DNA from: a virus
Lineage: Duplodnaviria > Caudoviricetes
DNA length: 64,000 nt
Virus record (IMG/VR): IMGVR_UViG_2721755344_000003
Span: 1 to 64,000 of that record
Strand: one strand, 5' to 3'
Shown here: piece after piece, positions 1 to 64,000 of the stretch
Layout: every line of letters starts with the position of its first letter
How positions within the stretch are numbered: position 1 is the stretch's first letter
The notes under the pieces: model-generated
What the model was told of the DNA's origin: nothing
The model's input: the letters and a program-made list of their open reading frames with translations, nothing else
The model's database searches: none
Position numbers and translations under genes: made by a program

Positions 1-682
1 CCTGGCGTAAATGAAATAGATTCTTCTGAGCAAGTTCTTCTCTGAAATCAAGAGGTTCAAACCGCATCTTATATTCAATCTGTTTAAGATCTTTGTCAAG
101 AAAAAATGTCTGTCTTCTAAGTTGTAATTCTGCAAGATTCATCATCTGGTTGATCCTGCCCTCTGCCATCTTAAGCATCTGAAATTGTTTCATTGCTTCA
201 GGATCCTGTGGTTGTTGCTGAAGTATCTGTTGAAGTTCTGTACGTTTACCTACGATCTCAGTTATTGCCGTCATAATCCCCTGGTATACCGATTGAACTC
301 TAAACTCAAGTTCTGAAGCCATCCTCTGAATTTTCTTCTTATATTTTCTGTCCAGACTCTCCTTATCTACAGCAAGAACATTAAAAGTAAAGAACCTACG
401 TGCCTGTTGAGATATTAACCTATTTAACCGTGGTCTTACAATACCTATAAACCGTACTTTGGCAGGAAGTAAATAAGTATTCTTATTCTCAGCGTCTTCA
501 AACTTATTCAGGTAATCAAAATCTTTCTCATTATATTTCTCATTATATAGGTTCCAGCATACCAAATCCTGTTTCTTTGAAGCATCTTCAGATAAAAGAA
601 TCTTTTTAATTTCCTCTCCCTGATTAATAACCCATTCCGAAGTTTTGGTTTGTTTCTTTACTATTTGATTATGAAGTGGCAT
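1..682 (-). CDS. Portal protein, N-terminal part (runs off the window start; not in ORF track)
   Basis: Manual translation from ATG at 682: MPLHNQIVKKQTKTSEWVINQGEEIKKILL...WNLYNEKYNEKDFDYLNKF...YLLPAKVRFIGIVRPRLNRLISQQARRFFTFNVLAVDKESLDRK..., open for 227 codons to the edge. Resembles crAss-like portal N-termini and lies directly downstream of TerL. Confidence 0.8.
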   Translation of the reverse strand, partial: MPLHNQIVKKQTKTSEWVINQGEEIKKILLSEDASKKQDLVCWNLYNEKYNEKDFDYLNKFEDAENKNTYLLPAKVRFIGIVRPRLNRLISQQARRFFTFNVLAVDKESLDRKYKKKIQRMASELEFRVQSVYQGIMTAITEIVGKRTELQQILQQQPQDPEAMKQFQMLKMAEGRINQMMNLAELQLRRQTFFLDKDLKQIEYKMRFEPLDFREELAQKNLFHLRQ

Positions 683-692
683 GTCTTTATTT

Positions 693-2762
693 TTAATATT
701 TTGCAACTATCCTACCATCTGATCCTATTGTATAATACATACCTGGTGTCTTCTCTGTTTTCTTTTTACGTGCAACTATCTCAAGACTCATCTCATCATC
801 CTGAAGTACAGTACATAGAGATGAAGCAATAGTTATATCACAATTATACTTCTTACCAGTAGGATCATAAATGAATTTTGCCCATGCTCTTAATAGTTGA
901 GGTATATCGCAATTTTCTACATTCTCTCTGTTGGACAAATATTCTTTCTGCATCTTAAGCCATTCTGGTTTAGTTGCCGGATCTATACCATATATATTCT
1001 GAGTTCTGGAATCATCAACAAACTTTGCAATAACAAACCGTGGACGTTCTTTTAATAGTCCTGCCAATCTATTACGTTTATACCAATCGATTATTCTTAT
1101 CTTACTATATTCAACAAGATTAATAGAATTCCAATACATTGTAGCCATCGCAGTATGTTCAAAGAACACTTCTGCACCACCTTGTGCTGTGGTAGGACGT
1201 TCAAGAATCAATGCAACATATTTATTATACGTGGTATTAGCATTAAGAAATCCTTTCTTTACTGTACATGCACCCATAGACGTTGTACTGAAAGCCTCAT
1301 CCTGATCGTAAGAGTCAGTAGCAGTCTTATAAAGATTATCATAGACAGCCTTATAAGAATATCCTGTATCGTCTTTATAAGAATATGTCTCCGGATGTTC
1401 AGCAATCCATATCCATCCACTATCCGGATCCACTTCTGCACGTACACCTGCCCATGGATTAGTAGGATCTTTCCATTCAAGACGATAAAGTGTACAAAAC
1501 TGATTATCCCTATGAGTATTTATATATGCCAACCGTTCATTACACCACTGCCTAATCTCTTCACCAAAATATCCACCTTTGCCTACCATGAATATTTGAG
1601 AAGGTTTAATTGGTTTGAGGGTCATAAAAGTTATTCTCTCACTTGGTTTTTTATTTGCAGTTTCTTGTTCTATTTTTTCAATAGATTCCTTTACAAGACT
1701 ATTTCCTTCATCATCAATTTTCTCAAATAGATAAGCAGGGATAAATCTTGCTATCTTAGATTCTGCACCTTCCTCATAATAATTATTAAATTCAAGTAAA
1801 TTAAATGCTTTAGGATCATAAAACATTTCTTGCATATCATCTACACCTTCCTCTATATCTCCCCCGGTTCCTGTGTAAGTAAACCAACCTGTTTTATGTC
1901 CTTCTGCTTCCAGGGAAACTTCAATAAATGACTTAACAAGTTTAACAAGTCCACGCTTGAATATCCCTATCTCTTCCATTTTTACCTTTGAAGGAGTAAG
2001 TGATGATGCAGCCTGTTCGTTATTCTTACATGACCTGGAATAAACCTCACTACCAAAATTTTCTGCCTTAACATAATCAGATCTATCTGGAAACTTAGGT
2101 TTATAAAACTGAGTGTTACGAATATTTTCTATCCCTCTATGAAAAAATCCCATGGTCTGTTCATTATAGAAATCTTCACCACCAAGAACCACTGTCTGAC
2201 TATCCGGATAGAACATAAACTCATATGCCATATCACATGCTTCCTCTTCACTCAATCCACGTTGTCTTGCCTTTGCCCAGAGATTATCCTTTCCTTCTCT
2301 ATACATCCTATCTCTTATCCACCAGTTCATCCAACTAAGGTCAGTAAACCGTGGATGTATTAAAGTCTTACGTTGTACCTTTGGATTATAACCTTTTATC
2401 CACCAGAAATTAAGATAGAAATAATGTCTTCCTGTAATTCTCACAGTAGATCCTTTTATCGTAATATCAAGATCTGGAATATACCTATCACCATTATCAA
2501 GTAATTTGATATTCCATCCTTCTACCAATGCATCCCCACCACTCTCTATTGCATCATCAACACTATAACCATTGATACAACGATCCCTCTGCATATACCA
2601 CCAATTCTCATCAATAACAATATTCTTTCTGATAAAGAACTTATCAAATTCCTTTTTAGTAATAGGTATCTGTTTTGGATCTATATGAAATAGATCTGAA
2701 GATGCTGGTACATCACCTAAAAAAATAACTGGTGAAAATCTTTTTGTGCCTATGAATTTCAT
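693..2762 (-). CDS. terL: Terminase large subunit
   Basis: HYFYLNFWWI motif, Walker A-like KARQRGLS, Walker B-like KMEEIG, coupling motif YTGTGG, RNase H-like nuclease DSYDQD; adjacent to portal. Confidence 0.92.
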   Translation of the reverse strand: MKFIGTKRFSPVIFLGDVPASSDLFHIDPKQIPITKKEFDKFFIRKNIVIDENWWYMQRDRCINGYSVDDAIESGGDALVEGWNIKLLDNGDRYIPDLDITIKGSTVRITGRHYFYLNFWWIKGYNPKVQRKTLIHPRFTDLSWMNWWIRDRMYREGKDNLWAKARQRGLSEEEACDMAYEFMFYPDSQTVVLGGEDFYNEQTMGFFHRGIENIRNTQFYKPKFPDRSDYVKAENFGSEVYSRSCKNNEQAASSLTPSKVKMEEIGIFKRGLVKLVKSFIEVSLEAEGHKTGWFTYTGTGGDIEEGVDDMQEMFYDPKAFNLLEFNNYYEEGAESKIARFIPAYLFEKIDDEGNSLVKESIEKIEQETANKKPSERITFMTLKPIKPSQIFMVGKGGYFGEEIRQWCNERLAYINTHRDNQFCTLYRLEWKDPTNPWAGVRAEVDPDSGWIWIAEHPETYSYKDDTGYSYKAVYDNLYKTATDSYDQDEAFSTTSMGACTVKKGFLNANTTYNKYVALILERPTTAQGGAEVFFEHTAMATMYWNSINLVEYSKIRIIDWYKRNRLAGLLKERPRFVIAKFVDDSRTQNIYGIDPATKPEWLKMQKEYLSNRENVENCDIPQLLRAWAKFIYDPTGKKYNCDITIASSLCTVLQDDEMSLEIVARKKKTEKTPGMYYTIGSDGRIVAKY

Positions 2763-3394
2763 CTTAATCCTGTTTCTTTTGTATCAAAAAGATAACCTTT
2801 CTTACCTTCTATAATCTTTTCTGAAGCAATCATCTGTTCATATTTCTTCTGCAAATCATATATCTCGCCAATACTTTTATAGATCTTCATCTTTTCTATT
2901 GAATTATCAACTTCAATTTGTTTCTTTACTTTCCTTATATCCGGAGATTCATCTGTACCAAAGTTGATATCAAGTTCGACGAAGATCTTTTTCTTCATCG
3001 AAATCTTATTAAGTTCCTCAATAGTCTTCTCCATATCATCAAATAACTTCTCTTGAAACCGTTCCAGTTTACTCTTGGAGTATTCATTAAATTCTTCAAT
3101 AGCTTTTACAATAAGTTTATTCTCCAAATATTCTTCAGGATCTCTCTCTTTATCCACCCACTTATCTCGGGCAGCAATGGTACATCTGTTCTTGAAAAAT
3201 ATGTTCTGAAATGGACTACCATGTTCACCAATGGCATATACATAGAAAATAAAGGCTATGGTTGAACGAAAGAATTTCTTGCCGGAAGAACTATCATCTT
3301 CGTACAATCGTAGAAATGCAGGTATCTGTTTACCTTCCTTAGTAATCTTCACCTGACCATCTACAGAATCAATATATAATATTACTATACTCAT
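2759..3394 (-). CDS. Conserved phage protein upstream of TerL (possible small terminase subunit)
   Basis: 211 aa, helical/coiled-coil C-terminus, ATGA overlap with terL; function inferred from position only. Confidence 0.4.
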   Translation of the reverse strand: MSIVILYIDSVDGQVKITKEGKQIPAFLRLYEDDSSSGKKFFRSTIAFIFYVYAIGEHGSPFQNIFFKNRCTIAARDKWVDKERDPEEYLENKLIVKAIEEFNEYSKSKLERFQEKLFDDMEKTIEELNKISMKKKIFVELDINFGTDESPDIRKVKKQIEVDNSIEKMKIYKSIGEIYDLQKKYEQMIASEKIIEGKKGYLFDTKETGLR

Positions 3395-3606
3395 AAATAA
3401 TTTTGTATAAATTTCTCAAGTGAATCAATCTTATCTTTATACTGTCCTTGCCACATCATACCTCTAAAAACAAAAATTACTACAATAACTAAATAAAACC
3501 GTACATTGAAATTAAATACATAAGAACAGATAATTAACCCTATTGTAAATAATAAGAATATCATACTTGGTTTATCCATCCATATATATCGTAATATCTT
3601 TTTCAT
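3391..3606 (-). CDS. Small two-TM membrane protein
   Basis: 71 aa with two hydrophobic stretches; 4-nt overlaps with both neighbours. Confidence 0.55.
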   Translation of the reverse strand: MKKILRYIWMDKPSMIFLLFTIGLIICSYVFNFNVRFYLVIVVIFVFRGMMWQGQYKDKIDSLEKFIQNYL

Positions 3607-5240
3607 GTATTAACAATTACATCATTATTGTTATCAATATGTATAAGCATAGCCGCATCTGAAGCAATTGATCTTGCTTCATTATCTCCTGCTATATCAA
3701 TAGAAGAATTTGTTATGCCTACATCATCTATTCCTCCACCACCCGAAAGACCTATTAGACAATCATCAACCATTTCCGTTAACCATGTACAATTATTACA
3801 ATGAACTATTATTCCATTTTTCGCTGCCCATCCATCATTATAATTACCCCATCCCTCAACAGTGTCCCAGGTAACATCTGTATCATCGAGAATAATGGTC
3901 TCTAAAAAATCTAACTGATATAATCTTGAAGCATCTCCAGTTATTGCTGTAGTATTAAGATCAAGATATTCAAGTTTTTCAAGACCAGTATACCAATTTG
4001 ATATCGAACCTATAACTGCCGTAGTTTGTAAATCCAAATATTCAAGATTATTAAGATTAACAAAATTTGTTATAGTCCCACTAACTGCCGTTGAAGCATT
4101 GATAATAAGATGTTGTAAATTAGAAAGATTGTACCAACCCTGTAATCCTCCAACAAGTCCAGTAACATTATAAAAGTTAACATATTCTAGATTTGTCATA
4201 TTCATCCAATATGTCAAACTACCTGTTACTGATGTTGCAGAAAGATCAACATATCTTAAATTATGTGCATGTGAAGATACACCATACCCAAGATCCCCTG
4301 TAATAGTATTACTATAAAGTATAACTTCCTCAATATCATTATACGTTAAAAACCATGCACAACTTCCAGTAAGATTACATCCAGGCATATCAATAATTTT
4401 AAGATTCCATAATGCTGTCCATCCAGTTATTACACCTGAAGATATAACATTTGGTTCCATATGAATCTCTTCGATAGACGACATAGTATTCCATGTAGTA
4501 ACAACACCTGTCATACCATCTGTTCTGCCAAGATTAAGATATTCCAGATTAATAAGTGATCCCCAATCTGTATATGAACCGGTAAGAGCATAACTTCTTT
4601 GAAGATTAATGTGTGTAAGGCCAGTTAGATTCTTTAAGTTAGTCATTATACCAGTTAATATTGGATTATAACTTAAATCAATATATGATAGTGATGTCCA
4701 TTTTAATATCCATGATATATCCCCACTTATATTTTGATTATTAATATCAAAATAAGTTACTGCATTAATATCACAATTGAATTTTATATCGTATGTTCCT
4801 GGAGAAGTATACTTACTTGTAACAACAATAAGTGAAGATCCAAGACCTTCAATAGTTTCATTAGTGCCATTCCCCCAATCAATAATAAAAGGTTTACCTG
4901 AATTTATTTTAAAATTAAATATACATTGAGTTGCACCATAAACAAATATAAGTGGTCCATAATAAGTTACTGCAGGCACTGCAGGAACTCTCAATATTCT
5001 ATCAATCCTATCCCTTAGAATATCCATTAATGCTTTAGTGATGAAATTGTCCACATCGGGATTTGTCTTTGAATAATACCGATCAATAATCTTCATATAT
5101 CCAGTAAGAAAACATGCCTGAATATATAACATCAATCGATTTCTCCCTATACCTACTCTTTCTTTTATAGCAAGATTACTCATCCATAATTGATAGGCAT
5201 TTTTTACAGTAACAATATATGCAGCAACTTCTGGTGTCAT
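3603..5240 (-). CDS. Leucine-rich repeat protein with PKD-like domain, probably virion-associated
   Basis: About 12 tandem 23-25 aa repeats of type (L/V/I)tGxxxxwxxLxxLeylxLxxt; preceding IDWGNGT PKD-like motif; located in the late operon. Confidence 0.8.
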   Translation of the reverse strand: MTPEVAAYIVTVKNAYQLWMSNLAIKERVGIGRNRLMLYIQACFLTGYMKIIDRYYSKTNPDVDNFITKALMDILRDRIDRILRVPAVPAVTYYGPLIFVYGATQCIFNFKINSGKPFIIDWGNGTNETIEGLGSSLIVVTSKYTSPGTYDIKFNCDINAVTYFDINNQNISGDISWILKWTSLSYIDLSYNPILTGIMTNLKNLTGLTHINLQRSYALTGSYTDWGSLINLEYLNLGRTDGMTGVVTTWNTMSSIEEIHMEPNVISSGVITGWTALWNLKIIDMPGCNLTGSCAWFLTYNDIEEVILYSNTITGDLGYGVSSHAHNLRYVDLSATSVTGSLTYWMNMTNLEYVNFYNVTGLVGGLQGWYNLSNLQHLIINASTAVSGTITNFVNLNNLEYLDLQTTAVIGSISNWYTGLEKLEYLDLNTTAITGDASRLYQLDFLETIILDDTDVTWDTVEGWGNYNDGWAAKNGIIVHCNNCTWLTEMVDDCLIGLSGGGGIDDVGITNSSIDIAGDNEARSIASDAAMLIHIDNNNDVIVNT

Positions 5241-5857
5241 GATAAACTATTTAAACGATTTTGAAGAGCAACAAATATATTAGTAACATAAAGGATCCTT
5301 GCCTCATCATCTGTGGCAAATATCGCTTCATAATGAGCATAGTCAACTAAAGGACGAACTATATCTTCCCAATCCTGATCTTTATATTCATTGAGTAGTG
5401 TCATTGATGCAATAGCATCAGGAGCATTAATAAGTCCTTCGTAAACTATCACCATTACAAATCCAATAATCGGTGCAATCTTACTTGTCATATCCCATGG
5501 TCCTGTTGACGGTGCAGTATCAACAGAATAATCCAGAAGATATACTGCATCAACAATCTCCTCTCCGGATGTTCCACCAAGATCACCTGCATCCAAAGTA
5601 AATACAAGTAGATCCTGATCTCCACCAGAAGCAGTGAACACTGACATAACATCTACTATGTACACTTCAGTATCAAGAGTAAATGTTATCGTTGCCACAT
5701 CTATTGCAGCAATCCCAGGATCACCATCAGTTCCCCATCCTGTAGATGTATCTCTTAGAACAATCTGTGTCTTATCAGCAGATTCTTCGTATGAAAGATT
5801 TAAAATTAGTGACATAGTTATCCTTATTATGTTTAAAACAATAACAACTATAATCAT
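5237..5857 (-). CDS. Putative structural protein
   Basis: Acidic, beta-rich 206 aa ORF in the late operon; the true start may be a downstream Met (MSLILNL). Confidence 0.5.
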   Translation of the reverse strand: MIIVVIVLNIIRITMSLILNLSYEESADKTQIVLRDTSTGWGTDGDPGIAAIDVATITFTLDTEVYIVDVMSVFTASGGDQDLLVFTLDAGDLGGTSGEEIVDAVYLLDYSVDTAPSTGPWDMTSKIAPIIGFVMVIVYEGLINAPDAIASMTLLNEYKDQDWEDIVRPLVDYAHYEAIFATDDEARILYVTNIFVALQNRLNSLS

Positions 5858-5904
5858 ATCGGTTCAATCCAGACATGATTAAATATTTTATATCTCAGAG
5901 TCTA

Positions 5905-6423
5905 TTATAACTCTGTAACAATAATCCTATAATAATACTTAACTCTCAAAACTCCTGCAGCAGTTCCCGGTTGTGTCCATGCTGTAGTAGACTTAAGAGT
6001 TAATGGTGTATTTGCTGTTAATGCCTGGTCACTGGCTGATAATGGAACAAGTTGAACAATCTTATCTCCAGCAGCACCTAATAGATCAGCAGATGCAATA
6101 ACAGTTGACAAGGCAACAGCACTGGCACCATTCTGAGCAAATGTATCATTACCACCACCAGTATAAGCAGCAGTAGCATAATCATAGATCAGAGTAGCAC
6201 CAAGAAACTGAAGAACATATCCGGCACCGGGAGCAGGAACAATAGTTGCACCACTGGCATGTCCAAGATCACCAGCATCAGTACCAACAATTTCCGTTGC
6301 TGTTAAAGTAACTTCTGCAGTCCGCAGAGTAGAAACTTTAGTAGAATCCATTGTAAGGGAATAATCGATCTTATTTAATCTTCCCTGGATCCTATCGAAC
6401 CTCTTCATACTTAAAATACTCAT
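5905..6423 (-). CDS. Putative virion decoration/auxiliary protein
   Basis: Ala/Gly/Thr-rich beta protein with IVPAPGAG...YDYATAAY motif of a type common in phage virion proteins. Confidence 0.5.
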   Translation of the reverse strand: MSILSMKRFDRIQGRLNKIDYSLTMDSTKVSTLRTAEVTLTATEIVGTDAGDLGHASGATIVPAPGAGYVLQFLGATLIYDYATAAYTGGGNDTFAQNGASAVALSTVIASADLLGAAGDKIVQLVPLSASDQALTANTPLTLKSTTAWTQPGTAAGVLRVKYYYRIIVTEL

Positions 6424-6440
6424 TGTGTTTAAGTTTTAAA

Positions 6441-7049
6441 TTATTTATTACGCCTAACTTTTATCTTAAATCCTAACTTGAATAAATATACATTTTCATT
6501 AAAGATTCTTTGATACTGTAATCCATAGAGATAATCCTTTTTAGTAATGAGATCTACTCCCCCGCCAAATGCAAAAGTGTTACTATTACCGCCCACAATA
6601 ATAGAGGAATAAAGACCATTATCAGAATTATATACGGTATGCTCAATGATTTGAGGGACAGTGACCGTAATCTTTTCCGTAATCGTATGAATAACTGGTT
6701 CATATCTTCGATCCCATTTAGTTATAAAACCTTGAACAGAAATATTATCCCATATTCTTATATCTTTATTTACGATACTATCCGAATAATGTTTAATTCC
6801 AGTACTATCTTCTACATAGATAAGTGAATCATGTGTCAAATAAACAGTGTCTTTAATCTTGAAAGTATCTGTAATATTAATAATAGTATCAGGTTTAAAA
6901 TTCTTCAAGGAATCATACAGACTCTCACTTATAAGAACTTTTCCTTTTGGGATCCAATAATTCTTACCTCTACACTGCTGCAGAAAAAGAATGTACACTA
7001 TTATTACTACTATCAAAACAAGTACTCCTGACCTTAATAAATTTTTCAT
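6441..7049 (-). CDS. Membrane-anchored or lipoprotein-like protein with C-terminal amphipathic beta strands
   Basis: N-terminal basic plus hydrophobic segment ending in QQC; repeated DT/DS motifs; C-terminus of alternating-hydrophobic strands. Confidence 0.5.
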   Translation of the reverse strand: MKNLLRSGVLVLIVVIIVYILFLQQCRGKNYWIPKGKVLISESLYDSLKNFKPDTIINITDTFKIKDTVYLTHDSLIYVEDSTGIKHYSDSIVNKDIRIWDNISVQGFITKWDRRYEPVIHTITEKITVTVPQIIEHTVYNSDNGLYSSIIVGGNSNTFAFGGGVDLITKKDYLYGLQYQRIFNENVYLFKLGFKIKVRRNK

Positions 7050-7185
7050 GTTATATTATATTCGTATGGACCTACCCCCTCAGTTTCAGTAGATGAACTT
7101 TTATCAAACCCGTGTCCTTGCTTAGTTATAGACATGGACCGCATATCATAATCAGGAAACCAATTTATATCTTTGTTTCTTTTTC

Positions 7186-7857
7186 TCATCTCTTAGTTAA
7201 TAAATATTGTATATCCATTACTGCATTAGTATAATTCTTAATTGCAAAATCTTTTACTTCTTGTGCCTTTGTAAGAAGATCAGGAGATATATCATATCCA
7301 TAACTGTAATCAAAATCAGTAGTTATAGGATATTGTCCTACATTCACATCTCTCCATGCCTTATTAAAATACAGAAAAGATGCTTCATTCATTCCTCTAC
7401 GATGTGTAGGATCCTGCCAACAACGTATACTACTCCAATAAGGACATATAATCTTTGCTAAAGATCCTTTCTTCATTATTCTATGAAGTTCTTCCATGAA
7501 TGCAACAAACCCCTCACTTGGAACAATATTAAAGAACTTAATCATTTCCTTACGAAAATCTGCATAATTAACTTTCTTTCTCAATATATTCTCAAAGGAT
7601 GAAGTAAAACTATCATGAGGTATATGTTCCACATAATGTGAACATATGATCTCATCTGTTGACTCACTCTTAATCGGCCAGGGGAATAATGTTAGATCTA
7701 CAACCTCATCCACTAATCCCGGGACTATAACTTTGTCAACACCAAAAAAACCTTCTACCTTATTTTTACCACATGCAAGATTAAGTTTTGGTTGATTGAT
7801 TGGAAATCTTGAAACTTTTATCTTTCCAACATTGGACTTTTTTACTTTTGTTTTCAT
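7186..7857 (-). CDS. Class I SAM-dependent methyltransferase (Methyltransf_11-like)
   Basis: Motif I KLNLACG, acidic GVD, VDLTLFPWP, DEIICSHYVEHI, ELHRIMKKGS, WQDPTH. Confidence 0.88.
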   Translation of the reverse strand: MKTKVKKSNVGKIKVSRFPINQPKLNLACGKNKVEGFFGVDKVIVPGLVDEVVDLTLFPWPIKSESTDEIICSHYVEHIPHDSFTSSFENILRKKVNYADFRKEMIKFFNIVPSEGFVAFMEELHRIMKKGSLAKIICPYWSSIRCWQDPTHRRGMNEASFLYFNKAWRDVNVGQYPITTDFDYSYGYDISPDLLTKAQEVKDFAIKNYTNAVMDIQYLLTKR

Positions 7858-7939
7858 AAGTTAACTGTTTAATTATTTAAATTACCAAACCATATCATTT
7901 GTAACACATTACATCATAATTTCAAAGTATCATAATGAT

Positions 7940-8656
7940 CTACCAGCAAATATCATTTTCCAAGTCATAATGAGCTACTAACACTCTATTATCACATGCA
8001 AATTTAAATCCTTCCTTCCCTGCTCTTTCATAAAAATAGAGATCCTGGGTATACATTGCGGTACCCTGACCTGGAGTATATTGTTGAACGGTCCTAAACC
8101 ACGGTCTAGGAACCTTCTGGAACATCGAAATCTTAAACAGGTTAAATCCCATACCCAAACCATTGCAGTGCTGTAATACTCCAGGAATAGGTTTCTGAGG
8201 TATAAAATTCTTTGGCATAACATCAGGATTACCATAGATCATTGGTTGTCCTGCCTGTCCTTTTGTCCAATACAATCCCTGGATAACATCATACTTATCC
8301 ATATTCTCATATAACTTCATCAGTCCATCCGGAGGTGGCATATTATCTTCCTCGATAGTAAGAATATATTTCCATTTACTGAACTCTGGATGATTAACTA
8401 CCATTTCGAACATTGAATTATATGCATCACCTACCTCCATCCCAATAGCGAAGAGAGGTCCTAAAACCTTTTGATTCATAGGACGTATTAATCCCATCCA
8501 TGATTGTACAACCTTTGCTGGTATCACACCCCTGGTAGGACAGATAATAACCGTTGATAGATCCTGATATGTCTTAGAATCTTCAAGTCTTCTTGCCGAC
8601 TCATCTAAGTCTCTGTTATGAACTCCTGTATCTGGTACTACAATTTGTGGTTTCAT
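7940..8656 (-). CDS. GT-A fold (GT2-like) glycosyltransferase
   Basis: VIICPTRG first strand, YILTIEEDN (DxD-like), GLGMGFNLF, QDLYF (acceptor-site ED equivalent), terminal AH motif. Confidence 0.8.
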   Translation of the reverse strand: MKPQIVVPDTGVHNRDLDESARRLEDSKTYQDLSTVIICPTRGVIPAKVVQSWMGLIRPMNQKVLGPLFAIGMEVGDAYNSMFEMVVNHPEFSKWKYILTIEEDNMPPPDGLMKLYENMDKYDVIQGLYWTKGQAGQPMIYGNPDVMPKNFIPQKPIPGVLQHCNGLGMGFNLFKISMFQKVPRPWFRTVQQYTPGQGTAMYTQDLYFYERAGKEGFKFACDNRVLVAHYDLENDICW

Positions 8657-8671
8657 AAATTATATATTTAA

Positions 8672-9022
8672 TTATTTCTTACCATTTATTTTAACAAGTT
8701 CAAGATCAATCTCATGTATTCTTTTTATACATTCATCTATTTTCCCCTCGTCACATCTCATATCTTCATTAAGTAAAATATGTCTTTCTTTACAAATTGC
8801 TATATTGGCATTGACATTTGCTTCGATCCTGACAATCGAACTCTCAAGTCTGATAACAGATCCTTCAAGTCTTAAGGATACATTGGATAATTTATTCTCA
8901 TGGTTGTCCAGAAGTTTTCTATTCCTTGACGCAAACCATAGGATAATGATAATTGCCGATGCAAGTAAAGTACTTAATACTGCAATTATTGCTGGCGATA
9001 CTGATATTTGTAAAGTTTCCAT
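8672..9022 (-). CDS. Single-TM protein with coiled coil
   Basis: N-terminal hydrophobic helix followed by heptad-like repeats. Confidence 0.5.
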   Translation of the reverse strand: METLQISVSPAIIAVLSTLLASAIIIILWFASRNRKLLDNHENKLSNVSLRLEGSVIRLESSIVRIEANVNANIAICKERHILLNEDMRCDEGKIDECIKRIHEIDLELVKINGKK

Positions 9023-9047
9023 TTTATTTGTTTACTGTCCATAATAT

Positions 9048-10517
9048 TTATGTTAATACACTTACCTCTGCTAAAAATGGATTAGAAATAGTAACTAATG
9101 TCTCTTCCCCAAATTCACAAACTCCAATTTCCGGTGGATCACCTACCGATTGTCCATCAATATCAGTCTGAGGTATTCCATCTATGTGCACTCCATTACC
9201 AATTCCATCCGATTCAGCCTGTAATTCAAGATCTGTGAATTCAGTTGTGAAGAGAGGATCAGTAATTTGTGCTGTCGCCTCCCATCCTAATATTGTGGAT
9301 CGTGTATAATATGAAGCTCCAATCCATACAAGTACCGTATCAGTACCCGTCTTTGTACTATAATATAAATTATTACTATGTACAATTACATTGTCTGAAC
9401 TTATATCAACTAAATAATCTGCATCAGCATCTTTTGATCCATAAAAAATATTATTTTTAAGTGTAAAGGTTATTCCACTTACTCCATCTGCTTTTAAACA
9501 ACACTCACCGCCCGGATCGTCATCAATTATGACATTATTATAAAAATTAATTACTGTATCCGTATAGGCAATATCATAAAAATAAATTACACCCATATAA
9601 GCCTCAGTAATTGCACTGGCATAAAAAATATTATAATATATCTCTTTATTTGTAATTGGAGAACTTTCCATATTTAATTCGGCATAAACAGGACTTGAAG
9701 TCATTATGACTTTATTGTAGCGAATTATTACATCGTTTTGAGTCAATGAATAGCAGCCGATTCCGGGAGCCGGAGTAGAACCTTGAATTATTTCGTTATG
9801 TTCAATAATACAACCATCAATGTTTTTATTTAAAAATATATGGCTTCCTGCCGGGTTTACTGTATAATGGTGAACTTCAGTAATATAATTATATCCTATA
9901 TATGCATCATGTACTTGATATTCAGGTTCTTCAGTGGGGTACTTATAAAGAGCAATGCCGTGTGAAGAAATATTATTTATAGTATTGCCTATAAGAGAGA
10001 TATTATACATATCATTAACATTTGGTCTTACAAGTATTCCACACTCCCATTGTGTATCAGCACCTACGTTCTTTACAGTACATCCCTGTACAGTAATGTA
10101 TCTTTCATCATTTTGAGCAGTTGGACCTTCGTCGCCCGATGTACCACCAATGGCAATTCCATGTCTATTATAATAATTGATATCTACTATTATATTCTTG
10201 AAGATTACATAATCACAACCAGCAATATGAACACCTGAATAATAATTACCACCACCTCCTCCAGTAGTATCTTGAATTGTTGCATTTTCTCCGGTTCCCC
10301 AAAGCGAACCATCCCATGTTATATAAGTTCCAGCAGAACCACCGTGACTAATATCTAATACAAGACCTATTGTCCACGTATCACCCTTTTTCAATGCAAT
10401 TACATCTCCCGGTGTTGTAACATGAGATTCTGCATAATAAAGAGTCTCCCACGGATGATCTTGATCTAATCCCGTATTGCCATTATCTCCCGATGTTGAT
10501 ACATAATATGTTGCCAT
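9048..10517 (-). CDS. Right-handed parallel beta-helix protein (pectate-lyase-like, putative depolymerase/receptor-binding protein)
   Basis: TYYVSTSGDNGNTG...PWETL (DUF1565-like) start; repeated I.I.N/I..N strands; C-terminal TDIDG...PEIG (choice-of-anchor Q-like). Confidence 0.82.
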   Translation of the reverse strand: MATYYVSTSGDNGNTGLDQDHPWETLYYAESHVTTPGDVIALKKGDTWTIGLVLDISHGGSAGTYITWDGSLWGTGENATIQDTTGGGGGNYYSGVHIAGCDYVIFKNIIVDINYYNRHGIAIGGTSGDEGPTAQNDERYITVQGCTVKNVGADTQWECGILVRPNVNDMYNISLIGNTINNISSHGIALYKYPTEEPEYQVHDAYIGYNYITEVHHYTVNPAGSHIFLNKNIDGCIIEHNEIIQGSTPAPGIGCYSLTQNDVIIRYNKVIMTSSPVYAELNMESSPITNKEIYYNIFYASAITEAYMGVIYFYDIAYTDTVINFYNNVIIDDDPGGECCLKADGVSGITFTLKNNIFYGSKDADADYLVDISSDNVIVHSNNLYYSTKTGTDTVLVWIGASYYTRSTILGWEATAQITDPLFTTEFTDLELQAESDGIGNGVHIDGIPQTDIDGQSVGDPPEIGVCEFGEETLVTISNPFLAEVSVLT

Positions 10518-10532
10518 AATTAATCAATTATA

Positions 10533-11228
10533 TTACCAGGGATATCCCGTTCCTGCATTTTCTTTTGCATATAATTCTTCAATTTCATCCTCAGTTAATG
10601 CTCTTTCCCATATCCTTACAGCATCAATACTTCCAATCCAAGCATTACAAGTTCCACGATCTCCGATATAAAGATTGTCACCAGAAGATTCAGGAGCATA
10701 GGTCCAACTATCTGCTGAGCCAGCATCAACTCCATCAATATATATCTTTCTTGCGATTCCGTCCCACTTGCAAACAATATGATGCCAATTGCCATTACTA
10801 AGGTCTGCATCTACTGCGGTATATACTGTAGTATGACCAGTTGACCTAACCCCCCATTCAATTCTTGTGGATGCTGCATAATAAGTAATATCATAACCAA
10901 AACCATTAACACTACCATAATTTCCAACAAGTGCATACCAATCAGCACCTGTGTTTGTAGTTTTCATCCAACAACTTACTGTAAGATAAGATGTAAGATG
11001 AAGAACGCTTCCACAACTAACACTATCTGATCCATCATATGTAAAACATCTACCTATCTTACCACTGGCATCATAGGTTACATCAGTAGAAACAGCATCA
11101 TAAGTTTCTAGTTCATCCTGTGCCAGTCCAGATGTTTCATTAAGTTCCCAGACACCAAGAAGTCCAGTAAGTAATGAATTAGAACTAACACTATAACTAT
11201 CTAAAACTCCTGTTAATGTTGCTCCCAT
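10533..11228 (-). CDS. LamG/concanavalin A-like lectin domain protein
   Basis: GVWELNETSG, GKIGRCFTYDG, TVSCWMK, WHHIV, IYIDG, GSIDAVRIWERALTEDEI. Confidence 0.9.
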   Translation of the reverse strand: MGATLTGVLDSYSVSSNSLLTGLLGVWELNETSGLAQDELETYDAVSTDVTYDASGKIGRCFTYDGSDSVSCGSVLHLTSYLTVSCWMKTTNTGADWYALVGNYGSVNGFGYDITYYAASTRIEWGVRSTGHTTVYTAVDADLSNGNWHHIVCKWDGIARKIYIDGVDAGSADSWTYAPESSGDNLYIGDRGTCNAWIGSIDAVRIWERALTEDEIEELYAKENAGTGYPW

Positions 11229-11234
11229 AATTCT

Positions 11235-11948
11235 TTAAATATTAATAAGCAAATTAGTGACTTCACATGCAATCTGTGGATACATCATCATATTAAGTGC
11301 AGTCCAAGTTGCATTATCCGATGTAAAATAACCGGGATTTATACCAAGACATTGTGTTTGTTTATAAGCAAATGCTATTGAATTATTTTCAGTTGATGTA
11401 GCTGTCTCTGTTGTAAATCCACTATAAGTTGTAGGTGCAGCAGAAGCAGTAAGAATACCAGCAAATGCTGCAAATGCAATATCCAAATAATATTGTGATC
11501 CACCATCGGAAGTAACTATTTCAGGTGGATCAGCATTAGTTGACGTACTACCAGCATAATCTAAGGTATAATGATCATTATTTTCACTATGCATACCTGT
11601 AAGGTCACATGTGTTAAGAGCACTTATCCTCATAGCAATATAAGTAGACATTTGCAGTTCCGGATATTCAATTGTTAAAGCAATACTCCCACCTGTCGTT
11701 GGATGACCAACTAAAATATCAATCTCAAACGATGAAGATTTATAAGAATTATGGAAATCCCAGGTTCCAGTACTTGAATATATTGTTGAATAATAAGATT
11801 CCCAATTCGCACTTGTATCAATAACAAATATCACAAGAATATGATCAGTTACAACTATAGATGAAGGCATAGTAATTTCATGATAATAGGCATTAGTTTC
11901 ATGCTTACCCGTTACTATTGAACCTTCTATAGTTGGATAATTTGCCAT
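11235..11948 (-). CDS. Putative tail fibre accessory protein (paralogue A)
   Basis: Shares ITMPSSI...D, STNADPP and NP..FT motifs with the adjacent ORF. Confidence 0.55.
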   Translation of the reverse strand: MANYPTIEGSIVTGKHETNAYYHEITMPSSIVVTDHILVIFVIDTSANWESYYSTIYSSTGTWDFHNSYKSSSFEIDILVGHPTTGGSIALTIEYPELQMSTYIAMRISALNTCDLTGMHSENNDHYTLDYAGSTSTNADPPEIVTSDGGSQYYLDIAFAAFAGILTASAAPTTYSGFTTETATSTENNSIAFAYKQTQCLGINPGYFTSDNATWTALNMMMYPQIACEVTNLLINI

Positions 11949-11952
11949 ATTT

Positions 11953-12627
11953 TTATGACATTGCTATTGTACCTCTTATATTCATTCCTATTCCCATAAC
12001 TGGTGGTATAGCTATCGTTACCGCACACCATTGTTCTGTTGTTGTTGTAAACGCTGCAGGATTATACGCTATCCCTGTATTATACGATCTGTTTGCTACT
12101 GATATAGATGCTGATAAAGTACTTACTCCTGCTTGAGTAGTAAGATTACTAAAGTTACTATCACAAGCAGATGCCACTACTGTACTATCATGACCACATA
12201 CTATAATCCATAAATAATCTGCTGTACCATATAACGGTGTATGACTTGGTGGATCAGCATTAGTACTACTTCCACTTGTCGATGAACAAACAGATAAAGG
12301 AAAACTCAGACCTGAACGATGATAATTTCTTATCTGAAAACATATATGCGATGCCATCTCATTTGTTGTTGTGACAACAACAGTCTCCGGTCCGTCAACA
12401 TAATAAAACTTATAAAATACTGCAAGAGTATCTGTACTATTATCTACAGTAACCATTGTCTGCCAGTTTGTTCCAGTAGTGACTGTTGGTGTTTCAGATG
12501 CATCAACAGAAAAACATATAATAACAAGATCTCCTGCTAATATACTTGATGGCATAGTAATGGGATGAGTAAGCGTATTTGCTGCATCCGTATTCTGACT
12601 TCGACTTATGATTGTTGGAAATGCCAT
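11953..12627 (-). CDS. Putative tail fibre accessory protein (paralogue B)
   Basis: Paralogue of 11235-11948; Thr/Ser-rich beta protein. Confidence 0.55.
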   Translation of the reverse strand: MAFPTIISRSQNTDAANTLTHPITMPSSILAGDLVIICFSVDASETPTVTTGTNWQTMVTVDNSTDTLAVFYKFYYVDGPETVVVTTTNEMASHICFQIRNYHRSGLSFPLSVCSSTSGSSTNADPPSHTPLYGTADYLWIIVCGHDSTVVASACDSNFSNLTTQAGVSTLSASISVANRSYNTGIAYNPAAFTTTTEQWCAVTIAIPPVMGIGMNIRGTIAMS

Positions 12628-12630
12628 TTT

Positions 12631-15600
12631 TTATGCTGTTACTACATATATTGATGTTGATACTGAACTAACCGATGAACTCCAACTATGACCATTAGTA
12701 TTACTAAAAAATAGATAACCTATTGATGGAGCAGATATCTGAAGATATTGACTTGCACCATTTGCTGATGTATTAACAGTAAGGTTTACACCAGACAACA
12801 TTACAGATCCAGAGGTAAATGCATTACTACTTGCAGTATTACCTAATGCTACACCACCACCGCCTGCTCCTGCATGAATAGATATTGTTGCATTGCTCTG
12901 AGAAAGTGTAATATTACTACCTCCGGCAATAACAAAACCGCCACCTGATATTGCAGAACTATTTGTAGTTCCAGTATTACCTCCTATCGAAAATGAATTA
13001 AGAATATTTGCAGGACCATAAAATGATATTGTACTTGCATTATAAGAAACTGAAAGATTCCTACTTGCTGAAAATTCAATAGTACCGGAAGTATAAGATG
13101 TGTTAGATGCCTGTATTCTTCTTATATGAGCTTCACCAGTATTAAGGAATGATGCGGAAAATTCAGATGTAGAAGTAAATCCCATAGCACCCTGTATTCC
13201 TATTGATCCTCCACCAGCACCATTTATAGTAATATTATTCATTCCAGAAAAATATACTATATCACCAGAGAATGTTCCAGAAGTAATACCTAAAGTATTG
13301 TCACCAACAAGATTATATTTACTTATTGCATTATGACTACCAGTAACAGTGTTACCATTCATTCCGAATGATATTCCATTACTATTGGAGAATACTACCG
13401 TTCCATTACTTACAGATGAACCTGCAGCAGATATTGCTACTCCCCCACCACCAGCATCAGTTCTCCAAGCAGGAACAGACATTGTAATACCACCTGTATT
13501 GATAGAAAATGCCATAGTTGAACCGGCATAGCCAGAAGATACAGATGTTCCTGTAGCATTGAATATACCAGATATGGATGTACTTACACTGTTAACAGAT
13601 GAACTCCATGATATACCACTGGCATCCTGAAAGTACACATTCCCTCTACCACCGACATCTGCTGTAATAGTACTACCATTCATTCCAAATGATACACTAT
13701 TACTATTTGAAAAAACTACTGTTCCGGTATTCTGAGAACTGCCAACAGCAGAGATAGCTGCACCACCACCTGCACCACCTATAATAGAGATAGTATTATT
13801 TGATTGACTAAGAGAAATATTATTGCCTCCTGCTAAAACAAATCCTCCACCAGTAATATTAGAAGAATTAGTTGTTCCAGTATTGCCACCTATACTGAAT
13901 GAATTGAGAATATTAGAAGGACCATATATTGTTATTGTTGATCCATTTAATACCGATACTGTAATATTTGAAGCACCTGAAATAGATAAAACTCCAGATG
14001 TACCATTAATAGAAATTACTCTTGCCGAGTTCGCTGTTGTCTGTCCAGACCAGGCAGTAGATATATCTGACCTTAACCCAAAAGTTAATGTAGACGCATT
14101 AGTCGTAGTACTCATCCCGGAACCGGTAACTAAGTTGATCTGACCAGTAGAACCATTGAAACTATTAACCACCTGATTTGATTGAGCAGCAGTAATAAGC
14201 CAGACTGGAACACTGAATGTTGCTCCTGAACTATTTAAAGAAAATTTAAGATCTGATCCACCAGTACTTGACGAAGAAGTATTTATCCCTGCAAATCTTG
14301 TAGAAGATCCTAATCCTATTGCATCAGCAATACTAAATCTCATATATTGAGACGCACCATTAACAGAAGAACTAATTGTTAAATTGGAATATGCTGACAA
14401 TAATACAGTACCACTTGAATAAGTTGTTTCACTATTTCCTAACCCTGAGATTCCTGTTTGAGCACCACCAACATTGGCACCTGATATAGTTACTGCATTA
14501 CCTACCTGAGAAAGTGTAATATTATTACCACCGGCAAGTGTCCATGTACCAGAAGATATTGCAGCCAATGTGCCACTTGTATTTCCAGACATTGTAGCCT
14601 GAATACCACCACTACCACCAAACGCAGGTACTTTCATACTGAGTCCAGAAGTGTTAAGGGTGCCTTCTATTACACTACCTCCGGTAGTGCCAGTTGTAAA
14701 CCCAGTACCAGCATATGTGGTAGCAATACTTCCTGTTAAGGTAGTAGATAAACAACTCACACTAGTTCCCCATGATATACCACTGCCATTTGAGAAGTAA
14801 AGATTACCAGATTCAGAAGTATTGATATAAGGATGTGGATGAGAAAATGATGCAGTAATTTGTGTACTATCACTCATACCAAAAGTTATACTATTACTAT
14901 TTAAGAATACTACAGAACCAGTAGAATTAGCAGTAGCACCAGATACAGCAATAATATTACCACCATCAGCACCACCAGTACCACCTCCAGCAGTAAGGTA
15001 TATACTTGTAGATATACCATCAACTGATAAATCCCAGGTGATATTACTTCCATTTGTGAAATATACACTTCCTCTTCCAACACTGGCCGTCATCACATTA
15101 TTAGTAAGTCCAAATGTTACGCTGTTAGAATTAGAAAATTCTATTGTCCCTGAATTCTGTGTATATGTTCCACTACCTTTTAATGCAAAACCTGCTCCCG
15201 CAGCACCATCAATTCTTATTTGACTTCCATTTGTTCCAGATAATGTAATATTATTACCAGCTATCCACATTATTGTAGAACCGGAAGCAGATGAATTTCC
15301 TGCAATGTTACCAGATAAACTCATCCAGTTACTTTCTGCAGCAGCACCAGGAGCAGCAACAGAAGCAGTTACGATACTACCAGCCGAAGTTCCCCATGTT
15401 ACATTATTAGCATTACTGAAATTAAGAGTCTGGAAAGTAAAACTACCAGCAGAGTTACTTGCAGCCAAATTTGACTTATAAACAAAACTTGCTCTTTCAT
15501 TAGTATTCATAGCATTTGCAGTAATATTCGAAGTATTTGAAGAATACTGCAAGTCATGTGTTATCCTTAAGGCTCCGGCATTATTTGAAAATGATACACC

Positions 15601-18600
15601 ATTTGAATTCTGGAAAGTAAGAGTCTGAAAAGTTGAAGAAACATCAGCAGAAAATGCCTGATTACTTTGAGAAGTAAGATAATTTGCATTGTATGATTGT
15701 AATGCTGAAGTTATATTACTTGCTAATCCAAAGGTTATGCCAGAAGCATTCGTAGAAGATGAAAGACTTGATGCTGTACCAAATGATATAGTTCCTGAAC
15801 TTCCATTTATTTGTACTACCCTACTTTGATTGGCAGTAGTCTGACCACTCCAAGCAGTTGAAATATTAGAAGCAAGACCGAAAGTTATTCCTGATGCATT
15901 TGCAGAAGATGAGAGACTAGATGCAGTGTTAAATGAGATACTTCCTGAAGATCCATTAATTTGATTTACAAATGAATGTGCATGTGTAGATTCACTCATT
16001 GAAGCCACTAATGAACCATTGGTAATATAATGACTTATATTATTTGAATTACCAAATATCATTGTATTTGCAGAAGTACTCACATTGGATCCACTAAAAT
16101 ACATTGGTTGTTGTGATTGTCCTGCAGCATCAGCTACACTAAATATTATTGTATTACTATTACCTGATAATGTTACATTATTTCCTCCTTGCAGATATAA
16201 TGTACTAAATGCACTACCAGTAGTTCCTGCAGTTTTTGTTCCTTCAAGTTCCCAGGATCCACCACCTCCTCCAGCTTTTATAAATATTGTACCATTATCA
16301 TTTGATATTGTAATATTATCACTGGCAGATATAGTAAGTGAACCTGAAGAACCATTTAGTTGATTAACAAATGAGTGTGCATGAGTAGATTCAACAAAAG
16401 AAGCAACAACTGAGTTCATTGTATAATAGAAATGCATATTATTACTACTGCCAAAAGCTACAGTACCAAGACTACTTGAACCATTGGATGCCGATATTGC
16501 TCCACCAACACCACCATGAATAGAGATAATATTATTACTTTGACTTAATGTAATATTACTACCACCAGCTAAAACAAATCCTCCTCCACTAATCTTAGAT
16601 GAATTTGTAGTACCAGAATTACCAGCTATATAAAATGAACTTAATATATTTTCTGGACCAACTACTGATAATATTGAAGTACCATCGCCACTTACTGTTA
16701 TATTTCTACTTCCAGATATAAAAATAGATCCTGAAGAACGTATAAAATTTTGAGCTTCTATTTGCCTTATATGAGCTTCACCAGTATTAAGAAATGATGC
16801 AGAGAATTCACTTGTTGATCTATATGCTGTGGTTAACCATGCAGGAACACTAAAAGTTGCTCCAGAACTGTTCAATGAAAATTTAAGATCTGATCCACCA
16901 GTACTTGACGAAGAAGTATTAATACCAGCAAATCTTGTAGAAGAACCTAATCCTATTGCATCAGCTACACTTAATCTTATATATTGACTTGCACCATTAA
17001 CAGAAGAATTAATAGTTATATTACTCTGTTCAGAAAATAACACTGTACCACTTGAATAAGTAGTCTGTGAATTACCTAATCCACTTATTCCTGTTTGAAC
17101 ACCACCAACATTGGCTCCTGATATTGTAACTGCATTACCTACCTGAGATAATGTTATATTATTACCACCTGCCAAAGTTAATGTACCAGATGATATTGCA
17201 GCAAGTGTACCACTAGTATTGCCAGATAAAGTAACCTGAATACCACCACCTGCTCCAGCAGTAGTTATCCATGCAGGAATACTCATAGTAATACCAGATG
17301 AATTAGCAGAAAATGCTAATGTGGATCCAGCATATCCTGATGAAACAGATGTATTTATTCCAGCAGATCTTGTACTGCTTGCAAGTGCAATGTAAAGATC
17401 ACTATGAGTATGACCTGTTTGAGCAAATGTATTTGATAATGTAGCAGTCTGAAATCCGGAAGAATAACCAATAGGCATTAATGCTGTTGATATATTAGAG
17501 GCTAATCCAAATGTAATGCCTGATGCATTCGCACTTGAGGATAAACTACTTCCAGTATTAAGTGATATACTTCCAGATGATCCATTTATTTGAATTACTC
17601 TACTTTGATTGGCTGTCGTCTGTCCACTCCAAGCAGTACTAATATCTGATCTTAAACCAAAAGTTAGTGTAGATGCATTTGTTGTAGTACTCATACCAGA
17701 ACCGGTAACTAAACTGATCTGTCCGGATGATCCATTAAAAGCTATTACCCTACTCTGGTTCGCAGTAGTCTGACCACTCCATGCAGTACTAATATCTGAT
17801 CTTAACCCAAATGTAAGTGTTGAAGCATTGGTTGTTGTACTCATTCCCGATCCAGTAACGAAACTAATCTGACCACTGGATCCGTTAAAGTCTAAAACTC
17901 TACTTTGGTTTGCCGTTGTTTGACCTGACCATGCTGTTGAAATATTAGAAGCCAATCCAAAAGTAATACCAGAAGCGTTTGCTGAAGAAGATAAACTCGA
18001 GGCAGTATTGAATGATATACTTCCGGAACTTCCGTTTATTTGATTGACGAAAGAGTGAGCATGTGTAGAATTTGTAAGGGACATGGTTAATCCGTTACTT
18101 GCAGAAGAATAAGTACCTGATATTCCATCTAAAGACAAAGAGATTGCACCATGACTATGACTTATAATAGCAAATGTATTATCCAATATAGATGTAGCAT
18201 AATCAGTACTATTTGCCAATGGTATATAATCATGAGGATGTGTAGATCCTGTTAATGATATCGTAAATCCATTGCTAGCAGTAGAAAAAGTTCCTGCAAT
18301 ACTTTCTAATGACATGGACATTGCTCCATGACTGTGTGATACCTGTGCAGCAGTTGTAAGAAAAGTAGCAGTTAATTGACTTGAATTAGAAAAAGCAGTA
18401 GCAGCAATAAACTTAATGGTATTACCACCACCAGAAAGAGTTATATTCTGATCACCGGAAAGATAAAGACTCTGAATACTTGTAAATGAAGTTGTTCCTA
18501 GAGTATTAACACCAACAAGATATGCCCTATTCGGCCATTGTGTAGATATTGAATCGGCAATACCATCAAAACTTGCTGATGCTGTCATTGTTGATCCTGT

Positions 18601-18900
18601 CAAACCAAAAGTCACATTATTACCCGTAGCAAATTCTATGGTACCACTTGTAAATACAGATGATCCTGAACCTTTTATAAATACCTGACCGGTTCCTCCA
18701 CCACCAGTGGCAGTACACATATATGGTAGATCAGTCCAACAATGACTGCCATCCCCTATTTTCCATTTATAATCACTAGTATTATCAGTCTCAATACCAA
18801 TTTCACCATTTAATAAAACAGGATTAATAGATGTCCAATTTGTAGACGCATCTCTGCGTTGTTGCATCCTAATATGATAATCTAATACACCTTCAGGCAT
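12631..18900 (-). CDS. Giant Ser/Gly/Thr/Asn-rich tail or capsid fibre with Mtd_N/HylP-type N-terminal anchor
   Basis: N-terminus RRDASTNWTSINPVLLNGEIGIETD...KIGDG..W..LPY matches the major tropism determinant N-terminal domain; many internal repeats; few charged residues. Confidence 0.85.
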   Translation of the reverse strand: MPEGVLDYHIRMQQRRDASTNWTSINPVLLNGEIGIETDNTSDYKWKIGDGSHCWTDLPYMCTATGGGGTGQVFIKGSGSSVFTSGTIEFATGNNVTFGLTGSTMTASASFDGIADSISTQWPNRAYLVGVNTLGTTSFTSIQSLYLSGDQNITLSGGGNTIKFIAATAFSNSSQLTATFLTTAAQVSHSHGAMSMSLESIAGTFSTASNGFTISLTGSTHPHDYIPLANSTDYATSILDNTFAIISHSHGAISLSLDGISGTYSSASNGLTMSLTNSTHAHSFVNQINGSSGSISFNTASSLSSSANASGITFGLASNISTAWSGQTTANQSRVLDFNGSSGQISFVTGSGMSTTTNASTLTFGLRSDISTAWSGQTTANQSRVIAFNGSSGQISLVTGSGMSTTTNASTLTFGLRSDISTAWSGQTTANQSRVIQINGSSGSISLNTGSSLSSSANASGITFGLASNISTALMPIGYSSGFQTATLSNTFAQTGHTHSDLYIALASSTRSAGINTSVSSGYAGSTLAFSANSSGITMSIPAWITTAGAGGGIQVTLSGNTSGTLAAISSGTLTLAGGNNITLSQVGNAVTISGANVGGVQTGISGLGNSQTTYSSGTVLFSEQSNITINSSVNGASQYIRLSVADAIGLGSSTRFAGINTSSSSTGGSDLKFSLNSSGATFSVPAWLTTAYRSTSEFSASFLNTGEAHIRQIEAQNFIRSSGSIFISGSRNITVSGDGTSILSVVGPENILSSFYIAGNSGTTNSSKISGGGFVLAGGSNITLSQSNNIISIHGGVGGAISASNGSSSLGTVAFGSSNNMHFYYTMNSVVASFVESTHAHSFVNQLNGSSGSLTISASDNITISNDNGTIFIKAGGGGGSWELEGTKTAGTTGSAFSTLYLQGGNNVTLSGNSNTIIFSVADAAGQSQQPMYFSGSNVSTSANTMIFGNSNNISHYITNGSLVASMSESTHAHSFVNQINGSSGSISFNTASSLSSSANASGITFGLASNISTAWSGQTTANQSRVVQINGSSGTISFGTASSLSSSTNASGITFGLASNITSALQSYNANYLTSQSNQAFSADVSSTFQTLTFQNSNGVSFSNNAGALRITHDLQYSSNTSNITANAMNTNERASFVYKSNLAASNSAGSFTFQTLNFSNANNVTWGTSAGSIVTASVAAPGAAAESNWMSLSGNIAGNSSASGSTIMWIAGNNITLSGTNGSQIRIDGAAGAGFALKGSGTYTQNSGTIEFSNSNSVTFGLTNNVMTASVGRGSVYFTNGSNITWDLSVDGISTSIYLTAGGGTGGADGGNIIAVSGATANSTGSVVFLNSNSITFGMSDSTQITASFSHPHPYINTSESGNLYFSNGSGISWGTSVSCLSTTLTGSIATTYAGTGFTTGTTGGSVIEGTLNTSGLSMKVPAFGGSGGIQATMSGNTSGTLAAISSGTWTLAGGNNITLSQVGNAVTISGANVGGAQTGISGLGNSETTYSSGTVLLSAYSNLTISSSVNGASQYMRFSIADAIGLGSSTRFAGINTSSSSTGGSDLKFSLNSSGATFSVPVWLITAAQSNQVVNSFNGSTGQINLVTGSGMSTTTNASTLTFGLRSDISTAWSGQTTANSARVISINGTSGVLSISGASNITVSVLNGSTITIYGPSNILNSFSIGGNTGTTNSSNITGGGFVLAGGNNISLSQSNNTISIIGGAGGGAAISAVGSSQNTGTVVFSNSNSVSFGMNGSTITADVGGRGNVYFQDASGISWSSSVNSVSTSISGIFNATGTSVSSGYAGSTMAFSINTGGITMSVPAWRTDAGGGGVAISAAGSSVSNGTVVFSNSNGISFGMNGNTVTGSHNAISKYNLVGDNTLGITSGTFSGDIVYFSGMNNITINGAGGGSIGIQGAMGFTSTSEFSASFLNTGEAHIRRIQASNTSYTSGTIEFSASRNLSVSYNASTISFYGPANILNSFSIGGNTGTTNSSAISGGGFVIAGGSNITLSQSNATISIHAGAGGGGVALGNTASSNAFTSGSVMLSGVNLTVNTSANGASQYLQISAPSIGYLFFSNTNGHSWSSSVSSVSTSIYVVTA

Positions 18901-18915
18901 TTTAATTTCCTTTCA

Positions 18916-19263
18916 TTAATCCCTATGACATGCATTACCACCATCTATTTTCTGAGTATTTTCATCTGTCACCGCATCACGACCATTATAATATATTGTA
19001 AGATCTGTCGGAATATAAGGTGGTGCTACTCCACCAGCACTGACTGTAATAAGTTGAGTACTGACTGTTGATGTACTTACCGTTTCCCTGGTTAATCCAC
19101 CTAATATGACATTCTTTACTGTAAACCAAAAAGCATCTTCCAGTGTATATGATGTATTATTCTTTTTAAATAATTGTTTCCCCCTGGAATAAATAACTTT
19201 AAATCCATTAGCACATAAAAGACTTTTCTTTTCCGTTTCCGAAAAATTAAGATTCATATACAA
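18916..19263 (-). CDS. Hypothetical protein with C-terminal IDGG motif (fibre-associated)
   Basis: Ends in IDGGNA, immediately upstream of the Mtd_N fibre. Confidence 0.45.
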   Translation of the reverse strand: MYMNLNFSETEKKSLLCANGFKVIYSRGKQLFKKNNTSYTLEDAFWFTVKNVILGGLTRETVSTSTVSTQLITVSAGGVAPPYIPTDLTIYYNGRDAVTDENTQKIDGGNACHRD

Positions 19264-19274
19264 TAATTATTTTA

Positions 19275-19535
19275 TCAATCCACTTTTGGCGAACTATCTG
19301 CAACAAACTTTGAAATAACCTTAAACAGAGAAAATAATGTTATGGTCCCCCAAAATACCCACTTCTTTCCTGGAAATTCAGGACAAGTAAGATTTACTGT
19401 TTCAACAACAGGGATCAACACTAATAACAGATCTGCTACCTGTTTAAGAATAACCGGAGTTTTTTTATTATAATTATTAAACTCCAAACTAAACTTGTCA
19501 TTTATTAGTTGCATTATCTTTAGGTTTAGTTGCAA
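19275..19535 (-). CDS. Putative holin
   Basis: Two TM segments; in the cassette with the endolysin. Confidence 0.5.
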   Translation of the reverse strand: MQLNLKIMQLINDKFSLEFNNYNKKTPVILKQVADLLLVLIPVVETVNLTCPEFPGKKWVFWGTITLFSLFKVISKFVADSSPKVD

Positions 19536-19707
19536 AGAAAACAGTAAATATTACAAAATAAATAAATGCAAGAACAAATCCTGCACCAAAATGTATCCTT
19601 GATGTCAAAGCGATAAGATCAGTAATAGCAACAAGAAACATCATTGCTATAACAATCCATCCATTCTTAAACAATAAGTTTACAAAATTCTTAAATAATT
19701 CTTTCAT
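19498..19707 (-). CDS. Putative holin/antiholin (two TM)
   Basis: 69 aa, two hydrophobic helices, directly downstream of the endolysin. Confidence 0.5.
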   Translation of the reverse strand: MKELFKNFVNLLFKNGWIVIAMMFLVAITDLIALTSRIHFGAGFVLAFIYFVIFTVFFATKPKDNATNK

Positions 19708-19711
19708 AATT

Positions 19712-20131
19712 TTAGGTTTTAATTATTTCAAAATGACATGCATCCCAAAATGTAGTATCATCAACATCATCATCCATATCCCAATCAGATCCAGGTCGTA
19801 TCTTATGTTTCATTATTCCTTCCGCATATAACCTATCAGCAATCCCCATCACATATCCTGCAAAATGAGCAGACTGTAATTTACCCCAATCAATATGAGT
19901 AGATTCATAAGGTGCAGCATCTATTGCTTCAGACGGAATAATATTGTGTTTTGAATATGGATATTTAACTTGTGAATTTCCTGCATCAAAAGCCTCATCC
20001 TGTTCTTTCTTTCCTCTATATCCACATACAATGGTATTATCATATTCAAGGATAACATGAGTAAAAAGTATCTGCAGGTCCTCATGACAAGAACTTAACT
20101 TGGCTTTAGATGTACTAGAATATACTGGCAT
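19712..20131 (-). CDS. Endolysin, M15-family (L-Ala-D-Glu) zinc peptidase
   Basis: GYRGKKEQ, SKHN, AID, WDACHFE zinc-peptidase motifs. Confidence 0.88.
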   Translation of the reverse strand: MPVYSSTSKAKLSSCHEDLQILFTHVILEYDNTIVCGYRGKKEQDEAFDAGNSQVKYPYSKHNIIPSEAIDAAPYESTHIDWGKLQSAHFAGYVMGIADRLYAEGIMKHKIRPGSDWDMDDDVDDTTFWDACHFEIIKT

Positions 20132-20132
20132 A

Positions 20133-20627
20133 TTATTCAGGTATTAAGTAAAAAACACCAGCAAGAACACCTATACTCAGAACCCATGAAATAACATAAA
20201 ACCATCCAAGAGCAAATTTCTCAGGCGGTTTTAACTTTCTTGCTACCCATGAATCATTTATTAACCATACAAGAAACTTATCCCATAGTGATGTGTCTCC
20301 AAGATACCACCAATAACCATAACAGAAACGGAATAAACCCCATGTTACATTAAATACCCCTATTCGTATCAGAACATCCATCAGAATGAAATAAAGCCAA
20401 CATCGTAGTGTAATGAACTCAGGAGGCAGAAATATAGCAAGGGGTATCATTGCACAGTAAGATAATATCATTAATGTCTGATATGTCTTCGATAATATCC
20501 ATTTATTCCTTTTGGCAACAGCATCACCAGCAGCATCAAAAATATTTGCTAAGTTCATTAAGAACCAATAAATAATCGGTATCCAAAATGCAAATCTCAT
20601 AATTAATTTATCTGTTTCTTTATCCAA
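20133..20627 (-). CDS. Multi-pass membrane protein
   Basis: Four or more hydrophobic, Trp-rich segments. Confidence 0.55.
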   Translation of the reverse strand: MDKETDKLIMRFAFWIPIIYWFLMNLANIFDAAGDAVAKRNKWILSKTYQTLMILSYCAMIPLAIFLPPEFITLRCWLYFILMDVLIRIGVFNVTWGLFRFCYGYWWYLGDTSLWDKFLVWLINDSWVARKLKPPEKFALGWFYVISWVLSIGVLAGVFYLIPE

Positions 20628-21028
20628 TCATTAACAATCTTTGCTCCCTGTTGTGCTATCTCCCAGGGTATAAGTTCACGTGAATGGAAAATCTCCGTAT
20701 CTATTTCCTGATATCGATTGATGAACTGAACTTCTATACCTTTCATAAATGTCTTCCGTTTCATGTAACACTTTTCTTTTTCATTATAGTAAGATCCTTC
20801 TTCTTCTTTATCACACTTAATCTCTCTCGATTCTTTGAGAATTGTCTTAACTGTATACATGAAACCTAGATTTGTCCTGTGTGCTACTGCCATACCAGGT
20901 TTAATCCAGTACTTATCTTTTGTTGTCTTTTGTTCTTCCATAAAAAAAGGGTGAAGATAAAAACCCCCACCCTGAATTATAAAACCTGGTAAGATAAATT
21001 CCAACTTATATGTAGGAAATATAAACAC
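20603..21028 (-). CDS. Hypothetical protein (true start probably MEEQK)
   Basis: ORF with SH3/KOW-like WIKPGMAVAH segment; follows a host-type promoter. Confidence 0.5.
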   Translation of the reverse strand: MFIFPTYKLEFILPGFIIQGGGFYLHPFFMEEQKTTKDKYWIKPGMAVAHRTNLGFMYTVKTILKESREIKCDKEEEGSYYNEKEKCYMKRKTFMKGIEVQFINRYQEIDTEIFHSRELIPWEIAQQGAKIVNDWIKKQIN

Positions 21029-21089
21029 ATATTTCCCTGATATTAGGTTTGACCTTCAACATATAAATGTTTGACATTTATTAGTTACA

Positions 21090-21097
21090 CAAATGTA
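21090..21097 (-). promoter_or_regulatory. Bacteroidota housekeeping-sigma -7 element TACATTTG
   Basis: Exact TAnnTTTG match in an AT-rich intergenic region, downstream of a terminator and upstream of a gene. Confidence 0.5.
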
Positions 21098-21143
21098 CTA
21101 TAATATATAATATATATTGTATAACTATTTTAAACATTAAAAT

Positions 21144-21167
21144 AAAAAACCCTGAGTTTCCCCAGGG
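21144..21167 (-). terminator. Rho-independent terminator
   Basis: ACCCTG/CAGGGT stem followed by a U-run on the minus strand. Confidence 0.6.
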
Positions 21168-21635
21168 TAATTGCAAAGCGGCAATAGAGAGAACCAAAAA
21201 TATTATATCTGTCGAAGTCCGATTACCTTATCACGTTCTTTAATAATCGTTTCCTGGTTATAAATCTTTTTATAAATTCTAAGTCTGATAGGTTTATAAC
21301 CAAAGAATAATCTTCTTTCAACTTCTACTCTTTCATTTTCGATAGTTCCACGTTCTTTCCATGATCTATCATTTACTTCAAGTTCAAACATATGTATAAT
21401 TTTTATTGGTTACAAAGAAATTAACACCTGTTGATAACTTTTAATTGAGATTATAGTTTTCGAATTCTGGAAAAAAAGATATCCTTCCATCGAATGGTCT
21501 ATGAGTAACAATAATCTTACCATATTCACCAACGGAAACAATAGGTTTACATCCACAGAAAATAGAATGAATATGTTCTTTACAATCATTCGGTGGAACA
21601 CTGTTAATCATATGTCCTATAATTTTCATTAAAGA

Positions 21636-21758
21636 TTATTTACAACAAGGCATGGACCTCTTACGTCTTCGTACAGTCCTTCTCTGTACTATACGCCTGT
21701 ATGATCCATGACTCTTAGATTTACTTCGGCTTCTAACCTTACCTTTTCTTCTTGCCAT
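21636..21758 (-). CDS. Protamine-like 40-aa basic protein (not in ORF track)
   Basis: MARRKGKVRSRSKSKSHGSYRRIVQRRTVRRRKRSMPCCK; 18 of 40 residues Arg/Lys; TAATG coupling to the upstream ORF. Confidence 0.7.
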   Translation of the reverse strand: MARRKGKVRSRSKSKSHGSYRRIVQRRTVRRRKRSMPCCK

Positions 21759-21931
21759 TACCTTCTTTTTTTCCTTCGTCTTCCCATCTTCCTGAATGTA
21801 ACAGCTAAATTATAACGTCTTGATCCTTTCGGACAAGATGGACTACCAAACTTCTTACCAGTACATACTCCCTTTGTGCCTCTGCGTTTGATAGAACGAT
21901 TTACTTTTTGAATCCATCTCTTCTTTGCCAT
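21758..21931 (-). CDS. 57-aa highly basic protein (not in ORF track)
   Basis: MAKKRWIQKVNRSIKRRGTKGVCTGKKFGSPSCPKGSRRYNLAVTFRKMGRRRKKRR; no acidic residues. Confidence 0.72.
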   Translation of the reverse strand: MAKKRWIQKVNRSIKRRGTKGVCTGKKFGSPSCPKGSRRYNLAVTFRKMGRRRKKRR

Positions 21932-22023
21932 GACCGTAACGATTAAATTGATACTATCGCTTTGGTCTTGATTAATCCTGGTACAAAGTTCTTAAATTTT
22001 CTTTATGTTACATTCAAAATATT

Positions 22024-22191
22024 TTAACCGTACTGTTTCTTCTTATCCAAATAAGTCTTTAACATAAAGTCAACCTTTGTCTCTGCCTCTCTCATCTGTT
22101 TTAAGACATTTGGTTTCGCAGTAAGGGAATATTCATTCTGTAACTTCCGCATCCTCTGTACATCTTCTATAAAACTCTCAGGCATCCTCAT
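22024..22191 (-). CDS. 55-aa helical protein (not in ORF track)
   Basis: MRMPESFIEDVQRMRKLQNEYSLTAKPNVLKQMREAETKVDFMLKTYLDKKKQYG; its ATG overlaps the TGA of the upstream -1 frame. Confidence 0.6.
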   Translation of the reverse strand: MRMPESFIEDVQRMRKLQNEYSLTAKPNVLKQMREAETKVDFMLKTYLDKKKQYG

Positions 22192-22627
22192 CAGTTCTCA
22201 TTTGCATTAGATACCAAATATGCAGCATTATGATAAGTTGCTGCATTTGCAGTATTCCAGTTAACTGACGTTCCCGTTGTTAATACATTTCCTGCGGTCC
22301 CCTGAATACTATCATAATAATTATTTATACCCGATAATATACTTCCAGTTAGTTTTACGTCCTCATTCCTGATTTTCTCTTTTTTATTTTCCTGGAACTG
22401 GACGACACCTAAAAAGGGCGTATTGCAATATCAATCTGATCAAGTTGATCAGAATATTCCTCGGGAATGGCTTTAACTGCCATCATCTGAGCCACCTGAT
22501 CATTGATAGCAAGAATAGTTGTCGGTTCAACAAGAAGTTTTGTTTTTTCTTCTTTCTTATCTTCACCTTTCTCATTTTTCTTTGGATGCCAGAGAATAGC
22601 ATACTGATACAATTTTAAGTTTGTCAT
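22191..22627 (-). CDS. 72-aa protein (22409-22627) with predicted -1 frameshift extension of 73 aa to 22191
   Basis: The ORF ends CGC CCT TTT TAG with slippery heptamer C CCT TTT (22418-22412); the -1 frame is open to TGA at 22193-22191. Confidence 0.65.
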
Positions 22628-22674
22628 AATAAATAAATTTTAAGTTAATAATTAAATATAGTAACTGAATTCAA

Positions 22675-23304
22675 TCAATTTTTCCATTTTAAATTGTTTT
22701 TATAATAAATATTTGAATGATCAATAGACTTTATCCAATCTTTCCGTTGAACTACCGCACTAGGACCCGTCATACCTCCTACAATGACAAGATCCATACT
22801 ACTAAAATCTATGAACTTAAAGGTCGATAATAATGGTTCTATTGAAATGAATTTATGAACATGAGCATTATTATAACTTTTAAGTTCATCTAATCTACCA
22901 AGTCCTAATAACGATTCTACAGTCGTCCCTAACCATACATTCTCTGGAAAAATAATCTCATGATATCTTCCGGGATTCTTAGTAAGAAACATATATCTAT
23001 GTCCTGGCGTAAGCCAAATAACTTCAAGGATCCTATCTAACCATTCTTTATTAACCCACTTTCCAAAGAGATCACACATACTTCCTACATATATTGTAGA
23101 CCATTTTGATAATCCCATTGGTTTCTTTAATCTATCAGGAAAAAATTCTGGTTCATTCCAACTTGTTATCCAACCAAACCTATCATTCATTCTCCTGGCA
23201 TAACAATAATCACATCCATGTCTACATCCCACAACAGGATTCCAGGTATAATCAAGTTTCCACCCTTCTTCTGGATTTTCCCAATCTATTTTTGTCTTAT
23301 TCAT
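22675..23304 (-). CDS. DUF5131 (phage Gp37/Gp68) radical-SAM-like protein
   Basis: TWNPVVGCRHGCDYCYARRM (CxxxCxxC), GSMCDLF, FLTKNP, NVWLGTTVE, FISIEPLL, VIVGGMTG. Confidence 0.88.
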   Translation of the reverse strand: MNKTKIDWENPEEGWKLDYTWNPVVGCRHGCDYCYARRMNDRFGWITSWNEPEFFPDRLKKPMGLSKWSTIYVGSMCDLFGKWVNKEWLDRILEVIWLTPGHRYMFLTKNPGRYHEIIFPENVWLGTTVESLLGLGRLDELKSYNNAHVHKFISIEPLLSTFKFIDFSSMDLVIVGGMTGPSAVVQRKDWIKSIDHSNIYYKNNLKWKN

Positions 23305-25279
23305 TTGTTAAATCCTGATTCTAATTCATCAAGAACTTCTCTTTTACGAGTAAGTAATTTTCTGAAATCTTTAAGAAAAAATCTTATCCAGAATGAAGAA
23401 AAGTTAAGATAGATCTTATGAGATTTACCTTCTCCTTTGTTAGTACGACCATATAATACCAACTTAAATCCTTCATTGGTATCTTCCATTTCCAAATAAT
23501 GTACATCCAGGTAAATGTTTACTACTTCATTTTTACTCATAATTCAAATTTATTTATAGTGTTGATTCAAAATAAGTCCATTCACAATTAGTCGCTATCA
23601 TATACATCTGTTGTCGTGGTATCGGATAAAATAACTTTACTCCAATAAGTATATTATCTATCCTCCATGCTACAAACCACTTTCTCCAGATAACAGTAAA
23701 CAAATGCGAATCATTAAGTATCCATTGTCTTATAAGCGGATCATAATATTTAACACATCTATGTGGAGCGTCAGTATGATTATGTCCAGTATAAAGAGGA
23801 TTAACATTTTCTTCTGGTTCAACTTGCTTCTGTCCTCCATGTCTATTATGCCAGGTAGTCACATATAAAAATTTATCTTCAATTTCAATATGATCGATTT
23901 CATCATAAGGTTGATGACTTATATTAAGAAGCCAGAAACATCCTTTATCAAGTAACCTCATCCTGCAATGAAATCTGCCATATCTCTGTCTTAGTTGATC
24001 ATAATTCGTTTTTGCATTAGGATTAGATCCCCATGGAAAATAATCCTTGATAAAATCAGGTTGAATTATGGATGAAAATGTCAGTTTATAATTTGGTATG
24101 TCTTTTACTTCCTTAAACCATTTATACCTCACCCTGAGATATAAGAATATTTTAATTAACCAGTTCATTTCCTTGCCTCATTAGGTTCCATATCATGTCT
24201 AATACCAATAACATCATAGATGAATATAAGACCTTCTTCCATCAATTCAAGATTCTTATGCACGTTATCAATATAATCTGTCAGACGTTGAAAAATATTC
24301 TTCATCTCTTTAATATTGAAATTAGAAACATCACTAGTATTATCAAGACTCGAATGTATTCCTGCTATTCCTGATACAATAAGACCATTCTTATTTAGAA
24401 CATCAGATCTTATCTGTTTCTGAATAAGATAAACTTTATTATAGAGATCTTCAGAATACTTCAATAATTCCTGAATTTTAATCATACTCTCTATAAATGT
24501 TCCTTCTTTAATATCACTTAAAGATTTGTCTGCATTTGATCCCATAGTATTTAATTATTTAGTTTAGAAACTTGATCTTCTTTATACATCCTCTTGGAAT
24601 GCCAATCATTGATATATATGTATTATCTTCTCCTATTGAAGATGCTATAGTCACAACTTTTTTATTTTTCATGATCAAAAATCCTTTTGTTACAATCCTG
24701 AATTCTTTAGAAGAGAATTTCTTTATACCATCAATACTTTTCCATTGACCGGAACTTACCGAATCTACCCAATGAACTTCAACAAACTTCTTCTTATTTC
24801 TTATCTTTTTAAATCTCATGCAAATCCCTTTCCTCCACGTTTACTTTTGTGATGTTTTGCCTTCCATACCCTGTAAGGATATTTCACATACCTGAAAGTA
24901 TCTTTCTTATCCTCTTCCAATAATGCCCTATAGGAGATGTCAGGAACTCTCTCGCTTACACTTTTCAGGTCGGTGAACGATTCCAGGTTCCATGTGTCGA
25001 TATTCAACACTACATAAAAATATTCCCTGTCTCTGTTCATAATCTTTCAATTTGTTTTAATCCAAACCATGCCATATAACCTGCATCATCAATCTCTAAA
25101 CCATACTTCTGCATCCCCTGAGTTATCGTCCTCGTTTTTATAGTGGCATATTTGCCTACAAGATCCACACGAATATCATTTACCTCCATCTTTGCACCAG
25201 GATAACTATCTATCTTCCATATCGGATGTCCTACCAATATCTTCACCCTTGCACCAATTCTGTACTTAAATCGTCCCAT
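23301..25279 (-). other. Run of six tightly packed hypothetical ORFs (23301-23540, 23554-24168, 24165-24545, 24559-24819, 24816-25040, 25037-25279)
   Basis: ORF track; co-oriented with short gaps or ATGA overlaps; no function recognised. Confidence 0.6.
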
Positions 25280-25340
25280 ATCTTAAAATCTATCACAGTA
25301 AAGTTGTATATAATATACATTCTGTCAAAATATACTTATT

Positions 25341-25472
25341 AACAAAATGACATTCTATCATGAATTAGTTAATTGCGATAGAATGTATTTTTTTTTGTCT
25401 AAACCCGTCTTTTTCGACACTAGAATGTCACTCCATTGTAAAATAATTATTACAACAAAATGACACTCTATC
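25341..25472. repeat. Direct and inverted repeats of a TGACAYTCTATC motif
   Basis: AACAAAATGACATTCTATC (25341-25359) and AACAAAATGACACTCTATC (25454-25472); inverted partial copies GATAGAATGT (25377-25386) and TAGAATGTCA (25421-25430). Confidence 0.75.
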
Positions 25473-25535
25473 GTATCTCATTATACCCAAACCAACCAAA
25501 GACTATATTATTATCCCTTCCCTATCCATAAACAT

Positions 25536-25603
25536 CCCCTCCTGTATATACCCCCCCCGTATATATAGTGTGCCCCCCTATATACCCCCGGATAATCACC
25601 CCC
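25536..25603 (-). repeat. Cluster of C-tracts (G-tracts on the minus strand) with TATATA spacers
   Basis: C4 25536-39, C8 25551-58, C6 25573-78, C5 25585-89, C5 25599-603; the unit TATATACCCCC occurs twice. Confidence 0.8.
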
Positions 25604-25638
25604 ATGTTTTACGGTAATCAAACTTTAAATTTTAATTT

Positions 25639-25965
25639 ATGAATTCACTGAGAGAAAAGAGTCCGCAGGGTGCAGACCCACGCAGGGACTTCGATGCTTG
25701 CCACATCATAAATGTGAGCAAAGCAAATCAGATCTCTACTAAAAACTGGGAATACCATACAGTGCAAACTGATGGTGCAAACAAGACTGAGAACATTGGT
25801 GTTGGGTTACTCATGGTAGCTCACAACAAGTTCGGTAGCGTCCTGCTCACAACGAGCGGTAAAGCTGTACCGAAAGGAACAGCAAAGGAAGACGTTGAAT
25901 ATCTTGTCAACAGCAAAGTCATGATTGGCAGGAAAGCAGGAGAGATCTATCTTCAGTCAGCTTAA
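25639..25965 (+). CDS. First gene of the early arm, monocistronic hypothetical protein
   Basis: 108 aa ORF with A-rich leader and its own terminator. Confidence 0.7.
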   Translation: MNSLREKSPQGADPRRDFDACHIINVSKANQISTKNWEYHTVQTDGANKTENIGVGLLMVAHNKFGSVLLTTSGKAVPKGTAKEDVEYLVNSKVMIGRKAGEIYLQSA

Positions 25966-25968
25966 AGG

Positions 25969-25991
25969 AAGGGGGGAAACCCCCTTTTTTT
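25969..25991 (+). terminator. Rho-independent terminator
   Basis: AAGGGGG-GAAA-CCCCCTT hairpin plus T-run. Confidence 0.8.
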
Positions 25992-26493
25992 AAAACCCTT
26001 CCTGCAATATATATATCCAATATAATGATATAATATCAGGCTTGGATTGGCTTACAGAGCAGGATAGATCATGCATTCCTTCTGATTGGAATGTGAGGAT
26101 AATACAGATGGTGGAGTATTATAAGATATATAGAAAGAGTAAGGAGATAAGAATATGTATATCTTCGTTTCGATGAACATTAATAAGTAACTAAAGAAAG
26201 GAAGGATATATATGATGTGAGGTAATATAATCTTCGATAATTTAGCAACCATACTGTGATATGGAATAAGGCTACGATGATCTGGAAGGACCAGGGAGCA
26301 GTCTTGCTTAACTGTGAGAATCAGTGACAAACCTGTGGGGCTTATATCTCATCCGATTTAAGGCGGCAAGTGAGTATTAGTGCAGAGTATAAAATCAGGT
26401 AGTCATCTTGTAGTAATGCATATGAATTGACTATAAATGACTTAAATAAGTCCTTACAAGCCAATGAAAGGCAAAACTCCTTATTAATCTTTG

Positions 26494-26501
26494 TATCTTT
26501 G
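26494..26501 (+). promoter_or_regulatory. Bacteroidota -7 element TATCTTTG
   Basis: TAnnTTTG match 19 nt upstream of the ATG at 26521. Confidence 0.5.
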
Positions 26502-27359
26502 ATTATTAATAACTAACCATATGAAAAAGATTAGATTTTTATTCCTGGTATTCTCCAAGCCTATCATTAAATCCTGGATTCAATGGGGAGAATTGAACTA
26601 TTCTGTCAAAGTATTTGGTAAGATAATAATTGTGAGACAAAGAATAATCTTGGATAAAGTAATGTATATAATATATGCATCATTTGGTGATAATCAAGAT
26701 GTAGATCCTATTTATCTTTATTAAATATATGAAATTAATAATCACACTAAGTAGTGGATTAAGAGTCGGTAATTTCAGTTCACCTTATGCATTTGAATTT
26801 GAAGATGGAACAATATTGCCTGCTATAGATGATATAACAGCGAAATTAGGCACATTAGATAGAGATGATGAAATAGTTCAAATTGGTAAGATATATTCGA
26901 CTATACATCCTGTATTTAAGTTAAATAATATGATTGAGTTTGAATTGGATCAATGGATAAATGTATTTTTAGATGACAAAGTAGATATAGTGATAGTTCC
27001 ATTACCAGTATTACAAGCAATGCAATCAGATAAAGGATGGAAATCATCAATATTGAGTCTTCCATTCAGGACAATATATATTGTGGATAGGATAAAGAAG
27101 ATAATATCAATTAATAAATTCTGTATATGATATCTATTGAACTAACTAATAAGATTGAAGAACTAGTGATATTTACTAATTCGTTTAAAGATCAGAATAA
27201 TATGACTAAAGATGATCTTAATAAGAGTTATGACATGTTGGTAGATATAGAAGATTGTATGAGCAGAATCATATTTAAACCAACAGCAGTGTTTGAATTA
27301 ATGGATATGCAACGTCAAATAATCGATATAAAGAATGACATATCTAAACTTTTAAATCA

Positions 27360-27851
27360 ATGAAATATTCATCAAGTATTCTTTATTTTATATGTTCATT
27401 TTTCATAACATCTTCTTTTACAGAAATATTAAAAGCACAAAACATAGTTTCTACCGCTGGAGATCACTTTAAAAATAATACAGCTCAGTTAAGCTGGACC
27501 GTCGGAGAGGTAACCATTGAAACTCTATCAGGCACCAGTAATATTCTTACTCAGGGATTTCACCAGACTAACTTAATAGCAACTGCTATCAATGAAATAC
27601 TTGATCTTGGTTTTGAAATTAAAGCCTATCCGAATCCTACTCAGGATTATCTGATCCTTAAAATATCAAAAGATAAACTTAATGGAATGCAGTACAAACT
27701 TTACGATATGCAAGGGAAATTATTGCATCATAAGTTGATTGAAGAAAGTGAAACAGAAATTTCTTTTAAAGATCTTGTCCCATCAACATATCTTATCAAA
27801 GTAATTGAAATGAATAAAGAACTTAAAACCTTCATGATAGTTAAACAATAA
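27360..27851 (+). CDS. T9SS type A C-terminal sorting domain protein (host-derived)
   Basis: Sec signal peptide; SWTVGE...LTQGFHQ domain; CTD YPNP...YDMQGK...STYLIKV...KTFMIVK. Confidence 0.9.
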   Translation: MKYSSSILYFICSFFITSSFTEILKAQNIVSTAGDHFKNNTAQLSWTVGEVTIETLSGTSNILTQGFHQTNLIATAINEILDLGFEIKAYPNPTQDYLILKISKDKLNGMQYKLYDMQGKLLHHKLIEESETEISFKDLVPSTYLIKVIEMNKELKTFMIVKQ

Positions 27852-27863
27852 AAAAACAAAGCC

Positions 27864-29300
27864 ATGAGAAAGTTATACTCAATTTTGGTCGCATTAATAC
27901 TGTCTGTAACATTATTTGCACAGGCACCATCAAGTTTTAAATACCAGACAGTTGTTAGAAACTCTTCTGGACAGTTGATTACAAATACCCAGGTTACTAT
28001 TCAAATAGCAATACTTAGAGGTAGTATCAGTGGTGATCCGGTTTATATTGAAACCTTCAGTCCGACAACAAATGATTTTGGTTTGGTGAACCTGAATATA
28101 GGTTCAGGAATAATGATCTTAGGTAATTTTGAAACTATTGATTGGGGAATTGATACTTATTTTATTAAAGTCTGGTTTAATAGTACAGAGATGGGCACCA
28201 GTCAGTTATTAAGTGTCCCTTATGCATTATATGCAAACAAAGCAGAGACTCTATCGGAAAATGCTTTAACAGGAAATGAAAATGCTTTCATCGAATGGGA
28301 TAAAAATATATTAGATGATTTTGATGGTAAATATAGCAGTCTTTCCAATATACCAACTTTTGCCAATATTGCAATAACAGGAGATTATAATGATCTTGCT
28401 AATAAACCACTCTTATCCGATAGTGCCTGGGGATCATTACCACTAGGAAAAGCAGGACAGATATTAACCATAGATCAATTTGGTAAACCATTATGGGTTA
28501 CTCTTTCTGGAAAGCCAGATGCAACAACTCTGCCAGTGTCAAATATAAATGGTGGATTAACAACATTTAATTGCAATGTCAACCCAAATGGACTTTTAAC
28601 TTCAGTAATATTTGAATATGGTATTGACACTGGTTATGGTAAAGTAATATTGCCTACTCAGAATACTATCATTGGAAATTCAATTATTGCTTTAAGTGCT
28701 GATATAGGAAATTTAGCGGTAGGTACCACTTATCATTTCAGAGTAAAAGCCATAAATACATTTGGTACTTCGTATGGAGAAGATATGTATTTCACACCTT
28801 ATTATTCTTTAGAATCAATTGCTATTGGACAATTCTATGCTGGTGGTGTAATATTCTATATTGATGAAACTGGACAACACGGATTAGTTTGTGCTTCAAC
28901 TAATCAAAGTCAAGGAATACAATGGTATAATGGAGCCGATATTTTAACAGATGCTACTGATAAATTAATTGGAACTGGACAGCAAAATACAGCAAAAATA
29001 ATTGCTATTCAAGGACCTGGAATTTATGCTGCAAGTCTTTGTGATCAATTAGAATTAAATGGCTTTAATGATTGGTTTATGCCTTCATATGATGAACTTA
29101 AACAGATGTTTCTTAATAGGGCAATTATTGGAGGTTTTGAAATGTCATCATATCGTTGGTGGTATTGGAGTTCGACAGAAAAAGGTTTAACTTTAGCTAA
29201 TATGTGGGATTTTAGTAGGGATAATCCAGATATGAATGGCGAAGCCTATGCAACAAAAAATGGTAGTGGAGCTGGTGTAAGAGCTATTCGTACTTTTTAA
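27864..29300 (+). CDS. Secreted FN3 plus DUF1566 (Lcl-C, C-type-lectin-like fold) protein
   Basis: Signal peptide, AQAP..FKYQTVVRN domain, FN3-like TTYHFRVKAIN, C-terminal GGVIFY...DWFMPSYDEL...YWSSTE...VRAIRTF. Confidence 0.85.
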   Translation: MRKLYSILVALILSVTLFAQAPSSFKYQTVVRNSSGQLITNTQVTIQIAILRGSISGDPVYIETFSPTTNDFGLVNLNIGSGIMILGNFETIDWGIDTYFIKVWFNSTEMGTSQLLSVPYALYANKAETLSENALTGNENAFIEWDKNILDDFDGKYSSLSNIPTFANIAITGDYNDLANKPLLSDSAWGSLPLGKAGQILTIDQFGKPLWVTLSGKPDATTLPVSNINGGLTTFNCNVNPNGLLTSVIFEYGIDTGYGKVILPTQNTIIGNSIIALSADIGNLAVGTTYHFRVKAINTFGTSYGEDMYFTPYYSLESIAIGQFYAGGVIFYIDETGQHGLVCASTNQSQGIQWYNGADILTDATDKLIGTGQQNTAKIIAIQGPGIYAASLCDQLELNGFNDWFMPSYDELKQMFLNRAIIGGFEMSSYRWWYWSSTEKGLTLANMWDFSRDNPDMNGEAYATKNGSGAGVRAIRTF

Positions 29301-29351
29301 ATTGTTAAAATGAATTTATTCGTTTGACAATAAACTATTAAATTAAACATT

Positions 29352-29636
29352 ATGACATTTCATCTTAAGGGGGAAATAAAAACTGGTAGAGTCTGGTTAA
29401 GATATAAAGAATTGTATCCTGGAGAAAGTCAAAGATTAATAAATCATTCGCCAGATGGTTTTAATTGGGGGTATGGTGGATCAGGACCAGCACAATTAGC
29501 ATTAGCTATATGCCTTGAATTGTTTGATAGAAAGAAAGCATTGAAAGTATATCAAGTGCTTAAATGGAGACATATTGCTACATTACCACAGACAGATTTT
29601 GAACGGGATATTACCATAGATCAATATCTTTTATGA
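29352..29636 (+). CDS. DUF6166-like phage protein
   Basis: NHSPDGFNWGYGGSGPAQLALA motif. Confidence 0.75.
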   Translation: MTFHLKGEIKTGRVWLRYKELYPGESQRLINHSPDGFNWGYGGSGPAQLALAICLELFDRKKALKVYQVLKWRHIATLPQTDFERDITIDQYLL

Positions 29637-30222
29637 AAAAAGATAGGCTTGATATTGCTCATGTTATATATGAATGGTGGAAAACCAAACAGAATAAAAA
29701 AGATTATCTCGATGCCACAATAACAGTAGAACAATTTTTAAGTATAAAAACAATAAGTGAAGATATAGAATTTATAGAAGAAGGCACACGAATATTCATA
29801 AAACACAGAAATAAACCAGATGAGATTATATATAAAGGAATCGAAGCGGTTAAAGAAATCAGAGCAGCTTTGTCTTCGTGCAGTACATGTAATTATGAAA
29901 TATACGTCAGATTTAATGAAGGAGGAGAAAAGAAACAAGAAGAAGATTGGTATTGGAACAGAGATTGCATGTGTCTTAATATTGATTGTTCAAATCATTT
30001 TAATAATATTGTAAAGAACAGAACAACCAGAGAACCAATACAACCAGTATATGAATGTCCATATTGGAAACAAAGGATAAAGGAGTTATTAACAGATTAT
30101 GAACAGACTACAACAGTTATTACGACAGGCAAAAGAATTAAAAAGAAAAGGGGAAAATACAAAAGATATTCAAAACCAAATTATGGATGAATTTATATTA
30201 GATAAAGAAAATTATATAACCT

Positions 30223-30660
30223 ATGAAGAAAAACATCGTCGTATGCATTCTAATGATTCTGGCAGGGATCGTTAATGCACAGAAACCACAAATCAAATTA
30301 CCTGAATGGGAAACAACAGGAACTGTTATAGGACCACCAGAGAATGCCATATTAGGTACATTTGAAGAAGTATTAGAAAAAGTCATGAAATTAACAGGTA
30401 TGGACACTATGTATATTCTCACAGATCAACCTGGTTTATATATTCCAGATTATTCCATGACTATCAGACAAACTGTCTATATATATATTCCAAGTAATGA
30501 CAATAGACAGTCTCCTGGTTATTCTAATAATGGTTATGATCCTACTCATGGAAGATATGAGAATAGGTATTATAATGCAAATCCGGGCTTATTAATGCCC
30601 TTGCCAGCACCACCACCATTGCCAAGATCTGTACCATGGTATTATATAAGAAAGCGGTGA
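30223..30660 (+). CDS. Secreted hypothetical protein with Pro-rich C-terminus
   Basis: MKK + hydrophobic + VNA/Q signal peptide (Bacteroidota Q-rule). Confidence 0.6.
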   Translation: MKKNIVVCILMILAGIVNAQKPQIKLPEWETTGTVIGPPENAILGTFEEVLEKVMKLTGMDTMYILTDQPGLYIPDYSMTIRQTVYIYIPSNDNRQSPGYSNNGYDPTHGRYENRYYNANPGLLMPLPAPPPLPRSVPWYYIRKR

Positions 30661-30815
30661 GGCCGAAGTCTTAAACAGCCGTAACAGTTACCATGTCATA
30701 AGACCGACTGGACTGACAGAGAAAGAGAGAAACATGGCGATTATCTGTCAGATACACGGAGGCTGATAATCCTCAGATGCAGGATATGGCCTATGAGGAC
30801 CGCTTTCTTTTTTTT
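30648..30815 (+). ncRNA. Candidate multi-stem structured RNA with pseudoknots
   Basis: 11-bp closing stem plus four internal stems and two loop-loop complementarities, followed by a U-run (see findings). Confidence 0.6.
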
Positions 30816-30835
30816 AATATCAACGATCTCTTTAA

Positions 30836-30914
30836 GGCGGGGTAATGGCATAATACAATTCTTTTCTGGTTAGTTTAGGATTGTATAAAAAGGTTCGAAT
30901 CCTTTTCCCTGCTC
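30836..30914 (+). tRNA. tRNA-like element lacking a D-stem (pseudo-tRNA or mimic); no assignable anticodon
   Basis: 7-bp acceptor GGCGGGG/CCCTGCT, U8-A9, T-arm AAAAGG-TTCGAAT-CCTTTT, 10-bp central helix with 14-nt loop, no encoded CCA. Confidence 0.5.
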
Positions 30915-31131
30915 AAAGTAAAAGACAAAGTTATTTTTTAATACTAGTCAATATGATACTAATAATATCAACATTTTGTTTATGGTTATTGGGAGGAGTA
31001 GGCATCAGTTTATCATTAAATAGAAAAAAAGATCCTAGATGGTTGAGGATGTTATATGCTATCATAGGTATAGGTCTATGTGCAGAAGCAGGATATATTC
31101 TTAGCATAATCTTTTTTAAACAATTAGAATA

Positions 31132-31431
31132 ATGAAAACAATTTGGAAATATAAATTATCTCTTGATAATTCTAATGATATTAGTGTTCCTTATGCTTCT
31201 CAAAATATTAGAATACCTATTAGATCAGTAATTCTTGATGTTCAAGAACAAAGAGGTATTCCTTGCCTTTGGGCTTTAGTAGAAGATACTAATAAGATTG
31301 TTGAAAGACATATAAGAATATATGGAACAGGTCATAAAATAGACCAGTTCGATCAACATGTTTATATAGGAACATTTCAATTTCATGATTATGGCTTAGT
31401 TTTTCATGTTTTTGAATTTATTGATAAATAA
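31132..31431 (+). CDS. Conserved small phage protein (DUF7352-like)
   Basis: MKTIWKY...DVQEQRGIPCLWALV...IYGTGH...YIGTFQ...LVFHVFE pattern. Confidence 0.6.
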   Translation: MKTIWKYKLSLDNSNDISVPYASQNIRIPIRSVILDVQEQRGIPCLWALVEDTNKIVERHIRIYGTGHKIDQFDQHVYIGTFQFHDYGLVFHVFEFIDK

Positions 31432-33037
31432 GAATAATGAAATCATTTTGCTTTAAGACAACAACAGCAGGTGGCGATCCTGCCAAAATAATAATTACTA
31501 ACTATGATGACTGTGTTAATAATAATATTATCATTATTACCAAACGTATTCTCACAAAAGATTACAGAATAGCAAAACGGTGCAAAATGCATATATTAAG
31601 AAAAATAGGTGACAAATATTATGTGGAAAGTAGGTTTTCATTAAAATTAGAAACGTTGCTGAATATTATACATGGATTAATAATAACAGAAGATGCAAGA
31701 ATATCTATTAAAAATCATAAAGGCAACAAAAGGATTCAAAAAAGGTAAACAGTTTATTGGATTCGAAAGATTATCTGTATTGCCTAATCATTATATTACA
31801 ATTAATGAAGATAATATAGAAAAGACAATACCAAAGAAAAATTGTAAAGTATTAGCTACATCTATAGTTAAAAGAGAAAAAAATAATATCTTATGAATTT
31901 ATCGAAAAGAAATAAAGATGCTACTATATACATTGCAGAGCATCAAGAACAAAAGATCCAAAAGACCATGATATATGGATGGGATCCAATAAGAAAAGAA
32001 GCTTGGAGAATACTCATAAATGGAAGAATAGTAGATATGCGATCTACAAGACCATATAATACAACATCTATCATAGGACCATGTACGCTGGTTAAGGAAT
32101 TGGAACCATTTTGTGTATCAGATGAACATCTTGATGCTATTAAAAATGAGAAACCATTTTAATATATAGTTATGGGAACAACACAACGTAATGCAGGAAA
32201 ACAAGAATTCAATCCACCTGAGATGGTAAGAAAACCTGTAGATGAATTATTAATGGCATGGGCAAGTGCTAGGATGTATTTTGGCAGATCTCAGAAAGGA
32301 ATTAAAAGTACTAAAAGTAATGATATGCTTAATCTACTGCATAAGAAAGAAAGAAGGAGAAAAGAAAGAATAAAAAAATTATCTCGGAGAATGAATCGTG
32401 GACGCTGATCGTTTCTTTTTACGCTTATATAATGAATCTGGAGGCATATAAAGAGAGAAGTGTTTATCAATATAGATATTATAATTTTTGAACATTGCAA
32501 TGCATATATTGCGTGTAACAAAAGATATTGTAGATCCTATCATTCGATTTGTCAATAATTTAAATATAGGATTTTTCTTCACTAATTGTTTCTTCACGGC
32601 TCGTACATAATCATTATTACACTTTAAATCAAACAACATGAATGAACAAATTTATTCAAAAGTCGAATATACAAAAGAAAAGTATATTCCACAATTTCCT
32701 GATTTGAACAATTATGATATTATGGTTATCCAGGCATTTTGTAAAGTGACACCATGCAAAGTTATCATTAAACCGGCAGATATTAACAATAAAAGGAAAG
32801 CACTACTTATCGATTACGAACAGGATTTTCCTTATCTTGTTCAGAAGGATTCGGAAGGTATGTTCATATATTCTCATAGGACACAAGAAAAGAAATACAT
32901 AAATTTCAGAGTTATTCTTAAAGAACTTGTCATCAAATATGGGATATCTAAATCTCTAAATCTATTGAGTCAATTCCTTGCTGATGGTATAGTAACAACA
33001 GAAGAAGTAAATAGTCAACTGACATTTCATTTTAAGT

Positions 33038-33550
33038 ATGAAGAAATGTAATGTACCAGGATGTAATAATCGTATATTTAGTCAGGGTAAATGTAAATAT
33101 CATCTGTATAAACTTCCATCATATCAAAAAAAGTTAAACAAGACCAGTGATAGACGCAAAGAAGATGAAAAAACCTATAAACGAGTCTGTAAACAAGTCG
33201 ATGCTGCATCTATTAGGAATAGAGGATTCGTACAATGTTTTTTCTGTCCACAGCCAATCCTGGGAGTGGTCGATCATCACCATGTTGCCGGGAAACAGGG
33301 AATTAGTGATAACGGAATTAATCTATACTTGGACCCACAAGGGATTGTACCGTGTCACCCTAGCTGTCATAGACCAGAGCAAAATGGATACCATTCATTA
33401 TCTCTTCAAGAGATACAACAACAGCGATACTTCAGAGAACTTATGGAGAAGATTAAATCTGTATCTATACAAAAATATACTGATTGGTGTATAAAACTAA
33501 ATATCAATCCTGATGAGCCGATCACAGATTGCCTATCTGGAGAGTATTAA
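33038..33550 (+). CDS. Zinc-binding HNH/NinG-like nuclease
   Basis: CNVPGC..C..H, CFFC, DHHHV, CHPSCH. Confidence 0.6.
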   Translation: MKKCNVPGCNNRIFSQGKCKYHLYKLPSYQKKLNKTSDRRKEDEKTYKRVCKQVDAASIRNRGFVQCFFCPQPILGVVDHHHVAGKQGISDNGINLYLDPQGIVPCHPSCHRPEQNGYHSLSLQEIQQQRYFRELMEKIKSVSIQKYTDWCIKLNINPDEPITDCLSGEY

Positions 33551-34172
33551 ACCAGTATTCATAAGACCAGAATTACTTCTTGAGCCACAGATAATAAAAC
33601 CATTGCATGGTCTCAATCCACGTACTATATTAGGACAGTCATGGTGGGATGAGAAACGAGTGATAGCATATAAGGAAAATAATTATTGTTGTTGGGCATG
33701 TGGTACACATAAGAATCTTATAAAAGATGTTAAACAACGTTTGGAAGCACATGAATCTTACAATATCAATATTACACTCAAAAGATATAGACTGCAGGAG
33801 ATAGTAGCATTATGTCCTAAATGTCATAATTATATCCACGGTGGAAGGTTGACAATATTATATCAGCAGGGATTAATAACAAAAGAACAGTATATTCTGA
33901 TAAATAATTGGGGGGATACTGTATTATATAAAGCAAATCTTAATCTTAATGATGCCTGGTGGATAACATTTCAAGATCATTTCTTTCCTGAGAAAATGGG
34001 AACATGGAATGAATGGTACTTAGAAATAGAAGGAACAAGATATTATTCAAAATTCAAATCATATGAAGAATGGCAAGAATTCTATTCAAGATCAGACAGA
34101 TCTGAGTTACGGAAGAATACCACCACAAGCAATAGAGATAGAAGAAGCCGTTCTGGGAGCCATCCTGATTGA
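33513..34172 (+). CDS. HNH endonuclease-like protein
   Basis: CWACG...LEAHE...LCPKCHNYIH. Confidence 0.7.
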   Translation: MSRSQIAYLESIKPVFIRPELLLEPQIIKPLHGLNPRTILGQSWWDEKRVIAYKENNYCCWACGTHKNLIKDVKQRLEAHESYNINITLKRYRLQEIVALCPKCHNYIHGGRLTILYQQGLITKEQYILINNWGDTVLYKANLNLNDAWWITFQDHFFPEKMGTWNEWYLEIEGTRYYSKFKSYEEWQEFYSRSDRSELRKNTTTSNRDRRSRSGSHPD

Positions 34173-35910
34173 GAAAGATGCACAAGGCATAGTATTTAGC
34201 CTTTTAGATCCTGAACATTTCTATAAAAGTTCTCACCAGATTATATACCAGGCATTAAAAGAAATGAAAGAAAAGAATACTGCTATAGATCTTCTTACAT
34301 TAACAGAGCATCTCAAAAGAATAGGAAAATTAGAAGAGATAGGTGGTCCATATTACCTCACTACGCTCACTAGCAAAGTTGCTACTGCAGCACATCTATT
34401 AGACCATATACTTATACTCAAAGATAAATATATCTTCAGAGAAGCGATAAGGATAGGTCATGATCTACAAAAAATAGGATTTGAAGAAGATCTTAACATA
34501 GATGTTATCCTAGCTAATATATCTACAAGGTTAACAGCATTAACAGATGTATCTGATATATTTGGGGAAAATTTTAAAGATATCATAGGTGAGACATTAG
34601 CTGATATAAAGGGAAAACAAGAAGGAACGATAAGAATAGGATTAAAAACTGGATATAATGGTATAGATAAGATCTTCGATTTTTGTTCTAATAATATAAT
34701 ATTTATATCTGCTATAGAAAAAGCCGGAAAGACCAAGTTTCTCATTAATATTATTGTACAGTTATTTCTTAATAATAAGGATATAGGTATATGCTGGTAT
34801 TCCATGGAAGATGATAAAATGAAGGTCATCAGAAACATGATTGCTATTCTTACCGGAATTCAGGATGAAGATCAGCAAAGCAAACACAAGAAAATATCCG
34901 ATGAAGATCTCAACAATATAATCAAAGCAACAGAAGCATTTAAGAACTTCGATATTGAAATTATTGATCGTCCTACTACAATAGATAAAATAGCAAGTCA
35001 TTTCGACAGATTTTGTCTCAAAAGATATAATAAGGTTAATATCCTGGCAATAGATAATTTTAATATCTGCAGAGATATGGAAAAAGATCTTAAAGATGAT
35101 TTATCCCGGGAGAATTATATATGTGGCAGACTGCAGCAGATCAATAGAGAGAACAATCTCGATAATAGAATATCATTTACCTTAGTACTGGATCATCTAA
35201 GCCCTAAACAATTTCCTGTAGATGCATTGAAAGATGGATACAGACCAAAAGCAAAATTCGTATTAGGAACCAGCAGAAAGAATCAGATAGTAACTCAATT
35301 GTTCTTATTAAATAGACCAAATATGTTTGACGATCTGATGGATGAAGAGAGGACAAAACCAAATATAACTATCAATAATGAAGTATGGAAGAGAGAGGAT
35401 GTATTAAGAGAATTATTAGTAGGTCAAATGGCAAGAAACAGAAATGGTACTATAGATGAAAGGTATGCGATAGTTCGATTCCTGGCAGATTATGGTATCA
35501 TGGATATAAGAGAATGGTATAATGCTGATGTTGATAAGGCAAAGAACATCCAGGAATTTCAAGAAAGAGGAATATATCATATTACTCAGAAACAATTCAT
35601 GGATGAGATGTTTGTTATTAATTCGGAAGGTCATCCTCAACAAACGTGTGCAGAAGTAAATTATATCCTGGGCAAAGAAGATGTGATAGGAAGGAAGATA
35701 TCCTTTGATTTCCTTATTCAGAGATACAGAGAATATTACAATTACAAACTTAAACTCCAAGCTAATGATCCTCAATATACAGCCAAAGATAACAGGATAA
35801 GACCAATATTAACATGGATAAGAGAATCAATGTATAATCAGAGATTTAAAAAGGGTACAACCAGCAGGGAAATAAGCAGAGATTATTATTTATATAATAT
35901 CAAAGACTAA
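34063..35910 (+). CDS. dnaB: DnaB-like replicative helicase with C-terminal extension
   Basis: GRIPPQAIEIEEAVLGAILIE N-terminal domain; Walker A AIEKAGKT; YSMED; Walker B AIDN; ARNRNG arginine finger. Confidence 0.88.
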   Translation: MKNGKNSIQDQTDLSYGRIPPQAIEIEEAVLGAILIEKDAQGIVFSLLDPEHFYKSSHQIIYQALKEMKEKNTAIDLLTLTEHLKRIGKLEEIGGPYYLTTLTSKVATAAHLLDHILILKDKYIFREAIRIGHDLQKIGFEEDLNIDVILANISTRLTALTDVSDIFGENFKDIIGETLADIKGKQEGTIRIGLKTGYNGIDKIFDFCSNNIIFISAIEKAGKTKFLINIIVQLFLNNKDIGICWYSMEDDKMKVIRNMIAILTGIQDEDQQSKHKKISDEDLNNIIKATEAFKNFDIEIIDRPTTIDKIASHFDRFCLKRYNKVNILAIDNFNICRDMEKDLKDDLSRENYICGRLQQINRENNLDNRISFTLVLDHLSPKQFPVDALKDGYRPKAKFVLGTSRKNQIVTQLFLLNRPNMFDDLMDEERTKPNITINNEVWKREDVLRELLVGQMARNRNGTIDERYAIVRFLADYGIMDIREWYNADVDKAKNIQEFQERGIYHITQKQFMDEMFVINSEGHPQQTCAEVNYILGKEDVIGRKISFDFLIQRYREYYNYKLKLQANDPQYTAKDNRIRPILTWIRESMYNQRFKKGTTSREISRDYYLYNIKD

Positions 35911-38331
35911 ATCACAATAAAATGACATCAAAGCAATTAAGAAAAAAAATACTTGCAAGAATATTAAAATGCAATCTGGAATTAAGATCTGCTACTACGG
36001 GTAAAAAATATAATTCTCTTATTAAAGAACGTGATAAAGACATTGAAACTATTATTCAAAAAGCCAGATTAAATTGGGAACAATCTGCAATAAACAAATA
36101 TTTAAGAGATATTAATTAATATCAAAGACTAGTTATGAAAGCAACAACGAAAGCATTACTTAAAGAAGCACAAGAATATTGTGATGAAAATGATAAATCA
36201 ACAGAATTTATGTTACAATACATGCAAGATATAGCAAAGGTTGATCTTGATACAGTCATTAGTTACTTAACCAAATATGGTGGATTCACAAAAGAAAAAT
36301 AATATATCATGGCAGATTTTGATAAACTTCTTGAACCTCCAATAAAAGATCAGAGGGTAATAGAAGATCAACAAGAATATAGATATGTAGGATCTCTTAA
36401 AATGAAAAAGGGAACATCTTTATATTATTATGATCCTGATATAGAGGAATGTGATGTTGTTAAAACAATGGATACAGCAACGATAGGATTCGATGGAGAA
36501 GCATTCTTAAGAAAAAGGGCACAATGGAGCGATAAATATTATTATACTGTAGCTATAAATAAAAAGAATGCATTACGTAAAATATTAAAATTCATAAAAA
36601 GCCGTGGGAAGACTTAAAGAAAAGATGATGAATACATTTGTTATGAAACAAAAGTATTATCAAGATGAACATTTTGATGATGCTTATCATTATCAAAAAG
36701 AGGCCATTCAGAAGAATGCAGATAATAGAATGGTATTACCAGAAATGAAGAAATTTATTCTGGAAAATTTACATAAAAGAAGAGATTTCAAGTTAATTGT
36801 TGATATAGCATACAGACTAAAGATACCAAAAGGAACAAATTGGATAATAGAAGCTAATAGAGTAATGGAAAAGCATGGATATAAGATTTTCATGGAATTA
36901 AAGTCTTCTGATACACAATGGAGAGGTCATAATAAGCATACTGATGATTATTATTATATACTCAAACAATTATGAACACAAATGAAAAAATAGCCAAGTG
37001 GGTCGGTGTTAGAAAACATAGGTTTGTAGGTTATCTTGGAGAAACTTATTGTTACATAAATGAGAATATTGATAAAGAATCTCATGAAAACAGAGAAGTA
37101 GAATATCTTGATTTTCTCCATGACCGCAACCAGCAGAAATGGATTGAGGATAAATTAATTGAATTGGGGTATGGAATAAATTATACTTATTCTCAAATGT
37201 GGAAAAAACATTTTTACAATATTGTGCCAAAAGAGGTTGATGAAACCAACATTCATAAATATTTTAAAGGAGAATCAGAAATATCAAAAAGTATTGCCCT
37301 TATTTCAGCAGTTAAACAATTAATAGATAAAGAAAATGGAATGCAAAAATTGTAAATATTATGATAGTGTGAAGTGTACAGATTCAGAAGAATTTGTAAA
37401 TGCGGATACGGGTTTTCCGATATGTAGATATAATTCAAATGCTATAAAATTAAGTGAATATTTGGAAGGATAAGTACAATTTATACACACCCTTAAAAGA
37501 TAAAGAAAATGAATAAATTAAAATCAGACATTAGAAAAGCAATTACAGCAAATACCAAATATAGAGCAATTAAGGTTTGGAAACCTGAAATTGATGAAAA
37601 TATGGCAGGCCAAACCTGGATGTCCATTGTAATTTTAGTAAAAGAGAAATAAAATGATCCCAGCTCGAATAATTGAAATAGTACCTAAGGTGATGGTGGA
37701 ATGGCCGCCAGAACCAGAACCATTACAACATGAACCATCGAAACATTTTTTACAAAGACTTCATAAATGGAAAAAATTCAGAACCATTGCCGAAGTGGAG
37801 AATGTGACTCATATAAAAGGGTATGATTTATGGTCAATATTAGGTAAAGGTGATGGGGTAGTTAAAACATATACAGAACTACATCTCAATCAAATCGTCT
37901 TCATTGAACCAACAGAGACAGGTAAATGTAAAATAGTAAAGATATGAAAAAAAGAAAAAATCCAAAAGAAGAAGAAATCAAAACTAAAAAATGTCATATA
38001 AATGGTGATTGTTCATATGGAGAGCATGATGATCTCTATAAATGTGAAATTTGTAAGTATTATTATTAATTAACCCTCAATCTAAATAACTAAACAAAAT
38101 GTCAAGAAGCGATAGACACATAGATGAACTGAGACACAGATTCAATAATGAGAAATTCATTGAAACAAATGACAGATTTGAAAGATGGTGCAGAGATATG
38201 CAATCTTTTGAAAGAGAATTAAGCAAAAAGCAATGTCCTAAGTGTCAGCATTTATATTCTTTACAACCTGTAAGTATGACGGAATATATTTGTACAAACT
38301 GTAACTATACTGGCTTTATATCGACGATAAA

Positions 38332-38949
38332 ATGACATTTCTTAGCAAAAAATATCAGGATTATCTTAATGGACTATTCAAAAAACGAATGATAGGGAAT
38401 ACACACATCATTCCTATAGGATTAAATATACTGATAATTGATAAATGTGTTATTAAAAAAGCAAAGACCGGTACACCATATCTTATGATAGATATTATCA
38501 AACAATCAGAACAGTCATATAGATCTATACGTATATTTTATTGGGGAGATTATGATAATAAAGATAAATGCAATATCAACGGAATACCATATGGAATATT
38601 AGGACTAGAGATGTTTCTTGATAGAGCATTTGGATATAAACTTATTCATTATAGCAATGATCAATTATCATGGATTGTGAAGCAAATAAGAAAATTAAAG
38701 AAAAAGCCATTTAAAGCCATTATAAGTCATTTTCCGAAACTCTACTATAAAGAGAACAAGTTGGTCCTGGGACGATCAGATAATCTGCCTATGATTACCT
38801 ATGAACCTCAGATCACCGAATATGCCAGTATAGATAATCAGGAGTTTGGTAAAAATCTTAATTATTTACAATTAAGTAATAAATTAATACCTGACGAAGA
38901 AAGAATATATCAGAAATATTTAATGCTTAAAAAAAATGCCAAAGGATAA
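38332..38949 (+). CDS. Possible OB-fold (DUF669-like) protein
   Basis: KKAKTGTPYLMIDI pattern; weak recognition. Confidence 0.35.
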   Translation: MTFLSKKYQDYLNGLFKKRMIGNTHIIPIGLNILIIDKCVIKKAKTGTPYLMIDIIKQSEQSYRSIRIFYWGDYDNKDKCNINGIPYGILGLEMFLDRAFGYKLIHYSNDQLSWIVKQIRKLKKKPFKAIISHFPKLYYKENKLVLGRSDNLPMITYEPQITEYASIDNQEFGKNLNYLQLSNKLIPDEERIYQKYLMLKKNAKG

Positions 38950-39604
38950 TAGATTTTGGAATGATCTACAGAGATGTATTGATGAATTAAGGATTGAGAT
39001 TAAAGAGAAAGAACCTGATAGAATAACAATGGATTTCTGGTTATTTAAGATTGAACATCGTATTAAGATGTTAAAAGAATATATAGAGAAAATTGAGAAA
39101 TCAAATAATAAATCTAAAATAAAATGAAACATGCAAGAGAAGATTACAATCGTATTCAGGATCCCGCAGGATTAATTCCTGATGATGAACCTGTATTTCT
39201 TTTAAGAGGACAAGATATCTTGGCTCCTGATCTATTAAGAACATGGGCAATCCAATTACTTGCCAAAGGAGGTAGTGGAATTATGGCAGAAATGGTAATG
39301 AAATGGTCTAAAAAAATGACCGAATGGCAAGAGAAACATAAGGCAAAATTACCAGATTTACCAGAATATGAACATTAATTTTATATCATAATGCGTATCA
39401 ACTGTAAAGTTTTCAGTTGGGATAAGAAGATGAAAGAAATTATCAGTGATCTTAGTTTTGAATTAACGAGTAAAACATCGTATAGTTCAGTAAAAGGTTA
39501 TCCTGAAAAGTCTATTGTCTTTCTAAGTGGTCATCCGTATACCATCAATATCCCATATATGGAACTAAAAGAATTGTTTAAACAACTTAAAGGAATAACC
39601 AACG

Positions 39605-41056
39605 ATGAAAGAAATTATCCTGGAGTTTAAAAATTATAAACTTCTTAAAAATGAGAAGTTTGATCTTAGCAATTACATGGTATATTGCTTTGAAGGTCGT
39701 AATGGTATAGGAAAATCCAGTGCTATTACGGGTCTTGAAGAACTGATAAGTGCTATGGCATTTACTGTCCAGCCAGTTACTGGTGGAGAAAAGGAAGGAT
39801 GGAAGAAAGTGATATGGGAAGGTGTGGATGGTAAACTATACACTATCGAACATACTTTTGATGTGAAGAATGGTAAGGGTAAGTTCGTTGCTTATAATGA
39901 CAAGGCAGAACAGATAACATCTGTCACTAAAATCAGGGAATTATTAGGTACATATAGTCGAATAACCGTGGATCAGTTCTTTGAAAAAGCAAATACTGCA
40001 CCTGGGAGAAGAGAACTTATAAATAACTTTTTTAATAAGATTCTTACAAATGAAGAAAGGACTGAAATTCAGACATGCAAAGCATACGCAGAAAAAGCCT
40101 ATGATGAAAGAACGGAATATGGTAGAACTATGAAGATCATTGAACCTATGCTCATTGAATTAACTGATGAACAATTAAAAACTGTTGATCGACTACCTGA
40201 AGCAAGAGAAAAAGTCAAGTTAAGAAGAGAACAACTTAATCAACGAAGAGAACTAAAAAGAGATTTTGAAAGTATTAATCATGATATAGAGGACCTGAAA
40301 CATAATATTTTACTAATAAAAGAAATAGGTAAAACATGGTTTCCGGATGATACATATCAGAAATGGGATAAAATATTAACTGATACTGAAAATACGTTCA
40401 TCATTTTCTCTAAGAATTATAAAGAAAAGAAAGAGACTGATCTCCCATCTGAAGAAGATTTAACCAATATGATTCTCAGAGCAGAAAAGATCATTGAAGA
40501 AGGTAGTGTATTTCATGCCAGGCAAAGCCAGTATCTTGTTAATAAAGAGAAATATGATCATTTTAAAGAAAGATATAATGAAGCTGAAGAAATTATTAAC
40601 ACTAAGCGTGCAAGAATCAAAGAAATCTATGTTAATAGTAAATTACCGGCAGGAATAACTATTGAAGATGACGGGTTTTCGTTTCATGGATATGACTTCT
40701 CTAAAGAACAAGTTAGTGAAAGTGAAGCCAAACTTGCTATCGCAGAATTAATGTGTCAAATAGATACAGCAGGATTAATAGTACTCGGTAATGCAGCAAT
40801 ATTTGGTAAAGAGAGAATGGAACAGATCTGTGAAATAGCAAAGAAATATAATAAGAAAGTATTCCTGGAAAGAGTTGTCGATGATCTCGATGAAGTCCGG
40901 TTAGTGGGTATTGTTGATGTAACTGATATAAAAGAATCAAGTAAAACCAAAGAACCTAATAATAAGAAAAATGGGAAAAAGCAAAAAACAGAACCAGAAA
41001 CAAAACCAAAGACAGACCCAGGACCAAATAAACCAGTGGAAGATGAACCACTATGA
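39605..41056 (+). CDS. SMC/Rad50-like coiled-coil ATPase
   Basis: Walker A GRNGIGKS, long coiled coil, signature-like QVSESE, degenerate Walker B. Confidence 0.8.
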   Translation: MKEIILEFKNYKLLKNEKFDLSNYMVYCFEGRNGIGKSSAITGLEELISAMAFTVQPVTGGEKEGWKKVIWEGVDGKLYTIEHTFDVKNGKGKFVAYNDKAEQITSVTKIRELLGTYSRITVDQFFEKANTAPGRRELINNFFNKILTNEERTEIQTCKAYAEKAYDERTEYGRTMKIIEPMLIELTDEQLKTVDRLPEAREKVKLRREQLNQRRELKRDFESINHDIEDLKHNILLIKEIGKTWFPDDTYQKWDKILTDTENTFIIFSKNYKEKKETDLPSEEDLTNMILRAEKIIEEGSVFHARQSQYLVNKEKYDHFKERYNEAEEIINTKRARIKEIYVNSKLPAGITIEDDGFSFHGYDFSKEQVSESEAKLAIAELMCQIDTAGLIVLGNAAIFGKERMEQICEIAKKYNKKVFLERVVDDLDEVRLVGIVDVTDIKESSKTKEPNNKKNGKKQKTEPETKPKTDPGPNKPVEDEPL

Positions 41057-41161
41057 ATGTAAAAAGTGTGGATGTAAGAAATTCACACATGCACGATTTG
41101 GTGGTGTAATATATTTCAAATGTACAAATTGTAAACACATAAGCACTTAAATCAAACAATT

Positions 41162-41932
41162 ATGAGTAGAACAAATCCAAGATCGTCTATGCCTAATCCA
41201 GCCAAGAGATTTATCAAATGGAATGGAGAAAAAGGTGAATTCAGTTACTATGATAAGGAGAATAAAAAGGATGTGATCGTTCCTCTTCCTATCAGTTTCC
41301 TTGTTCTTGATGAACTGGCAACAGTAACCGGATTTAATCAAAGAACCAAGAGTAATATTTACTCTAATGAGGTACATAATACTAATGATGAACCTCTAAA
41401 TGTCAGATGTTTTGGTGGTAAGGGTGGTAAAGGATATGTCCTTTCAAAAGGATTCTATTCTGACATTAAAGCATCTCTTTTGTCCCAGGCAAGAGATGTA
41501 AGATATACTAAAAGTGTATATGCTATCATGAAGAATGATAAAAAAGAATTTGAACTTGTCAACTTTCATTTTCATGGTAGTACTCTTAATGCATGGATAA
41601 AGAAAGACTTTGATCCATTGAAATGTGCTATCATCATCAAGGCTTATCTGGAAGCAAAGACCGGATCTATAACATACAGATATCCCAAGTTCGAACAACT
41701 GGCGGTAAAGAAAGAAACTGAAGAACTTGCATTGAAATTTGATAAGGATCTTCAGGATTATCTGCGTGAGTATAAGAAAGCCCAGGTTGTCACTGTTGAG
41801 ACAGAAGAAGTGCCACCAGGGACAGTGACAGAAGAAGAACCTGAAACTACTCAGGAAGCACCGGAAGGTGATTTGACAGAAACAGTATATAATCAAGGCA
41901 CTTCAGGTACTGAAGACGATTTACCATTCTAA
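41162..41932 (+). CDS. ssb: Phage single-stranded DNA-binding protein
   Basis: PAKRFIKWNGEKGEFSYYDKE start typical of Bacteroidota-phage SSBs; acidic tail ending EDDLPF. Confidence 0.75.
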   Translation: MSRTNPRSSMPNPAKRFIKWNGEKGEFSYYDKENKKDVIVPLPISFLVLDELATVTGFNQRTKSNIYSNEVHNTNDEPLNVRCFGGKGGKGYVLSKGFYSDIKASLLSQARDVRYTKSVYAIMKNDKKEFELVNFHFHGSTLNAWIKKDFDPLKCAIIIKAYLEAKTGSITYRYPKFEQLAVKKETEELALKFDKDLQDYLREYKKAQVVTVETEEVPPGTVTEEEPETTQEAPEGDLTETVYNQGTSGTEDDLPF

Positions 41933-41934
41933 CT

Positions 41935-42888
41935 ATGGAAGAAAAAATATTTGTATCCTCTAGTCTGATCCAAGAATTTCTTTATAAAGGTAATTCAAAG
42001 GAATATTGTCAGAGATATGTGCGTGAGGTAATTCTTGAAAAAAAGTATAAAAAGAAGACGACAATGCCAATGGACGAAGGATTGTACTTTGAAACATTAT
42101 GTCTTGGATCAGGCAGAGATGGTCAACAACTAACGGATCTTCCCAGGGGTAGACTAACCAAGGAAGAAGAACGTGAGATCATAATAGCACGTTCTGAAGG
42201 ACGGATAGAACCAAAAGGCAAAATGCTAACAAGCCAACACAGGATTCTGAGTCAGTATAGAAGATTTGAGATAAAATGTGCCACACATCAAATAAGTGTC
42301 ATTAAGGGAATAAATACTCAAGTTAAGTTATTTAAACAATTCAAAGAAAATGAGAGAGTAATTCTTGTTGGCGATCTTGATCTATGTCCTACTACCATAT
42401 TGTTCAGAAAACCTCATCCAAAAACCAAACATAAGATGAATCTAACAACAATAGATCTTAAGTTAACGGGACATATAGATAATACATTTGGTAAGTTCTG
42501 TTATGGATCTCCTGATCAACTAGACGATACTCAAGGCAAAATGTATCATGAACTGGTAAGAGATCTGGATCTTGAGCTTAATGAAAAGTATAATCCAGGC
42601 AATTTACTCAAACATCTATTTACTGAGTTTGTTCAGGAAGTGATATCTGCTGATCTGTATCTTTTCTATATATGGGTATTCGACTACAAGAAAGAGAAAC
42701 TTGATGATAAATTCATTGAGATAGAATGGGATATTAATAAAAGAAGGGAATTGTATGAATGTGTCAGGAAAACAGTAGCCGAAGTTGATGAAGTGATGAA
42801 AGGATATAAAACTAATCCTATGAAGGAAACATGCGAATTATGTCCAGTAACAGATTGTAAAGACCGTTATGAATATGAAACCATCTGA
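41935..42888 (+). CDS. PD-(D/E)XK exonuclease (Cas4/lambda-exo-like)
   Basis: GDLD...IDLKLTG catalytic motifs, QGKMY helix, C-terminal CELCPVTDC. Confidence 0.8.
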   Translation: MEEKIFVSSSLIQEFLYKGNSKEYCQRYVREVILEKKYKKKTTMPMDEGLYFETLCLGSGRDGQQLTDLPRGRLTKEEEREIIIARSEGRIEPKGKMLTSQHRILSQYRRFEIKCATHQISVIKGINTQVKLFKQFKENERVILVGDLDLCPTTILFRKPHPKTKHKMNLTTIDLKLTGHIDNTFGKFCYGSPDQLDDTQGKMYHELVRDLDLELNEKYNPGNLLKHLFTEFVQEVISADLYLFYIWVFDYKKEKLDDKFIEIEWDINKRRELYECVRKTVAEVDEVMKGYKTNPMKETCELCPVTDCKDRYEYETI

Positions 42889-42911
42889 TAAAATAAAGAT
42901 CAATATTAGGG

Positions 42912-43844
42912 ATGAGGAACCCATGGATCTTGAAGATTTTGAAAAAGAGTCAAACTTTATTAAATATTATGGAAAACGCAACATTCGATTTCGAAAAGAA
43001 CAATGTAGAAGTGATAACACTGGACACATTGAAAGGAACAAGGAACGAAACTGACTATGGATATCAACCTGTAAATGGAATATTGCATTATGATTTCATC
43101 GATGCTATCCTGAATAAGATAAGCCAAAATGGTTTGGATGGCAAACTTGAAACTATATATGCAGGAAGGGGAGGATCCAGAACAGTCCCGGGAGTATCAT
43201 TCATCGGTGATGTTAGTAGTGAAGGAAGCAAACGTGTGTTGAAAAATTATATCCTTCGCAGAGTGATAGGTAAAATACTTATCAGTAATTTGGCTACCGA
43301 AGAATATGTAGGAGCCGTGGCATTCAGTTATCATCAATTAGGATTGGAGATAGCTATTGGAGCAAACATCAGAGTATGCAGCAATATGAGTATCTATGGT
43401 AAGCAATTTTTCTTCTCCACTTATGGTGATGATAAACTTCCTAATGTAAATAGATTATATGAAGTTCTTGATGATTACCTGGCTAAATATGAAGAGACCA
43501 TGGCAATGCAAAAGAAATTTATAGATGGATTAAAAAGTATTGCATTACCAAGGGAACACGTGGCAGAACTTGTTGGTGATCTTACATTCTTAAGAATATC
43601 TCATGATAATAATGAGATGAAAGATCAGCCTAAATATCCATTAAACCAGAGTCAGATAGGTGCCCTGGCAGAAAAATACCTGGTAGAAGAATATAAGAAG
43701 AAATCTACTCAACCAATTCAGTTATATGATTTATATAACTATGCTACCAATATGTATAAACCTGGAGAGACAGACTTTCCTAACGTATTGGTATGTAATT
43801 CCCGGTTAGGACAATATTTAATCGATAAGTTTAACCTAAATTAA
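42912..43844 (+). CDS. DUF932/DUF3871-like protein
   Basis: GANIRVCSNMSI motif; LYDLYNYATN. Confidence 0.65.
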   Translation: MRNPWILKILKKSQTLLNIMENATFDFEKNNVEVITLDTLKGTRNETDYGYQPVNGILHYDFIDAILNKISQNGLDGKLETIYAGRGGSRTVPGVSFIGDVSSEGSKRVLKNYILRRVIGKILISNLATEEYVGAVAFSYHQLGLEIAIGANIRVCSNMSIYGKQFFFSTYGDDKLPNVNRLYEVLDDYLAKYEETMAMQKKFIDGLKSIALPREHVAELVGDLTFLRISHDNNEMKDQPKYPLNQSQIGALAEKYLVEEYKKKSTQPIQLYDLYNYATNMYKPGETDFPNVLVCNSRLGQYLIDKFNLN

Positions 43845-43851
43845 TTAGCCT

Positions 43852-44343
43852 ATGAATCTTAATGAATTTGATTTACAAGTAGTAAAAATCAAGGAGAACT
43901 CAGTATATGTAGAATATACATCTCCCAACAAACTTCACAAAGAAGATGTGGATATTCTTCCTCATCCGGATCTTATTAAAGAAGTTGGTAAACTAACTCC
44001 TATCTTAAACAAGGTGTTTGAGAATAACCGCATGAAGGCTACAGGGATCTCTGTAAAGAAGTTGAATGAAGACAGACTTGTAACTATCACCGGTGTAATA
44101 ACGTTTGCCTCTGGTAAGAAAAAAGGTATTAGCAGTGAAGGATTTCAGGCATCAGGATATTATGATTTTGAAGATAAATTGTTTGAAGTTACTGATAACA
44201 TAATCCTGGAAACTTACGCTTTTCTCTTTGATGAAAAGACAGGCGACAAACAAGGGAAATTATTTGATCCTGCTGATAAACCAAAAGATAAGAAATCTAA
44301 GGGTAAAGCAGCAGCTATCAAAGAGGAAGACGATCCCATATAA
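43852..44343 (+). CDS. Conserved hypothetical protein
   Basis: 163 aa, PHPDL and C-terminal GKAAA motifs; ends the recombination operon. Confidence 0.6.
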   Translation: MNLNEFDLQVVKIKENSVYVEYTSPNKLHKEDVDILPHPDLIKEVGKLTPILNKVFENNRMKATGISVKKLNEDRLVTITGVITFASGKKKGISSEGFQASGYYDFEDKLFEVTDNIILETYAFLFDEKTGDKQGKLFDPADKPKDKKSKGKAAAIKEEDDPI

Positions 44344-44373
44344 AAAATAGTTTAGGATGAGAAAGTTGGTACT

Positions 44374-44401
44374 GTGCCCCAGGGAGACTTGGGGCACTTT
44401 T
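44374..44401 (+). terminator. Rho-independent terminator
   Basis: GTGCCCCA/TGGGGCAC stem followed by TTTT. Confidence 0.7.
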
Positions 44402-45857
44402 ATTTAAATATTATGAATTTATCAGAAGAAAAAGAAAACATGGTGGTTGCCAGAAAAGTAGAACTTATACCATGGCCGGAATCACAAGGATGTATAGGAT
44501 GTCAGTTTGCAGCACTTGTACATCAGAGTGAGACTATAGGATCCTCAACATATATTTGCCTTGCAAAAGACAAGTCAAAAGTATCATGTGATAATCCTGA
44601 TTCAATAAACTTACGCAATACTTCATTTTAAAAATCATGAAAGAAGAACTATTAAGATTTGCTATATTGAATGGTATCAAAACGATGACATTACAATTAT
44701 CCAATGGTGAAACGTGGATCTTCAGAATGATAAATTCCTCGGTAGAAGAAAAAGTATATCAATTCTATCGTAAAGGAACTATACCAATAACTTATATTAA
44801 ATAATATAATTTATATGACACGAAAAGTAAAAATTTCTGTAATAAGTTCTAATGGTAATAGAAAATTTATCACTGTTACCTTAGAAGGTGGTTCTCCTTG
44901 GTTTGGGTTTATCTGGATTGATGATATGTTATTTACTATATATAAAACGTCAAGAAGTTTTAAAATCAAAAAAACATAACTATGAAAATACCACTTGAAA
45001 GACATAATATCGAAGGATTATTCGATATTGACGGTGAGTCAGAAGATCAAGCAATAGTCTGCCTGGATAAAAATGTAGAAGAACTTGAAATGGAATACAT
45101 ATCAGAATGTAAGGCACACGATGAATGCAAAAAGAAGTATGATGAGACATTAAGAAAACTTAAAGACCGAGAAGATACATCTATTAGATGGAGTGTAGAA
45201 GATTTCGTATTTCGTGCATTTGAATTGAAAAGGGATAGTGAGAATTGGGAAGAACCCGAAGAAGATTTTGATGATACAAATCTTGAAGATGCAAAGTTAT
45301 ATCTTAAAAAATATGATCCTGATAAATTCGAAGATGCTCTTTATGACATGATGCGTCATCATGATGCAACTATAGGTATTACCTGGGATACTGTTGATAT
45401 TTATCTTGATGAAGACTGTTTAAAAGATAAAAAATGAAAACTGATACTGTAGATCCGGCAAGATTGAGTACGGGTCATTGGGATCATAATACTAACAAAC
45501 AAATTGATGAAGGAGATATTGGTCGATCATACAGTGCTGACGTTATTGCTTCAGATAGTGCTTTTCGTAAACCATTTAAATGGAAGGATGGTTGGAGAAT
45601 ATCTGTTGGTAGTGTATCCATAGGACTCAAAATAGAATCTGTCAAAACATATCGTCTAGTTCCTTTTAACACTTACGAAGGTGAGAAATTTACTTATGAA
45701 GAATCTCACAATCTTGATGATAATCATGTAAGTAGATTTAGTTATGAGGGGATGATAGTTAAGAAAGGGAAAGAACAATATATATTGACAGAATTATTAA
45801 TTCTTATTTCTGACGAAAAAAAGATCGAAACAACAAAACAATTAACACTATTTTAAT

Positions 45858-46220
45858 ATGTGTTTTTATTATAACTCAACCATGAAACTTCAAACTGCCA
45901 AAAAGGATATAGTTTGTTATAAGGTTGCAAATCGACACCTTTGTGATTCAAGAACTTTCCAATCTTTCTATTATTATTATAACTATACTATTGGAAGAAA
46001 AGCATCCAAACGCACACCTCTTTGAATAATTTTCAATACTTGGGATCAAAATCATGGAAGAATAGATAGAGGATTTCATTCTTATATACATAAACCAAAT
46101 CCTATTATAGAACAAAGAATCAAATGTATTATTCCAAAAGGTACTGAATATTATGTAAATTATAAAGATGGTACACGTGTAAGTACTGCAATAAAACCAA
46201 TTGAATATCTTAAAAATTAA
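45858..46220 (+). pseudogene. 120-codon gene interrupted by one in-frame TGA (46023-46025)
   Basis: MCFYYNSTMKLQTAKKDIVCYKV...PL*IIF...GFHSY...KCIIPKGTEYYV...; motifs on both sides belong to one Bacteroidota-phage family. Confidence 0.7.
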
Positions 46221-47648
46221 ATCATATGAGTTACTACACAGGTTATAATATAAGTTTTAATCCTGAACCAACTATAGAAGAATTTAATCAGATATTAAAA
46301 GATCTTACAGAACTATCAGGATATTCTGAAGGAACATTTGATTCCAGACCACCTACTCCACCAGCAAGTTTCATATCATTATATACATCATGGTATGATT
46401 ATGAAGAAAACATGATAGCAGTGTCAAAAAAACATCCAAATATATTAATGGAAGTTAATGGAGCAGGAGAGAATAATGATGATCTATGGACTGCCTGGTT
46501 CAAAAATGGTAAATACTATAGAACAGATGCTGAAATTATCTATCCTGTATATGATGAATCTAAAATGATATAATCTATGAGTCTTGATCAACCTACTGAA
46601 ACTATCCGGATGAATAAATATCATTTCGATGATGTTTATAAAATTATTGATTATAGTCCATCCTCTTATAAAATTCAGAGATTCGATTCAAAACAACCAA
46701 ACGGAGTATCAACAATCTACCTTCCAAAATCTGAATGTAACATAGAACACTATCATAATGGAATGGTCATATTAAATATACCTCTATGGCTTATTAGTAA
46801 ATATCAACAATTCTTTAAAAGATAATGGGAAAAATAAAAACAGCAATGTTGCAATGGATGGAGGAAGAAAATCTGACTCCAGAGGATCTTGAAAATATGG
46901 ATGATATCAATGAAAGATTTAAAGAATGGGTAGAAAAACATTTAACACCAGAACAAAATGAATGATCATATAAAAAATATTTGTAAGATAGGACAAGGAT
47001 ATGATTGTTGCCGATATCTTATAGTAGGTCCCAATGGTTTTGAATGTGCAAAAAATACTTCTCTTTCCGTGCTACTTGATTCAAGAGTCGAGAATAAAAC
47101 AATTACTGCAAGAGGAGATAATTGTAAAGGAAGAACCATTGAAGAATTAAATAAAAAATAATCCCAATGAATGATCCAACAAATGAACATGATGTTCCAG
47201 AAATTGAATATACTGAATGTGAAGGAACAGGTTATGTAGGTGAACTCGAACCTTGCTATACTTGTTGTGGCACAGGTAAAAGACCAATGAGCAATGACGA
47301 ACTCGATACATTTAAAAACAATCAGAAATATGGACACCATGAAAAACTTTAAAACAGTAAAATTCCGTGAATGGAACTGCAGAATATCTTTTGACAGGTA
47401 TCTTAATAACCGTATCGCTATACAATTGTACGATTTAGAAGACGGATCTCCTGTTGCCACAGCGACAGTTAATATTCCTGATCTTGATTTTCTCAACAAA
47501 GATGAAGTAATTATCAAGGACTACTCTGAGAATGAAGGAATGCTTGAAGCACTTATAAATGCAGACATTATATCTAAACCATTGTATTATGTACTAACTA
47601 GTTTTGTAAAATGTCCTGTATGTAAATTATTAATAACTCCAGAAAATT

Positions 47649-48518
47649 ATGAAAACGAAAACGATTAAAAAAGAATTGAATAATGTCTATTCAAAATGGA
47701 TAACATCAATAGATAATAAAGATCTTGTTGATCTTATCAAAAAAAATATTATTATCACCGGTGGATGTATTGCCTCAATGTTACTCGGTGAAGAAGTTAA
47801 TGACTACGATATTTATTTTGCAACAGCAGAAACAGTTGCAAAAGTATCTGAGTACTATCTTAAGAAAGCACAAGAGATAGATAAAAGTCTGGAAACTGCC
47901 AGAATCCATTATTTCAATGACGAAAAAGTATTATGCAATATGGATGATTTCATCAATAGCAAACAAGGGAGATTAAAAATCTTCATTGAAGGTAGAGGAT
48001 ATATTTCATTTGATGGTAAAAAAAGAAAATTATACGAACCAATATTTATTTCTTCGAATGCTATCATGTTAAAAGGTAAGATCCAGGTTGTTCTCAGATT
48101 TTGGGGATCTCCGGCTGATATACACAAGAATTATGATTTTGTTCATTGCATGTCTTACTGGACACCAAGGGAACTTGTCATTCCGGTTGATACAGCAATA
48201 TGTCTATTGACGAGAGAATTAAAATATCAGGGAAGCAGATATCCCTTGACATCAATTATACGTACCAGGAAATTCATCAGGAGAGGATGGAAGATAACTG
48301 CAGGAGAATATCTTAAGATGGCAGCACAACTCCAGGAAATAGATTTATTTAATCCTTCCGTTTTGGAAGATCAACTCATAGGTGTAGATATTTCTTATTT
48401 CCTAATGCTTATAGATGAGATGAAAAAGGCTATAGAGGATTCAAAAGTTGAAATAATCAACTCGGCATACATAATCGATCTTGTTGACAAAATCTTTAAT
48501 AATGAACATGACGACTAA
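47649..48518 (+). CDS. Pol-beta superfamily nucleotidyltransferase (CCA/poly(A)-polymerase-head-like)
   Basis: ITGGCIASMLLGEEVNDYDIYF (GG...DxD) and YDFVHC motif. Confidence 0.8.
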   Translation: MKTKTIKKELNNVYSKWITSIDNKDLVDLIKKNIIITGGCIASMLLGEEVNDYDIYFATAETVAKVSEYYLKKAQEIDKSLETARIHYFNDEKVLCNMDDFINSKQGRLKIFIEGRGYISFDGKKRKLYEPIFISSNAIMLKGKIQVVLRFWGSPADIHKNYDFVHCMSYWTPRELVIPVDTAICLLTRELKYQGSRYPLTSIIRTRKFIRRGWKITAGEYLKMAAQLQEIDLFNPSVLEDQLIGVDISYFLMLIDEMKKAIEDSKVEIINSAYIIDLVDKIFNNEHDD

Positions 48519-48785
48519 AATGAAGAAGCAACCAATCATATCCAGGTTCTCAGGATCTATTATCATAGAGTTTAAGAATGATTCATGTGGACTATACAAG
48601 AATCGTCATCTTGAAATTGTCAATATAGGTACTCAGATACGATTCTATGAAGTAAGAGAAGATAGAAAATTGGCATATTGTCTCAAAAAGACAACGATAA
48701 GAGAACTGATAAAACTTCATAGACTACCTAATACTACTATCATAAGGAGAGCATTAAAAGGAGATAAATCAATCTTTAATAAATA

Positions 48786-49268
48786 ATGAGAAAAAAAGAA
48801 GTAATTTATATTCAACAACAACTCAGATTTCAAAATGTTTCTGAGATAGGTATTCACTATATATCTAAAGGATCAAAGATCAAAATGATTACCAGTAAAA
48901 CAGTATATGAAAGATTATTCGACTGGTGGAGTAATACAATCAACATTACCGAATCATTTGCCGTAATGTTATTAAACAGAGTTAATAATGAAATAGGAAT
49001 ATTTGAACTAAGTAGGGGTGGCATATCGGGTACGATTACTGATACACGATTAATCTGTGTTGTTGCATTACTTTCCGGAGCATCAGGTGTTATCCTGGCA
49101 CACAATCATCCAAGTGGAAGCTTAAAACCAAGCGAAGCGGACATAAATTTAACTGCCAGGATAAAAGAATCATTATCATTAATAGATATACATCTTCTCG
49201 ATCATCTCATTATTACTCCGGAAAAAAACCAATACTTTTCATTCACCGATGATGATTTAATTCTATAG
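48786..49268 (+). CDS. radC: RadC-like JAB domain protein
   Basis: E...SRGGISGT...AHNHPSGSLKPSEAD...LLDHLII. Confidence 0.92.
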   Translation: MRKKEVIYIQQQLRFQNVSEIGIHYISKGSKIKMITSKTVYERLFDWWSNTINITESFAVMLLNRVNNEIGIFELSRGGISGTITDTRLICVVALLSGASGVILAHNHPSGSLKPSEADINLTARIKESLSLIDIHLLDHLIITPEKNQYFSFTDDDLIL

Positions 49269-49546
49269 TAATATGGAACAATTAAAAAAGAACCAGGATT
49301 ATAAGTATACAATTATTGCTCAATTTGCACAAGAGAATGAATGTGAGATAGAGAATTACGGAAACTTCATAATAGGAGAAAATCTTCTTATTTTAAGAGA
49401 TGAAGATAATAGAATAATGTCATTCATACTTACTGGAGCAACATTCGATCATTCGATTTATACTTGTGTATATAATGATTTTGAAACTTAATCAACGCAA
49501 CTTACTGCTGTTAGTAAAATAATCTGTATTTAAACAAGCATTCGTT

Positions 49547-49554
49547 TACCTTTG
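49547..49554 (+). promoter_or_regulatory. Bacteroidota -7 element TACCTTTG
   Basis: TAnnTTTG match in the intergenic gap before the SLT gene. Confidence 0.45.
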
Positions 49555-49607
49555 TTTAAACTTTCCTGGAAATACCAGGATCGTAATGTCTAACTAAACT
49601 GATATAG

Positions 49608-50072
49608 ATGAAGAAGCTAATGTTACTTACTTTATCTATATTCCTACTTCTTTCAGTTATTTATCCCACAGTGTCATTCGATGCAGATAGAAGGTATTGT
49701 AAAACTCCTATGAAACATTTTTTCAAGGAAGACAAATTACTGACTGCTGTAATGAATGAAGAAAGTGGATTTAGTGATACTATAATAAACCGAAAGGAAG
49801 ATGCGGTAGGAATATTACAGATAAGACCTATCATGCTGGATCATGTAAACTGGATATTAAAACAACAAGGAGATAGTTTACAATTTACATTAAATGATAG
49901 ACTCGATTCAACAAAAAGTGTCAAAATGTGGTATATTGTACAAAAATGGGATAATCCCAAGTATGATCCACGTATTGCATGTTATCTATGGAATGGTGGC
50001 ATACCAAGATATAAAGAAATGAGTCATGCTTATTGGCTCAGAATAAAAGACAAAATAAACGATGATACATGA
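49608..50072 (+). CDS. Lytic transglycosylase/lysozyme-like protein with signal peptide
   Basis: AVMNEESG catalytic Glu, AVGILQI, WNGG. Confidence 0.8.
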   Translation: MKKLMLLTLSIFLLLSVIYPTVSFDADRRYCKTPMKHFFKEDKLLTAVMNEESGFSDTIINRKEDAVGILQIRPIMLDHVNWILKQQGDSLQFTLNDRLDSTKSVKMWYIVQKWDNPKYDPRIACYLWNGGIPRYKEMSHAYWLRIKDKINDDT

Positions 50073-50964
50073 GATTGAGATCAAAGAACCAATATGGTAT
50101 AATAGAAGTGTAGGGTTAAATACCCTGGCAATGGATGACAAGGATTCCATTGACGTAACTATATCCTATAGAAACAAAGAAGAAAAACTTCTTTATCCTG
50201 GTACATTCCGTATTCCCGTTGCTATTGTACGTACATTTGAAAGAGCCACAGTAAAAGGTACACCTATAGGATTAAATATCGTTCCTATCGTTGCATTGGA
50301 GAATTATCTTCTTAAAGATGATCTTGACTACATAGGCAAACAGAATATTCCTATAGAACAAACCTTATTCAAAGAAAGCGAAATAAAGCCACCAGACGAA
50401 TTGTCTGGCATAGATGAATATCTACTTAAGATAAACAATATCGCTTCTCCTGCCTTCTCTGGTACATTTAGGGATATAAGAATCGTGCTCCGTGGAGAAC
50501 CACTTGCAAAACAATCTACCAGGTTCTTCGTCAAAAGAGATAAACAGGGAAACGTATTTACTTACAAGGATCCTGCCGGAAGAACACAAGTCATAGTAGA
50601 TACTTATACTGATAGTGATGTAAGCAAGAAACAGAAGGAATGGAGATCACAGATCGAACAACAACTAATAACCAATTATCCCGGGTGGATACCATTCTCA
50701 GAAGAAGTTCATATCACTAAATTTGAATGTATTTTCAAGATGCCTAAAAACTTTCCAAAACATAAGATCCATCAATTAGAAAATAGAACTGCAATATTCT
50801 ATAAGAATACTAAACCGGATCTTCCGGATAATCTTAAGAAGATACCATTTGATGCTATGAATGGACTTGTATTCGTTGATGATAATATCGTAGTATCTGA
50901 AAATGGTGTACTTAAAAGATATGGTATACGTCCTGGAATAATAATCGAAATGAAAGGAAAATAA
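50062..50964 (+). CDS. rusA: RusA-like Holliday junction resolvase with extra N-terminal domain
   Basis: GEPLAKQSTR, KPDLPDNLKK, DAMNGLVFVDDNIV in the C-terminal half. Confidence 0.8.
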   Translation: MIHEIEIKEPIWYNRSVGLNTLAMDDKDSIDVTISYRNKEEKLLYPGTFRIPVAIVRTFERATVKGTPIGLNIVPIVALENYLLKDDLDYIGKQNIPIEQTLFKESEIKPPDELSGIDEYLLKINNIASPAFSGTFRDIRIVLRGEPLAKQSTRFFVKRDKQGNVFTYKDPAGRTQVIVDTYTDSDVSKKQKEWRSQIEQQLITNYPGWIPFSEEVHITKFECIFKMPKNFPKHKIHQLENRTAIFYKNTKPDLPDNLKKIPFDAMNGLVFVDDNIVVSENGVLKRYGIRPGIIIEMKGK

Positions 50965-51012
50965 AATGTCCCTGACGTTCTTTTTCGTTTCACAATGGTT
51001 AGTTAATAATGT

Positions 51013-51044
51013 ATACAGGGATATCAGGGACTTCCCTGTATTTT
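51013..51044 (+). terminator. Rho-independent terminator
   Basis: ATACAGGGA/TCCCTGTAT stem plus T-run. Confidence 0.55.
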
Positions 51045-51601
51045 AATTTAAAACAAAATAAATAATGATACGAATAATAAATAATCATAAGGATATAGAC
51101 TGCAGAATAGTAACATCCGGTTGTCCTTATCTTAATATAGGATCCCAAACAATGACAGAGAGAATAAAGGTTATTACCTGTCTGGCATTGAATATAATTC
51201 TACCATTTAAACAAAAGAGAGTACATGGATGTATCAATACAGAAATAGAGATTATAGAAACTCCATGGGAATGTCCTATACTCGAACAAAGAAGGAAAGA
51301 AGGAACAGAACCCAAAGTGATGATGTCTATTATACCAATAAAATGACATTCTATTCTTCATTACCACCTAATACACGCCTTGGAAAGATCTCAGACTTCA
51401 TAGAAATAGGTCCGGACTATCCTAACTACTACAAAGTAAAAATAGGAATGAAATATATTCTATTCTCACCAGAACGTCCTGACGGAACAAAAGAAGACAG
51501 ATGGTATGAACAAGAAATTACAGAAGTAACCACCTCAGATAATCTAGATCCCTGGATTAAAGAAGGAAGGTTATTTGTGTTTGTTTGATTGCCGTGATGA
51601 C

Positions 51602-51634
51602 AAAGGGGGAAAGTGCCATGAGCATCCCCCTTTT
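51602..51634. terminator. Bidirectional terminator between the convergent arms
   Basis: AAAGGGGGA/TCCCCCTTT(T) inverted repeat between convergent stop codons at 51588 and 51654. Confidence 0.75.
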
Positions 51635-51653
51635 ACCATTTAGATTATTCATT

Positions 51654-54600
51654 CTAATCAATGGAATCTCTTATACGTTGTATAAACCTTACGTCTCTTA
51701 CCGGTCCTATATTACCTATATCGGAAACATTAGTCAAATTAGCTAACCTTATTATAGCACCAACAATAGGAATAGGATTCTGAAGAAAATCTTCCGCAGT
51801 AAAAGCAATGATAATGTCTCTCTTTATCCAGGCAAATTGTTGTTCCAGTTTATCATTATCCCATGATTTAAATAACCCTACTATCATACTAAATATTGCA
51901 AGAGTAACAGCAGACTTCATAAGATTAAGTTTTCTGGAGAACGATTGTTGATTCCACCATTCCGGGAAATTCTGTTTTTTAAGATTAGTAAGTGCTTTCA
52001 TTGTGGCATGAATACTCTGCCATGCTCCTTCTAATGTTAACATATCTTTCTGTGCAATCCATTCTCCTGTATCATCCTGTATTGCCTTATAACCTACTCC
52101 ATATTCTACCTGACGTGTTTTAGCAAACAATCCCATATTAAATAACCTGGGAAATGAGAACATTCTAAATACACTTATCATTGATCCTAACCATGTCATA
52201 GATGCTAACGGTTTATCTATTTCAGTAAAACCACCAACAATATATTTATCTGCATACCACTTAAGTGTTTTATTAGATAACGTAAAATCATGTCCCATAG
52301 GTTTATTAACACCTTCTTTGACAAGATTATTTTTTATATGTTGAAGTATAGCATATTCTCCATGTTCGGTTTTCTTAATACCATCTTTGGTATAGAATCT
52401 AAGATCCTTGATCTCATTGTAAGTTATCTTGCCAGACTTATTATCATAACTATAAGCATCGTAACTTCCTTCCATCAACATCCACGACACCATGCCTATC
52501 ATGCGTGCCTTATAATCTGTCATTCTATTACCAAAATGTCCCATTTGTTCTGTCACTAAATTTTTAGCTGTGGGATTGACAGTAATATTATCTATGAAAT
52601 CTCTCTCTGTACTTTCTATTAATTGGAGATCAAGGGCAAGTCTGCGTACTTTCTGTAAATCTTTCATAAAAATCAGATGAGCTTTAAAATTATCAGCAGG
52701 ACTTGGCAGATATCTTTTTTCTTCTTCAGATGTTATATTCACAAGGCCGGTGCCCAATGCTGTCATAACACTCTGAAGCGTATTAAATATTTCACTTTTT
52801 AATGCAATGACAGGACGAAATCCAAGCATTCCCAATGTAAATCCACGATTAACAGATCTCATTACAGAGGTAACATCAAACTTATGACCAAATAACTCTA
52901 TCTGTGCAGGTTCGTCTGCAGTCTTACGAAAAGCTAAACGTTGAGTATATAAATCTAAAAACTTCTTAGTATTCTTTAATGAATCATCTCTGCCAATAAT
53001 CCATTCCATATAACTAAGCATTGCCTGGGCATTGTTATAAGCAGGAAGAAATTGTGTCTCATAAACTTCTTTACGTATACCAGCTAACATAAAATATATC
53101 ATTGTATCAACAAGATTGGTACTCATAATATCATTATCATATTCACTCTTGACTTTAACCTTACCATTGATATCACGATATAACCCTGCAGAACCAAGTC
53201 TATTTTCTTCTCTTAACTGATTATGAAGAGAATTACCAAGCTGATCAAGATTATCATTCCTTCCTAACTCATCAGTAAATAGATTCTCGTAATTAGCCAT
53301 ATGAAGTCCCAATTTCTTCCATGCCTCACTGATATTCTTTTTCTTCAGACTGAGCATAAGTTCATTAATACTTTTTGTTATTACCGGAATATCTCCTCTC
53401 GTATATTGAGCATAGAATTGTTTCTCAGCATCTTTCCTTTCTACTTTATATTCTCCCTTTGCTCCTATATTAAATGAACTTTGCTTCATCTGATGAAAGA
53501 TATTATCTATCCATCTTTCTTCAAGTTTATCAAGTAATAGATTGGCAAACTCAATATCAGTATCAGTAATCCTTCTTATTGGATCTGCTATGTTATATAA
53601 AGCTTGTGTCTCTTTATCTTTAAGACTCCAATGTATCTTAGGAAGTTTAACTTCTATTTCTTCACCTTTCTGATTAGTTAATTTCTCTCTCTTATACAAA
53701 TGTTCAAAATACTTCGATCCCATATCACGTACTCTTGATGTAATTCTATCAGCAGGAAAACTCTGAAAATATTGTTCTATAATCTTTTCAGTAATAGGAA
53801 AGAATATATGATCAAACTGACGTATTTTCTCAAGAGTTATATTCTTAGCAAGTTCCCCATTCTGATTACTGTATTGTAAAACTTCATTATGAACATCAAA
53901 AGGATTAACAATCCATTTTTCAAGATTCTTCATATCACGAATCTCATTGACAAATCCTAGACGACCAGTTTCCAATTCACGTATAGCAAATGCTATCATC
54001 TGTGCTTCATATCGATTCGCTGCCTTATCCCAACCTTTACCAAAATGTTGTTCAACATCAGATTGCATCTTTTTAAGCATACGAATCTGATCTGCATTAC
54101 TTGTACTTGGATCAATAAACGCTTCATACTGGATCTTTGCATTGCCAGATAATACTCCACCCTCTTCATCTTTTATATCTCTGAGATAAGTAATAACCCT
54201 AGTTACCCATGATTGAATATAATTCATATCATAAAGTGTATCATCAGTCAACACTTCTTTGATAACCGGATTTTCTATCACATTCATAAACGAAGGAACT
54301 TTCTTAAGAACTTCTATATTCCGAATAAGTTTATTCAAATCGACAACCAGATGAGATTCTACACCTCCATATGTTACTCTTATACTACCAAGATTACGAA
54401 ATCTTACTTTATTATCAGTACTTTTTCTCATACTCATTGCCGACATACCTATAAAAATATTGTGTATATCAGCATCACTATTCCCCATATCTCCACCCAT
54501 ATTTGTAAAATCTGCAGCACCCTGGATAGTACTGGTAAGATGACTACCTTCCAGAAATAATCTTCTCCTAGAAAGAGATTTAGTTGTTATATCAAGAATA

Positions 54601-57600
54601 CTTACGTCTGCAGTTCCATCACTTTCAATATCATGAACAATAATATATGGATCATAACCAGTGAATGCGGGATTATATAAACCAGCCAGATACTTGTTCT
54701 TATGATTCTTAAGTTTTGAATACTTTATTATCTCAACAACAGTATCATAACCACCTATATAATGAATAAGATCCTTTAATACTTTATAATTATATTTACC
54801 CTGAAACGCTTCCTTTCCTGCACTGACAACACTATGACCTTCCTTGAATAAAGTAATGAATCTTTCCAATTGTGTTGGTAAGTTCTCTTCTTCTTTATTC
54901 ATGGCGGGAACAATAGAATTCCTTATAAAAGCCTTTAATGATTCATCACTTATCGTATCATCATAAGAAAATGTTTGTGATCCCACCTGGTAAATTAATT
55001 TACCACCACTTGTTCTACCACGCATAGTATTTGATATACCATTGATAAGATGTTCTTCAGACAATTGATCCATAGATACCTGATCGGTGGTATTATTATT
55101 AAGATAAGAAGCAAAATCTTTTATATCATTAACAGGATTATGAACAGGTATATTAGCATCAGATGCCTTCCCATTCTGACCATAGGCAGCAAGATAGATA
55201 GATCTATTTACATCATCATTGAAATCCAGAATTTTATTACCTGCAACAAAATCATCAGCCAAAGCAGTAAATAAATCCCCAAGAGTAGCATTTGCAAAGT
55301 CAAGTTGATCTATATTACTTGCAGGCTTTTTCACAATAGGTGTAACAATACCAAATATATTCTGAAAAAATCCTTTTACAGTTTCAACAATCTCACGTAT
55401 CAATCCTTTGAAATAATTCCATAATTGTAATGCTACATTATAACCACCAACATTATTATTTATAACCCATGATTTTACTTTCTGGAATGTATAAAATCCA
55501 CCAACTATTGATAACATCTCATTCCTTAACTTCTCTTCATTCAATACTCTTCCATGTTCAAGATAGATTCTGCGTATGGCATTGGAAAAATCTTTATTTA
55601 ATTCCATATATCTACCTATAGCATCATGCATTCTTACATATAATTCAGGATTGCGAATCTTAATAATCCTATTCCAGATATGTTGAAGTTCATGTAATCC
55701 CGTATCATAAGCCATCCTGTCAGTGTTGATATGTATTCCCTTGTTATCTATCCAAGCATTATGATTTTTATATCCCTGTTGTTCAGAGGTAAGATCAGTT
55801 TCTTTTATAATATCCAATCCTGGAACAACAAGTCCTAGTCTGTCAATAACTGCAGTTGTTGCCCTGGCATCAACCTGACGTGCCTCTAATGCTTTAAATA
55901 TATCGATACTAAGATCCATATCGTTTATATCATCATTCTTCTTATCAAGAATTGCAGGATCTTTTTTTATCTGTACCTTTTCATATGGTGCTAATACTTC
56001 AATGAGAAACTTTTCTATTTTTTTACCTATACCTGGTGAAACGCTCTCACTATTGGCAGCGACATTTAAAATCTTAATATTATTATCAACTATCCATTTT
56101 CTGAAAGTTTTTAAATCGGTAGTTGTAGTAGATGGTTTGATATATTTCTTAATAAGATTACGTGTTAATGCCACTCTTGATTCTTTCTCATCTTCGATCC
56201 ATAGGAATGTACCATCAGCCATTCTTACATTAAGATCTATACTTTCCTTATATGACTGAATAAGATCTTTAGTTTTATTTGGTTCAAGACCAAACTCTTT
56301 TAATTCCTTATCACTTCCACTTTCATTTTTATACCTGTATGCAGTTGCACCACCAGTAGGTATACCAAGAATACGTGCAGCATATAAAGCATTTTTCTCT
56401 CCTAATTGACCACTACTATTTATTTGAGTAATACCAAGATATCTTTCTCCTTCCTTCTCTCCCCTCTTCTTCATCTTTTCACGATAAACAAGATCCATCA
56501 TCGCCTGTTGTTCACGTTCTTTTTTATACAATGGATCATCGCTCTTTACGAATGTAACAGATGTTGGTGTAACATCCTTAGCTTTTACCACCTCTCCTGT
56601 CTCAGTAATATATTCAGATCCTTCCTTATATCCATGACCACGAAAATATTCTTTTACAACCTTACCTGGTTTATCTGCTATCTTACGTATCTCATCAAGT
56701 TCTTTAGCTGTAAGATTACGTAATAGTTCCTGGGATATTGTTGTCATCTTTATTCCACTATCAAAACCACCACGATTTATTGTAGGATTAACAAACTGAA
56801 ATGCATCCAATTCATTACTCCAACGTTTATTACTTCTAACCCAATATAATCCTGCTATCTGTCGTCTTGAAGTTACTACATCTGGCATTTTCTTTTTCTT
56901 CTCTATCACATCACTCCTTCTTATTGTCCTTGCCATCCCGGGACGTGTCTCAACATATTCCTTGAAGTTCTTACCTACATCATCCATAACTGCCTGTAAA
57001 AACTCCTTATGTTTAAGCATATTCTTAAATTCTTCCATGCTATCACTTAACCCTTTATTCCCAAAATACATCATTGTACCCATAATATCACTGATAGTTC
57101 CCTTCTTCCACCTCATAAATGTTGCCATAAGATTATTTGCACCGAACATTTCCTGTAATCTTTTTGGTAACATTTTAAAGTCATTAGATAAGTTTGCTAT
57201 ATCATTATCAGACAGTCCGAAATTATCTCTTAATCCAAAAAATTCTTGTCCTGTTCTTCCTATTAATTGTAACCTATTTAAAAATCCACTATTCTTTATA
57301 GCATTTATATCTTCTTTAGTAAATCCACCAATATCTTTTATATCTTCCCAATAGACATCATAATCTGACTTTTCAAGTTTGGATATATTAATAATATGTT
57401 CCATAAAATATGGAAACTGAAGTAGGTACATAGCACGATCATAACCACTGGATATATTCAACTTATTCGTAGTTGTACTTTTCTTATGCCAGTGACCATC
57501 ATAATATTCAGGATAAGACAGATCAAACCTATCTTCAGAATATTTACTCTTCCAATGAAAATCAAGTATCTCTTCAGTTATGGCAGTAAAAAATCCATAG

Positions 57601-60600
57601 TATATCTTCTTTGACCCCCAATTTGATCTATTCTGTCCATGTAAGAAATTCATTCCCCATTTATAAAATTCAGGATCATTCAAAAGAAATGTCTTCATAT
57701 TTTGTTCAAACTCCTCGGCATGTTCACGATAATATTCATTGAACTGAGGAAGATTTCTCAATATTTCAGTTATATTAATCTGACTTGCTATATCCGATTC
57801 GTTTTTGAACAACCGGTTTTTCTCTGCATCAATATCTTTTCTTAATGGATGAGTAAGATCATTATCAAAGAAACTATAGTCATCACTATTGGAGGCATAA
57901 TAAGTCATGTGAGAATCAAGAGTCCATTCTTTAGGTGGAATATTTCGATCGCCAAAGAAATCTTTATATGTCATACCAGTATATCTCTGAGCATTGAATG
58001 TAAACATCTCATTCTCAAAATCCAGGGCAATAATACCATTACGAAGACCAATAAACGTACCGAGTCTCCTTAATGCCTCTGCTTTAACTGCAATAGATTT
58101 AAGTTCCTTAAGTTTACTATAATTATCATTTGACTCAAGTGTATCTTCTAACTTATTTCTTAAAGAAATCTTATCTTCTATCTGATCTACAAGTAAAGGA
58201 TTATCTTTCCACTTAGGAGTATCCACTTTAATTTTCTTAATCTCTTTATTATAATCATCAATTGCTTTAATAGTTTCTTCTATCTCTTTCTTTTCAAGTG
58301 GTTGATATAATTTAATATCTTTATCGATCACATCTAATAGTAAGTGATCCCTCATACTTTCACTTGCAGATTCTCCAGCTTCAACATCATAAAATACATT
58401 TCTTATTGCCGGATGAAAAAAGAATTTTCTTATATCATCCACTGTCTTTCCTTCAGTGATAAGAACAGGAAGTAATGGAACAGCAGATAAACTTATACCG
58501 AATCTTCCCAGGATAAGTTTTTTAACATTATCCAAGGCAGCAACAAGCCAGTCACCTTCTTTAGACAATATAGATTCCTTTCCTGCAACATCCAGATTCT
58601 GAAACATTTTAAGGAATCCTGGTGCAAGTGAAAATCCGGCAGGACCAAGTTGTGCCATATAAGCTATAGTACTCATACTTCTAGCTAATATACCTATAGC
58701 TTTTTTACCACTACGTGAGATATTATACATCTCAAGATGATTAGCATAAGAATTCCAACGCATAAACCGTGGATCTCTTGGTATCTTATCAGCTTCTTCT
58801 TCAAGATTATTTATCTCAGAAGTGATAAATATATTCTCTGAATTTATCTTATCAAGATAAATTGTCCTTAACTGATCAAGAATAGCATTTTGTATACCAC
58901 CAGCATTATCACTCCTGTCAACAAGATTATTCTCATCCAAAGCATAGAAATAAACACTTCTTTGGTCAATATCGAAGTCAGTATCATCATATACTGTCTG
59001 TTCACTTGGGATATATGTATTATTGCCATTATCATTGACAAAGAATGTTATATCTCCTAGGAATGCACTTTGTAATCCATGTGAAGGTATACGTGTAGAT
59101 ATAGCACTAAGAGTATTCTCAACATTGTCTATCCAACTTATTATATTGTTAAGATCAACAGTAACTTCTGTATCTGGTTTAAATATTCCTTCAAGTTCAC
59201 GAAACTGACGTACCATCGGTGTAGCATTAAAATCTGTTTTCGGAAGATTCTCAGCTATAGTATTCATCCTGGCACTCCTATCCATCTTGCGTATATTAAT
59301 ACGTAATCCATCATTAAGAATAATAGTAAATAAATCATTCACACTCTCTGAAGGTTTTACACCAAATCTTGTCATATATGAAAATGGCATAACCATCTCG
59401 CCAGGAGTTGTACCATCCTCACCTTTTCTCATACCATGTAGTTTTCTACGTGTATATCCTTTAGATAATACCTGACTAATATTCTCCCGGGTAATTTCCA
59501 TCTTAAGATCTCTCTCAACTTCTTTAAGAGAATAAGGAATACCATCTTTTTCAAATACATCAAAATAATCTGCCGTTACCTGATTTGCTCTAAGACCACT
59601 GAAGAATGGTTTAATAGCTTTTCTGGTTATAAGACTACGGTAAGCCTGTAATAATTTCTGACGAAGAGGTGGAATTCCTACAGAGATCTGTTCATTAAGG
59701 ACAAGTTCTGCATAGTTTCCTATCTGCCCCATCTCATTTAAAGCATCCATTCCTACACCACGTAAATATTTCTCATATTGTGCAATCCTACGATCTTCAC
59801 CTTTCAATCCTGGTTCAACAATCTCTTCCGATATCTTATCATCTATCTCTCTTTTTGCATTAATAAATAATGTACGGAATAAACGATTTATCTCTTTCCC
59901 TGCTCTACGATTAACTTCATTGCCAACCCCTGCATAAGACATGATCTGAAGCATTGGCGTTACCCTGGATGGATCAAAGACATCCTGATAAGGATTTAAT
60001 ACCACTTTAATCTTATCGTTTCTTATATCATCAGAAAGAAGATCTAAACCCCTCTTCCCTTCCTTGATATTAAGAGGATCATAGATATCATTCCATGGAT
60101 TATAAATATTAATTTTGGATATAGCACCTTTAACAGAAGATCTATTGGCTAATTTCCAAACAAGATTACTTTTGAACGAATCTCTCATCTCGTCATCATC
60201 AATATAATATTCTACGGTTTGACGTATGGCTTTAGCGAAATCATTCCTGCCAGTATAATCATAGAACATCTTCCATGTGGCAAATACATCTATCTTTCTT
60301 CCTAACTCCTTAGACATTAACATACTGGTATGATCAACCATGGTCTTAAACATATCCCTCATAGGGATACCCATATTATATGTATCGCCAGTAATAAAAT
60401 CTACAGCTTCTTTATGAAGAATCTTCTTACCACTTGTAAGATTAACATCATTATAAAGACTCTTAACATCTGTTTTATCTATCGGACCATATTTGCCACC
60501 GAGACTTTGATAGAATAAATATTCCCATAAAGGATTACCAAGATTACCACCATCACTGAGCTTATAAATCTTTTTTAATTCCGGATTAACATCTTCCAGA

Positions 60601-63600
60601 TCCTTCACATAAATGACTTTCGATATCTTACTAAGACCATATTTAATATCAGTATCAAGAAAATTACCACCAGTATTAACAGGACCGGAATATTTACTTT
60701 TATCTGTAGGACTCTTAAAATGACTCTGATCAGCAAAGACAAGTGGATCCATATTGTATTTTAAGATCTCTGAAGCAAAAAAGAATGCCCTGAAGAATGG
60801 ATTATAACCCATTATTCTACCTTCTCTTAATCCAGTATTAGTTTTATAATACCAATCACTTTCTGAAGGAGATAATCCTTTCATCCATGATAAAGGTTTA
60901 TACCTGGCATGAGATAATTTTGTAGCAAAATTCTTATACTCTTCATCAAAAATATTATTCAACATATTAAGATTCCATTCCTTCTGAATATTGCTCCAAT
61001 TCTGTTTATTAAACACTGGATCATCAAACACCGGTGCCCTGCCAAGTTGCAATATATTACCTTTAACCTCATAATCAGTAATGTCTTCCAGTTCTCTTAA
61101 TGCTCTTTCAATCAATTTAGGATCCTTTGTACTCCATTCTCTTGAAAAAGGTATATTCCTACCAAGAACCTTAGTTACTCTTGCCTGACTCAACTGTGCA
61201 ACCCTTGCTCTATGTTGAAACTCCTTATATACTGCATTAAGAATAAGATCTTCATTAATAGTCATTCCGGTTATCCTACCATTTTCATCCCTTGTGATAT
61301 CTTCAATAAGATGTTTATGTCCAGTATTATCAAATGTAAATTCTGCAAGAAATATACGTCCAGTATCAGATATATTGCCCACATCAATTAATAATTTTTC
61401 CGGCTGACCTAATCTGTTACGTTGAATACTATCAGCAAAAGCTGAGATAAGCATAGTATTAAGATCAGACTCATTGGGATCATCAGTAGCCTTGATCTGA
61501 TCAATACTTGTATAATCTATAAGACGTATAATCTCTGCAGTACTCTTTGGATCCAGTAAAATATTATAGTATTCTTTGACACCATCTCTCATCTGCACAA
61601 ACTGACTTGTATTGATAACAGAAGGATCTGCAACAATATCTTTCTTTACTTGATCCTTTATCCATCTACTACCATGTGCAAATGTTTCTTTAAGTTCAGA
61701 TGATAATTCGAAATTATATCTTATATGACCTACATAATCAGTTCCCCACCGATTCCAATCCTCTCCTCTGTGATAACTTTCACTTATACCAAGAGCAGTT
61801 AAAAAAGGATAAAAATCTACCGGAGTTGGTAATATCTCTTTATTGATAGTTCCTTCATCATCTTCCAGGTCCACAACCTTATTTATATCATCCAGATTTT
61901 CTTCACGTAGGTTAAATTTCTTAAGAAACCTATTCATATGATCCTGAAACGGTATCTTTTTCCTTGCTTCTTCCTTATACTTCTCTTCATTCTTATTAAT
62001 CTTCTTATATTTTTTCTCCGCTTCTTCTTCGGTAAATTCTCCAAGTTCAAGTCTTCTGTCAATATCCAAAGTATCTGTTGCATACTTATCATGAATACCT
62101 TTAAGATTCTCACTAAGTTTAATATTGGCATAAATACTATAGAACATATTAGCAAATCCTTCAGCGACAAGATCTGAAATAAATGTATCACTACTAACAT
62201 CAAGATTAGTTATTTTCTCAGCAAGTCTATCACGTACTGCAGGAACATTATTATCTATCATATTCAAGAATGCATCCTGACGCATATGAGATAAACCAAG
62301 AAAACTTTTCATATGAAGTAACATCTCCTTACGACTTGTTTCTGGAAGATCAGCAAACATCCATTTCCCATTGCGATTTATTATTACCTGTGTTTCCTTA
62401 TCACGTCCTACATAATAAATACCATCATCACGTATATCCCACACCTTTCCCTTATTCTCTTTATCACCAATAAGGGCATCATGAATCTCTTTAACTACAG
62501 ATTGACTACCAGGATAAAATACCCTGCGTACTATATGAGTCTTAAATTCATTCTTTATAATTTCCTCAGTATTTTCTTCCTGTGTACGTAAACTAATAAA
62601 TCTATCCGGATCAAAACCGGTTATCCTTAGATCTGCTTGTGTACGTTTAATAAGAGATTTATTAAAATTTATAGTAGCAGTTATAAGATTAGCAATATCT
62701 ATCCCTCTATCTTTTAAATTACCATCTTCCTCATTAAGATATCTATCAGATATTTCCTTCAATGATCCTATAGTCTTAGTGATCACTCCTTCACCTTCAA
62801 TAAATGGCATACCATAATACTTCTCTACAAAACTTAGAATATTATTCGATTTATAATTATTACTCTTTGCTCCTGATGCCAGATCAAGAAGTTCCTGGAA
62901 GAATGTATCAGTGAAATTTAAAGTAGGATCATTCTTTAAACGAGTTTTAGTTTTATCAGCAACTTCCTTAAGTGATCTACTTAAATCATTAACATTGACA
63001 AATCGTTGTCCTTCACCAAATGGACTTATAGTATCAAAAGATTTTACTTTCTCAATCTCACCAGACTCTGTATGTCTGTATTCATTATATTCCGTAACTG
63101 TAAGTTGCCAATCAACAATATCATCCTTATACATTTCCGGATCAACCTTGTCATGATCAGTCTGTATACTATCCTGCCCCCATTTAACAAATGCCTTACG
63201 ATAAAAATTATATCCCGGGAATACACTCTGGATAAATGTTCTTATTGTTTTTTCATCTGACAATCTATAATAATAATATTGTTTTAAACTTTCATTGTCA
63301 AGACTTGGAAGATCATCCGGAGATATTGCACCAATAAGTTTATCAACATTTGTATTAACAACAGCTAATTGTCTGCGTCTGGTTGCCTTAAATGCATTCT
63401 CTACAGCACTGATAGCATCATTAAGAGGAACAGGATTCTTACCAAGATTATTAAAATGACTCTTGCGATGAATATTATATGCTATCTGTCTACGTATATC
63501 ATGAACAGTTTCCGCCCTTCCAAACTCTCTGTATAATCCCTGATAATTATTATAATCGGAAACAGGACGATTCTTAATATTCTCTGTCAGATCTTCATCA

Positions 63601-64000
63601 TCTGTCCAATATTGACTTGACTTTTGAAGTGTACCCGAACTATCAAATCCTTCTATTGGATTATTACTTATACCTTCATTAACTCCATCAAGGATCATTG
63701 CATCAGTCTCTCTTGCATCTGTATTATTTGTCTTTGGTAATTTAAAGTTTATAGTATTTAACTCATCCTCTTCGGTTTGTTCCCTTCCAACTTTATCAAC
63801 AGTATTTTCTAATTGATCTTTCCAATTATTAAGAATATCATTGACACTGAAATTTGCATAAGGAACATGAATCTCTTTAACATCAGTGACAAGAAGATCT
63901 TCATCTGCTTCTGCAACGACAGGAACCTTACCGGTCTTCTCTATATTCAAAGGCCAATAAAGTTTATTTAACATACTCTGAACTGCATTAAAATAACCAG
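51654..64000 (-). CDS. Giant crAss-like virion RNA polymerase polyprotein (5' partial, at least 4114 aa)
   Basis: DFDID catalytic motif at 58979-58965, preceded by RIPSHGLQS. The frame stays open upstream of the ORF-track Met (GYFNAVQS-MLNK) to the window edge. SLOG-like and HELQH domains follow the polymerase core. Confidence 0.88.
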   Translation of the reverse strand, partial: GYFNAVQSMLNKLYWPLNIEKTGKVPVVAEADEDLLVTDVKEIHVPYANFSVNDILNNWKDQLENTVDKVGREQTEEDELNTINFKLPKTNNTDARETDAMILDGVNEGISNNPIEGFDSSGTLQKSSQYWTDDEDLTENIKNRPVSDYNNYQGLYREFGRAETVHDIRRQIAYNIHRKSHFNNLGKNPVPLNDAISAVENAFKATRRRQLAVVNTNVDKLIGAISPDDLPSLDNESLKQYYYYRLSDEKTIRTFIQSVFPGYNFYRKAFVKWGQDSIQTDHDKVDPEMYKDDIVDWQLTVTEYNEYRHTESGEIEKVKSFDTISPFGEGQRFVNVNDLSRSLKEVADKTKTRLKNDPTLNFTDTFFQELLDLASGAKSNNYKSNNILSFVEKYYGMPFIEGEGVITKTIGSLKEISDRYLNEEDGNLKDRGIDIANLITATINFNKSLIKRTQADLRITGFDPDRFISLRTQEENTEEIIKNEFKTHIVRRVFYPGSQSVVKEIHDALIGDKENKGKVWDIRDDGIYYVGRDKETQVIINRNGKWMFADLPETSRKEMLLHMKSFLGLSHMRQDAFLNMIDNNVPAVRDRLAEKITNLDVSSDTFISDLVAEGFANMFYSIYANIKLSENLKGIHDKYATDTLDIDRRLELGEFTEEEAEKKYKKINKNEEKYKEEARKKIPFQDHMNRFLKKFNLREENLDDINKVVDLEDDEGTINKEILPTPVDFYPFLTALGISESYHRGEDWNRWGTDYVGHIRYNFELSSELKETFAHGSRWIKDQVKKDIVADPSVINTSQFVQMRDGVKEYYNILLDPKSTAEIIRLIDYTSIDQIKATDDPNESDLNTMLISAFADSIQRNRLGQPEKLLIDVGNISDTGRIFLAEFTFDNTGHKHLIEDITRDENGRITGMTINEDLILNAVYKEFQHRARVAQLSQARVTKVLGRNIPFSREWSTKDPKLIERALRELEDITDYEVKGNILQLGRAPVFDDPVFNKQNWSNIQKEWNLNMLNNIFDEEYKNFATKLSHARYKPLSWMKGLSPSESDWYYKTNTGLREGRIMGYNPFFRAFFFASEILKYNMDPLVFADQSHFKSPTDKSKYSGPVNTGGNFLDTDIKYGLSKISKVIYVKDLEDVNPELKKIYKLSDGGNLGNPLWEYLFYQSLGGKYGPIDKTDVKSLYNDVNLTSGKKILHKEAVDFITGDTYNMGIPMRDMFKTMVDHTSMLMSKELGRKIDVFATWKMFYDYTGRNDFAKAIRQTVEYYIDDDEMRDSFKSNLVWKLANRSSVKGAISKINIYNPWNDIYDPLNIKEGKRGLDLLSDDIRNDKIKVVLNPYQDVFDPSRVTPMLQIMSYAGVGNEVNRRAGKEINRLFRTLFINAKREIDDKISEEIVEPGLKGEDRRIAQYEKYLRGVGMDALNEMGQIGNYAELVLNEQISVGIPPLRQKLLQAYRSLITRKAIKPFFSGLRANQVTADYFDVFEKDGIPYSLKEVERDLKMEITRENISQVLSKGYTRRKLHGMRKGEDGTTPGEMVMPFSYMTRFGVKPSESVNDLFTIILNDGLRINIRKMDRSARMNTIAENLPKTDFNATPMVRQFRELEGIFKPDTEVTVDLNNIISWIDNVENTLSAISTRIPSHGLQSAFLGDITFFVNDNGNNTYIPSEQTVYDDTDFDIDQRSVYFYALDENNLVDRSDNAGGIQNAILDQLRTIYLDKINSENIFITSEINNLEEEADKIPRDPRFMRWNSYANHLEMYNISRSGKKAIGILARSMSTIAYMAQLGPAGFSLAPGFLKMFQNLDVAGKESILSKEGDWLVAALDNVKKLILGRFGISLSAVPLLPVLITEGKTVDDIRKFFFHPAIRNVFYDVEAGESASESMRDHLLLDVIDKDIKLYQPLEKKEIEETIKAIDDYNKEIKKIKVDTPKWKDNPLLVDQIEDKISLRNKLEDTLESNDNYSKLKELKSIAVKAEALRRLGTFIGLRNGIIALDFENEMFTFNAQRYTGMTYKDFFGDRNIPPKEWTLDSHMTYYASNSDDYSFFDNDLTHPLRKDIDAEKNRLFKNESDIASQINITEILRNLPQFNEYYREHAEEFEQNMKTFLLNDPEFYKWGMNFLHGQNRSNWGSKKIYYGFFTAITEEILDFHWKSKYSEDRFDLSYPEYYDGHWHKKSTTTNKLNISSGYDRAMYLLQFPYFMEHIINISKLEKSDYDVYWEDIKDIGGFTKEDINAIKNSGFLNRLQLIGRTGQEFFGLRDNFGLSDNDIANLSNDFKMLPKRLQEMFGANNLMATFMRWKKGTISDIMGTMMYFGNKGLSDSMEEFKNMLKHKEFLQAVMDDVGKNFKEYVETRPGMARTIRRSDVIEKKKKMPDVVTSRRQIAGLYWVRSNKRWSNELDAFQFVNPTINRGGFDSGIKMTTISQELLRNLTAKELDEIRKIADKPGKVVKEYFRGHGYKEGSEYITETGEVVKAKDVTPTSVTFVKSDDPLYKKEREQQAMMDLVYREKMKKRGEKEGERYLGITQINSSGQLGEKNALYAARILGIPTGGATAYRYKNESGSDKELKEFGLEPNKTKDLIQSYKESIDLNVRMADGTFLWIEDEKESRVALTRNLIKKYIKPSTTTTDLKTFRKWIVDNNIKILNVAANSESVSPGIGKKIEKFLIEVLAPYEKVQIKKDPAILDKKNDDINDMDLSIDIFKALEARQVDARATTAVIDRLGLVVPGLDIIKETDLTSEQQGYKNHNAWIDNKGIHINTDRMAYDTGLHELQHIWNRIIKIRNPELYVRMHDAIGRYMELNKDFSNAIRRIYLEHGRVLNEEKLRNEMLSIVGGFYTFQKVKSWVINNNVGGYNVALQLWNYFKGLIREIVETVKGFFQNIFGIVTPIVKKPASNIDQLDFANATLGDLFTALADDFVAGNKILDFNDDVNRSIYLAAYGQNGKASDANIPVHNPVNDIKDFASYLNNNTTDQVSMDQLSEEHLINGISNTMRGRTSGGKLIYQVGSQTFSYDDTISDESLKAFIRNSIVPAMNKEEENLPTQLERFITLFKEGHSVVSAGKEAFQGKYNYKVLKDLIHYIGGYDTVVEIIKYSKLKNHKNKYLAGLYNPAFTGYDPYIIVHDIESDGTADVSILDITTKSLSRRRLFLEGSHLTSTIQGAADFTNMGGDMGNSDADIHNIFIGMSAMSMRKSTDNKVRFRNLGSIRVTYGGVESHLVVDLNKLIRNIEVLKKVPSFMNVIENPVIKEVLTDDTLYDMNYIQSWVTRVITYLRDIKDEEGGVLSGNAKIQYEAFIDPSTSNADQIRMLKKMQSDVEQHFGKGWDKAANRYEAQMIAFAIRELETGRLGFVNEIRDMKNLEKWIVNPFDVHNEVLQYSNQNGELAKNITLEKIRQFDHIFFPITEKIIEQYFQSFPADRITSRVRDMGSKYFEHLYKREKLTNQKGEEIEVKLPKIHWSLKDKETQALYNIADPIRRITDTDIEFANLLLDKLEERWIDNIFHQMKQSSFNIGAKGEYKVERKDAEKQFYAQYTRGDIPVITKSINELMLSLKKKNISEAWKKLGLHMANYENLFTDELGRNDNLDQLGNSLHNQLREENRLGSAGLYRDINGKVKVKSEYDNDIMSTNLVDTMIYFMLAGIRKEVYETQFLPAYNNAQAMLSYMEWIIGRDDSLKNTKKFLDLYTQRLAFRKTADEPAQIELFGHKFDVTSVMRSVNRGFTLGMLGFRPVIALKSEIFNTLQSVMTALGTGLVNITSEEEKRYLPSPADNFKAHLIFMKDLQKVRRLALDLQLIESTERDFIDNITVNPTAKNLVTEQMGHFGNRMTDYKARMIGMVSWMLMEGSYDAYSYDNKSGKITYNEIKDLRFYTKDGIKKTEHGEYAILQHIKNNLVKEGVNKPMGHDFTLSNKTLKWYADKYIVGGFTEIDKPLASMTWLGSMISVFRMFSFPRLFNMGLFAKTRQVEYGVGYKAIQDDTGEWIAQKDMLTLEGAWQSIHATMKALTNLKKQNFPEWWNQQSFSRKLNLMKSAVTLAIFSMIVGLFKSWDNDKLEQQFAWIKRDIIIAFTAEDFLQNPIPIVGAIIRLANLTNVSDIGNIGPVRDVRFIQRIRDSID

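Follow-up and report, generated by a model that had tools for sequence, protein, structure and literature searches.

A family of small proteins of tailed phages appears to be expressed by way of a programmed -1 ribosomal frameshift, which would give two isoforms from one gene; in the phage genome considered here these are a 72-aa protein and a C-terminally extended protein of 145 aa. The probability that the frameshift is real and family-wide is put at roughly 0.87. The anatomy of the slip site can be read directly from the DNA, and comparison of homologous loci provides evidence for selection at the synonymous positions of the site, for a -1 frame that is coding but startless, and for the equivalence of the predicted long product to fusions found in nature. 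The slippage itself is inferred, and no product has been observed. The gene is situated in a 64,000-nucleotide stretch of a tailed phage genome, which is termed the window.

Slip site and -1 frame

The gene is on the minus strand. An ORF scan finds the 0-frame open reading frame at positions 22409–22627, and this encodes the short, 72-aa isoform, which ends ...IAIRPF. The 3′ end of the reading frame is ATA CGC CCT TTT TAG, with the TAG stop at 22411–22409. Read as CG-C CCT TTT, it contains the slippery heptamer C CCU UUU (22412–22418, minus strand), which is in the X XXY YYZ phase and abuts the 0-frame stop.

The -1 frame extension, including its TGA, is at 22191–22412 of the same strand. It consists of 73 sense codons (22412–22194), the first of which specifies Leu, and the 72-aa part joined to it makes up the 145-aa long isoform. 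The frame has no ATG and no GTG, and its single TTG is at codon 65. The TGA (22193–22191) shares its A with the ATG (22191–22189) of the next gene, found at 22024–22191 on the minus strand, which thus starts within a TGATG overlap; this gene encodes a 55-aa protein of unknown function (phrog_15937). Overlapping stops and starts tightly couple the genes of the operon, and if the -1 frame is ignored, a gap of 217 bases is left inside what is otherwise a tightly packed operon. A candidate stimulatory hairpin, CGUCC.GUUCC ... GGAAU..GGACG with an A-rich loop, is present on the minus strand at 22358–22404 and begins 7 nt past the heptamer. An earlier note on this DNA had described the end of the 72-aa reading frame, the phase of the heptamer and the TGATG overlap, and every detail of this layout is correct on re-inspection. 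The 73-codon frame without an ATG and the hairpin, which the same note had also reported, were found again.

Reassignment of TAG to Gln, as occurs in some crAss-like phages, was considered as a reason for the stop and rejected. Read-through of the TAG adds only 17 codons before a TAA is reached, and among family members each of the three stop codons is found next to the heptamer. In addition, two long reading frames of the genome (2,089 and more than 4,100 codons) are intact under translation table 11.

The heptamer alone is unremarkable in the window. CCCTTTY is present in 13 copies, against 14.1 expected, so the bare heptamer is not rare. The case rests on comparison with relatives. A stop-free frame of 73 codons is a rare outcome, found in just 25 of 20,000 shuffles of the same composition. 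It is also unusual that the first C of the heptamer is supplied by CGC, since only 2.4% of the Arg codons in the long reading frames of the window are of this type. Judged by the comparative evidence that follows, the slip-site feature is far beyond chance.

Conservation of the heptamer in homologous loci

Homologous loci were collected from viral and metagenome contigs by a DNA pattern which consists of IPEEY, 11 free codons and then [R/S]-P-F (MGN CCN TTY). Any codon for Arg, Pro and Phe was accepted by the pattern, which made no requirement on the sequence 3′ of the Phe codon; membership of the matches in the family was confirmed with a profile HMM. It should be pointed out that the IPEEY requirement means that the loci sample only one part of the family. 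Relatives with KPF, HPF, QPF and VPF+ ends, and the relative P0097, are outside this DNA-level survey.

The codon-neutral search yielded 65 distinct family loci, and CGC CCT TTY is exact in 62 of them, with TTT and TTC found 31 times each. A stop codon is immediately 3′ of this sequence in 60 of the 62 loci (TAG in 23, TGA in 23 and TAA in 14). The remaining two (L116:644 and L106:8504) show CGC CCT TTC, two sense codons and then a stop; thus the adjacency of heptamer and stop is usual, not obligatory. The same arrangement is found in two genome-bin loci (Ignavibacteriales and Dehalococcoidia), where the extensions are 66 and 70 codons in length. It is also present in LR756501.1, a 735-kb huge uncultured phage, in which the gene ends GTG CGC CCT TTT TAA. 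The extension in this phage (L178:3204-3767) is 188 codons in length and includes a long collagen-like run of G-T-S and G-S-S triplets. The LR756501.1 record is without any annotation.

Two controls bear on codon choice. The pattern also matched 38 sequences outside the family, and CGC CCT is present in only one of these. A second conserved Pro of the gene, that within IPEEY, is encoded by CCC in 27 loci, CCA in 18, CCG in 11 and CCT in 9. Among 51 sequences from which redundancy at 85% identity had been removed, neither synonymous position of the heptamer varies, and neighbouring third positions of the same sequences carry about 0.1 bit. When the pattern was relaxed to leave residue 70 free, no further family members were detected in viral contigs. 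As far as can be deduced from these comparisons, the heptamer is under selection at synonymous sites.

The three loci that lack the heptamer are natural in-frame fusions of the two parts. Their fusion sequences are CGT CCT TTC TTG, which reads RPF-L, and GCG CCT TTT AGT. The RPF-L fusion is the junction that a frameshift at the heptamer would be predicted to produce.

The fusions raise the question of whether the split gene of the window is simply a damaged form of a single 145-codon reading frame, produced by a sequencing or assembly error (five T in place of six) or by a recent inactivating mutation. The break is indeed located in a homopolymer, and relatives fused in frame do exist. However, the same split is found with the heptamer in more than 60 independent assemblies, which come from varied samples and vary in GC content, and in about half of these the sequence is CCT TTC, with no more than three T in succession. 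Moreover, the protein ends precisely at RPF in 117 of its best 150 relatives. An error or inactivating mutation is extremely unlikely on this evidence.

Slippage by RNA polymerase on the T run, which would generate mRNAs with an extra U and require no ribosome slip, would give the same long product, and five consecutive T are indeed present in the window. Runs of about seven or more A or T are required at known sites of transcriptional slippage. In half of the family there are only three T (CCT TTC, then the stop), and polymerase slippage offers no reason for the C CC part of the heptamer to be fixed. This explanation is scarcely tenable. A ribosomal frameshift remains the preferred reading of the conserved site.

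Coding character of the -1 frame

The -1 frame stays within the contig in 54 heptamer loci, and it is open in all 54, with lengths of 29–135 codons. Base composition is consistent with translation of this frame. Among loci whose extension has a GC content of at least 0.60, GC peaks at the third codon position in 15 of 16; among those with a GC content of 0.45 or less, it is at its lowest there in 16 of 16. The GC3 signature is thus consistent with the -1 frame in 31 of the 32 GC-informative loci. Differences between related pairs number 132, 137 and 214 at codon positions 1, 2 and 3, respectively (the pairs are not independent). This third-position excess is moderate and suggests a coding sequence under weak constraint; the linker part evolves fast.

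The end of the extension is the part with a recognizable signature. A C-terminal motif, Y-x-[NST]-A-[AS]-x-[LIV], is common to 44 of 47 aligned extensions, and the longer family consensus is P-[AS]-x-Y-x-[NST]-A-[AS]-x-[LIV]. The alignment of the 47 extensions has a mean column identity of 12%, and an Ala at residue 63 is conserved in at least 90%. In the window, the motif is at 22212–22244 on the minus strand, and corresponds to residues 57–67 of the -1 product, A-A-T-Y-H-N-A-A-Y-L-V. Word-based protein searches with the extension of the window, and with that of the P0109 fusion, found no relatives, and a viral-contig scan seeded with the -1 peptide gave no match.

Perhaps the -1 frame is a separate small gene, expressed by termination and reinitiation or from a non-canonical start close to where the 72-aa reading frame stops, with no fusion protein made. 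Two observations would fit this, the tight coupling of stops and starts in the operon and the fact that 17 of 54 loci have an ATG, GTG or TTG among the first 10 codons of the frame. But most of these early TTG codons are a by-product of the sequence TTT TGA. Three of the 54 frames have no ATG, GTG or TTG at all, 29 have the first one more than 10 codons in, and the frame in the window offers nothing but the TTG at codon 65. Furthermore, reinitiation needs no fixed CGC and CCT at synonymous sites, and there are natural relatives that fuse both parts in frame and then lose the heptamer. A separate gene is improbable in light of these findings. As inferred from the related loci, the -1 frame is coding and is without a conserved start of its own, as a frameshift would require.

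Of 46 relatives' loci, 15 have a -1 frame whose stop overlaps the next start, and in 29 of the 46 the stop is within -8 to +30 nt of that start. This coupling is also of interest with respect to another explanation, i.e. that CGCCCTTTY is kept for some other reason, such as an RNA or DNA signal or a translational pause, and that the -1 frame is rarely or never translated. RPF itself is strongly conserved and the protein sequence explains part of the nucleotide conservation; with the function unknown, other roles of the sequence are not excluded. However, a signal of this type leaves unexplained the startless open frames (54 of 54), the GC3 signature, the C-terminal motif and the stop-start coupling. 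It also leaves unexplained why loss of the heptamer is confined to in-frame fusions. It is considered quite improbable.

The earlier note had proposed two checks of the frameshift in homologues, retention of the terminal RPF with its heptamer and coding potential of the -1 frame. Both favour the frameshift: CGC CCT TTY is kept at synonymous positions in 62 of 65 loci, and the -1 frame is open and startless, shows the signature of coding and carries a common motif near its C-terminal end.

Downstream RNA structure and other possible stimulators

The hairpin of the window (22404–22358) has a minimum free energy of -13.4 kcal/mol and a centroid energy of -11.6 kcal/mol (z = -2.17), and five of 200 shuffled sequences fold as well. 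In the family as a whole, the 45 nt past the stop are more stable than background from the same locus (Wilcoxon p = 4e-4), with a median percentile of 0.25 and with 22% of loci below the 5th percentile. When folded with this 45-nt window, the site of the phage itself is unremarkable. Many loci have a clear GC-rich stem 5–8 nt past the heptamer; in many others it is weak or absent. The downstream sequences of the loci do not align, and there is no covariation evidence for the stem. Support for a downstream hairpin is only modest, and not all members of the family have one.

No conserved Shine-Dalgarno-like element was seen upstream of the site in the family alignment of 51 sequences. Apart from the heptamer, the most constant feature is the adjacent stop (60 of 62 loci), and it is inferred that this stop contributes to pausing.

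The protein family and predicted folds

A HMMER search of 1.84 billion cluster representatives with the 72-aa protein detected 398 relatives at E ≤ 1e-3. Nearly all are 66–75 aa in length and are aligned through their last residue. About 20% of the best 150 do not have the RPF end and terminate in KPF, HPF, QPF or VPF+; in a 50-sequence alignment, P71 and F72 are invariant. Sources of the family are soil, freshwater, sediment, sludge and gut, and the phages differ widely in genome size.

A few relatives (P0046, P0109 and P0097) have C-terminal extensions in the same frame. P0046 continues as RPF-LEQSS... into an N/T/S-rich tail. P0109 continues as APF-SKRT..., and its sequence INWNNETSSY resembles VNWNTANAATY of the -1 peptide of the window.

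Only two GenBank phage records contain the family; both are from huge uncultured phages and lack annotation. A search of GenBank phage DNA with the 6-kb neighbourhood of the gene gave no match, nor did a viral-contig scan with the KPF variant. In a scan of viral contigs for close relatives, the only match to the 72-aa protein was in L003, an unrelated GC-rich phage; this match was rejected as probably due to chance, the search having been seeded on WHPKKNEKGE. The match at L003:2501-2728 is to a 258-aa protein that has the exact WHPKKNEKGE sequence, and it is located between a portal-sized reading frame (640 aa) and the next gene.

AlphaFold2 (AF2) predicts with confidence a beta-beta-alpha-alpha-beta fold for the 72-aa domain (pLDDT 89.5). 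Foldseek comparison of this model with the PDB and BFVD found no match at E ≤ 0.001. The best VIA-align Z score was 6.2 (PurS, the eL20 N-terminus and PaaB), which is inside the noise range stated for the tool. Searches of Pfam and PHROGs with both halves gave nothing above cut-off, only a sub-threshold match to DnaJ, and in the ESM Atlas only 'hypothetical protein' clusters of tailed phages were found.

The extension was folded alone in AF2, without the N-terminal domain. Residues 1–50 have pLDDT values of 54–62 and the last 23 or so residues values of 80–94, with a helix at 63–71 over the motif. The model and the alignment together indicate that the tail is a poorly conserved and probably flexible linker that leads to a conserved module of about 20 residues with a predicted helical end. 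The tail had originally been viewed as a low-complexity sequence. Given the conserved module at its end, it is more than that.

Genomic setting

The viral record is 88,492 bp in length and has direct terminal repeats and a GC content of about 33%. No tRNA genes were found in it. The genome encodes a large terminase, a 2,089-aa fibre-like protein, a DnaB-like helicase and a RusA-like resolvase. A single reading frame of more than 4,100 codons is present at 51654–64000 on the minus strand and runs off the end of the window.

The frameshift gene shares its strand with the lysis and structural genes. Its upstream neighbour encodes a DUF5131 protein, and downstream there are small reading frames followed by lysis genes (M15-type endolysin). 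The DUF5131 (Gp37/Gp68-like) gene, at 22675–23304 on the minus strand, has an N-terminal CxxxCxxC-type motif and a Pfam E value of 9e-41. Two genes downstream of the frameshift gene, at 21636–21931 (minus strand), there are two neighbouring micro-ORFs of 57 and 40 aa, coupled in translation, that are extremely rich in Arg and Lys; neither has a Pfam or PHROG match.

Neighbouring genes were surveyed in 20 relatives with long flanks, and 71 neighbouring proteins of at least 150 aa were scanned. Five of the 71 match the PD-(D/E)XK nuclease family, and others are Erf-like and Sak4-like annealing proteins, endonuclease VII and D5-like proteins; DUF5131 is found once. No neighbour is conserved at the BLAST level among the 20 relatives. 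Use of DUF5131 as a synteny anchor gave 80 loci, none with the frameshift family, and a viral-contig scan with the 55-aa neighbour found no match. The presence of nuclease, annealing and endonuclease VII genes beside the relatives places the family in a setting of DNA-metabolism and early-type genes, not in the tail module. The earlier note had located the gene outside any tail-chaperone context, and this agrees both with the DUF5131, small-ORF and lysis neighbours in the window and with the exonuclease, Erf, Sak4 and endonuclease VII neighbours of the relatives.

Proposed mechanism and significance

In the proposed mechanism, most ribosomes would read CGC CCU UUU, terminate at the UAG and release the 72-aa protein ending in RPF. 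A fraction would slip back by one base on C CCU UUU, whereby tRNA-Pro re-pairs from CCU to CCC and tRNA-Phe from UUU to UUU. The slipped ribosomes would then read UUA (Leu) and 72 more codons to make the 145-aa protein, with the junction ...IRPF-LGVV.... Pausing at the slip site is probably brought about by the adjacent stop together with the hairpin that begins 7 nt past the heptamer. The junction peptide of the long isoform expected in mass spectrometry is PFLGVVQFQENK. Slippage, its efficiency, the part played by the hairpin and stop, and any function of either isoform are at this point inferences only.

The C-terminal module may be a docking or oligomerisation peptide, and the frameshift would then set the ratio of plain to tail-bearing subunits; a fixed ratio has not been shown. 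A broader proposal, which is tentative and more doubtful than not, is that the gene is part of a second phage-wide recoding module, situated in the DNA-metabolism or early block and similar in breadth to G/GT. The isoforms might co-assemble via the 72-aa domain, with the long one docking a phage or host partner by means of its tether and C-terminal helix (Y-x-N-A-A-x-L), and the rate of frameshifting might set the stoichiometry of the complex. Such a module would be present in hundreds of tailed-phage lineages, including those with very large genomes.

A whole family of small phage proteins that was previously unannotated in this respect thus appears to depend on a programmed frameshift. Gene callers miss the extension; its place in the annotation is either empty for some 200 bases or taken by a short reading frame that is spurious. 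A simple annotation rule can be offered for the family: a reading frame of about 70 aa that ends in CGC CCT TTY plus a stop. The more than 60 natural sites represent a clean data set for slippage on C CCU UUY beside a stop codon with bacterial ribosomes. In addition, the protein, which is uncharacterised and bears a conserved peptide tethered at its C-terminus, is marked for functional study.

Comparison with known systems

Conserved programmed frameshifts in phages are known mainly from tail chaperones and from a few capsid genes. A full-text literature search for CCCUUUU or CCCTTTT together with frameshifting found no paper that describes the present family. The search did find the heptamer in flaviviruses (the string C CCU UUU occurs in PMC11797035) and in other contexts. 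It also found a -2 site in the tail chaperone of phage 9g.

The NS1′ frameshift of flaviviruses (West Nile/Japanese encephalitis group) slips on C CCU UUU. The heptamer is identical to that of the phage gene, and the flavivirus case proves that this sequence supports efficient -1 slippage if RNA structure is present downstream. The NS1′ system differs in that it involves eukaryotic ribosomes, an RNA virus, a strong pseudoknot and unrelated proteins, whereas the phage gene has a bacterial context, a stop that abuts the heptamer and at most a simple hairpin.

The tau and gamma proteins of Escherichia coli dnaX also come from a bacterial -1 frameshift that gives two isoforms of one protein, and dnaX is a DNA-metabolism gene. 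The dnaX frameshift gives the shorter product and has an upstream Shine-Dalgarno-like element and a hairpin. By contrast, the phage frameshift would give the longer product, with no conserved upstream element seen.

Capsid proteins extended by frameshifting are those of T7 gene 10A/10B and the major head protein of Lactobacillus phage A2 (Garcia et al., 2004, as cited in PMC10885494). As in T7 and A2, a -1 slip at the end of the reading frame would add a short C-terminal extension to a fraction of the subunits of one protein. The N-terminal part of the phage protein appears unlike these, a 72-aa domain with a predicted beta-beta-alpha-alpha-beta fold. No capsid family or fold matched the 72-aa product in Pfam, PHROGs or the fold searches; the size of 72 aa alone makes an HK97-type capsid protein implausible, but a missing fold match is not proof.

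Parallels can also be drawn with the tail assembly chaperones gpG and gpGT of lambda and their counterparts in phages with long tails (Xu, Hendrix and Duda, 2004, as cited in PMC4276943 and PMC10885494). The phage gene, unlike G/GT, is not located between the tail tube and tape measure genes, and neither of its halves matches a chaperone family in Pfam or PHROGs. In addition, G/GT slip sites vary in sequence, whereas the phage family has an almost fixed heptamer (C CCU UUY) right next to the stop. Nevertheless, the two systems share a -1 slip on X XXY YYZ near the 3′ end of a small reading frame, which in the phage family would likewise yield a short and a C-terminally extended isoform. In both, recoding appears to have been kept across very divergent phages while the proteins themselves drifted.
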